DNA of 28,575 nt from an uncultured Planctomycetaceae bacterium. GTDB taxonomy: Bacteria; Planctomycetota; UBA1135; GCA-002686595. Positions within the stretch are counted from its first letter, which is position 1; the number at the start of each line of letters is the position of its first letter. The DNA is taken from the NCBI GenBank assembly GCA_964509445.1, contig CAZDYS010000003.1:1-28575 (forward strand), written 5' to 3'. This document shows, one piece after another, positions 1 to 28,575 of this stretch. Made by a program: the position numbers and the translations under genes. Under the pieces are notes generated by a model. It did not search any database. It saw nothing but the letters and a program-made list of their open reading frames with translations, and was not told the DNA's origin.

Positions 1-428
1 AACGCCTGGGGCGCGGCCGCGGGCACCGCTTCGGGGAGCGGCGCGGACGGCTCGTCGAGGCCGAACAGGTCTTCCTCGAGGGCCGGGTCCGGTGCCGTCG
101 TCGGCTGCTCGAAGATCGCTTCGATCTCCCGCGAGGTGGCGGCGTCGGCCTCGGCTGCCTCGGGCGTCCCAGACGTCACCGGCGTCACGGCCGGAGCGGG
201 AGCGGCGGCCGGAGCCGGCGTCTCCGCAACGGGTTCCACGGGCGCCGGGGCAGCCGGGAGCGGGGCCGGAGGCTCCTCCTCGCGGAGCTCTTCGCTCTGG
301 AACGCGGCGAAGATCGCCTCGAGGTCCTCCTCGTCGTCGAGCGACTGGTCGACGTCGCCGAGGTGCTCTTCGAAACCGAAGATGTCCTCGTCGAGGTCGA
401 TGTCGCCGTGCTTCGGATGTTCGGTCAA
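1..428 (-). CDS. Hypothetical protein, 5' part only (runs off the window); acidic, Pro/Ala-rich low-complexity N-terminus
   Basis: Manual translation from TTG at 428, 3 nt past the stop of the 432-1385 gene: MTEHPKHGDIDLDEDIFGFEEHLGDVDQSLDDEEDLEAIFAAFQSEELREEEPPAPLPAAPAPVEP..., open to position 1. Absent from the ORF track because it is truncated. Confidence 0.6.
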   Translation of the reverse strand, partial: MTEHPKHGDIDLDEDIFGFEEHLGDVDQSLDDEEDLEAIFAAFQSEELREEEPPAPLPAAPAPVEPVAETPAPAAAPAPAVTPVTSGTPEAAEADAATSREIEAIFEQPTTAPDPALEEDLFGLDEPSAPLPEAVPAAAPQA

Positions 429-431
429 AGC

Positions 432-1385
432 TCAGCCCTCGAACGCGATGGGGACGGTGGGCTCGGAAGCGGTCAGGCGACCGAGCGCGTGCTGGAACGC
501 AGCCGGCGCCAGGACGGACTTCTCCGAGCGCGTGTTCTCGACGAGCTCCAGCAGCCGCTGCGGCTGCAGGCTCTCGGCCGGCGGAGGCGTCGTCCCGGTG
601 TGCGGCACCGGGCTCAGCTCGAAGTCGAGCTCGACGCTCAGACCGTGGGACTCGATGCGCGACGAGACCTGGTCGGCGAGTCGATGGACGAGGAAGCGCC
701 GCTTCTCGGAGACGGAGTTCGTCGGGGTGATCGCGAAGCCGGTGACGCGCACCCAGGCGAACCGGCCCTCGAGGCCGGCGTGGAGCTCGATGCTCTCCTG
801 GGGCAGCGCGGTCGTTTCCTCGAGCACCGCCGCCGCGGCCGCCGCGATGCGCACGACGTGCGGCATGCAGACGCCCGTGCGGACGAGGAAGGCGACGAGG
901 TCGCGCGTTCCGGTGCAGGCGACGCCGAGGTCGTTGGGGTAGCTCGCTTCGAGCGTCGGTCCGAGATCCGCGGCGGACGTGACCGGAACGAGCGGCTCGG
1001 GACCCGCGGCGCTCTCGACGGCGGTCACGAACGACCGCGGAGCGAAGGCCTCCGGCACGACGTCGGTGATGCCGAGCTCCATCGCGCGCATCAGATGGTC
1101 GGGATCGTTGCCGGTGCCGACGAGGACGACGGGCACCTGGACCAGGTCGAACGGCAGGCTCTCCAGGAGGAGCAGTCCGCGGACGCCGTTCTCGTGAGCG
1201 AGGTCGACCACCAGGACGTCGATCGCCGCGTGAAGAGGGCGGTCCAGCTCCTCCAGCCGGGGAAGCCGCGTGACCTCGTGCTTGCGCGCGGACAAGAGCT
1301 CGACGAGCGCGTCCACCCGCGGGCAGGAGGAGGAGGAGATCGCGACGCGCAGGGGCCGCTGGGAAGAGGATTGGATCCGGATCAC
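432..1385 (-). CDS. Degenerate receiver (REC) domain fused to an RsbW/HATPase-like domain, 317 aa
   Basis: GTG start at 1385 overlaps the upstream TGA (GTGA coupling). REC-like segments LRVAIS..., IDVLVVDL, VPVVLVG, MRAMELGITDVVPEAF. The C-terminal half resembles an anti-sigma/HATPase fold (LEASYPND...IAAAAAAVLEETT...IELHAGLEGRFAWVRVTG). Confidence 0.68.
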   Translation of the reverse strand: MIRIQSSSQRPLRVAISSSSCPRVDALVELLSARKHEVTRLPRLEELDRPLHAAIDVLVVDLAHENGVRGLLLLESLPFDLVQVPVVLVGTGNDPDHLMRAMELGITDVVPEAFAPRSFVTAVESAAGPEPLVPVTSAADLGPTLEASYPNDLGVACTGTRDLVAFLVRTGVCMPHVVRIAAAAAAVLEETTALPQESIELHAGLEGRFAWVRVTGFAITPTNSVSEKRRFLVHRLADQVSSRIESHGLSVELDFELSPVPHTGTTPPPAESLQPQRLLELVENTRSEKSVLAPAAFQHALGRLTASEPTVPIAFEG

Positions 1386-2107
1386 GCCGAAATCGCTCCC
1401 TGCAGGAAGGAACCCTGCCGCTCGGTCTCGTCGTCGATCGGGACGGTGAGAGTGGCGACGGTCGTCGCGTCGAGCGAGCGCGAGAGCTCGAGCGTTCCGC
1501 CCATCAGCTCCAGGTCTCGCTCGGTCAGGGTCAGCCCCAGACCCATGCGGCGCCGCTTCGTCGAGCGGAAGGCCGCACGCGCGTCCTTCGAGTCGAAGTC
1601 GCTTCCGCAGCGGTTGAGGATGCGGAAGGTGATCTGGTCCCCCTCGTGGCGCGCGACGACGAGGATGTCCTCCTGGGTCGCTTCGAGCGCGTTCTCCACC
1701 AGTCGGCGCACGGACCGCGAGAGCAGCGGGGCGTCGAGACAGACGGTTTCTTCCGCCTGGTCCCGCGCCACCAGCACGCGGTTCCGTTGAGCGGGCGGGA
1801 GTCCGGTGACGACCGTGCGAGCGATCTCGCTGGTCGTGCAGCGCATCGGCATCAGGGTCGGCTCGGCGACCAGCTCCAGCAGCCCGCGCACGTTGCGGCC
1901 GATGTCCTGAAGCTCCTCCAGCGCGCACTCCACGAGGCCCTGGTCCGAGTGCCCGGCGGGGAGGCGATGTTCGAGCGCCTCGAGCGAAGCGCGCAGCGCG
2001 GACAGGGGGACGTCGAGGCCGCTCGAGAGAGCCGAGCCGAAGGCTTCGCCCGGCTGCAGTTCGGGCAGGGCTCGTCGGGGTCGGGGGCTGTCGTGCTCGG
2101 TCCGCAT
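1382..2107 (-). CDS. Histidine-kinase-like protein (HisKA-like helix + HATPase_c) lacking the phosphoacceptor His, 241 aa
   Basis: H-box-like ALSSGLDVPLSALRASLEAL, N-box LVENALEA, F/G2-box AFRSTKRRRMGLGL, then MGGTLEL...TVATLTVP. No sensor or transmembrane domain. Confidence 0.8.
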   Translation of the reverse strand: MRTEHDSPRPRRALPELQPGEAFGSALSSGLDVPLSALRASLEALEHRLPAGHSDQGLVECALEELQDIGRNVRGLLELVAEPTLMPMRCTTSEIARTVVTGLPPAQRNRVLVARDQAEETVCLDAPLLSRSVRRLVENALEATQEDILVVARHEGDQITFRILNRCGSDFDSKDARAAFRSTKRRRMGLGLTLTERDLELMGGTLELSRSLDATTVATLTVPIDDETERQGSFLQGAISA

Positions 2108-2169
2108 GGATCGGTCGGGGAACGCGGGGAGAGGCGTCGGGCAGCTCTCGGGAGCCGCCTACACGCGCC

Positions 2170-2197
2170 CTTTCGACCGAATCCGGAAAACGCTTGA
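2170..2197 (-). promoter_or_regulatory. Sigma-28-like promoter for the kinase-like/REC-like operon
   Basis: Minus strand TCAAG-N15-GTCGAAAG, about 60 nt upstream of the ATG at 2107; resembles TAAA-N15-GCCGATAA. Confidence 0.45.
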
Positions 2198-2265
2198 ACG
2201 TCCGGGAGGGGCGATTGCCCTTTTTTTCTGGGCCCTAGGAAGAGCCCGCCCGGTGGGGCCGGACC

Positions 2266-3141
2266 CTACTGGATCCCGTACAGACGCATCTTGTTGTAGA
2301 GCGTCGTCCGGTTGATCCCGAGCGTGCGAGCCGCCTGGCTGCGGTTGCCCGCCGCTTCTATAAGGATGCGACGGATGGCCGCCTCCTCCACGTCGCGCAG
2401 CACGCGGCCCTCGGAGCGGGGCGGCAGCGGGATGAGCGCGTCCGAGTTCGCGGGCGCCGACGGAGCGGCCCCCGGCACGTGGCCCGGCTCGATCGTGCCC
2501 GCGGAGCCGCTGGCGACGGCGGCGCAGGTCAGGGTGGCACGCAGCTCCAGCAGTCCGCCGGACCAATCGCGTGCCTCGAGCGTCTCCACGGCGTCCGCAG
2601 ACAGGGTGAAGGCGCGCCCCAGCGCGTCACGCAGCTCCGCCAGCAGGCGGTTCGCGATCGTCGCGAGGTCCTCGATCCGTTCGTCCAGGCCGGGAACGCG
2701 CAGCGTCAGCACGTTCAGGCGGTAGAAGAGGTCCTCGCGGAACCGCCCCTCCTCGACCTCGAGCTCCAGGTCCTTGGCGGTCGACGCGACCAGGCGCGCG
2801 GCCGCCGTGGACCCGGTGGAGGCCACGCGCTCTTCGAGGGTCGCGACCAGGCTCTCCTGGCTGCGCGGGTCGAGGTCGGCCACCTCCTCCAGGAAGAAGG
2901 TTCCTCCTTCCTGCGTGGCGAGCGGCGAAGGGTGCCCCTCGTGCCGTGCCGCCTGCACGCGGACGAACGGACCGCCCGCGGCGGGCGAGGCCTCGTGGAT
3001 CGCGCGGGCCGTGAGCTCCAGCTCGATCCCGCGGGATCCACGCAGGAGCACCGTCGTGCGCGGGGTTCCCGCGACGCGTTCGACCTGGCCCGCGAGCCGC
3101 GTGGCCGCGGCCGAGGGTCCGAAGAGCAGCTCCGGTTGCAT
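2266..3141 (-). CDS. NtrC-family (sigma-54 activator-like) AAA+ plus Fis-type HTH protein with degenerate ATPase motifs, 291 aa
   Basis: Likely start MQPELLFG at 3141. Contains TVLLRGSRGIELE (Walker A position), GGTFFLEEV (Walker B position), EEGRFREDLFYRLNV, and a C-terminal HTH GNRSQAARTLGINRTTLYNKM. No receiver domain and no GAFTGA loop. Confidence 0.85.
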   Translation of the reverse strand: MQPELLFGPSAAATRLAGQVERVAGTPRTTVLLRGSRGIELELTARAIHEASPAAGGPFVRVQAARHEGHPSPLATQEGGTFFLEEVADLDPRSQESLVATLEERVASTGSTAAARLVASTAKDLELEVEEGRFREDLFYRLNVLTLRVPGLDERIEDLATIANRLLAELRDALGRAFTLSADAVETLEARDWSGGLLELRATLTCAAVASGSAGTIEPGHVPGAAPSAPANSDALIPLPPRSEGRVLRDVEEAAIRRILIEAAGNRSQAARTLGINRTTLYNKMRLYGIQ

Positions 3142-3362
3142 GGCGACGATCGTACGGATCGCGCGAGGCGAGCAAAGGCTGCCCTCGGGAACTCCTGCGC
3201 TCCGATCTCGCGACGGAATCTCTGCAACGCGAACGCGACCCGGCGCGCGGAACGTGGCAGCGAGGACGCCCTTCACGGGGTCCTGAGACGGGCTTTGAGA
3301 AATCCTGTCCGGGTCGGGCTGCGCGCGCGCCGGCGGGATCGGCGGAATTCTCGCGGCGCGAA

Positions 3363-3390
3363 CTCATGCGGTCCGGGGGGACACCGAGAA
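3363..3390 (+). promoter_or_regulatory. Sigma-28-like promoter for flagellin 1
   Basis: CTCAT-N15-ACCGAGAA, 77 nt upstream of the flagellin ATG; same -35 type and spacing as the flgM promoter (CTCAC-N15-GCCGATAA). Confidence 0.5.
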
Positions 3391-3467
3391 CAGCCGCGGT
3401 ACGAGGGACACGTCCCCCGCACCTCCCACCTCAGACGAACCTAGAACCCCGGTAACCCCAGACCATC

Positions 3468-4295
3468 ATGGGACTTCGAGTCAACTCCAACATCAGCTCG
3501 GTCGCGGCCCAGCGCCACCTCGCGGTGGTGACGGACCGCCTGAGCGGCAACTACCAACGACTGGCCTCCGGCATGCGGATCGCTTCGGCGGCCGACGACC
3601 CCGCGGGCCTCGGTGTCTCCGAGCGCATGCGTGCTCAGCTCAAGTCGCTGTCGCAAGCGGCGCGCAACGGCCAGGACGGCGTCAGCCTCGTCCAGACGGC
3701 CGAGGGTGCGCTCAACGAGGCGAACGCGAGCCTCAACCGGATGCGTGAGCTGGCCGTCGCTGCTGCGAACGGCACGCTGAACTCCGGAGACCGCACCACC
3801 CTGGACGCCGAGTTCCAGGCTCTCCTGAACGAGATCGACCGGCTCGCCGACACGACCGAGTTCAACGGAGTCAACCTGCTCAACGCGGCAGGCGGCACGA
3901 TCGACATCCAGATCGGTACCGAGCAGGGCGAGGTCATCTCGCTCAGCCTCGCGGACACGTCGACGACCGGCCTCGGTCTCAGCCTGACGACGTTCGACAT
4001 CACCACGGTGACGAACGCCTCGGCGACGCTCGCGACGATCGACTCCGCGATCGACCAGCTCACGCAGACGCGTGGTGGTCTCGGTGCGGCCCAGAACCGC
4101 CTCAACACGGCGATTCGAAGCCTGCAGAACGCGAACCAGAACCTCGCGGCGGCCGAGAGCCGCATCCGTGACGTGGACGTCGCCCTCGAGACGGCGGACC
4201 TCACGCGGAACACCATTCTCCAGCAAGCTGCGGTTTCCGTGCTCAGCCAAGCGAACGCACAGCCGCAGATCGCTCTCTCCCTCCTCCAGGGATAA
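3468..4295 (+). CDS. fliC: Flagellin (short, essentially D0/D1 only), 275 aa
   Basis: N-terminal LRVNSN...RLASGMRIASAADDPAGL, VQTAEGAL, RMRELAV; C-terminal LGAAQNRL, AAESRIRDVDVALE, ILQQAAVSVLSQAN. Confidence 0.98.
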   Translation: MGLRVNSNISSVAAQRHLAVVTDRLSGNYQRLASGMRIASAADDPAGLGVSERMRAQLKSLSQAARNGQDGVSLVQTAEGALNEANASLNRMRELAVAAANGTLNSGDRTTLDAEFQALLNEIDRLADTTEFNGVNLLNAAGGTIDIQIGTEQGEVISLSLADTSTTGLGLSLTTFDITTVTNASATLATIDSAIDQLTQTRGGLGAAQNRLNTAIRSLQNANQNLAAAESRIRDVDVALETADLTRNTILQQAAVSVLSQANAQPQIALSLLQG

Positions 4296-4334
4296 CAGCG
4301 CATACCGGCCTTTCTAGGGCCGATCGCTGAGGGA

Positions 4335-4362
4335 GGGGAACCGCTCCTCGGAGCGGTTCCCC
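4335..4362 (+). terminator. 12-bp perfect hairpin after flagellin 1 (terminator or mRNA stabiliser; no U-tract)
   Basis: GGGGAACCGCTC-CTCG-GAGCGGTTCCCC. Confidence 0.55.
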
Positions 4363-4658
4363 ATTCAGCAGCGAAGACTGCTCTCTGACAACCAGGTGAC
4401 GTCCAAGAGGCTCGGATGCGCTCCGAGCTGATGTTGCACAAGAACACCTTCGCTCCGTGCCAAAGAGCGAAGGAGCGGACCGGTCGCCAACCGGTGCGCA
4501 ACGTCGAGTACGCGGTGCCTGGACTCCCCGTGCCCCTGTGAGCCCTCGCGGTGAACAGGAAGGGAATCCGGTAGGCGCGTGCACTTCTGCTCTTCCGAGT
4601 GGTCGGAAGGCAGATGTCCGTCAGAGATCTGACAACCTATCCAAAGGAAACGAAGACA

Positions 4659-5483
4659 ATGGGACTTCGAGTTAACAACAACATCTTCTCGCTGAACGCA
4701 CAGCGCAACCTGGGCAACGTCTCGGGTCGCCTTGCCGGCAACTACTCCCGGCTCTCCTCCGGTCTCCGCATCGCTACGGCGGCGGACGACGCGGCGGGCC
4801 TGGGTATTTCGGAGCGCATGCGCGCGCAAGTGCGCTCGCTGAACCAAGCCTCGCGGAACGCCTCCGACGGTATCGCCCTCGTGCAGACCGCCGAAGGTTC
4901 CATGGGTGAAGTCAACGCCAACCTCACGCGGATGCGCGAGCTGGCCGTCCAGGCCTCCAACGGCACGCTCAACTCGGGCGACCGCGACGTCCTGAACGAC
5001 GAGTTCACGGCTCTCATCTCCGAGATCGACCGCGTCGCCGACGACACCACGTTCAACGACGTGTCGCTCTTCACCGGCTCCACCACGAGCATCGACATCC
5101 AGGTCGGCGTGGACTCCGGCGAGACGATCTCGATCTCGCTCTCGACCGTGACCGACGCCGGTCTCGGCCTCGACGGCACGAGCTTCGACATCACGACGTC
5201 GACCAACGCGCAGGCCGCCCTCGCGACGATCGACTCCGCCATCGACACCGTCACGAGCTTCCGTGGCGACCTCGGTGCCGCCCAGAACCGCCTGTCCTCG
5301 ACCGTCCGCAGCATCGGTGCGGCGTCCGAGAACCTGCAGGCCGCCGAGAGCCGCATCCGCGACGTGGACGTGGCCATGGAGACCGCCGACCTGACGCGGA
5401 ACTCCATCATGCAGCAGGCCGCTCTGTCGGTCCTCGCTCAGGCGAACAGCCAGCCGCAGCTGGCGCTCTCGCTCCTCGGCTAG
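4659..5483 (+). CDS. fliC: Flagellin (short, essentially D0/D1 only), 274 aa
   Basis: True start MGLRVNNN at 4659, preceded by AAAGGA. Contains LSSGLRIATAADDAAGL, RMRELAVQASNG, LGAAQNRL, AAESRIRDVDVAME. Confidence 0.98.
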   Translation: MGLRVNNNIFSLNAQRNLGNVSGRLAGNYSRLSSGLRIATAADDAAGLGISERMRAQVRSLNQASRNASDGIALVQTAEGSMGEVNANLTRMRELAVQASNGTLNSGDRDVLNDEFTALISEIDRVADDTTFNDVSLFTGSTTSIDIQVGVDSGETISISLSTVTDAGLGLDGTSFDITTSTNAQAALATIDSAIDTVTSFRGDLGAAQNRLSSTVRSIGAASENLQAAESRIRDVDVAMETADLTRNSIMQQAALSVLAQANSQPQLALSLLG

Positions 5484-5538
5484 GGGAGTCTGATCTCCCC
5501 GAGGGAGGCCCCCACGGAGTCCCCTCGCCTGCCTTCAG

Positions 5539-5570
5539 GGAGCCCCATCACCAGCCGGTGATGGGGCTCC
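5539..5570 (+). terminator. 14-bp perfect hairpin after flagellin 2 (terminator or stabiliser)
   Basis: GGAGCCCCATCACC-AGCC-GGTGATGGGGCTCC; a shorter GGGGAG/CTCCCC stem overlaps the end of the stop codon. Confidence 0.55.
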
Positions 5571-5645
5571 TCGAGGTGGTTCCGGAAGGAGGAACCGGGA
5601 AGGAAATTCGGGTCTTCGCAGGGCGGGGACAAACGGGGCGGGGAC

Positions 5646-5674
5646 CTAAGCCTGCTCACGAGGACGGCCGATAA
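5646..5674 (+). promoter_or_regulatory. Sigma-28 (FliA) promoter for fliD-fliS
   Basis: CTAAG-N16-GCCGATAA; the -10 is a perfect match to the sigma-28 consensus, 40 nt upstream of fliD. Confidence 0.8.
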
Positions 5675-5714
5675 GCGCCGCGGAGAGCTTCACCGAGCAC
5701 CCAGGAACAGCGAC

Positions 5715-7145
5715 ATGTCGATCACATTCGGAGGACTCGCGAGCGGTCTCGACACGAACGCCATCATCACGCAGCTGGTGGCGCTCGAGCGACGACCGAT
5801 CGAGGCGCTACAGCTCAAGCGCAACGACGAACAGCAGCGGCTGGACCTCGTCGGCACCCTCGAGCGACTCGTCAAGGACCTGCAGACCAAGGCCGAGGAG
5901 CTCGGCGACGGCGGCTTCTTCGCCTACGACCTGCAGGTCGCGAGCGAGGGCGTCGCCAACTTCCAGCTCACCGGGGACGCGCCGGCAGCGGCCCACACCC
6001 TGGACGTCACGCAGCTCGCGGCCGCGGACCGCTACCGTTTCGATGCGGTGGCCGACCCCGACGCCTCGCTGGGCGAGGGCAACGTCACGTTCTCCGTCTT
6101 CGACGACGAGACGGGGGGCCTGGTCAACTACGACATCGACATCGTCTCCGGCACGGACAGCCTCAACGACATCGCGGCCACGATCAACGCGAACGCAGGG
6201 GACTCCGTCACCGCGAGCGTGATCAACACGGGTACGGAGGCCTCGCCCTCGTACCAGCTCGTGCTCACGGGCAACCAGACCGGCTCGGACTACGCGATCC
6301 AGGACCTGAGCGTCAGCTATCCGGACCTGGGAGATCCCGTCCAGATCCAGCAGGCCAGCAACGCGCAGGTCACGATCGACGGCCTCCAGGTGGAGCGCTC
6401 GACGAACCTGTTCAACGACGTGCTCGAGGGGATCAGCTTCACGGTGACCCAGGCGGGAGGCTCGACCTCCTTCACGGTCGAGGCGAACAGCGAGGGGATC
6501 CAGACGAACCTCGACGAGTTCGCGGCCTCCTACAACGCGGTCATCGACTTCATCAACGGTCAGCAGGAGTTCAGCGAGGAGGCCGGCCAGGGCGGCCTCC
6601 TGTTCGGCGACTCGATCCTGGACCGGGTCAAGAACACGCTGCAGGGAGCGGTCTTCGACATCAGCGACACCGAGCTGCTCGAGCTGCAGTCCGCGACCAA
6701 CAACGGCTTCGTGGCGCTCAACCAGATCGGGATCAGCTTCGACTCCGACGGCCGGATGGAGCTCGACGACGACGTCATCGAGGAGAAGCTCGGCGAGAGT
6801 CTCACGAGCTTCGCCAACCTCCTGGTCAACGACGACGGGGACGGCGAGATCTCCGACGACGACGGCGCGTTCGTGAAGCTGACGCAGGCGATCGAGACGC
6901 TGGTCGACGACAGCACGACGGACATCGGGGGGGAGACCGTCTCCATCAAGGGACTCTTCGACCTGCGCCGGGACACCGCCCAGACGATCATGGGCGACAT
7001 CGACGACGAGATCGAACGTCTCGAGTTCGGCGTCGAGCGCTTCGAAGAGTCGCTCGTGCTGCAGTTCGCTCGCCTCGAGGAGCTGATCGGACAGCTCAAT
7101 GCACAGGGCGCCTATCTCTCCTCCGGCGCTGCCTTCCCCACTTAA
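5715..7145 (+). CDS. fliD: Flagellar filament cap protein FliD, 476 aa
   Basis: ITFGGLASGLDTNAIITQLV, LDVTQLA, ASNAQVTIDGLQVERSTN, LNQIGI, QFARLEELIGQLNAQ; directly follows the flagellins. Confidence 0.95.
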   Translation: MSITFGGLASGLDTNAIITQLVALERRPIEALQLKRNDEQQRLDLVGTLERLVKDLQTKAEELGDGGFFAYDLQVASEGVANFQLTGDAPAAAHTLDVTQLAAADRYRFDAVADPDASLGEGNVTFSVFDDETGGLVNYDIDIVSGTDSLNDIAATINANAGDSVTASVINTGTEASPSYQLVLTGNQTGSDYAIQDLSVSYPDLGDPVQIQQASNAQVTIDGLQVERSTNLFNDVLEGISFTVTQAGGSTSFTVEANSEGIQTNLDEFAASYNAVIDFINGQQEFSEEAGQGGLLFGDSILDRVKNTLQGAVFDISDTELLELQSATNNGFVALNQIGISFDSDGRMELDDDVIEEKLGESLTSFANLLVNDDGDGEISDDDGAFVKLTQAIETLVDDSTTDIGGETVSIKGLFDLRRDTAQTIMGDIDDEIERLEFGVERFEESLVLQFARLEELIGQLNAQGAYLSSGAAFPT

Positions 7146-7148
7146 TCG

Positions 7149-7550
7149 ATGGACGCACACGAAGCCGTTTCGGCCTACGCGAACTCCAAGTTCGACAACG
7201 CACCGCCGCTGAAGATCGTTCACCTGCTCTACGAAGGAGCGATCCGCTTCCTGCGCCAGGCCCAGGAGATGGACCCCGCTGCCGATCCCGCGGCCTTCAC
7301 CGTGCGTCTGAACAAGGCGGACGCGGTCGTCAGCGAGCTCCGGCTGTCGCTGGAGCCGGAGCAGTCTCCCGAGCTGTGCGACCACCTGAACGGGCTCTAC
7401 GAGTTCGTGCAGGACCAGATCCGCGAGTCGATCCTCGAGGGGTCCTCGGAGACGCTGCCCGGCGCGATCTCGGTGCTCGAGAAGCTGCTCGAGGGCTGGC
7501 GCGGGATCGGGATGACCGCGGCGCCCGACGCGGGTCTGCCTCGAAGGTGA
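7149..7550 (+). CDS. fliS: Flagellin export chaperone FliS
   Basis: APPLKIVHLLYEGAIRFL, LNKADAVVSELRLSL, LNGLYEF, LLEGWRGI; located after fliD. Confidence 0.93.
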   Translation: MDAHEAVSAYANSKFDNAPPLKIVHLLYEGAIRFLRQAQEMDPAADPAAFTVRLNKADAVVSELRLSLEPEQSPELCDHLNGLYEFVQDQIRESILEGSSETLPGAISVLEKLLEGWRGIGMTAAPDAGLPRR

Positions 7551-7902
7551 CGGCGACCACCGGGAGAAGCCGCTGCGCACGCTCGCCGCCGAGCTCGAGA
7601 ACGCGCTGTGCGTCCTCGAGGGAGACGGCTCGGAGGGGCAGGGGGTGAACCCCGCTCCGATCCAGCGTGCCTTCGACGAGCTGCGGGCCATCAACGACCG
7701 GCTCGCCGACCGGCGCATGGAGCCGGAGCTGCGCGCTCTGTTCGATCGGGTGCGCCGGCTGCACACGGTGCTGCTCGCGACCGCCTCCTCGGCGCGCGAG
7801 ACCGTCGGGAGCGAGCTCACGCGCGCCCTGCAGGCGCGCAAGGCCTTGGCGGGCCACGGAGCGGAGCCGAACACCGGCGGCCGCTGCGACGTCTCCGGCT
7901 GA
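7547..7902 (+). CDS. FliT-like helical protein, apparently broken by a 1-bp deletion near its start
   Basis: GTG at 7547 overlaps the fliS TGA. The protein-like frame (DHREKPLRTLAAELENALCVLEG...RAFDELRAINDRL...LQARKALAGHG...GGRCDVSG) is offset by one base and has no start of its own before GTG 7645. It sits where fliT normally does. Confidence 0.55.
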
Positions 7903-7980
7903 CTGTCGCAAAATACAACACTCCGCGCGTCCCGCCGCGGAGACTGGGTGTTGCAATGTTCGACATCGGGAAGGGAAGGG

Positions 7981-8008
7981 CAAAGCCTCGGGCCTGAGGT
8001 GTCGAAGG
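7981..8008 (+). promoter_or_regulatory. Weak sigma-28-like promoter upstream of fliO
   Basis: CAAAG-N15-GTCGAAGG; nearly the same as the TCAAG-N15-GTCGAAAG element at 2170-2197. Confidence 0.3.
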
Positions 8009-8060
8009 TCAGGACGCCGCGGAGGACCGGATGGTCCGCGTCCCCGCGCGCCTCCTCCCC

Positions 8061-8627
8061 ATGCCGATCGACCCCGTCCTCGCGTTCTTGACGCCCGAGG
8101 AGACCGCTGCCGCCGCCGCCGGTCCCGATCTCACGCGCTACGTCCTCGTGTGCCTGGGGATCCTCGCGCTCGTGCTCGGGCTCGCCTGGGCCTTCCGCCG
8201 GTTCGTGGCGGACAGCGTCCGGCGCCACGCGGCGAAGCGCTCGCTCCAGGTGACGGACGTCCTCCCGCTCGGAGGTCGCCGCCGTCTGCTCGTCGTGCGG
8301 TGCTTCGACCGCAACTTCTTGATCGGGCTCGGCGAGAAGGAGATCACGAACATCGCGGAGCTCGAGAAGGACGAGGCGGTCCAGGCGGCTCCCAAAGCCG
8401 CGCCGGCCCCCTCGGAGGAACGCTCCCAGGAGACGGCGCCCGCGCCGCGTCCGGAGACCGTCCCTCCGACCCCGAGTCGCGAGAAGGTCCAGCCGCTGCC
8501 CCCCGGCGTGAAGCCGTTCCCGGTCTCGCTCGCGGAAGAGCTGCGTGCGTCGCAGCCGGGACCGACGGGGCGCCGCAGACGCCGCACCGTGGAGCGCTGG
8601 AAGCGCGGGGAGGGGATCGTCGGATGA
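8061..8627 (+). CDS. fliO: Flagellar biosynthesis protein FliO with a Pro-rich C-terminal extension
   Basis: One TM helix (YVLVCLGILALVLGLAWAFRRF), then LQVTDVLPLGGRRRLLVVRCFDRNFLIG; immediately before fliP. Confidence 0.8.
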   Translation: MPIDPVLAFLTPEETAAAAAGPDLTRYVLVCLGILALVLGLAWAFRRFVADSVRRHAAKRSLQVTDVLPLGGRRRLLVVRCFDRNFLIGLGEKEITNIAELEKDEAVQAAPKAAPAPSEERSQETAPAPRPETVPPTPSREKVQPLPPGVKPFPVSLAEELRASQPGPTGRRRRRTVERWKRGEGIVG

Positions 8628-9403
8628 ACACCTTCCTCCGCATCGCCCTGGTCCTTGTCGCTCTCCTCGGGGTGACGACGCCTGCGTTCTCGCAGAGCAC
8701 TCCCGCACCGGGAGTCGCGCCGGTCGTCGACCAGGACGTGACGGGTGAGGACGGGCTGCAGATGAGCGAGGCCGTCGAGGTCGCGGTCGTCCTGACGGTC
8801 CTGTCGCTCGTCCCGGCCATCCTGATCTCGCTCACGAGCTTCACGCGAATCGTGATCGTGCTCTCGTTCGTGCGCCGATCCCTCGCCGTCCAGGAGCTAC
8901 CGCCCAACCCGATCCTCATCGGACTGTCGCTGTTCCTGACGACCTTCGTGATGGGGCCGGTGTTCAGCGACGTCTACGAGGACGCCTACAAGCCCTACAA
9001 GGACGGCCAGATCGCGATGGCCGACGCGGGGGACGCGGCCTGGGGCACGCTGCGCGGCTTCCTCCTGGACAACACGCGCGAGGAGGAGCTCGACCTGTTC
9101 CTCGAGCTCGCGGACCTCGAAGGAGACGTGGAAGGCGCGATCCTGCCGCGCGAGGAACTGCCGCTGCGCGTCGTCGTGCCCGCGTTCGTCCTCAGCGAGC
9201 TGAAGACCGCGTTCCAGATGGGCTTCCTGCTCTTCCTGCCGTTCCTCGTGATCGACCTCGTGATCGCCTCGGTGCTGATCTCGATGGGCATGTTCATGCT
9301 GCCGCCGGTGATGATCTCGACGCCGTTCAAGATCCTCCTGTTCGTGCTGGTCGACGGCTGGCGGCTGGTCTGCGAGTCCCTCGTCACCTCCTTCGTGATC
9401 TGA
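8624..9403 (+). CDS. fliP: Flagellar export gate protein FliP, 259 aa
   Basis: ATGA overlap with fliO; signal peptide; LTSFTRIVIVLS, PPN, VPAFVLSELKTAFQMGF, PPVMISTPFKILLFVLVDGW. Confidence 0.97.
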   Translation: MNTFLRIALVLVALLGVTTPAFSQSTPAPGVAPVVDQDVTGEDGLQMSEAVEVAVVLTVLSLVPAILISLTSFTRIVIVLSFVRRSLAVQELPPNPILIGLSLFLTTFVMGPVFSDVYEDAYKPYKDGQIAMADAGDAAWGTLRGFLLDNTREEELDLFLELADLEGDVEGAILPREELPLRVVVPAFVLSELKTAFQMGFLLFLPFLVIDLVIASVLISMGMFMLPPVMISTPFKILLFVLVDGWRLVCESLVTSFVI

Positions 9404-9678
9404 TGGACCTCGACCTGCGCGTCATCGATCTCTTCCGGGAGATGCTCTTCACGGTCCTCCTGCTCGCGGGGCCCGTCCTCGCGGTCGGGTTGATCGTCGG
9501 CGTGGCGGTCAGCTTGTTCCAGGCGCTCACCTCCGTGCAGGAGCAGACGCTCTCGCTGGTCCCGAAGATGCTCGCGGTCGTCGTCGTCGCGCTGCTCCTG
9601 CTCGCCCCGGCCCTGTCCATCCTGCGCGACTTCTTCCTTCGCATCCTCGGACAGCTCAACGAGTTCGGGTTGGCCTGA
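9403..9678 (+). CDS. fliQ: Flagellar export gate protein FliQ
   Basis: GLIVGVAVSLFQALTSVQEQTLSLVPK; TGATG overlap with fliP. Confidence 0.95.
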   Translation: MDLDLRVIDLFREMLFTVLLLAGPVLAVGLIVGVAVSLFQALTSVQEQTLSLVPKMLAVVVVALLLLAPALSILRDFFLRILGQLNEFGLA

Positions 9679-9679
9679 C

Positions 9680-10453
9680 GTGGAAGCGCTGTTCCACATC
9701 GAGACCGTCGAGGCGTTCGGGCTGATGCTCGCGCGCACCTCTGCGCTCCTGATCGCTGCTCCGATCCTCGGGATCGGGACGGGATTCAGCGGCTACAAGA
9801 TCGCGCTCACGGTGCTGGTGTCGGGCGTGATCTACATCGCGATCGGAGAGCCGCTCCCGACCGGCATCGACGGCTTCACCTACGGCGCGATGATGGCGCG
9901 CGAGCTGATCATCGGCGCGTTCATCGGGCTGTTCCTGCAGGTCGCGCTGGTCGCGATCCACGTGGCCGGCGAGATGATCGGCCACGAGATGGGGTTCATG
10001 GTCGGTCGTCAGGTCGACCCCGTCACCGGGGTGCAGTCCTCGATGATCACGAGCCTCTACGAGAACATCTTCATGCTGGCGCTCCTGGGCATGAACGGTC
10101 ACCACTGGCTGCTCCGCTCGCTCGACAACTCGTTCGAGGTGGCGCCGATCGGAAAGCTCTCGCTCGGCAACGGCCTGGGTCCCGCCTTCGAGGGGATGTT
10201 CTCGGAGATGTTCCGGGCCGGGATCGTCTTCGCAGCGCCGGTCCTGATCTTCCTCGTCATCGTCTCGGTGCTGATCGGGATCCTGTCCCGCGCCGTCCCG
10301 ACGCTGAACGTGCTCGAGCTCGGCTTCACGCTGCGCGTGATCGTCGCGCTCCTCGCGATGTACTTCTTCGCACCGCTCCTGGAGCCGTCGATGACGCAGC
10401 TCCACGACCGGTTCCTCGACTGGCTGGACAAGGGCCTGGTGGCTCTGAGGTGA
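9680..10453 (+). CDS. fliR: Flagellar export gate protein FliR
   Basis: RELIIGAFIG, AGEMIGHEMGF, DPVTG, GHHWLLRSLDNSF, RAVPTLNVLELGF. Confidence 0.95.
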   Translation: MEALFHIETVEAFGLMLARTSALLIAAPILGIGTGFSGYKIALTVLVSGVIYIAIGEPLPTGIDGFTYGAMMARELIIGAFIGLFLQVALVAIHVAGEMIGHEMGFMVGRQVDPVTGVQSSMITSLYENIFMLALLGMNGHHWLLRSLDNSFEVAPIGKLSLGNGLGPAFEGMFSEMFRAGIVFAAPVLIFLVIVSVLIGILSRAVPTLNVLELGFTLRVIVALLAMYFFAPLLEPSMTQLHDRFLDWLDKGLVALR

Positions 10454-10457
10454 CGGC

Positions 10458-11570
10458 GTGGCCGATCAAGCGGAGAAGGAACAGAAGACCGAGGAGGCGA
10501 CTCCGAAGAAGCGCGACGAGGCCCGCGAGAAGGGGCAGGTCGCGATGTCGACGGAGTTCATCGCCGCGATCGGGCTGGCCGTCGGCCTGGCCTCCCTCAT
10601 GCTCGGGGGAGGCGCGTTGATGCGGGCCATCGGGGAGAACGCGGTGGACGTGGTGACCGTGATGGGGGAGATCGGCACCAGCGACCTGACGGTCCCCGAG
10701 GCCGCGGTGATCCTGGAGGAGTCGACCTTCTCGGCGACGGGCCTCCTGCTCGCGGTCACGCTGCCGCCGATCCTGATCAGCGCGCTGGCCGGCTTCCTGC
10801 AGGTCGGGTTCCGCATCGCGCCCAAGGCGCTCGAGCTGGACTTCAACAAGGTCAACCCGGTCTCCGGCTGGTCCAAGTTCCTCAGCATGCGGTCCGCCGT
10901 CCGGACCGGCATGGCGGCGACCAAGGTCGTCCTGATCACGGTGGTCGTCGTCTGGATCGCGCTCCTGCACCTGGAGCAGCTCACGCGCGTCGGCATCAAC
11001 GAGCTCGGTCCGATGCTGGCCGCGGTCGGCGTCGTGCTCTTCCGCTGCTGCCTGGGCGCCCTGGCCGTGGTGATCGCGCTCGCGATCGCCGACCTCCTCT
11101 ATCAGCGCTACCAGCACTCGGTGGACCTGCGCATGACCAAGAAGGAGGTTCGCGACGAGGCGAAGATGACCGAGGGGGACCCGCACGTGCGCGCACGCAT
11201 TCGCAGGATGCAGTCGGAGCTGGCGTCGCGCCGCATGATGGCGGACGTCCCGAAGGCCACCGTCGTCGTCACGAACCCGACGCACTACGCCGTCGCGCTT
11301 CGCTACGAGCGCGACGCGGACGACGCGGCGACTCCGCGGGCGCCGGTCGTGCTCGCGAAGGGCATCGACTCGCTGGCGCAGAGGATCAAGGCCGTGGCGC
11401 GCGAGCACGGCGTCGTCTGCTACGAGGACGTCCCGCTCGCGCGCGCGCTGCACGCGCAGTGCGAGGTGGGCGACGAGATCCCCGAGGACCTGTACGCGGC
11501 CGTCGCCGCGGTCCTGGGCTACGTGTACCGCATGCGCGGTCGGGTTCCGGAGATGGCGGCGAGCGCCTAG
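10458..11570 (+). CDS. flhB: Flagellar export switch protein FlhB
   Basis: KTEEATPKKRDEAREKGQV, MTKKEVRDEAKMTEGDPHV, autocleavage motif VVTNPTHYAVAL, PLARAL. Confidence 0.97.
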   Translation: MADQAEKEQKTEEATPKKRDEAREKGQVAMSTEFIAAIGLAVGLASLMLGGGALMRAIGENAVDVVTVMGEIGTSDLTVPEAAVILEESTFSATGLLLAVTLPPILISALAGFLQVGFRIAPKALELDFNKVNPVSGWSKFLSMRSAVRTGMAATKVVLITVVVVWIALLHLEQLTRVGINELGPMLAAVGVVLFRCCLGALAVVIALAIADLLYQRYQHSVDLRMTKKEVRDEAKMTEGDPHVRARIRRMQSELASRRMMADVPKATVVVTNPTHYAVALRYERDADDAATPRAPVVLAKGIDSLAQRIKAVAREHGVVCYEDVPLARALHAQCEVGDEIPEDLYAAVAAVLGYVYRMRGRVPEMAASA

Positions 11571-11580
11571 GGGCTGAACC

Positions 11581-13686
11581 ATGTCGAACACCGGAAACGT
11601 CGAACGCGTCGGGAACTGGCTGTCCCGCTACTCCGACTGGGTGATGGGCCTGGGCGTGATCGGGCTGATGATCACGCTGCTGATGCCCCTGCCCCCGGGG
11701 GTGCTCGACCTGCTCTTGGCGCTGAACGTGACGAGCTCTCTGATGCTGCTGCTCGTCTCGATGAACGTGCGCGCCTCCTCGGAGCTGTCGACGTTCCCGA
11801 CGATCCTCCTGTTCGCCACCCTGTTCCGGCTGGGGCTGAACGTGGCGAGCACGCGCCTGATCCTCAGCCAGGGTCGCGCCGGCACGATCATCTCGTCCTT
11901 CGGCGGCTACGTCGCGGGGGACAACCTGACCGTCGGCCTGGTCGTCTTCCTGATCCTGATCATCATCCAGTTCGTCGTCATCACGAAGGGCGCTGGACGG
12001 ATCTCCGAGGTCGCCGCCCGTTTCGTGCTCGACGCGATGCCCGGCAAGCAGATGGCGATCGACGCCGACCTGAACGCGGGGCTGATCGACTCCGAGGAGG
12101 CGCGCAAGCGGCGCACCGGCGTCGCGACCGAGGCCGAGTTCTACGGTGCGATGGACGGTGCCTCCAAGTTCGTGCGCGGAGACGCCGTGGCGGGCCTGAT
12201 CATCACGGCGCTCAACCTGCTCGGCGGCATCGCGATCGGCTCGCTCAGCGGCATCTCGGTCGGTGAGGCGGGTCAGAAGTACGCGATGCTCACGATCGGC
12301 GACGGTCTGGTGACGCAGATCCCCGCGCTGCTCGTGTCGACCTCGGCGGCGCTGCTCGTCACGAAGGCGACCAGCGACCGCAGCCTGGGCTTCAGCTTGA
12401 TGGCGCAGGTCGGAAGCCAGCCGCGGGCGACGCTGATCGCCGCCGGCATGATGTTCACGATCGGCCTCTTGCCGGGCATGCCGAGCCTGCCGTTCACGAT
12501 CCTCGCGACGCTGCTGCTCCTGACCTGGCGCTCGACCCGCGGGATGAACGGATCGGAGGAGCTGCTGGCCCCCGAGGCCGAGTCCGCGGACGGCGGGACG
12601 ACGCCGGCGGAGGGCGAGGCGTCGACGGAGCAGGAGGCGGCCAACGAGACCCTCGAGCTCCTCAACGTCGACCGCGTCTCGCTGGAGATCGGCTACCGCC
12701 TGATCCCGCTGGTGCAGGACAGCTCCGGCACGGGCATCCTCGACCACGTCTCGCAGATCCGCAAACGGTTCGCGGGCAGCGAGGGCGTCGTCCTTCCCCC
12801 GGTGCGCATCAAGGACAACATCCGCATGGAGCCGGGTGCCTACCGCGTCCTGATCGGAGGGCAAGAGCTCGCGCGCGGCACGATCGAGCCGGGGAGCTTC
12901 CTCGCCATGGACGGCGGCGTCGCGACCGGGAAGATCCGCGGCAAGGAGACGACCGACCCCGCGTTCGGTCTGCCCGCCTGGTGGATCGGGGCGGGGCAAC
13001 GCGACGAGGCGGAGCTCCTGGGCTACACGGTCATCGACCCGACCAGCGTGCTCGTGACGCACCTCACGGAAGTGCTGCGGACGTCGCTGCCCGACATCCT
13101 CACCCGGGACGACGTGAAGGAGCTGGTCGAGAACGCCCGCAAGACGGCGCCGGCCGTCGTGGAAGAGCTCCTGCCGGAGAAGTTCACCTACGGTGAGGTC
13201 CAGCAGGTGCTGGCCAACCTCCTGCGGGACGGCGTTCCGGTGCGGAATATGCCGGCGATCCTGGAGTCGCTCGCGGACAACGTCGCCAAGTCGCGCGACG
13301 TCGAGACCCTGAGCGAGCTCGTGCGCCAGCGGCTGGGCCGCACCCTGTGCGAGCTCGTCGCCGACAAGAGCGGCACCGTCCATGCGATCACGCTCGAGCC
13401 CACGGTCGAGGCGCGTCTCGCGGCGGCCGTCGGCGTCGGTCAGGACACCGACGCCCAGCCGGTGAATCCCGTCTATCTCCAACGTCTCGTCGAGCGAATC
13501 GGCGAGGCGATCACGACCGCCTCGAAGAGCGGCAAGGACGCCGTCCTGCTCGCTCGCTCGAACGTGCGTCGGTTCCTGAGCGAGCTCGTGCGAGCCTCGC
13601 TGCCCAAGGTCTCCGTTCTCTCCTACAACGAGGTCGTTCCGGCCCGTGCGGTGGAGACGACGGCGATCGTGACGATGGAGGACTGA
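11581..13686 (+). CDS. flhA: Flagellar export apparatus protein FlhA
   Basis: LFRLGLNVASTRLIL, RISEVAARFVLDAMPGKQMAIDADL, FYGAMDGASKFVRGD, IGDGLVTQIPALL, VLSYNEV. Confidence 0.98.
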   Translation: MSNTGNVERVGNWLSRYSDWVMGLGVIGLMITLLMPLPPGVLDLLLALNVTSSLMLLLVSMNVRASSELSTFPTILLFATLFRLGLNVASTRLILSQGRAGTIISSFGGYVAGDNLTVGLVVFLILIIIQFVVITKGAGRISEVAARFVLDAMPGKQMAIDADLNAGLIDSEEARKRRTGVATEAEFYGAMDGASKFVRGDAVAGLIITALNLLGGIAIGSLSGISVGEAGQKYAMLTIGDGLVTQIPALLVSTSAALLVTKATSDRSLGFSLMAQVGSQPRATLIAAGMMFTIGLLPGMPSLPFTILATLLLLTWRSTRGMNGSEELLAPEAESADGGTTPAEGEASTEQEAANETLELLNVDRVSLEIGYRLIPLVQDSSGTGILDHVSQIRKRFAGSEGVVLPPVRIKDNIRMEPGAYRVLIGGQELARGTIEPGSFLAMDGGVATGKIRGKETTDPAFGLPAWWIGAGQRDEAELLGYTVIDPTSVLVTHLTEVLRTSLPDILTRDDVKELVENARKTAPAVVEELLPEKFTYGEVQQVLANLLRDGVPVRNMPAILESLADNVAKSRDVETLSELVRQRLGRTLCELVADKSGTVHAITLEPTVEARLAAAVGVGQDTDAQPVNPVYLQRLVERIGEAITTASKSGKDAVLLARSNVRRFLSELVRASLPKVSVLSYNEVVPARAVETTAIVTMED

Positions 13687-13690
13687 TCCC

Positions 13691-14596
13691 ATGAAGCGTC
13701 AATCCGTCAAGAAGTCCCGAACCAACGAACCGAGCGTCTCGCCCGGTGGCTCGACACGCGGCCGTCTCCCCAAGACGCGGGACGACTACGCCGACGTGCT
13801 CGATCTCCTGCGCGAACCCGGAGCGTGCGACGTGCGCGACCGCCTGCTCGAGCACGGGGCGTCCCTGCGCCTGACCGCCTCGGTCGTCCGTACGCTGGCC
13901 GGCTCGCGCTACCGCGGGGCTTACGCGATCGACGGAGCCGCGAAGATCCTGGGGCGAGCGTTCCCGGTCCTTCCGGCACCGAAGCGGAAGCCGAAGGAGC
14001 AGACCTTCTTCGTCTTCACCGGGCCCACGGGCTCCGGGAAGACGACCACGTTCGCGAAGCTCGCGCGTCGCCTGATCGAGAACGGGCGCAAGGTGCTGTG
14101 CGCCAGCCTCGACACGGCCGGCCCGAGTCGCCTGCGCGCGATCGACGCCGACGTCGACCGCACGGAGCTCCCGATCCTCTCCGTCCGCGACGCCGCCGAC
14201 CTCGCGAAGCAGTGCCGGCGCAACGCCGCGGCGGAGGTGGTCCTGGTCGACACGCCCGGACTGTCGCCGCGCGACGAGGCGGGGCTCGACCAGCTCGCCG
14301 CCGAGATCGACCGGATCGGCGAGCTCGGAGCCACCGAGGTCTACCTGGTGGTTCCCGCGACCAAGAGCGCCGGCGCGGCGGAGCTGGTCGCCGACGCCTA
14401 CGGCCGTCTCGCGCCGTCCGGTGGCGTGCTGACGAAGCTCGACGAGACCGACGAGCCGCTGGTCGTGCTCGAGGAGCTGTCCCGCCGGAAGCTCCCGCTC
14501 GCGTTCCTCTGCGACGGTCCCGACATCCGTGCCCACCTCACGCGTCCGAACGAGGACCGTCTGGCCGACCTCGCGCTGCGCGGGAGGCTCGCGTGA
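13691..14596 (+). CDS. flhF: FlhF-like SRP-family GTPase, short (301 aa)
   Basis: GPTGSGKTTTFAKLA, VLVDTPG, TKLDET; located between flhA and flhG. Confidence 0.88.
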   Translation: MKRQSVKKSRTNEPSVSPGGSTRGRLPKTRDDYADVLDLLREPGACDVRDRLLEHGASLRLTASVVRTLAGSRYRGAYAIDGAAKILGRAFPVLPAPKRKPKEQTFFVFTGPTGSGKTTTFAKLARRLIENGRKVLCASLDTAGPSRLRAIDADVDRTELPILSVRDAADLAKQCRRNAAAEVVLVDTPGLSPRDEAGLDQLAAEIDRIGELGATEVYLVVPATKSAGAAELVADAYGRLAPSGGVLTKLDETDEPLVVLEELSRRKLPLAFLCDGPDIRAHLTRPNEDRLADLALRGRLA

Positions 14597-15435
14597 CCGC
14601 GACGCTCGAACAAGCGGTCGACGGACCGCCGTTCCTCCTGGTGACCGGTGGCAAGGGCGGGGTCGGAAAGACGACGCTCGCCGCGAACCTCGGCCTGCAG
14701 CTCGCTGGTCTCGGTGCCGCCCCGCTCGTGTGCGACCTCGACTTCGGGCTCGCGAACCTCGACGTGATGCTGGGGCTGGAGCCGCCGCGGACGGTCGAGG
14801 ACTTCCTCGATGGCTACGCCGAGCTCGGCGACTGCATCACACACTCCCCGTTCGAGCTCGACGTGCTCGCGGCGGGTTCCGGCTCGGTCGAGCGAAGCCG
14901 TCCGGATCCGAAGCGCCGGCAGCGCCTGTGCGACGCGCTCGCGCGGACCTCGGCCGGTCTGGTGCTCGGAGACAGTCCCGCCGGGATCGGCGACGACGTC
15001 GTCGAGTTCGCCGTGCGTGCGGATCGCGTCCTGGTGGTCACGACGCCCGAGCCCGCGGCCGTCACGGATGCCTACGGAGTCATCAAGGCCATCGACGGTC
15101 ACGCCGCCGCGCGTGGTCGCGAGGTCCCGACTCCCGAGATCTTCGTGAACCTGGCGACGGACGCCGGCGAGGCGCGCTCGATCGCGACCAAGCTGGCCGG
15201 CGTCTGCGAGCGCTTCCTGGCTCGCGTCCCGCGTCTCGCGGGGTGGATGCCGCGCTCCTCCGAGGTCCTGCAGGGCGTCCTCACCCAGACGCCCTTCGTG
15301 CGACGCAGCCCCGACTCCGCGGCGGCCAAGAGCCTCGCGCGTTTGGCCCGTCGTTACGCCGAATTCGCGCTGCCTTCCGGTCTGCGGTCCGCCTCGAAAC
15401 CGACGTCTAAGGCTTCTGATGAGCTCGGTCGATAA
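14593..15435 (+). CDS. flhG: FlhG/FleN MinD-like ATPase, 280 aa
   Basis: GTG start overlaps the flhF TGA; VTGGKGGVGKTT, DLDFGLANLDVMLG, VTTPEPAAVTDAYGVIK. Confidence 0.9.
   Translation: MTATLEQAVDGPPFLLVTGGKGGVGKTTLAANLGLQLAGLGAAPLVCDLDFGLANLDVMLGLEPPRTVEDFLDGYAELGDCITHSPFELDVLAAGSGSVERSRPDPKRRQRLCDALARTSAGLVLGDSPAGIGDDVVEFAVRADRVLVVTTPEPAAVTDAYGVIKAIDGHAAARGREVPTPEIFVNLATDAGEARSIATKLAGVCERFLARVPRLAGWMPRSSEVLQGVLTQTPFVRRSPDSAAAKSLARLARRYAEFALPSGLRSASKPTSKASDELGR
15407..15435 (+). promoter_or_regulatory. Sigma-28 promoter embedded in the 3' end of flhG, upstream of fliA
   Basis: CTAAG-N16-GTCGATAA: same -35 and spacing as the fliD promoter, one mismatch in the -10. Confidence 0.65.
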
Positions 15436-15676
15436 AGCCGCTGGCGAGGCCCACCTCTCCGACGCTTGGCGCGCCCTCGGGCACCGCATCGCGGTGGCCG
15501 GAGCCTGCGCCGTGGCGCTCTTCTCGCTCTTTCTCCACGTGCCACCGACGACCGCCGCCTTGCGAGGCGCGGGGACCTGGCTCGCGCTCCTGTTCGCGAC
15601 GCGGCTGGGTGTGCTCGCTCTCCGTCAAGCGCTGCGGCTCGAGCATCCGGTGAGCGACGCGAAGGAAGACTCCTGA
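15419..15676 (+). CDS. Small membrane protein (about 2 TM helices) between flhG and fliA
   Basis: 85 aa with hydrophobic stretches RIAVAGACAVALFSLFLHV and GAGTWLALLFATRLGVLAL. Confidence 0.68.
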   Translation: MSSVDKAAGEAHLSDAWRALGHRIAVAGACAVALFSLFLHVPPTTAALRGAGTWLALLFATRLGVLALRQALRLEHPVSDAKEDS

Positions 15677-15707
15677 CCCCATGATCCCCGTCCCGAGGCA
15701 TCCCTAG

Positions 15708-16439
15708 TTGAGCCGCGAGCCCGAGTACGCTCCGGTCGACGCAGCCGTCGATCGCGACGCGCTGATCCTCGATCACGTGCCGCTGTTGCACCACATCGTG
15801 GGGCGCATGGGGTGGGACGTTCCCGGTCGCATCGACCGGGACGACCTCCTGGGCTGGGGCATGCTCGGCCTGATCGCGGCCGCCGACGCGTGGGATCCCT
15901 CGCGCGGGCTGAAGTTCTCGACCTTCGCCTACCCGCGGATCAAGGGCTCGATCCTCGACGAGCTGCGGCGCAACGACTTCCTGCCGCGCGGTCGGCGCGA
16001 GAAGCTGCGCGAGCTCGAGAACGTCGTGCGCGACCTCGAGCAGGAGAACGGGCTCCCGCCCACTCCGGAGGAGATCGCGAAGGCGCTCGGCGTCGACCAC
16101 GAGGAGGTGGATCAGATCATGCACTCGGCGCGCGTCGCGGGCAGCGTGTCCCTCGAGGACGGGCCGTCGGAGACGCTCGCGCAGATGCTCAGCGACCCGA
16201 GCAGCCAGGACCCGGTCGGGACGGCCGAGTACTCCGAGCTGAAGGGGCTCTTGGTCCAGACCATCTCGAAGCTGCCCCAGCAGGAGCAGGCCGTCATCAC
16301 GCTGTACTACGGCGAAGAGCTGCTCTTGAAGGAGATCGGCGAGGTCCTGGGAGTCACCGAGTCGCGCGTCTCCCAGATCCACAGCCGCGCGATCTACCGG
16401 CTCAACCGTGAGCTCGTCTCCCTGACCGGAACCCTGTGA
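15708..16439 (+). CDS. fliA: Flagellar sigma factor sigma-28 (FliA/WhiG family)
   Basis: DDLLGWGMLGLIAAADAWDPSRGLKFSTFAYPRIKGSILDELRRND, ITLYYGEELLLKEIGEVLGVTESRVSQIH. Confidence 0.95.
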   Translation: MSREPEYAPVDAAVDRDALILDHVPLLHHIVGRMGWDVPGRIDRDDLLGWGMLGLIAAADAWDPSRGLKFSTFAYPRIKGSILDELRRNDFLPRGRREKLRELENVVRDLEQENGLPPTPEEIAKALGVDHEEVDQIMHSARVAGSVSLEDGPSETLAQMLSDPSSQDPVGTAEYSELKGLLVQTISKLPQQEQAVITLYYGEELLLKEIGEVLGVTESRVSQIHSRAIYRLNRELVSLTGTL

Positions 16440-16450
16440 GGAACACGACC

Positions 16451-16669
16451 ATGGACGTCCGTCACGTCGAACCCACGATCCGCGAGAACACGCTCCGCCG
16501 CTCCCGGCGCCGTCGCTCCGACGGCCAGCAGGCGAACGACTTCGCCGAGCAGTTCGGTCGGCACACGACCGGCTCCTCCGCGGAGGCAAACGAGGCGCCG
16601 GACGACACGGCGCCGGCTCCCCCCTCCCAGGAGGCCGGTCTCGGCGACCGGATCGACGTCACCGCATGA
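16451..16669 (+). CDS. Small hypothetical protein ending in GDRIDVTA
   Basis: ATG at 16451 preceded by GAGGA (alternative GTG at 16436 overlaps the fliA stop); ATGA coupling to the next gene. Confidence 0.63.
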   Translation: MDVRHVEPTIRENTLRRSRRRRSDGQQANDFAEQFGRHTTGSSAEANEAPDDTAPAPPSQEAGLGDRIDVTA

Positions 16670-16887
16670 AGAGCGTCATCAAGAAGACCCTCGTCCGCCA
16701 GGAGGCGGCCGGCGCGGTCCGCACCCAACACGAAGGCGTGTCCCTCGCCCAGGACCTCGAGCGTGCTCCGCAGCCCGGAGTACGCGTGGTTCGCCTGGAG
16801 GGCCGCGTCACCGCTCTCGAAGTCACCTGCAAGTGCGGCGAGGTCGCGGTCGTGGAACTCGACTACGACGCTCCGCCGAGCGCCTGA
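16666..16887 (+). CDS. Small hypothetical protein with a CxC motif, 73 aa
   Basis: ATGA-coupled; C-terminal beta-rich segment VRVVRLEGRVTALEVTCKCGEVAVVELDY. Confidence 0.7.
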   Translation: MKSVIKKTLVRQEAAGAVRTQHEGVSLAQDLERAPQPGVRVVRLEGRVTALEVTCKCGEVAVVELDYDAPPSA

Positions 16888-16898
16888 ACCTACGAACG

Positions 16899-17546
16899 AT
16901 GAAGAGACTCCTCTTGCTCTCCGCCCTGGCGCTGGCCGGCCTTTCCGCCTGTCAGATGCCGCTGGCCTTCCAGGATCCGATGGCCGTTCCCCAGTCCGGG
17001 GGCTGGCAACCGCAGGGACGTTTCCGCAACCCGGGGGCGCCAGCCAGTCAGCCGACCGTGCATCAGAACGCGTACCCGGCCTCCAGCGGTGCGCAGGGCG
17101 CGCCGCTCCTCGGTTGGGACGGTGGCGTCGTGGACGGCCCGCGGCAGGGAGAGGTCGTCTCCGTGTCCGGCGCCGGAACGCACGCGATGGAGGAGTCCGT
17201 CGACGGGCGCATGCACATCATCGAGCTCTACCAGTCGGTGCTCGACGAGCGAGACCAGCTCCAGAGCGAGGTCGCGGCGCTCCAGGCGGCGCTCGAGACG
17301 AGCCAGGCGGAGCTCGGCGCGCAGCGCGAGGACGGCCTGACCCAGGGCACGCGCATCGAGGCGCTCGAGCAGGCGAAGAGCACGCTCATGCAGGAGAACA
17401 AGGACCTCGCCGGTCGGCTGGCGAAGGCGCAGCTGCGCAGGCTCGAGGCGGAGAAGCTCCTGCTCGAGACGCAGATCGCCTGGCACCGCAGCCAGGGCGC
17501 CGCTCCCGAGGCCCGCTCCGTCGCGAACCCGGAGCAACCCCGATGA
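16899..17546 (+). CDS. Lipoprotein with a long C-terminal coiled coil, 215 aa
   Basis: MKRLLLLSALALAGLSA-C lipobox; heptad-rich IIELYQSVLDERDQLQSEVAALQAALE...LEAEKLLLE. Confidence 0.8.
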   Translation: MKRLLLLSALALAGLSACQMPLAFQDPMAVPQSGGWQPQGRFRNPGAPASQPTVHQNAYPASSGAQGAPLLGWDGGVVDGPRQGEVVSVSGAGTHAMEESVDGRMHIIELYQSVLDERDQLQSEVAALQAALETSQAELGAQREDGLTQGTRIEALEQAKSTLMQENKDLAGRLAKAQLRRLEAEKLLLETQIAWHRSQGAAPEARSVANPEQPR

Positions 17547-18154
17547 ACCTCCGCCTGGTCCTCCTCGCAGGCATCGCGCCGCTGCTCGGCTCCTGCCTCG
17601 CGAACTACGTCCCCCCGATGCCGCTCCTGGCGACGGCGGAGGTCTCGAACGACTTCGACACCTACGCCATCGAGCGCGTCGGGCTGCTCCCGTTCTCCGG
17701 GAAGGAGCTGGCGACCACCGAGGCGCAGGAGCTGCAGGCCTCGTTCCTGTCGGAGGTCGCGCGCGCGACGCCTTACGAGGTCATCTGCCTCGACGCGGAC
17801 GACCTGGAGATGGTGGAGGCCGGCGACCCGCACCGCACCGGGTCCTACAGCCCGCGCACGATCATCGAGCTCTCGCGTCGCTACAACCTCGACGCGATCC
17901 TGTTCGGTTCCGTCACGGACGAGCGGTTCTTCCCGCCGCAGCTGTTGAGCCTGACGCTCGACCTGGTGTCCGCCGAGACCGGACTCGTGGTGTGGTCCTC
18001 GTCCGTCCACCTGGACGCGCGGGACGAGCGCGTGCAGGACGGCCTGCGCGCCTACTACCACGTCGACGACCGCGAGAAGGCCTGGCAGATCGCGCTCCTG
18101 TCGCCCGAGCGCTTCGCGCGCTTCGCGGCGTTCCAGATCGCTCTGCTCCTCTGA
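17543..18154 (+). CDS. Lipoprotein with a CsgG/TolB-N/FlgO-like alpha/beta fold, 203 aa
   Basis: MNLRLVLLAGIAPLLGS-C lipobox; RVGLLPF, LSRRYNLDAILFGSV and LTLDLVSAETGLVVWSSS are typical of this fold family; ATGA-coupled. Confidence 0.78.
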   Translation: MNLRLVLLAGIAPLLGSCLANYVPPMPLLATAEVSNDFDTYAIERVGLLPFSGKELATTEAQELQASFLSEVARATPYEVICLDADDLEMVEAGDPHRTGSYSPRTIIELSRRYNLDAILFGSVTDERFFPPQLLSLTLDLVSAETGLVVWSSSVHLDARDERVQDGLRAYYHVDDREKAWQIALLSPERFARFAAFQIALLL

Positions 18155-18164
18155 GAGCGCCGGT

Positions 18165-18186
18165 TCCCGAGGGTCGTGCCTCGGGA
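18165..18186. terminator. 8-bp hairpin between convergent genes
   Basis: TCCCGAGG-GTCGTG-CCTCGGGA in the 39-nt gap between two stop codons. Confidence 0.5.
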
Positions 18187-18193
18187 GCTCGGG

Positions 18194-18526
18194 TCAACCG
18201 CGGAGCAGGCCTTCGGCGGCGCGCTCGAGGCGCTCCTGCGTGCCGAGCTCGCCCGCGATGTAGGCGGCTCGCAGCGCATCGACGCGGTCCTGACGCTCGG
18301 CGTCCTGGGCCGTGGAGTCGACAGCGGCGCTCGACAGCTCGATCCGGTCGCCGCGCGGCTCCTGGGAGCGTGCGGCCTGCGCCTCGCGTGCGGCCTTGCG
18401 AACCTCTTCGAGGCCCTCGAGGTCGGCACGCGCATCCTCCACGCGCTCACGGACCGGCTGCCTGTCGGCGTCGAGGCGGCCTCGACCCGGCTTCAGCGGT
18501 TCGGGTTGTCTTCCGTGGACTTCCAT
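18194..18526 (-). CDS. flgM: Anti-sigma-28 factor FlgM-like protein, 110 aa
   Basis: ATG at 18526 with AAGGAG SD; DRIELSSAA and RQDRVDALRAAYIAGEL match the FlgM D-x-V-E-I-S and R-x-x-K-V-x-x-L-K-x-x-I-x-x-G patterns; preceded by a perfect GCCGATAA. Confidence 0.75.
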   Translation of the reverse strand: MEVHGRQPEPLKPGRGRLDADRQPVRERVEDARADLEGLEEVRKAAREAQAARSQEPRGDRIELSSAAVDSTAQDAERQDRVDALRAAYIAGELGTQERLERAAEGLLRG

Positions 18527-18571
18527 GAGAGGCTCCTTTTCCAAGAGGATGGGAAAGGTTTCCTGCCTCCG

Positions 18572-18599
18572 TTATCGGCACCCGCGGACTCCGCGTGAG
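18572..18599 (-). promoter_or_regulatory. Sigma-28 promoter for flgM
   Basis: Minus strand CTCAC-N15-GCCGATAA, about 45 nt upstream of the start. Confidence 0.8.
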
Positions 18600-18668
18600 C
18601 GGAAAACACGGGGATTGCCGCGGGTCTCCGCCCGCACCTCGCAGAATGAACCCAAGGCCTTGTCAGCA

Positions 18669-21010
18669 ATGAACTTCTGGTGCTCTGGCAGGGGGCGCTC
18701 GGAGGTCCCGGGAACCGCACCCAGGGCGGGCACCGGGGCTCGGGCACGTCTCCTGGCGGTCGGGCTGGCGGCGCTCCTCGGGACGGGCGTCGCCGAGGCG
18801 CGCCAGGGGGACACCGCGAGCTCGCGCACGGACTACCGCATCCAGGCGCGGCTCGAGGGCGAGGCGAAGACCCTGAGCGGCTCGCTCGAGGTGGACTGGA
18901 CCAACGGCAGCGCCGACGCGGTCGAGGAGCTGTGGTTCCACCTCTACCTGAACGCGTTCTCGAACAACCGCTCGACCCACCTGGTCGAGGGCAAGGGGCG
19001 CTACCGCGGAGCCGTGAAGGCCGAGGACGGCTGGGGCTGGCAGCGCGTGACGTCCATCGAGCTCCTCCAGGACGCGGGACCGGCCGACCTGTTCGGCAGT
19101 CTTCGCTTCCAGCGTCCCGACGACGGGCGGGAGGACGACCGCACGGTCTTCAGCGTCGACCTGCCGCAGCCGGTGCCACCCGGAGAGACGATCACCGTGC
19201 GCGTCGCCTGGGAGTCCCAGCTCCCGCGCGTCCGTCGGCGCACCGGCTACAAGGGCGACTTCCTGCTCGTCGCGCAGTGGTTCCCGAAGCTCGGGGTGTA
19301 CGAGACCGGGCGCGGCTGGAACGCGCACCAGTTCCACGCCAACAGCGAGTGGTACGCCGACTTCGGGACCTACGACGTGCAGCTCGACCTCCCCAGCGAG
19401 TACGAGGGCAAGGTCTTCGGCTCCGGCGTGCGCGTCACCGACGACTGGGAGGACGGCCGTCGGAAGATCCGCTTCCAGGCGCCGAGCGAGCTCGACCGTC
19501 AGCGACAGGACGCGTTCGGGAAGCTGCCGCTCGTGCACGACTTCACGTGGACCGCCGACCCGGACTTCGTGGTCGAGAACCACATCTTCCGGTTCAGCGA
19601 GTGGGCCGAACGCTTCCCCGAGGAGGTGGAGAAGGCCCGCGCCGCCTTCGGCGAGGACGTCGACCTCGCGCTGCGCAACGTGGACGTGACCGTGCTGGTC
19701 CAGCCCGAACACGCGGGTCAGGTCGGGCGGCACATCGAGGCGACCTGCGCCGCGCTGTTCTTCTACGGGCTGTGGTTCGGGGAGTACCCCTACCAGCACA
19801 TCACGGTCATCGATCCCGCCTGGGGAGGCGGCGCCGCCGGCGGGATGGAGTATCCGACGCTGTTCACCTGCGGCACGCGGCTGTTCACGACGCCCGACAT
19901 GCACCGCCCGGAGAGCGTTACCGTGCACGAGTGCGGCCACCAGTTCTGGTACGGGCTCGTCGGCAACAACGAGTTCGAGTCCGCCTGGCTCGACGAGGGG
20001 CTGAACTCCTACACCGACTCCGAGGTGCTGTGGCGGGTGTTCGGGGCGAAGCGGGAGACCACCGACTACGGCGTGCTGCCGATCGACGGTCGGCGCGTCG
20101 GTGGAGTGCCCGGCGGGGGACCGGTCAGCGGACTGCTGGTCGGGGAGAGCCTCGAGATCCCTTCCTCGATCCCATCGAGCTGACCCCGCTGCCCGAGTCG
20201 GGCTTCCTCGACCTCTGGCGCGACCAGCCCGCGTTCACCTTCGCGCCCACGACGACCGACCCCCGCTGGCACGACCGCACGCGCTACCTGTCCGATCCGG
20301 ACACGGACCCGATCGAGACCTTCTCCTGGGAGTACGCGGATCGCGGCAGCTACGTGGTGAACAGCTATCCGCGCACGGCCGTCGCGCTGCGCTCGCTCGA
20401 GCCGGTCATCGGTCGCGACGCGTTCCTGCGCGGCATGCGGCACTTCGCGGAGGAGTGGCGCTATCGCCACCCCTACCCGCAGGACTTCTACGCGACCTTC
20501 CAGCGCGGCGCGGAGGTCGAGATCGACTGGTACTTCCGCGAGGTGTTCCAGGGCACCGGGACCGTCGACTGGAGCGTCTCCGTCTCCCAGCGGCGGCGCC
20601 CGAAGCCCATCGGCTACTTCCAGAGCGAGGGCGGGGAGTTCTTCGAGGAGAAGCACGACGGCTCCTCCGAGGACGAGGCCCCCTGGGAGATCGAGGTCGA
20701 GCTGCGTCGCGCCGGCACGCTGCGCCTGCCCGTCACCGTCCGGCTGACCTTCGAGGACGGGACGACCGAGGACGTGCTCTGGTCGCGCGAGGAGCAGGAG
20801 GGCACGACCTGGACGCGTCTCGAGCGCAGCGGAGCGAACAAGCTCGTGTCCGCGGTCGTCGACCCGCAGCGCTCCTACTTCCTCGACACCGACATGTCGA
20901 ACAACCGCTGGGTGGCGGCCACGGAGGGTCTGACCCCGTGGCGCTGGGGGGAGCGCGTGCTGTCCCAGTACCAGCGCTTCTTCCACTGGATCGGAGGTCT
21001 CGGCGGATGA
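18669..21010 (+). CDS. Secreted M1-family (gluzincin) aminopeptidase, about 780 aa once a 1-bp indel at 20159-20161 is corrected
   Basis: Signal-like N-terminus; QWFPKLGVY, GGMEYP, HECGHQFWYGLVGNNE, WLDEGLNSY. The frame stops at 20183 but continues in the -1 frame (FLDPIELTPLP...YVVNSYPRTAVAL...WRYRHPYPQDF...VDP...DTDMSNN). Confidence 0.9.
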
Positions 21011-22041
21011 GCGTCCACGAGTCCGAGCGTTCCGCTCCGCGCGGCCTGGTGTTCCTGCGCGCCCTCCGGGCCGCCGTGGGGCGCTTTCCGCTGTGGTTCC
21101 TGACCTGGCTCGCGCCGCTGCTCCTGGCGCTCGTCCTGGTCGCGCCGTGGATGGCCTGGTTCGGCCGCACGCTGCCGCACGCCTACGAGCCGCACGAGGT
21201 GCTCGGCTCGCTCGACGTGGTCTTCCGCACCGACCACGCGGACGCGCTGGAGGCGCTGCGGTCCGGTGGCGGATCCGCGGCCGCGATGCTGGCCGTCCTC
21301 GCGATGCTCGCCGGGGTGTTCTTCGCGGGCGGCTGGCTGCAGGTGTTCCTGGAGCGCACGTCGGGACACTCCGTGCGGCGCTTCCTGTGGGGCGGCGCGA
21401 AGTACTTCTGGCGCTTCCTGCGCGTGTGGGTGCTCACGGTCCTGACGATCATCGTCTTCGGCTGGATCGTGTACGGCTGGCCCTGGAACACGATGCTCGA
21501 GCTGCTCCTGGGTGCCTCCAGCCGGGACGACCTCGAGGTCGTCGAGTCGGAGTGGACGGCGGCCTGGGCCGTGTGGCTGCAGGACGGGACCTTCGCGTTC
21601 CTGTTCGCGCTGACGATGACCTGGGGCGACTACACGCGCACGCGGCTCGCGCTGCACGACGGGCGTTCGGGACTCTGGGCCGGGCTCTGCACCTGGTTCC
21701 TGCTGCTGGCGCACCCGATCCGCACGCTCCGCCCGCACGCCTTCCTGTTCGGGCTCGAGCTCCTGGTCGTCTTCGCGCTCGGGCGCTGGTCCTGGAGCGT
21801 GAACAGCGGCCTCGACGCTGCGTCCACCTGGCGCAGCGTGCTGCTCCTGTTCGGGATCGGCCAGCTCGGGATGCTGTGGCAGGCCCTCACGCGCGCCGCG
21901 CGCTACGCGGCCGCCGTCCAGATCAGCCGCTTCCTCGTGGCGCCGCTCACCCAGCCCGACCGCTGGGCCTCGCGCATCGGCGGCCCCGGCGGCCCGCAGT
22001 ACCCCATCGACGACACCGACGACTACGGCGTCTCGATCTGA
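21007..22041 (+). CDS. Polytopic membrane protein coupled to the peptidase gene, 344 aa
   Basis: ATGA overlap; several hydrophobic helices (FPLWFLTWLAPLLLALVLVAPW, VLAMLAGVFFAGGW, FWRFLRVWVLTVLTIIVFGW). Confidence 0.8.
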   Translation: MSVHESERSAPRGLVFLRALRAAVGRFPLWFLTWLAPLLLALVLVAPWMAWFGRTLPHAYEPHEVLGSLDVVFRTDHADALEALRSGGGSAAAMLAVLAMLAGVFFAGGWLQVFLERTSGHSVRRFLWGGAKYFWRFLRVWVLTVLTIIVFGWIVYGWPWNTMLELLLGASSRDDLEVVESEWTAAWAVWLQDGTFAFLFALTMTWGDYTRTRLALHDGRSGLWAGLCTWFLLLAHPIRTLRPHAFLFGLELLVVFALGRWSWSVNSGLDAASTWRSVLLLFGIGQLGMLWQALTRAARYAAAVQISRFLVAPLTQPDRWASRIGGPGGPQYPIDDTDDYGVSI

Positions 22042-22074
22042 GGTCTCGTGCCCGGCGTCGGCCGGGGGCTTCGT

Positions 22075-22548
22075 TCAGCGCGCCGCGCGCAGCAGGGCCT
22101 CGGCCTTCTCGAGCTCGTCCCAGCGCGCGTCGGCCTCCGCCTTCAGCTCGGCGTGCCCGGCGCGCTCCCAGCGCTCCTTCGTGTCGAGGATCAGGCTGCG
22201 GTAGAACAGGAACAGGCCCTCCTCGGTCAGGAGGAAGCAAGTCGGGTCGACCTCGACCTTCTCCCCGTCGACCATCGCGTAGGCGCACCACCCGCCGTAG
22301 CGCGGCGCGTAGTACTCCGGGGACTGCAGGAAGCGCAGCCGCGACTCCTCGGACGTGAACTGGTAGTTCGCGCCGTCGTGGTGCGCGGTCAGGAACGGCT
22401 TGCCCGGCTGGGGTCCTTCGGGACGGTGGTAGGACACCGGGTCGTAGCCTCCCAGCGCGATGCCGCGACGGTCGACGTTCCAGCGACCGTCGGGCGTGGC
22501 GGCGCAGGCGGAGAGGAGGAGCAAGAGGAGCGAGAGCAGACGAGCCAT
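22075..22548 (-). CDS. YHS-domain-containing lipoprotein, 157 aa
   Basis: LLLLLSA-C lipobox; IALGGYDPVSY, YQFTSEESRLRF, PRYGGWCAYAM, VDP. Confidence 0.88.
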   Translation of the reverse strand: MARLLSLLLLLLSACAATPDGRWNVDRRGIALGGYDPVSYHRPEGPQPGKPFLTAHHDGANYQFTSEESRLRFLQSPEYYAPRYGGWCAYAMVDGEKVEVDPTCFLLTEEGLFLFYRSLILDTKERWERAGHAELKAEADARWDELEKAEALLRAAR

Positions 22549-22610
22549 GGGTCCCAGGCTAGCGCCCCGGGGGTCTTCGGGCTCGCCTTCGCCGTCCGAT
22601 CGCTCGCGCC

Positions 22611-23357
22611 TCAGGTGCGGCGCGCGCGGGCCTTCTTGCGGGTGAGCCGGCGCGGTCCCTCGAGGTCGATCTCCAGCGGCCGGTCGAGCTCCAGCGCCAG
22701 GGGCTCGACCCGGGTGCGCCAGGCCATGATCTCGACCCCCGCGTCGACCACGCGTCGCAGAGTCGTGGCGTAGGCGGGGTCGATCGCGTCCGCCGGCCGG
22801 AACACCTCGACGTCCCCGCGGCTCACGAAGAAGAACTGCACCGCTCGGCCGCCCTCCTTCACCACGCGGCGCAGCTCCTCGAGGTGCTTGAGCCCGCGCT
22901 CGGTCACCCCGTCCGGGAACATCGCGACGCCGTCCTCCGCCAGGGTCGTGTTCTTCACCTCCACGTAGCAGGGCGGCCGATCCGGATCCGTCAGGAGGAC
23001 GTCGATGCGGCTGTTCTTGCCGTACTTCACCTCCCGTCGGGCCTCGGCGTAGCCGGCGAGCTCGGGCACCTCGCCGGCCTGCAGCGCCTCGAAGACCACC
23101 CGGTTCGGGAGGCCGGTGTCCACGTTGACCCAGGCCCCGTTGCAGCGGATGGCCTGCCAAGTGTGGCGCAACTTGCGCTTTTCGTCGCCCGAGTCGCGGA
23201 GCCACGCGGGGCTCCCGGGCTCCTTGCAGCCCATCAGGCTGCCGGTGTTGGGGCAGTGGGCCGTGAGGACCGAACCGTCGGGGAGCTCGACGTCGGCGAA
23301 GAAGCGCTTGTAGCGGGAGCGGAAGGCGCCCTCGATCGGTGCGGCATCGAATCGCAT
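22611..23357 (-). CDS. sfsA: DNA/RNA nuclease SfsA (sugar fermentation stimulation protein A)
   Basis: RYKRFFADV, AHCPNTGSLMG, REVKYG, SRIDVLL, YVEVKNTTL, FPDGVTERGLKHLEEL. Confidence 0.95.
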   Translation of the reverse strand: MRFDAAPIEGAFRSRYKRFFADVELPDGSVLTAHCPNTGSLMGCKEPGSPAWLRDSGDEKRKLRHTWQAIRCNGAWVNVDTGLPNRVVFEALQAGEVPELAGYAEARREVKYGKNSRIDVLLTDPDRPPCYVEVKNTTLAEDGVAMFPDGVTERGLKHLEELRRVVKEGGRAVQFFFVSRGDVEVFRPADAIDPAYATTLRRVVDAGVEIMAWRTRVEPLALELDRPLEIDLEGPRRLTRKKARARRT

Positions 23358-23425
23358 CCCGGCACTCTACGCAGCTCCTGCCCGGGGACCGCGGACGGAC
23401 CTCGCGATCCCGCGCTCCGCCGCGC

Positions 23426-23470
23426 AAAAAGACCGGCTTCCCTACGGGTCGAGGTGCAGAAGAGCCGATC
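23426..23470 (-). terminator. Intrinsic-terminator-like hairpin plus U5 upstream of sfsA (possible attenuator)
   Basis: Minus strand GATCGGCTCTTCT-N14-AGGGAAGCCGGTC-TTTTT: imperfect stem followed by a U-run. Confidence 0.4.
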
Positions 23471-23515
23471 CAACCGGCGCGCCGGTCCCCCTCCCCCCGA
23501 GCGCATGGTCCGACC

Positions 23516-23585
23516 ACGGACGGTTGGCACGGGTTCTTCGATTTACACCGAGACTTCCCACACCACGCTCGCGTCAACCGTCCGT
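23516..23585 (-). ncRNA. Candidate structured leader RNA (riboswitch-like)
   Basis: An 11-bp perfect closing stem (ACGGACGGTTG/CAACCGTCCGT) encloses GGGAA, a TCG-GTGTAAAT-CGA T-loop-like hairpin and GCCA. Confidence 0.3.
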
Positions 23586-23624
23586 CCTTTCCTCGACGCC
23601 CGCGGTCGCTAGGATGTGCGCGCC

Positions 23625-24732
23625 ATGAGCACTCTCAGCGACTTCGAGGAACGGACCCAAGACGCAGTTCGCCGCCTGGACCAGCTCAAGGAGGGTCTTT
23701 GACTACGCGGCGAAACAGTCCCGGTTCGATGAGCTGAGCGAGCTCCAGAACGCGCCCGAGTTCTGGAACGACCAGGAGTCGGCGCAGAAGGTCCTGGCCG
23801 AGGTGAAGGGTCTGCGGCGCGTGGTCGAGCCCGTGCGCCGGGCGGACGAGGCGGTCGAGGAGTCCCAGCTCTATCTCGAGATGGGCACCGAAGACCCCGA
23901 GGCCGTGGCCGAGGACCTCGAGGAAGCGCTCAAGCGCCTGGAGAAAGAGCTCGCGGACCTCGAGTTCTACGTGATGCTCGGCGGCCCGCACGACGGTACC
24001 GGGGCCTACGTCCAGGTCTCCGCGGGCGCCGGCGGACTCGACGCCTGCGACTGGGCGGAGATCCTCCTGCGCATGTACTCCCGCTGGGCGGAGGAGAAGG
24101 GCTTCTCGGTCGAGATCATCGAGAAGACCGACGAGCCCGAGGCCGGGATCCGCTCCGCGACGGTCAAGGTGCTCGGCCAGTACGCCTTCGGCCACCTCAA
24201 GGCCGAGACCGGCGTCCACCGGCTCGTGCGGATCAGCCCCTTCGACGCGCAGGCGCGACGGCACACCGCTTTCGCCTCCGTCGACGTGACGCCCGACGTC
24301 GACGACGACATCGACATCGAGCTGAACGACGCGGACATCAAGATCGACACCATGCGCGCGGGCGGGGCCGGTGGGCAGCACGTCAACAAGACGGAATCCG
24401 CCGTGCGGATCACGCACATCCCCACGGGGGTGGTGGTGCGCTGCCAGAACGAGCGCAGCCAGCACAAGAACCGCGCGACGGGGCTGAAGCTCCTGAAGGC
24501 CAAGCTGGTCAAGCTCGAGGAAGCCAAGCGGGACGCCGAGATGGGCAAGCTCTACGGAGAGAAGGGCGAGATCGCCTGGGGCAACCAGATCCGCTCCTAC
24601 GTGATGCAGCCCTACCAGCTCGTGAAGGACCACCGCACCAGCTGCGAGAAGGGCAACATCCAGGCGGTTCTGGACGGGGACATCGACGAGTTCATCCACG
24701 CCTACCTGACGCAGGCGGGGACCTCCTCCTGA
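23625..24732 (+). CDS. prfB: Peptide chain release factor 2, with programmed +1 frameshift (368 aa)
   Basis: 25 codons from ATG 23625 end in CTT-TGA; the +1 frame continues DYAAKQSRF...FWND...; SPF (ISPFD) and GGQ ([13 protein letters not shown]) motifs are present. Confidence 0.97.
23689..23703 (+). promoter_or_regulatory. RF2 +1 ribosomal frameshift site
   Basis: Internal SD AGGAGG, then GT, then CTT TGA C: the canonical prfB shift signal. Confidence 0.95.
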
Positions 24733-24874
24733 CCCGAGGCGGAACGTCCTTCCGGGTCCCCCGTCGAACGCCCGAATCCGCGCCCGGACTCCGGGGCTCC
24801 GGGCGCACTGTGGTAGCCTCCCCGGTCCGATAGGGGCTGGCAGAGCCCCGGGCCGCAGGGGCCCGATCACCATC

Positions 24875-26392
24875 GTGAACCGTCTCGTCTTCCTCTCCGC
24901 CGCCCTGGCCGGACTCGCGTGTCTCGGGTGTGGCGCCGCCTCCTCGGACCGACCGAACATCGTGCTGGTCGTGGTCGACACGCTGCGTGGCGACGCGCCG
25001 CTCCGGGCCGAGCTCGACACGCCGGAGTTCGACCGCCTGGCCGAGGACGGGATCGTGTTCCCGCACGCGTTCAGTCATGCGCCGATGACGCTGCCCTCGC
25101 ACACGGCGCTGTTCTCCTCGCGCCCCCCGTTCCGCACGGGGGTCCTGAACAACTGGCAGGAGGTGCCCTCGGAGCTGCCGCTCTTCGCCGAGTGGCTGCA
25201 GAAGGCGGGCTACCAGACGCGCGCGGTCGTGAGCCTGGGCACGCTCAACCCGAGAGGCGACGAGGTCGCGCTCGACCGGGGCTTCGATTCCTACGACGTC
25301 GACTACTGGCACATGGACCTCGCGTCCGCCGCCGTCGAGCGCATCCGGGCGACCCTGGACGCGTTCGAGCCCGACGACCCGTTCTTCCTGTTCGCCCACT
25401 TCTCCGACCCGCACGCGCCCTACAACGATCACGCCGGCGAGCGCACGGCGACCGTGATGCTCGACGGCGAGACGATCGACCAGCCGCGCACGTCGGTCAT
25501 GTCGCAGAAGTTCCACTCCCTGAGCCTCGAGCCCGGACGGCACACGGTCGAGTTGCGTTCCGACGAGGAGTTCCGCGTTCGTGACCTGGCGATGGTCCTC
25601 CCCGAAGGCGGCTACCTGAAGCTCGAGTACGAAGAGGGAGAGCGCATGAAGCCCACGCTCTACGCGCGGGCGACCGTGGAGGTGAAGCAGCCCGTCGACG
25701 CGACGCTTCGCTACTGGCTCTCCGAGGTCCACCCGGAGAAGGACATCCCGGCGCGCTACATCGGCGAGGTCGAGTGGATGCAGGCGCACATCGGCGCGTT
25801 GATCGACGAGCTGCAGGCGCGCGGCATGTGGGACGACGCGATCGTCGTGTTCACCTCCGACCACGGCGAGGCGCTGGGCGAGCGCAACGTGTACGGCCAC
25901 GTGCAGAACCTCTACGACGAGATGCTGCACGTCCCGCTAGTGATCAAGCCGGCCGATCCGCTCGCGCACACCGAGACGCTGCGCGCGCGGAGCGACGACC
26001 AGATCGCTCACCTCGACCTCGTCCCCACCCTGCTGGACATGGCCGGGCTGCCGCCGCTGCCGGGCGCGACCGGCGTCTCGCTGTTCGACGGGCGGACCGA
26101 CGTCTTGATCGCGCAGACGCACAAGCCCGAGGCATTGCGCGACTCCCTGTGCATGCGCGACGCGGCGTTCAAGATGATCTACTGGCCGGAGGAGGACGAG
26201 TTCGAGATGTACGACCTCGCCTCGGATCCGGAGGAGCAGAAGGACGTGTTCGGGGCGCGCAGCGGCGAGCGACCGGGTTGGGCAGACCAGCTGCGCGGCC
26301 TGGCCTCGATCGCGAAGGCGAACCAGGGCGGCCCCGAGGCCAGCGAAGAGACGCAGGCCATGCTCGAGGCGCTCGGCTACGCCGGCGACTGA
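24875..26392 (+). CDS. Sulfatase-like hydrolase/transferase (alkaline phosphatase superfamily), probable lipoprotein
   Basis: Possible lipobox LACLG-C; RPNIVLVVVDTLRGD, APMTLPSH, FSDPHAPY, TSDHGE, LYDEMLHVPL, EMYDLASDPEEQ. Confidence 0.9.
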   Translation: MNRLVFLSAALAGLACLGCGAASSDRPNIVLVVVDTLRGDAPLRAELDTPEFDRLAEDGIVFPHAFSHAPMTLPSHTALFSSRPPFRTGVLNNWQEVPSELPLFAEWLQKAGYQTRAVVSLGTLNPRGDEVALDRGFDSYDVDYWHMDLASAAVERIRATLDAFEPDDPFFLFAHFSDPHAPYNDHAGERTATVMLDGETIDQPRTSVMSQKFHSLSLEPGRHTVELRSDEEFRVRDLAMVLPEGGYLKLEYEEGERMKPTLYARATVEVKQPVDATLRYWLSEVHPEKDIPARYIGEVEWMQAHIGALIDELQARGMWDDAIVVFTSDHGEALGERNVYGHVQNLYDEMLHVPLVIKPADPLAHTETLRARSDDQIAHLDLVPTLLDMAGLPPLPGATGVSLFDGRTDVLIAQTHKPEALRDSLCMRDAAFKMIYWPEEDEFEMYDLASDPEEQKDVFGARSGERPGWADQLRGLASIAKANQGGPEASEETQAMLEALGYAGD

Positions 26393-26443
26393 GTCCTCTG
26401 GCCCCCCTGCGGCCTGCGCGTGCGCGTCGGAGGAGAGCCGCGC

Positions 26444-28240
26444 CTAGCCGCCGGGGACGGGCGCCCGTTCGCGGAGCCAGTCCGCGAGCTCTTGCTTGGA
26501 GATGCCCCCGCTCTCGTCCGCGTCGATCTCCTCGAACCACTTCGCCTGCTCCTTGGAGCACTCGTCGCGACCCAGCTGTCCGTCGCCGTTCTGGTCCCGC
26601 CGGAAGAACGCCTTGGTCGGGAATCCGGGCAGCGACGGTTCGTGGGAGGCGAAGCCGACGCGCTCGACCACGAAGCCGGGCTGAGGCGGCTCCAGGCTGA
26701 GCGAGATCAGCGTCCTGCGAGGCGCGTCCGCGGCCGCGAAGGGGCTCGGCAGGCGAATCGAGAACGGGCCCGCCTTCGTCACCTCGACCCGCTTCAGGCG
26801 GTGGTGGTCGACGTGCACGGACACGTGGAACGGCGTCGCCGCGTTCTCGGGAACGATGCCCTCGACCAGGAGGTCCGCGGGGCTGGAGGTCACGCTCAGC
26901 GCGGCCCACTTCTTCATTCCGTGGCTCACCCGCTCGGGCGGGGACTCGAACAGGTGCACGTTCCAGCCGTTCGCCAGGTGCTCCTGGTAGTCGTCGATCG
27001 CGAAGTCGAGGAACGTCACGTCCTCGTCCATCAGGTCGACGGGGGACACGGTGCGCGGCGGTTCGGGGAGCGAGCGCTCGTCCGAGGCGATCTTCTCCGC
27101 GAGGAGCCGCGCGGCGACCTCGTGTCCTCGCCAGGACAGGTGCCCGTCCTGCACGTAGAGACGCCAGTCCTCGCGCGAGGCCTCCCGCAGCGGGTCCAGG
27201 AGGAGCACCGCCTCGATGCCCTCTTCGTTCAAGTGGTTCGCGAGTCGCCGCTCCGGCAGGTTGAGGTCGAGCACGTGGCCGAGCTCCGCCTGCAGGACCT
27301 TGCGCGGCCAGGTCTCGAGCAGCGCGTGCGGACCGGCGACCTGGACCTGCACCATGAACGGGATCACGACGACGATCAGGCGAGCGCCCAGGCGCTCGGA
27401 CTCCTCGCGGGCCGCGACCAGGAGATCCTCCGTCTCGCGCCAGGCCACCTCCCAGGGATGTCCCTCCTCGTGTCCGCGGAAGACCTCGAGGGCTTCCGTC
27501 GGCGCGAGGCCGGCGCGCAGCCGCTCGGGGCTCGACATCTCCTTGCGCGGCGCGGTCTCCGCCGCGATCACGTTGCGCTCGAGGTGCGCGAAGCCGCGCG
27601 AGATGCGCCGGAAGAACGCCCGGATCGGATGCGCGTAGGTGACGTCCAGCTCGCCCTCGTCCGCCACCCGAACGTAGGGCCGGATGTAGTCGCCGGGGCT
27701 GACGGCGGTCTTGCCGGCGAGCGCGAGCGAGTTGTTGGCGACGTCGTTGTAGGGAAACGTGACCAGCACGATGACGTCCGGGTCGACCTGCTCGCCGTAG
27801 CGCTTCAGCATCAGGAGCTCCTGCCCCGTGCCGTAGTCGTCACAGCTCATGCAGTAGCTCTCGGTCGGCTGCCCGGCGCTCGTCAGCTGATCGCGGACGA
27901 CGCTCATCATGTGTCGCTCCTCCCGAACGCTCCACGCGTTCATGAAGGAGTCCCCGAGGAACAGGATGCGCTGGGCCGACTTGGGGGCGCCCGGCTCCGG
28001 CAGCTCGGGCCCGCGCGAGCCGTGGCTGTTGAGCCGGTACTCGAAGGTCCCGAGGTCGTCGCTGTTCCGCAGCGCGACGCTTCCACCGAAGCGGAACCCG
28101 AACTCCGGGTCGATGCGGATCGAGCGTGCGTGCGCGTGGTAGCCGGGGACCGGGAAGATCCGTCGCGAGACGAACTCGAAGACCCCGAGCAGGAGCACGA
28201 GCGTCACCACGCACACGAGAAGACGTGCGGCGAGCTTCAT
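26444..28240 (-). CDS. N-terminally anchored SGNH/GDSL-family hydrolase with C-terminal EF-hand pair, 598 aa
   Basis: Start MKLAARLLVCVVTLVLLLGVFEF (TM); ILFLGDSF, DYGTGQEL, YNDVANN, DGHLSWRGH; EF-hand loops DQNGDGQLGRDE and DADESGGISKQE. Confidence 0.85.
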   Translation of the reverse strand: MKLAARLLVCVVTLVLLLGVFEFVSRRIFPVPGYHAHARSIRIDPEFGFRFGGSVALRNSDDLGTFEYRLNSHGSRGPELPEPGAPKSAQRILFLGDSFMNAWSVREERHMMSVVRDQLTSAGQPTESYCMSCDDYGTGQELLMLKRYGEQVDPDVIVLVTFPYNDVANNSLALAGKTAVSPGDYIRPYVRVADEGELDVTYAHPIRAFFRRISRGFAHLERNVIAAETAPRKEMSSPERLRAGLAPTEALEVFRGHEEGHPWEVAWRETEDLLVAAREESERLGARLIVVVIPFMVQVQVAGPHALLETWPRKVLQAELGHVLDLNLPERRLANHLNEEGIEAVLLLDPLREASREDWRLYVQDGHLSWRGHEVAARLLAEKIASDERSLPEPPRTVSPVDLMDEDVTFLDFAIDDYQEHLANGWNVHLFESPPERVSHGMKKWAALSVTSSPADLLVEGIVPENAATPFHVSVHVDHHRLKRVEVTKAGPFSIRLPSPFAAADAPRRTLISLSLEPPQPGFVVERVGFASHEPSLPGFPTKAFFRRDQNGDGQLGRDECSKEQAKWFEEIDADESGGISKQELADWLRERAPVPGG

Positions 28241-28412
28241 GGGAGGCGTCGACCGACGGTAGCTCGCGAGACGGGATCCCGAAAGTGCCCCGAGGCTCCC
28301 GTGCCCGGGCTTTCCCCGAACGGCTCTGGCCCGTCGCCGTCCGGCGCGTAAGATCTTCGCCTTTCCCGTCGCGAGGGCGGGACCGCCACCCGGGCCACCA
28401 CGAGGTGCATTC

Positions 28413-28575
28413 ATGATCCAGCGGGCTCTGATCAGCGTTTCCGACAAGTCCGGGCTCGAGGGTTTTGCCCGCAATCTCGCGCAAATGGGCGTGGAGCTGC
28501 TCGCGACGGGAGGCACCTACCGGCTGATCGAAGGCGCGGGGATCCCGGTGCGCGAGGTCGCGAGCGTGACGGAGT
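28413..28575 (+). CDS. purH: Bifunctional AICAR transformylase/IMP cyclohydrolase, 5' part only
   Basis: [35 protein letters not shown]...GIPVREV matches the PurH N-terminus; runs off the window. Confidence 0.9.

Follow-up and report, generated by a model that had tools for sequence, protein, structure and literature searches.

Proteins that keep the fold of a histidine kinase can act while its chemistry goes unused. RetS of Pseudomonas aeruginosa inhibits GacS in this way, and DivL of Caulobacter, in which a tyrosine replaces the histidine, binds DivK~P. Receiver domains, in turn, depend on an acidic pair, a lysine and a threonine both to transfer the phosphoryl group and to switch conformation.

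Among NtrC-family proteins with AAA+ and HTH domains, the atypical enhancer-binding proteins (EBPs) have no GAFTGA motif, and in some of them the Walker motifs also depart from the consensus. Examples are V. cholerae VpsR, E. coli TyrR, R. capsulatus HupR and NtrC, B. abortus NtrX and Caulobacter NtrC; they work at promoters of the sigma-70 type and do so without the remodelling that ATP usually drives (PMC6158489, PMC10274813). LvrC of Leptospira (PDB 9QIH) is an anti-sigma factor under Rec control, in which an N-terminal receiver is followed by an RsbW/SpoIIAB-type Bergerat domain (PMC13269768). In the HptB-HsbR-HsbA-FlgM pathway of P. aeruginosa, a response regulator with an RsbW-like kinase domain controls flagellar expression via anti-sigma interactions, and the genes lie beside flagellar genes (PMC5085249).

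Here we analyse a 28,575-nucleotide stretch of DNA (the window) from an uncultured planctomycete. A first-pass annotation had described three adjacent genes in it, A, B and C, as signalling genes without their catalytic residues, and had proposed that they form a phosphorylation-independent flagellar control module. Taken singly, the parts have known analogues: the atypical EBPs for A, RetS and DivL for B, and LvrC for C. No matching description of the whole ensemble was found in the literature searched, in agreement with the first-pass view that it is not a described system, and the same literature yielded no paper on planctomycete flagellar regulation.

Gene layout and reliability of the sequence

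The features of the locus are collected in Table 1. The ATG start of gene A at 3141 is backed by the N-termini of homologues, and the overlap or abutment of B and C is also present in orthologues (L001, 11963/11966; L003, 9776/9779).

Table 1. Features of the A-B-C locus, in window coordinates
Feature	Position	Strand	Description
Gene A	2266..3141	minus	291 aa; receiver-less, ATPase-dead, GAFTGA-less sigma-54 enhancer-binding protein homologue with intact Fis-type HTH
Gene B	1382..2107	minus	241 aa; sensorless pseudo-histidine kinase, DHp and CA fold
Gene C	432..1385	minus	317 aa; pseudo-receiver, RsbW/SpoIIAB-like Bergerat domain and family-specific C-terminal tail
GTGA overlap (B stop codon TGA, C start codon GTG)	1382..1385	minus	read from sequence; translational coupling
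Gene D, 5' part	3..428	minus	next operon member; truncated by contig end; acidic N-terminus; no Pfam family
Sigma-28-like motif TCAAGCG-N13-GTCGAAA	2171..2197	minus	ahead of B; preceded by A-tract 2221-2227
Same-class motif TCATGCG-N13-CCGAGA	3364..3389	plus	ahead of fliC1, divergent from A

The source is a metagenome-assembled genome (MAG) that is 72.8% complete, in 916 contigs, at a coverage of approximately 5-10x. Because G+C is 70%, chance can produce long open frames, and an intact frame by itself is weak evidence; the stop-to-stop frame over C spans 498 codons. Window positions 1-3600 were reproduced without indels in the per-run assemblies of four runs, all from one biofilm sample, and the proteins of the trio are on record from two to three contigs. 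In A and B, third codon positions have a G+C of 0.87-0.88, as is usual for genuine genes here. Two further contigs of the same genome (C350 and C100) continue the operon with TPR genes and a fully canonical activator, H. The genome retains rpoN and contains fliA, a weak FlgM candidate (E 0.0037) and three further FliA-like sigma-factor matches.

Gene A has lost ATPase and sigma-54 contact motifs and keeps its HTH

A Pfam scan of A matched Sigma54_activat (PF00158, 2.4e-23), PF14532 (3.2e-18), AAA_lid_14 (6.4e-8) and HTH_8 (1e-12), and found no receiver domain. Its residues were read in a motif table against canonical positional orthologues. The sequence does not fit the Walker A pattern GxxGxGK, reading GSRGIELE against GESGVGKE in the orthologues, with loss of the lysine. 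Walker B reads LEEV (EE) against LDE[IV] (DE), and sensor II reads GGLLEL against GNVREL, with loss of the arginine. A deletion of approximately 20 residues covers the GAFTGA loop (L1, the sigma-54 contact), where orthologues read GAFTG[GA], and the FREDLFYRLN block is retained. Mean pairwise identity across 14 relatives of the degenerate type was 0.73 in the HTH, the best-conserved part of the protein, versus 0.18 in the linker. Within a set of 5.8 billion proteins, the canonical sequences nearest to A were the positional orthologues in two related genomes (G001 and G046). An operator for A was searched for and none was identified.

Absence of GAFTGA together with a retained and conserved C-terminal DNA-binding HTH makes A resemble the atypical EBPs, with which it shares the deletion of the L1 loop next to a preserved DNA-binding domain. 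Unlike them, A has neither a receiver nor any other N-terminal sensory domain, combines loss of the Walker A lysine with loss of both the Walker B DE and the sensor II arginine, and is located in a flagellar cluster. A further difference is that canonical positional orthologues exist in sister genera, making the transition traceable: in many of these genera the protein is a REC-AAA+-HTH activator that is canonical throughout, while the degenerate state is common to the multi-genus clade containing this window. Across 83 genomes A was intact in 41, degenerate in 23 and not found beside C in 19. It was not found beside B and C in three sister lineages, G069, G111 and G134 (the fliC-B junction was seen in G069/L050, and the G134 contig is short), which argues that A is dispensable.

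Gene B is a predicted pseudokinase across the family

In B, Pfam reported HATPase_c (1.4e-7) and, under the cut-off of 26.9 bits, HisKA (E 0.026, 15 bits). The H-box (H-E-x-x-T/N-P-L) reads S29-G-L-D-V-P-L, with a serine where the phospho-acceptor histidine is expected. Orthologues carry H, K, Q, R, S or A at this position, the histidine being found in only 4 of 17 aligned sequences (L003, G018, G014 and G016). The G1 box DxGxG is missing from B and from all 17 aligned orthologues, and the N-box asparagine (N139) and a G2-like GLGL are retained. Judged from these alignments, B is a predicted pseudokinase throughout the family.

An AlphaFold2 model of B (pLDDT 85) has DHp helices and an alpha/beta CA domain, and its Foldseek matches include ZraS (TM 0.70), RetS (6dk7, TM 0.66), HK853 and CpxA, as well as the complex of RetS with the GacS DHp domain (7n0e). 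Like RetS and DivL, B keeps the DHp and CA fold with kinase chemistry unused. Unlike these two proteins, it is a minimal, soluble protein of 241 residues that has no sensor, transmembrane or receiver domains, and its translation is coupled to that of a REC-anti-sigma gene. A predicted complex of C with two copies of B scored 0.00, which speaks neither for nor against pairing.

Gene C has an LvrC-like architecture and lacks receiver and ATP-site residues

Pfam matched the receiver of C below the cut-off of 30.2 bits (Response_reg, 2.8e-4, 21 bits; orthologues 61-67 bits) and gave no match to HATPase_c_2 (PF13581), a profile that four scanned orthologues matched at 46-56 bits. In the receiver pocket the acidic pair is replaced by SSS, the threonine by glycine and the lysine by glutamate, leaving only the phospho-acceptor aspartate (D61), which does not vary among the four closest orthologues. 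In the Bergerat domain the N box and the G1 box (DxGxG) have been removed by in-frame deletions. There are at least eight window-specific deletions in C, every one of them in frame, and family-invariant positions outside the deletions are retained. Both ATP-site boxes are intact in 79 of the 83 genomes; the ATP-site deletions seen here are private to this genome.

The fold is nevertheless recognisable against this loss of motifs. An AlphaFold2 model of C had a pLDDT of 83, and of approximately 90 over residues 11-125, which form a (beta/alpha)5 receiver fold; receiver domains were among its Foldseek matches. The Bergerat fold matched RsbW (TMt 0.81-0.89 overall and 0.85-0.89 for 6m36), UsfX (8ih8) and SpoIIAB (1til). 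The top Foldseek match of the whole model was LvrC (9qih, E 5e-10 over 310 columns), and a profile match to the same entry gave E 4.8e-20; sequence identity between C and LvrC is approximately 14%.

C shares the two-domain architecture of LvrC, and its orthologues in sister genera also share the canonical receiver and the intact ATP motifs. Unlike LvrC, which is phosphorylated by LvrB and was crystallised with ADP, window C is without the acidic pair, threonine, lysine, N box and G1 box, and the C family has an extra, conserved C-terminal tail of approximately 60 residues. A phosphorylatable gating receiver of the LvrC type is therefore missing from window C and present in many orthologues. 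The receiver looks canonical (DE..D..T/S..K-P) in most genera of a first alignment of 20 genomes; a strict test of the four residues was passed by 19 genomes of the 83-genome sample, including 11 of the 41 with an intact A. It has degenerated in many lineages, and in the window's clade the metal and phosphate ligands are lost. The C family is single copy in 98 of the 121 genomes of the GTDB family.

C also resembles HsbR in combining response-regulator and RsbW-like domains and in lying beside flagellar genes. In contrast to C, HsbR has a PP2C domain and acts on the STAS protein HsbA, and no gene for a STAS antagonist or PP2C was found in this operon. HsbR is furthermore phosphorylation-dependent, whereas window C is incapable of canonical chemistry. 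Taken together, Pfam scans, orthologue alignments and structure models bear out the earlier description of three signalling genes that lack the named catalytic residues.

The trio heads a conserved flagellar operon

In related loci the order is fliC, divergent from A-B-C-D-TPR-TPR-PAS kinase (G)-canonical sigma-54 activator (H)-flgB. This order is conserved in three metagenome loci and approximately 80 genomes, all of one GTDB family of Planctomycetota, and the proposed flagellar linkage of the trio was kept in every related locus examined. Like FlgS/FlgR, FleS/FleR and FlrB/FlrC, the trio lies in a flagellar cluster and draws on the histidine-kinase and NtrC families. Unlike those pairs, it has an equivalent canonical pair downstream in the same operon, namely the PAS-HisKA-HATPase kinase G and the REC-AAA+-HTH activator H, and the trio is an additional layer. 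The first-pass annotation had taken the trio for a repurposed FlgS/FlgR-type pair, which did not stand given these two genes further down the operon and an intact H in this genome.

The sigma-28-like motif ahead of B is conserved in position and sequence at 13 orthologous loci. Both this motif and the GTGA overlap of B and C, as noted in the first-pass annotation, were confirmed. A loose sigma-28-like pattern matched the window only twice, ahead of B and ahead of fliC1, and the motif ahead of B is presumably recognised by FliA. The core of the fliC1 promoter, CGAGAAC, precedes fliC1 in 18 of 19 loci, regardless of the state of A.

A search for sigma-54 promoters (TGGCAC-N5-TTGC, at most one mismatch) found none in the 28.6-kb window. 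A perfect sigma-54 promoter lies directly ahead of B in many sister genera with a canonical A. Such a promoter precedes B in 20 of the 41 genomes with an intact A versus 2 of the 23 with a degenerate A; with phylogeny allowed for, the state of A changed approximately six times, twice on well-supported branches, and with so few changes the links between A state, sigma-54 promoter and C receiver are statistically unsupported.

Selection and order of the losses

Crude dN/dS was 0.39-0.60 for A and 0.46-0.67 for B, comparable to FliD (0.46-0.70), and 0.86-1.24 for C in pairs that include the window, ratios that are only relative because dS is saturated and biased by third-position G+C. The terminal branch of C in this genome is five-fold long (1.61 versus a median of 0.33). 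Both observations on C are compatible with decay, and C may be under relaxed selection or decaying.

Of three outcomes named in advance as speaking against the module, two, a dN/dS near 1 and orthologues with intact motifs, were each found in part. A ratio near 1 was seen in C, while A and B behave like FliD. Orthologues with intact motifs exist for A and C, and these imply lineage-specific rewiring rather than the sequence error that they had been expected to betray; conservation of degenerate A and B across several genera likewise argues against a local error. The idea of one coordinated loss of chemistry had to be given up: loss of the G1 box in B is family-wide, that of the motifs in A is clade-wide, the receiver of C was lost in many lineages, and its ATP-site deletions are private.

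Discussion

We consider it probable that the trio represents the opening three genes of one family's operon for flagellar regulation, catalytically stripped in a lineage-specific manner. In the window's clade, receiver, ATP site and sigma-54 contact loop are gone from A, the search ahead of B yielded no sigma-54 promoter, and the promoter that remains there is sigma-28-like. A could now be a sigma-54-independent DNA-binding regulator, either a repressor or an activator of the sigma-70/28 type; alternatively, it may poison the canonical activator H. B might act by binding via its DHp helices, either to the receiver fold of C or, in the manner of RetS, to the PAS kinase of the operon. C, if still active, would be a binding-only module of the anti-sigma type, ungated by phosphorylation or nucleotide.

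A more specific proposal, which we put forward tentatively and regard as unlikely, is that the trio is a working partner switch independent of phosphorylation and nucleotide. Here the DHp helices of B would bind the pseudo-receiver of C and so set the ability of the ATP-less Bergerat domain to sequester FliA or a FliA-like (sigma-70-family) sigma factor, with the dead A sitting on former enhancer sites as a sigma-54-independent regulator. If this were true, the family would form a natural series, with an LvrC-like anti-sigma switch gated by a phosphorelay at one end and a purely stoichiometric switch at the other.

It is also doubtful that the three genes are relics nearing loss, with the operon now controlled from the sigma-28-like promoter and by the canonical kinase and activator downstream, and with A, B and especially C dispensable and open only because stops are rare at 70% G+C. 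The lineages in which A is not found beside B and C agree with such a fate, as do the long branch of C, its dN/dS near 1, its lost Bergerat core and the 498-codon frame that chance could leave open over it. However, the HTH of at least 14 degenerate-type relatives is far better conserved than the linker, A and B have FliD-like ratios, and the degenerate A persists in several genera. Moreover, the deletions in C are all in frame and spare the family-invariant positions, and conservation extends to the GTGA coupling and to the promoter that precedes B.

Phosphorylation through non-canonical chemistry, in which the PAS kinase or the His-keeping orthologues of B phosphorylate D61 of C, seems very improbable. 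The invariance of this aspartate in the four closest orthologues, the histidine at the H-box position of B in L003 and G018 and the presence of a true PAS-HisKA-HATPase kinase in the same operon are what such chemistry would lead one to expect. Yet C has no acidic metal-binding pair and no lysine, the threonine also being gone in this genome, B is without a G1 box in every aligned orthologue and without the histidine in this genome, and A has no receiver to be phosphorylated.

Finally, that misassembly of the MAG, sequencing errors or chance frames mimic degenerate genes is hardly credible and already largely refuted, since against the fragmented assembly (916 contigs), the low coverage and the many spurious open frames at high G+C stand the indel-free agreement of four per-run assemblies (albeit of one sample), the records from two to three contigs, the third-position G+C of A and B, and the occurrence of these degenerate motifs, at 42-60% identity, in genomes and metagenomes of independent origin.

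For this genome the finding is less dramatic than a dead three-part module, as at least C may simply be decaying. For the family, the analysis defines a conserved operon with two NtrC-type activators, a pseudokinase, an LvrC-type Rec-anti-sigma protein and TPR proteins; all stages from canonical to catalytically dead are represented for the first activator and for the Rec-anti-sigma protein. Flagellar clusters are accordingly a place to seek the sigma partner of LvrC-like proteins, and the family offers a comparative series for the passage of sigma-54 EBPs to sigma-54-independent regulators and of two-component parts to binding-only modules.

Operon context of the trio

The window forms the first 28.6 kb of its contig, in a MAG of 916 contigs (72.8% complete, ~70% G+C) whose nearest relative bearing a name is the Planctomycetota MAG isolate OFTM281. 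Its flagellar genes comprise two flagellin genes, fliD, fliS, fliO, fliR, flhB, flhA, flhF and fliA, and the same genome encodes rpoN and has further matches to sigma-70-family sigma factors on contigs C32, C598 and C25. Divergent from the first flagellin gene, fliC1, lie genes A (a sigma-54-activator homologue lacking a receiver), B (a pseudo-histidine kinase) and C (a pseudo-receiver joined to an RsbW-like anti-sigma fold). B and C overlap in a GTGA at 1385-1382, confirming the coupling described in the first-pass annotation.

Positions of selected flagellar and operon genes in the window
Feature	Position	Strand	Length	Remark
First flagellin gene (fliC1)	3468-4295
Second flagellin gene	4659-5483
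fliA	15708-16439
FlgM candidate	18197-18571	minus		weak
Gene A	3141..2266	minus	291 aa
Gene B	2107..1382	minus	241 aa
Gene C	1385..432	minus	317 aa
Gene D	3..428			truncated at contig end

The linkage of the trio to flagellar genes recurs in relatives: the contigs that carry A homologues, like some 80 genomes from the window's GTDB family, have a common operon in the order A-B-C-D-TPR-TPR-G-H-flgB-flgC, divergent from the flagellins, where G is a PAS-HisKA-HATPase kinase and H a canonical REC-AAA+-HTH activator. The remainder of the operon in the window's own genome was located on two further contigs (C350:16-4287 and C100:3-650), which hold a TPR gene and a canonical H divided by the contig break; the PAS kinase G presumably lies between them. 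This H has every canonical motif and is 81-90% identical to its orthologue in a related locus (L003), versus 53% for A. Gene D (also at L003:10771-11595) encodes a strongly acidic N-terminus and repeated D/E-x-I/L-F motifs with no family match, and the ESM Atlas returned only weak TPR/BamD-like leads, below 0.8.

The first-pass annotation had suggested a flagellar two-component module, of which FlgS/FlgR is a known example, repurposed after a coordinated loss of chemistry. Descent from a FlgS/FlgR-type pair by a single coordinated loss is not supported: a canonical kinase/activator pair occurs separately downstream in the same operon, and the losses are distributed differently among the three genes. 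As this genome keeps the remaining operon genes located, including a canonical H, the trio is a separate upstream layer and not a decayed FlgS/FlgR pair.

At four loci (L058 in G016, L053 in G053, L071 and L076) B and C, or C alone, lie distant from flagellins and continue into an H-like activator with altered GAFTGA and Walker B motifs (GPFAGP and QG in G016), which suggests that the second activator degenerated independently elsewhere in the family. In three relatives a small gene of 156-207 aa lies between fliC1 and A (L001:7398-7868, L003:7392-7871 and L004:5488-6111), encoding a hydrophobic, signal-peptide-like N-terminus and matching no Pfam family; it is absent from the window, where the A-fliC1 spacer is 326 bp (3142-3467).

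Gene A has lost its nucleotide site and sigma-54 contact loop

Pfam matches in A are Sigma54_activat, AAA_lid_14 and HTH_8, with the receiver absent. Alignment to canonical positional orthologues revealed that Walker A reads GSRGIELE in place of GESGVGKE, that the entire GAFTGA loop is missing, and that EE replaces DE in Walker B and LL replaces VR in sensor II. The homologues of A, at 42-60% identity, are likewise short proteins without a receiver, and all lack the GAFTGA loop; Walker A is dead in most, with the lysine retained in the more distant P0073 and P0025, and the sensor II arginine is also missing from the closest ones. A search of 5.8 billion proteins identified as the nearest canonical relatives of the window A its positional orthologues in two canonical-A genomes, supporting orthology. 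Across 83 loci A was canonical (Walker A, a GAFTGA-type loop, Walker B and sensor II) in 41, degenerate in 23 and not found adjoining C in 19; 27 of the 41 canonical copies also carry a canonical receiver.

Among 14 relatives of the degenerate type, conservation of A is much the highest in the HTH (mean pairwise identity 0.73, against 0.49-0.55 for the AAA+ core, 0.38 for the lid and 0.18 for the linker). The crude dN/dS of A (0.39-0.60) resembles that of FliD (0.46-0.70), these Nei-Gojobori ratios being read solely relative to FliC and FliD because synonymous divergence is saturated (pS about 0.5), with a further bias from third-position G+C. Together, HTH conservation and FliD-like dN/dS argue that A still binds DNA. 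A was not found adjoining B and C in three sister-lineage loci (L050 in G069, L063 in G111 and L064 in G134), indicating that it can be dispensed with; in G069, B is directly divergent from fliC1. In the closest metagenomic relative (L001:8929-11029) A and B are separated by two unrelated genes, one for a haem-oxygenase-like protein and one for a methyltransferase, the latter in opposite orientation; co-transcription of A with B and C is thus not universal.

Gene B is an old pseudokinase

B matches HATPase_c (1.4e-7), with HisKA below threshold. In its H box Ser stands in for His, and the G1 box is missing; a GLGL motif and the Asn of the N box remain. Structural matches to its model (pLDDT 85) include the catalytic cores of ZraS and RetS. 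The G1 box is absent from all 17 aligned orthologues and the His is present in only 4, identifying B as an old pseudokinase by its sequence. Its DHp helix carries a strongly conserved motif, PLxALRAxxExL, and dN/dS, on the same relative scale, is 0.46-0.67.

Gene C combines a pseudo-receiver with an RsbW-like domain

In C, Response_reg scores below threshold and nothing else in Pfam matches. The receiver retains Asp at the acceptor position and has lost the acidic pair, Thr and Lys; the C-terminal half is an RsbW-like Bergerat domain from which the N box and G1 box are deleted in frame. The predicted structure (pLDDT 83) best matches Leptospira LvrC (9qih), followed by RsbW, UsfX and SpoIIAB; the models thus confirm the folds of both B and C. 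A complex of two B and one C, predicted from separate alignments, scored 0.00, which counts neither way.

Word-based searches were too sparse, finding two relatives with B and no homologue beyond C itself with C, and homologues of both were therefore gathered by profile and genome searches. Of 121 genomes sampled from the GTDB family, 98 have the C family as a single copy, and a profile search of 200 genomes of the phylum, swamped by generic receiver matches, placed full-length matches essentially within the window's family. Receiver residues looked canonical in most of the 20 genera first aligned, and Response_reg reached 61-67 bits in the two canonical orthologues scanned; under a strict four-residue test in the 83-genome sample 19 C proteins passed, 11 of them from the 41 intact-A genomes. 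The N box and the G1 box are both preserved in 79 of the 83 genomes, the exceptions being the window, G024, G097 and G059, all of which carry a degenerate A. In the C tree the window clusters with three further loci that carry a degenerate A (SH-aLRT 99), and this group is nested in a clade of nine members whose A is either degenerate or was not found.

The main alternative to a repurposed module is that the trio consists of dispensable relics undergoing decay. This is strongest for C, whose terminal branch in the window is 1.61 (median 0.33) and whose relative dN/dS is 0.76-1.24, highest in pairs with the window; the ratios of A and B are FliD-like. Every one of the at least 8 private deletions in the window C preserves the frame, and outside them the residues invariant in the family are retained. 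For the trio as a whole we consider decay unlikely. Residual non-canonical phosphotransfer, which the retained Asp of C and the nearby PAS kinase permit, is improbable beside the losses in the rest of the receiver and at the His of B.

An assembly artefact is scarcely credible and largely refuted, since the sequence is reproduced across per-run assemblies, in which positions 1-3600 were recovered indel-free from four runs of one biofilm metagenome sample. A search that was not specific to RNA located no RNA run, the runs found all being DNA from one biofilm metagenome. The first-pass account of the trio and of its residue losses was accurate according to Pfam profiles, orthologue alignments, predicted structures and these assemblies. 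The open frame over C extends for 498 codons, and long open frames are cheap at so high a G+C content. At 2641-2760 all four runs show a five- to ten-fold increase in summed contig depth; this does not reflect copy number, as activator contigs of other organisms map to the conserved FREDLFYRLN block.

Promoters upstream of fliC1 and B

Initial sigma-54 and sigma-28 regular expressions gave almost no matches upstream of fliC, and the lineage motif was derived from aligned upstream regions. The fliC1 upstream motif, (C)TCATGCG-N13-CCGAGAAC, is present in 18 of 19 loci (window 3364-3389), preceded in the four closest loci by a conserved block, GAACGCGACCCG. The sigma-28-like motif previously noted ahead of B is conserved in 13/13 loci as an A-tract followed by (A/T)TCAAGCG-N13-G(T/C)CGAAAG (window 2197-2171). 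Both motifs are similar to each other and to sigma-28 promoters, and FliA may read them. A scan of 1-3600 for consensus sigma-70 promoters and terminators found nothing, nor was an inverted repeat that could serve as an A operator found in 2100-2270 or 3140-3470.

In many intact-A genomes a perfect sigma-54 promoter, TGGCAC-N5-TTGC, lies just 3′ of the B motif. Allowing at most one mismatch, it occurs ahead of B in 20 of 41 intact-A genomes versus 2 of 23 with degenerate A, and the entire window has no match. This association reflects about 6 state changes, 2 on well-supported branches, and independent-pairs comparisons of A state with sigma-54 promoter and with C receiver gave 2 supported contrasts (6 in all), so few independent events that it is statistically untestable.

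In three genomes with intact A (G011, G046 and G127; loci L046, L049 and L051) the sigma-54 consensus is absent ahead of B, and the near-palindrome GGAAGCGCTTTCC, which they share at that place, may be the operator of a different regulator. The fliC1 leader (window 3390-3467 and 19 loci) contains blocks conserved across the family 3′ of the promoter motif, CCTCAGCGA... and CTAGA(A/G)ACCGG, which may mark a post-transcriptional control site.

A model for the trio

The synteny, folds, promoter distribution and motif states given above are observations; the mechanism proposed here is an inference. In intact-A genomes canonical A would activate the operon from B onwards through sigma-54, a model that the distribution and position of the sigma-54 promoter fit; in the window's clade both this promoter and the capacity of A to use it would have been lost. 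A may have become an atypical, sigma-54-independent DNA-binding regulator, repressing or activating at sigma-70/28-type promoters, or alternatively interfering with the canonical activator H. Such a route is known for VpsR, TyrR, HupR, NtrX and the NtrC proteins of Caulobacter and Rhodobacter (PMC6158489, PMC10274813). Compared with these atypical EBPs, A goes further, having neither receiver nor nucleotide site.

B, a pseudokinase reduced to DHp and CA and coupled to C in translation, most plausibly works by binding. Its partner could be the receiver fold of C or, as RetS binds the DHp of GacS, the DHp of kinase G. The ancestor of C was probably a Rec-gated anti-sigma factor like LvrC of Leptospira (PMC13269768). 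The window C would not be gateable by canonical phosphorylation or nucleotide and, if functional, may be a binding module that is either constitutive or gated by protein. An RsbW-like response regulator has a precedent in flagellar control, HsbR-HsbA-FlgM of Pseudomonas (PMC5085249), from which the trio differs in that its operon contains no STAS or PP2C gene.

Taken together, these data partly support the first-pass interpretation: a repurposed, phosphorylation-independent role is plausible for A and B and unproven for C. Each protein fits a known kind, namely an atypical EBP, a pseudo-histidine kinase and a Rec-anti-sigma factor. The first-pass annotation had not recognised the module as a described system, and literature searches returned no account of it or of flagellar regulation in planctomycetes. 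What appear to be undescribed are a conserved planctomycete operon uniting the trio proteins with a canonical kinase/activator pair, and a series within one family that runs from canonical to catalytically dead.

Follow-up and report, generated by a model that had tools for sequence, protein, structure and literature searches.

The four genes directly downstream of fliA in the window (the whole 28,575-nucleotide stretch analysed, carried by a Planctomycetota metagenome-assembled genome of ~70% GC) are best explained as an accessory flagellar module that extends the fliA operon and is specific to part of the phylum. In this account, which we consider probable, two of the four products, the lipoproteins o3 and o4, would assemble into an outer-membrane ring or scaffold.

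Re-checking of the coordinates and junctions reproduced the layout given in the original prediction, in which the open reading frames are joined by ATGA overlaps or by gaps of about 11 nt (Table 1). The stop codon of fliA (16439) is separated by an 11-nt gap from the ATG of o1, which is preceded by GAGGAA; o1 and o2 are joined by an ATGA overlap at 16666-16669, the ATG of o3 follows the stop of o2 after 11 nt, and a second ATGA overlap at 17543-17546 joins o3 and o4. An alternative GTG start of o1 at position 16436 overlaps the fliA stop. The ATG at 16451 is preferred because the relatives of o1 start at the equivalent position, with MDxSIxRI.

The four frames are real genes and not chance open reading frames. 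Analysis of GC content by codon position covered the frames containing o1, o2 and o3 and gave values of 0.84-0.88 at the third position versus 0.46-0.56 at the second, while the reality of o4 rests on conservation. Their order and lengths are conserved in 18 to 20 of the 20 related loci, and all four are also called as genes, in the same order, on a metagenome contig of independent origin. The original prediction had recognised no core flagellar gene among them; all four remain below the Pfam and NCBIfam thresholds.

Table 1 Features of the fliA locus, in coordinates of the window.
Feature	Position	Strand	Description
Sigma-28-type promoter-like site TAAG-N16-GTCGATAA	15408-15435	+	In the last flhG codons, upstream of the 2TM gene and fliA
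FlgV-like 2TM gene	15419-15676	+	85 aa; in the flhG-fliA interval; context, outside the four-gene set
fliA (sigma-28)	15708-16439	+	TIGR02479 FliA_WhiG, E 1.8e-68, above cut-off; Pfam Sigma70 r2, r3 and r4 present
o1	16451-16669	+	72 aa; ATG start at 16451
o2	16666-16887	+	73 aa; carries C-x-C
o3	16899-17546	+	215-aa lipoprotein; ATG at 16899; lipobox LSAC
o4	17543-18154	+	203-aa lipoprotein; lipobox LGSC
Convergent probable flgM	18194-18544	-	116-aa ORF; weak Pfam FlgM match; bounds the unit

The promoter-like pattern TAAG-N16-GTCGATAA has two matches in the window, the second of which precedes fliD, versus none in 100 shuffles. GNCGATAA is found at just three places in the window: ahead of fliD, within the promoter-like site upstream of fliA, and ahead of flgM. 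Between fliA and o4, a search of the plus strand for promoter-like or terminator-like sites found none. Together, the promoter-like site and the uninterrupted junctions fit a FliA-driven co-transcription of fliA to o4, as we infer from the sequence. Conservation of the promoter among relatives is only partial: the strict sigma-28 pattern is found in one of the 20 related loci and a relaxed pattern in six, at a distance of 300-400 nt upstream of fliA. The sequence was found in DNA runs only, from a biofilm metagenome.

We then compared the gene order across relatives. The arrangement flhA-flhF-flhG-(2TM gene)-fliA-o1-o2-o3-o4 is present in all 20 related loci, which represent six families of the same order, with o1 not found in two of them. 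The segment fliA-o1-o2-o3-o4 also occurs in eight further families of the phylum. The neighbours of the module vary by lineage: the o3-o4 pair lies upstream of fliK and flgD in the family f40, and in another family PilZ-o3-o4 adjoins fliM and motB. A coiled-coil lipoprotein gene stands directly upstream of every o4 homologue examined. On the other hand, o2 was not detected in lineages in which o3-o4 lies away from fliA, and the four genes may therefore constitute two separate units.

The presence of o4 follows that of the flagellar genes. Among 41 relatives, o4 is found in 30, which are exactly the 30 that carry FlhA, FlgH and FlgI. In a sample of 301 genomes of the phylum, FlhA is present in 72 of the 75 genomes with strong o4 (o4 only in 3, FlhA only in 99, neither in 127). 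Since related genomes are non-independent samples, these co-occurrence statistics overstate the support. Two of the three o4-positive, FlhA-negative genomes were checked, and both have o3-o4-fliK-flgD. In the family f20, o4 occurs in 14 of 17 genomes, identical to the 14 with FlhA, and has no flagellar neighbours at the single annotated locus. As about 99 FlhA-positive planctomycete genomes are without the module, it is lineage-specific. Thus, the proposal that these genes are lineage-specific flagellar components held for linkage, with homologues beside fliA/flhA, fliK/flgD or fliM/motB, as well as for co-occurrence.

The o4 protein carries its lipobox (LGSC) after a hydrophobic leader, with Cys18 invariant in sets of 31 and of 20 sequences; R45, D117, G147 and W151 are further invariant residues. 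Its predicted structure is an alpha/beta fold of the PelC and FlgT-middle-domain type whose C-terminal helix is hydrophobic and conserved. Among solved structures, the nearest folds are those of PelC, which forms the lipoprotein ring of the Pel exopolysaccharide exporter at the outer membrane (PDB 5T10, 5T0Z, 9H80), and of the FlgT middle domain from the Vibrio H-ring (PDB 3W1E, 8Z5N). Judged from the model, this likeness is structural only: a profile search of the PDB sequences returned neither PelC nor any other relevant or solved protein, the Pfam scan gave no match to FlgO, CsgG or FlgT, and the score against LpoB (PF13036), 14.6 bits, is below the gathering cut-off of 22.3 bits. The predicted alpha/beta fold is nevertheless that of the FlgO (PF17680), LpoB and CsgG superfold, and the earlier description of o4 as CsgG/FlgO-like is correct at this level. 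AlphaFold clusters named 'FlgO domain-containing' match o4 with E ~1e-8 to 1e-9, the AlphaFold cluster representative A0A518ELT0 shares 42% identity with o4, and a protein search with a broader alignment returned Planctomycetes or Phycisphaerales names only. An Atlas look-up gave a Verrucomicrobiota lead for o4, a cluster of similar shape (TM 0.77). Folds of this type are also found in proteins that form no ring, such as LpoB and the N-domain of TolB.

Although o4 shares with PelC an N-terminal lipobox and the predicted fold, it has no detectable sequence or profile similarity to PelC or GNA1162-like proteins, and both the PelB partner and the polysaccharide-export role are missing. Nor is it ever located beside pel genes: it is always in, or tracks, flagellar loci, its neighbours being fliA, o1-o3 and flgM in the window and flagellar genes at the related loci. 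FlgT is a non-lipoprotein of ~377 aa with three domains (N-M-C) carried by Gammaproteobacteria, whereas o4 is a single lipidated domain carried by Planctomycetota. The o3/o4 gene pair also recalls FlgO/FlgP of the Vibrio H-ring and FlgP of the Campylobacter basal disk, small paired outer-membrane lipoproteins that build concentric flagellar rings. The Vibrio H-ring is composed of FlgT and the outer-membrane lipoproteins FlgO and FlgP (bioRxiv 10.64898/2025.12.02.691832) and is described as needed for outer-membrane penetration (bioRxiv 10.1101/358820).

The second lipoprotein, o3, shows in the alignment a lipobox (LSAC), a low-complexity linker and a C-terminal coiled coil with the conserved stretch LAxRLTTAQIRRLEAEKLLLE. 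Family, PDB-profile and Atlas searches with o3 gave generic coiled coils only, besides unnamed clusters in the Atlas.

By analogy with these rings, the probable product of o3 and o4 is, we propose, an additional outer-membrane ring or scaffold. Both would be exported and lipid-anchored. In E. coli, an Asp at position +2 decides against the outer membrane in lipoprotein sorting, and because neither o3 nor o4 has Asp at this position, both would be directed to the outer membrane if the same rule applies. A ring of o4 is proposed since its single domain shares the predicted fold with ring-forming PelC and with the FlgT middle domain, which wraps the Vibrio LP rings; o4 could thus oligomerise against the periplasmic side of the outer membrane, where its ring or arc would surround the L and P rings. 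The coiled coil of o3 may serve as a strut or spacer attached to the o4 ring. Such an assembly would be comparable to the H-ring of Vibrio or the basal disk of Campylobacter and might stabilise the motor or aid outer-membrane passage. We rejected o3-o4 as a replacement of the L and P rings, as the genomes concerned also encode FlgH and FlgI, and the assembly would for this reason be an addition to the LP rings and not a stand-in.

Much of the variation in torque and stability among flagellar motors is explained by additional rings in the periplasm and at the outer membrane, and the well-characterised examples compared here are those of Vibrio and Campylobacter. In our searches of the literature, no work on the structure of the planctomycete motor was found. 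The module provides four concrete candidate motor parts for this phylum, namely two lipoproteins with a ring-predicting fold and two small proteins tied to sigma-28, and all four families are unannotated. We also put forward, tentatively and as a bolder possibility, that a PelC-type lipoprotein ring was recruited as a new outer-membrane-proximal motor ring in many Planctomycetota, and possibly in Verrucomicrobiota, with a dedicated coiled-coil lipoprotein as strut; in this version o2 would bind metal and be a new partner of either sigma-28 or the export gate. If true, flagellar motors of a phylum distant from Vibrio would have recruited a lipoprotein ring fold of the PelC/FlgT type.

The two small proteins are of a different kind. 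The o2 protein has no signal peptide. Its N-terminal (V/I)IKKxxV motif is followed by a disordered linker and then by a sheet of three strands, in which a CxCG turn is invariant; in the AF2 model the strands lie at residues 38-64 with pLDDT above 89. Its family is widespread and unannotated (1810 clusters at 50% identity). The CxCG is retained in nine further families, many of them with a third Cys, and this predicted turn could be a metal site. Pfam, PDB and fold searches with o2 gave no match, and Atlas look-ups for o1, o2 and o3 yielded nothing beyond unnamed clusters or generic coiled coils. A PDB profile match to the CxCG of bL31 was dismissed as being at chance level (E 0.22).

The o1 protein, also devoid of a signal peptide, is disordered (Atlas model pLDDT 0.42). 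In an alignment of 19 sequences the N-terminus is conserved, one Phe is invariant and the proteins terminate in G-x-x-(I/L/V)-D-(V/I/L)-x-(A/G). No matches were obtained in a profile search against PDB sequences. We considered YjfB_motility (PF14070), a family of small uncharacterised proteins. Planctomycete YjfB and o1 are both small and both end in G-x-G-x-x-(I/V/L)-D-(V/L/F)-x-(A/G), and a terminal G-x-G-x-x-I/V-D-x-x-A/G motif is seen in 8 YjfB matches and in the 19 o1 sequences. The N-terminal parts, however, are unlike those of o1, none of the 19 o1 sequences matched PF14070 at E 10 or better, and the genome of the window has no match to it. In hhalign of o1 against YjfB, the alignment is confined to the terminal motif, the last 10 columns (probability 6%, P 0.006). 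On these results, membership of o1 in this family was rejected, and the resemblance was kept as a lead. Unlike o1, the canonical YjfB genes of other planctomycetes are not within 1.5 kb of fliA. YjfB is listed in the sigma-28 gene sub-module (PMC11607428).

Several other explanations of o3 and o4 were weighed. The two lipoproteins might be transient assembly factors, comparable to pilotins or chaperones, which aid the formation of the FlgH/FlgI ring or the passage of rod and hook through the outer membrane and then leave. The linkage and fold evidence applies equally to this reading, the f40 pair lies upstream of the hook-stage genes fliK and flgD, and the requirement for the Vibrio H-ring in outer-membrane penetration, as given in the source cited above, points in the same direction. 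However, the position of the pair in the fliA operon, with a sigma-28-type promoter upstream, points to expression at a late stage, once the LP ring is in place, and the closest folds, PelC and FlgT, are those of stable ring subunits, so that we regard this reading as unlikely. Less likely again is that o4 acts as an LpoB-like regulator of cell-wall enzymes for local synthesis or remodelling of peptidoglycan at the site of flagellar insertion, with o3 spanning the periplasm and positioning o4. It is hardly credible that the four are ordinary envelope or housekeeping genes that merely hitch-hike beside fliA: a flagellar family signature is absent from all four and the annotated f20 locus places o4 away from flagellar genes, but presence and absence track the flagellar genes across several apparently separate losses, f20 included, and flagellar linkage is kept in three different arrangements.

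In our preferred account, o1 and o2 are tied to fliA itself, and their site of action is probably cytoplasmic, with sigma-28 or the export apparatus as the target. A more specific version makes them a regulatory pair for FliA, for instance a further step of anti-sigma or anti-anti-sigma control or a checkpoint protein that is exported, together with its partner. The pair would be functionally separate from o3-o4, the operon then being shared by two unrelated units. The gene o2 is found directly after fliA in at least 14 families, and o3-o4 occurs also without o2 beside fliK/flgD or fliM/motB. Moreover, o1 is disordered like FlgM, with conserved termini, and neither protein has a signal peptide. 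On the other side, Pfam, NCBIfam and PDB profile searches found no similarity of o1 or o2 to FlgM or to known sigma-factor regulators, and a separate probable flgM is present. We therefore see such a pair as somewhat doubtful; it is compatible with, and not opposed to, the ring or scaffold proposed for o3-o4.

The convergent gene that the original prediction took as the boundary of the unit is found as stated, with a weak Pfam FlgM match. This open reading frame reaches E 0.0032 and 18.1 bits against PF04316, below the 25-bit cut-off, and E 0.079 against TIGR03824, and is thus below the cut-offs of both FlgM models. We assign it as a probable flgM because of this weak match together with a sigma-28-type -10-like element, GCCGATAA, at 18572-18579 on the minus strand. 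At two of the 20 loci (L023 and L032), matches to the FlgM of the window were likewise found on the far side of o4.

On the other flank, the 2TM protein encoded between flhG and fliA shows, in the alignment of relatives, two hydrophobic helices, a conserved Arg within the second and a polar tail. Type-1 FlgV is encoded between the flhF/flhG and sigma-28 sub-modules (PMC11607428), and the 2TM gene agrees with Type-1 FlgV in its two transmembrane helices, the Arg in the second, the polar tail and this position.

Re-reading the window confirms the anatomy first described for o1 to o4, the four genes behind fliA, which are joined by ATGA overlaps or 11-nt gaps and bounded by a convergent flgM. The o1 ATG lies 11 nt past the end of fliA and is preceded by GAGGAA; relatives begin at the equivalent MDxSIxRI, which makes the GTG at 16436 an improbable start codon. 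ATGA overlaps form the o1/o2 and o3/o4 junctions, 11 nt separate o2 from o3, and the convergent flgM, 39 nt past o4, is weak (Pfam E 0.003, below cut-off). Codon-position GC, measured on the frames containing o1-o3, supports coding, o1-o4 are conserved in 18-20 of 20 related loci, and an independent metagenome contig shows the same nine-gene order with its genes called independently, all of which shows that o1-o4 are genes.

The window (GC ~70%) belongs to an incomplete MAG (72.8% complete, 916 contigs), and its nearest named proteins come from Planctomycetes/Planctomycetota MAGs. Its flagellar cluster, on the plus strand, opens with a pair of flagellin genes followed by fliD and fliS, and continues through a small unknown ORF, fliO, fliP, fliQ and fliR; past flhA the order is flhF, a MinD-like flhG, an 85-aa two-TM-helix gene and fliA. 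The large ORF downstream of flgM, which we take to resemble an M1-type metallopeptidase from its motif, seems to lie outside the flagellar unit.

Features of the flagellar cluster and its surroundings in the window
Feature	Position	Strand	Remark
85-aa ORF, fliS-fliO interval	7645-7902	+	coding-like GC3 0.93; no Pfam match
flhB (reading)	10458-11570	+	position and matches in related loci
flhA (reading)	11581-13686	+	position and matches in related loci
sigma-28-type site TAAG-N16-GTCGATAA	15408-15435	+	in last codons of flhG
85-aa two-TM-helix protein gene	15419-15676	+	between flhG and fliA; conserved Arg in helix 2, polar tail
fliA	15708-16439	+	
o1	16451-16669	+	
o2	16666-16887	+	
o3	16899-17546	+	
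o4	17543-18154	+	
flgM (probable)	18194-18544	-	
large ORF	18680-21010	+	downstream of flgM; HExxH...E motif

The TAAG-N16-GTCGATAA pattern has two copies in the window, the other before fliD, and none in 100 shuffles, while GNCGATAA elements occur only three times in the window, before fliD, fliA and flgM. Scanning the fliA-o4 stretch revealed no promoter-like site and no plus-strand terminator-like site, and 6 of 20 relatives have a similar sigma-28-type motif at the corresponding place. Together, these features would make co-transcription from an autoregulated fliA promoter plausible. Looking for sequencing runs that contain this sequence returned no RNA run. The ATG of the 85-aa two-helix gene sits in the spacer of this promoter, so a transcript driven by the promoter would skip the start of that gene. 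Its protein fits Type-1 FlgV in position, its two helices and the Arg in helix 2 (PMC11607428).

We assessed co-occurrence with flagellar loci, and the result supports the original prediction of flagellar components. In a set of 41 relatives spanning 10 of the order's families, which are kin and thus provide no formal test, o4 is found in 30, exactly those with FlhA, FlgH and FlgI; all three are absent from the 11 without o4. Genomes without o4 turn up in several families, and in three genera within the family of the window itself, a pattern that suggests repeated, separate loss. Across the phylum sample (301 genomes), a strong full-length o4 occurs in 75, all but three of which (72) have FlhA, with 99 further FlhA-positive genomes lacking o4. 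The three exceptions all fall in one family, f40 (~43% GC), where o3-o4 are followed by an unknown 551-aa gene and then by fliK and flgD; both of the exception genomes checked have o3-o4 beside fliK-flgD. In another family, f20, o4 and FlhA occur in the same 14 genomes, and the one locus whose neighbours were annotated showed no flagellar genes around o4. We hold with high confidence that the flagellar association is strong. The 551-aa gene (L033, 7935-9587, plus strand, genome G071), between o4 and fliK and without a Pfam match, is a candidate for another uncharacterised flagellar gene.

A coiled-coil lipoprotein gene precedes every o4 homologue examined. Eight further families show flhB-flhA-fliA-o2-(o3)-o4, often without flhF/flhG or o1, and in another family the o3-o4 pair is flanked by a PilZ gene on one side and fliM/motB on the other. 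In four genomes having o3-o4 away from fliA, no o2 was detected. The four genes thus fall into two parts, one bound to fliA (o2, plus o1 in some lineages) and the other the lipoprotein pair o3-o4. Atlas clusters resembling o2 (language-model features) and o4 (shape, TM 0.77) carry mostly Verrucomicrobiota labels, and the module may thus extend across the PVC group.

Literature searches found no paper on the families of o1-o4. By fold analogy and the lipoprotein pairing, it is as likely as not, or slightly more so, that o3-o4 form a structural ring or scaffold, the main rivals being a transient assembly role for the pair and an LpoB-like cell-wall role for o4. In the lipoprotein o3 the linker is variable; a short motif (LY-x-RDG-x-x-V) and the coiled coil are conserved. 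Its database matches are generic coiled coils, Lpp among them. A further main rival is that o1 and o2 would constitute a separate regulatory unit.

The sigma-28 sub-module in the FlgV paper includes FapA, YjfB and a TM+HTH protein (PMC11607428). The o1 protein is disordered (Atlas pLDDT 0.42), with both ends and one invariant Phe conserved in the alignment, and genuine YjfB_motility matches from other planctomycetes share its C-terminal motif. Membership of o1 in the YjfB family was rejected because the Pfam model does not match it and hhalign aligns just the last 10 columns; we treat the likeness as a shared terminal motif. Canonical YjfB_motility genes exceed the cut-off in 7 of the 301 genomes, in some Planctomycetota families (loci L050-L057), none within 1.5 kb of fliA or any module gene.

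The o2 protein has no signal peptide, and searches returned neither a fold nor a family match. In its model the N-terminal half is disordered, the rest includes a confident three-stranded sheet, and the CxCG occupies the turn that joins strands 2 and 3. An exhaustive profile search gave 1810 clusters at 50% identity; among the 150 matches listed, all are small proteins aligned over nearly full length. C55, C57 and G58 are invariant in the alignment, and nine further families retain them, many with a third Cys in the strand that follows. Most homologues outside the window's family (L036-L044, L025-L029) carry this Cys in the last strand, in the motif E-C-x-Y, whereas the position is Leu in the window's family, which hints at a metal site differing between lineages.
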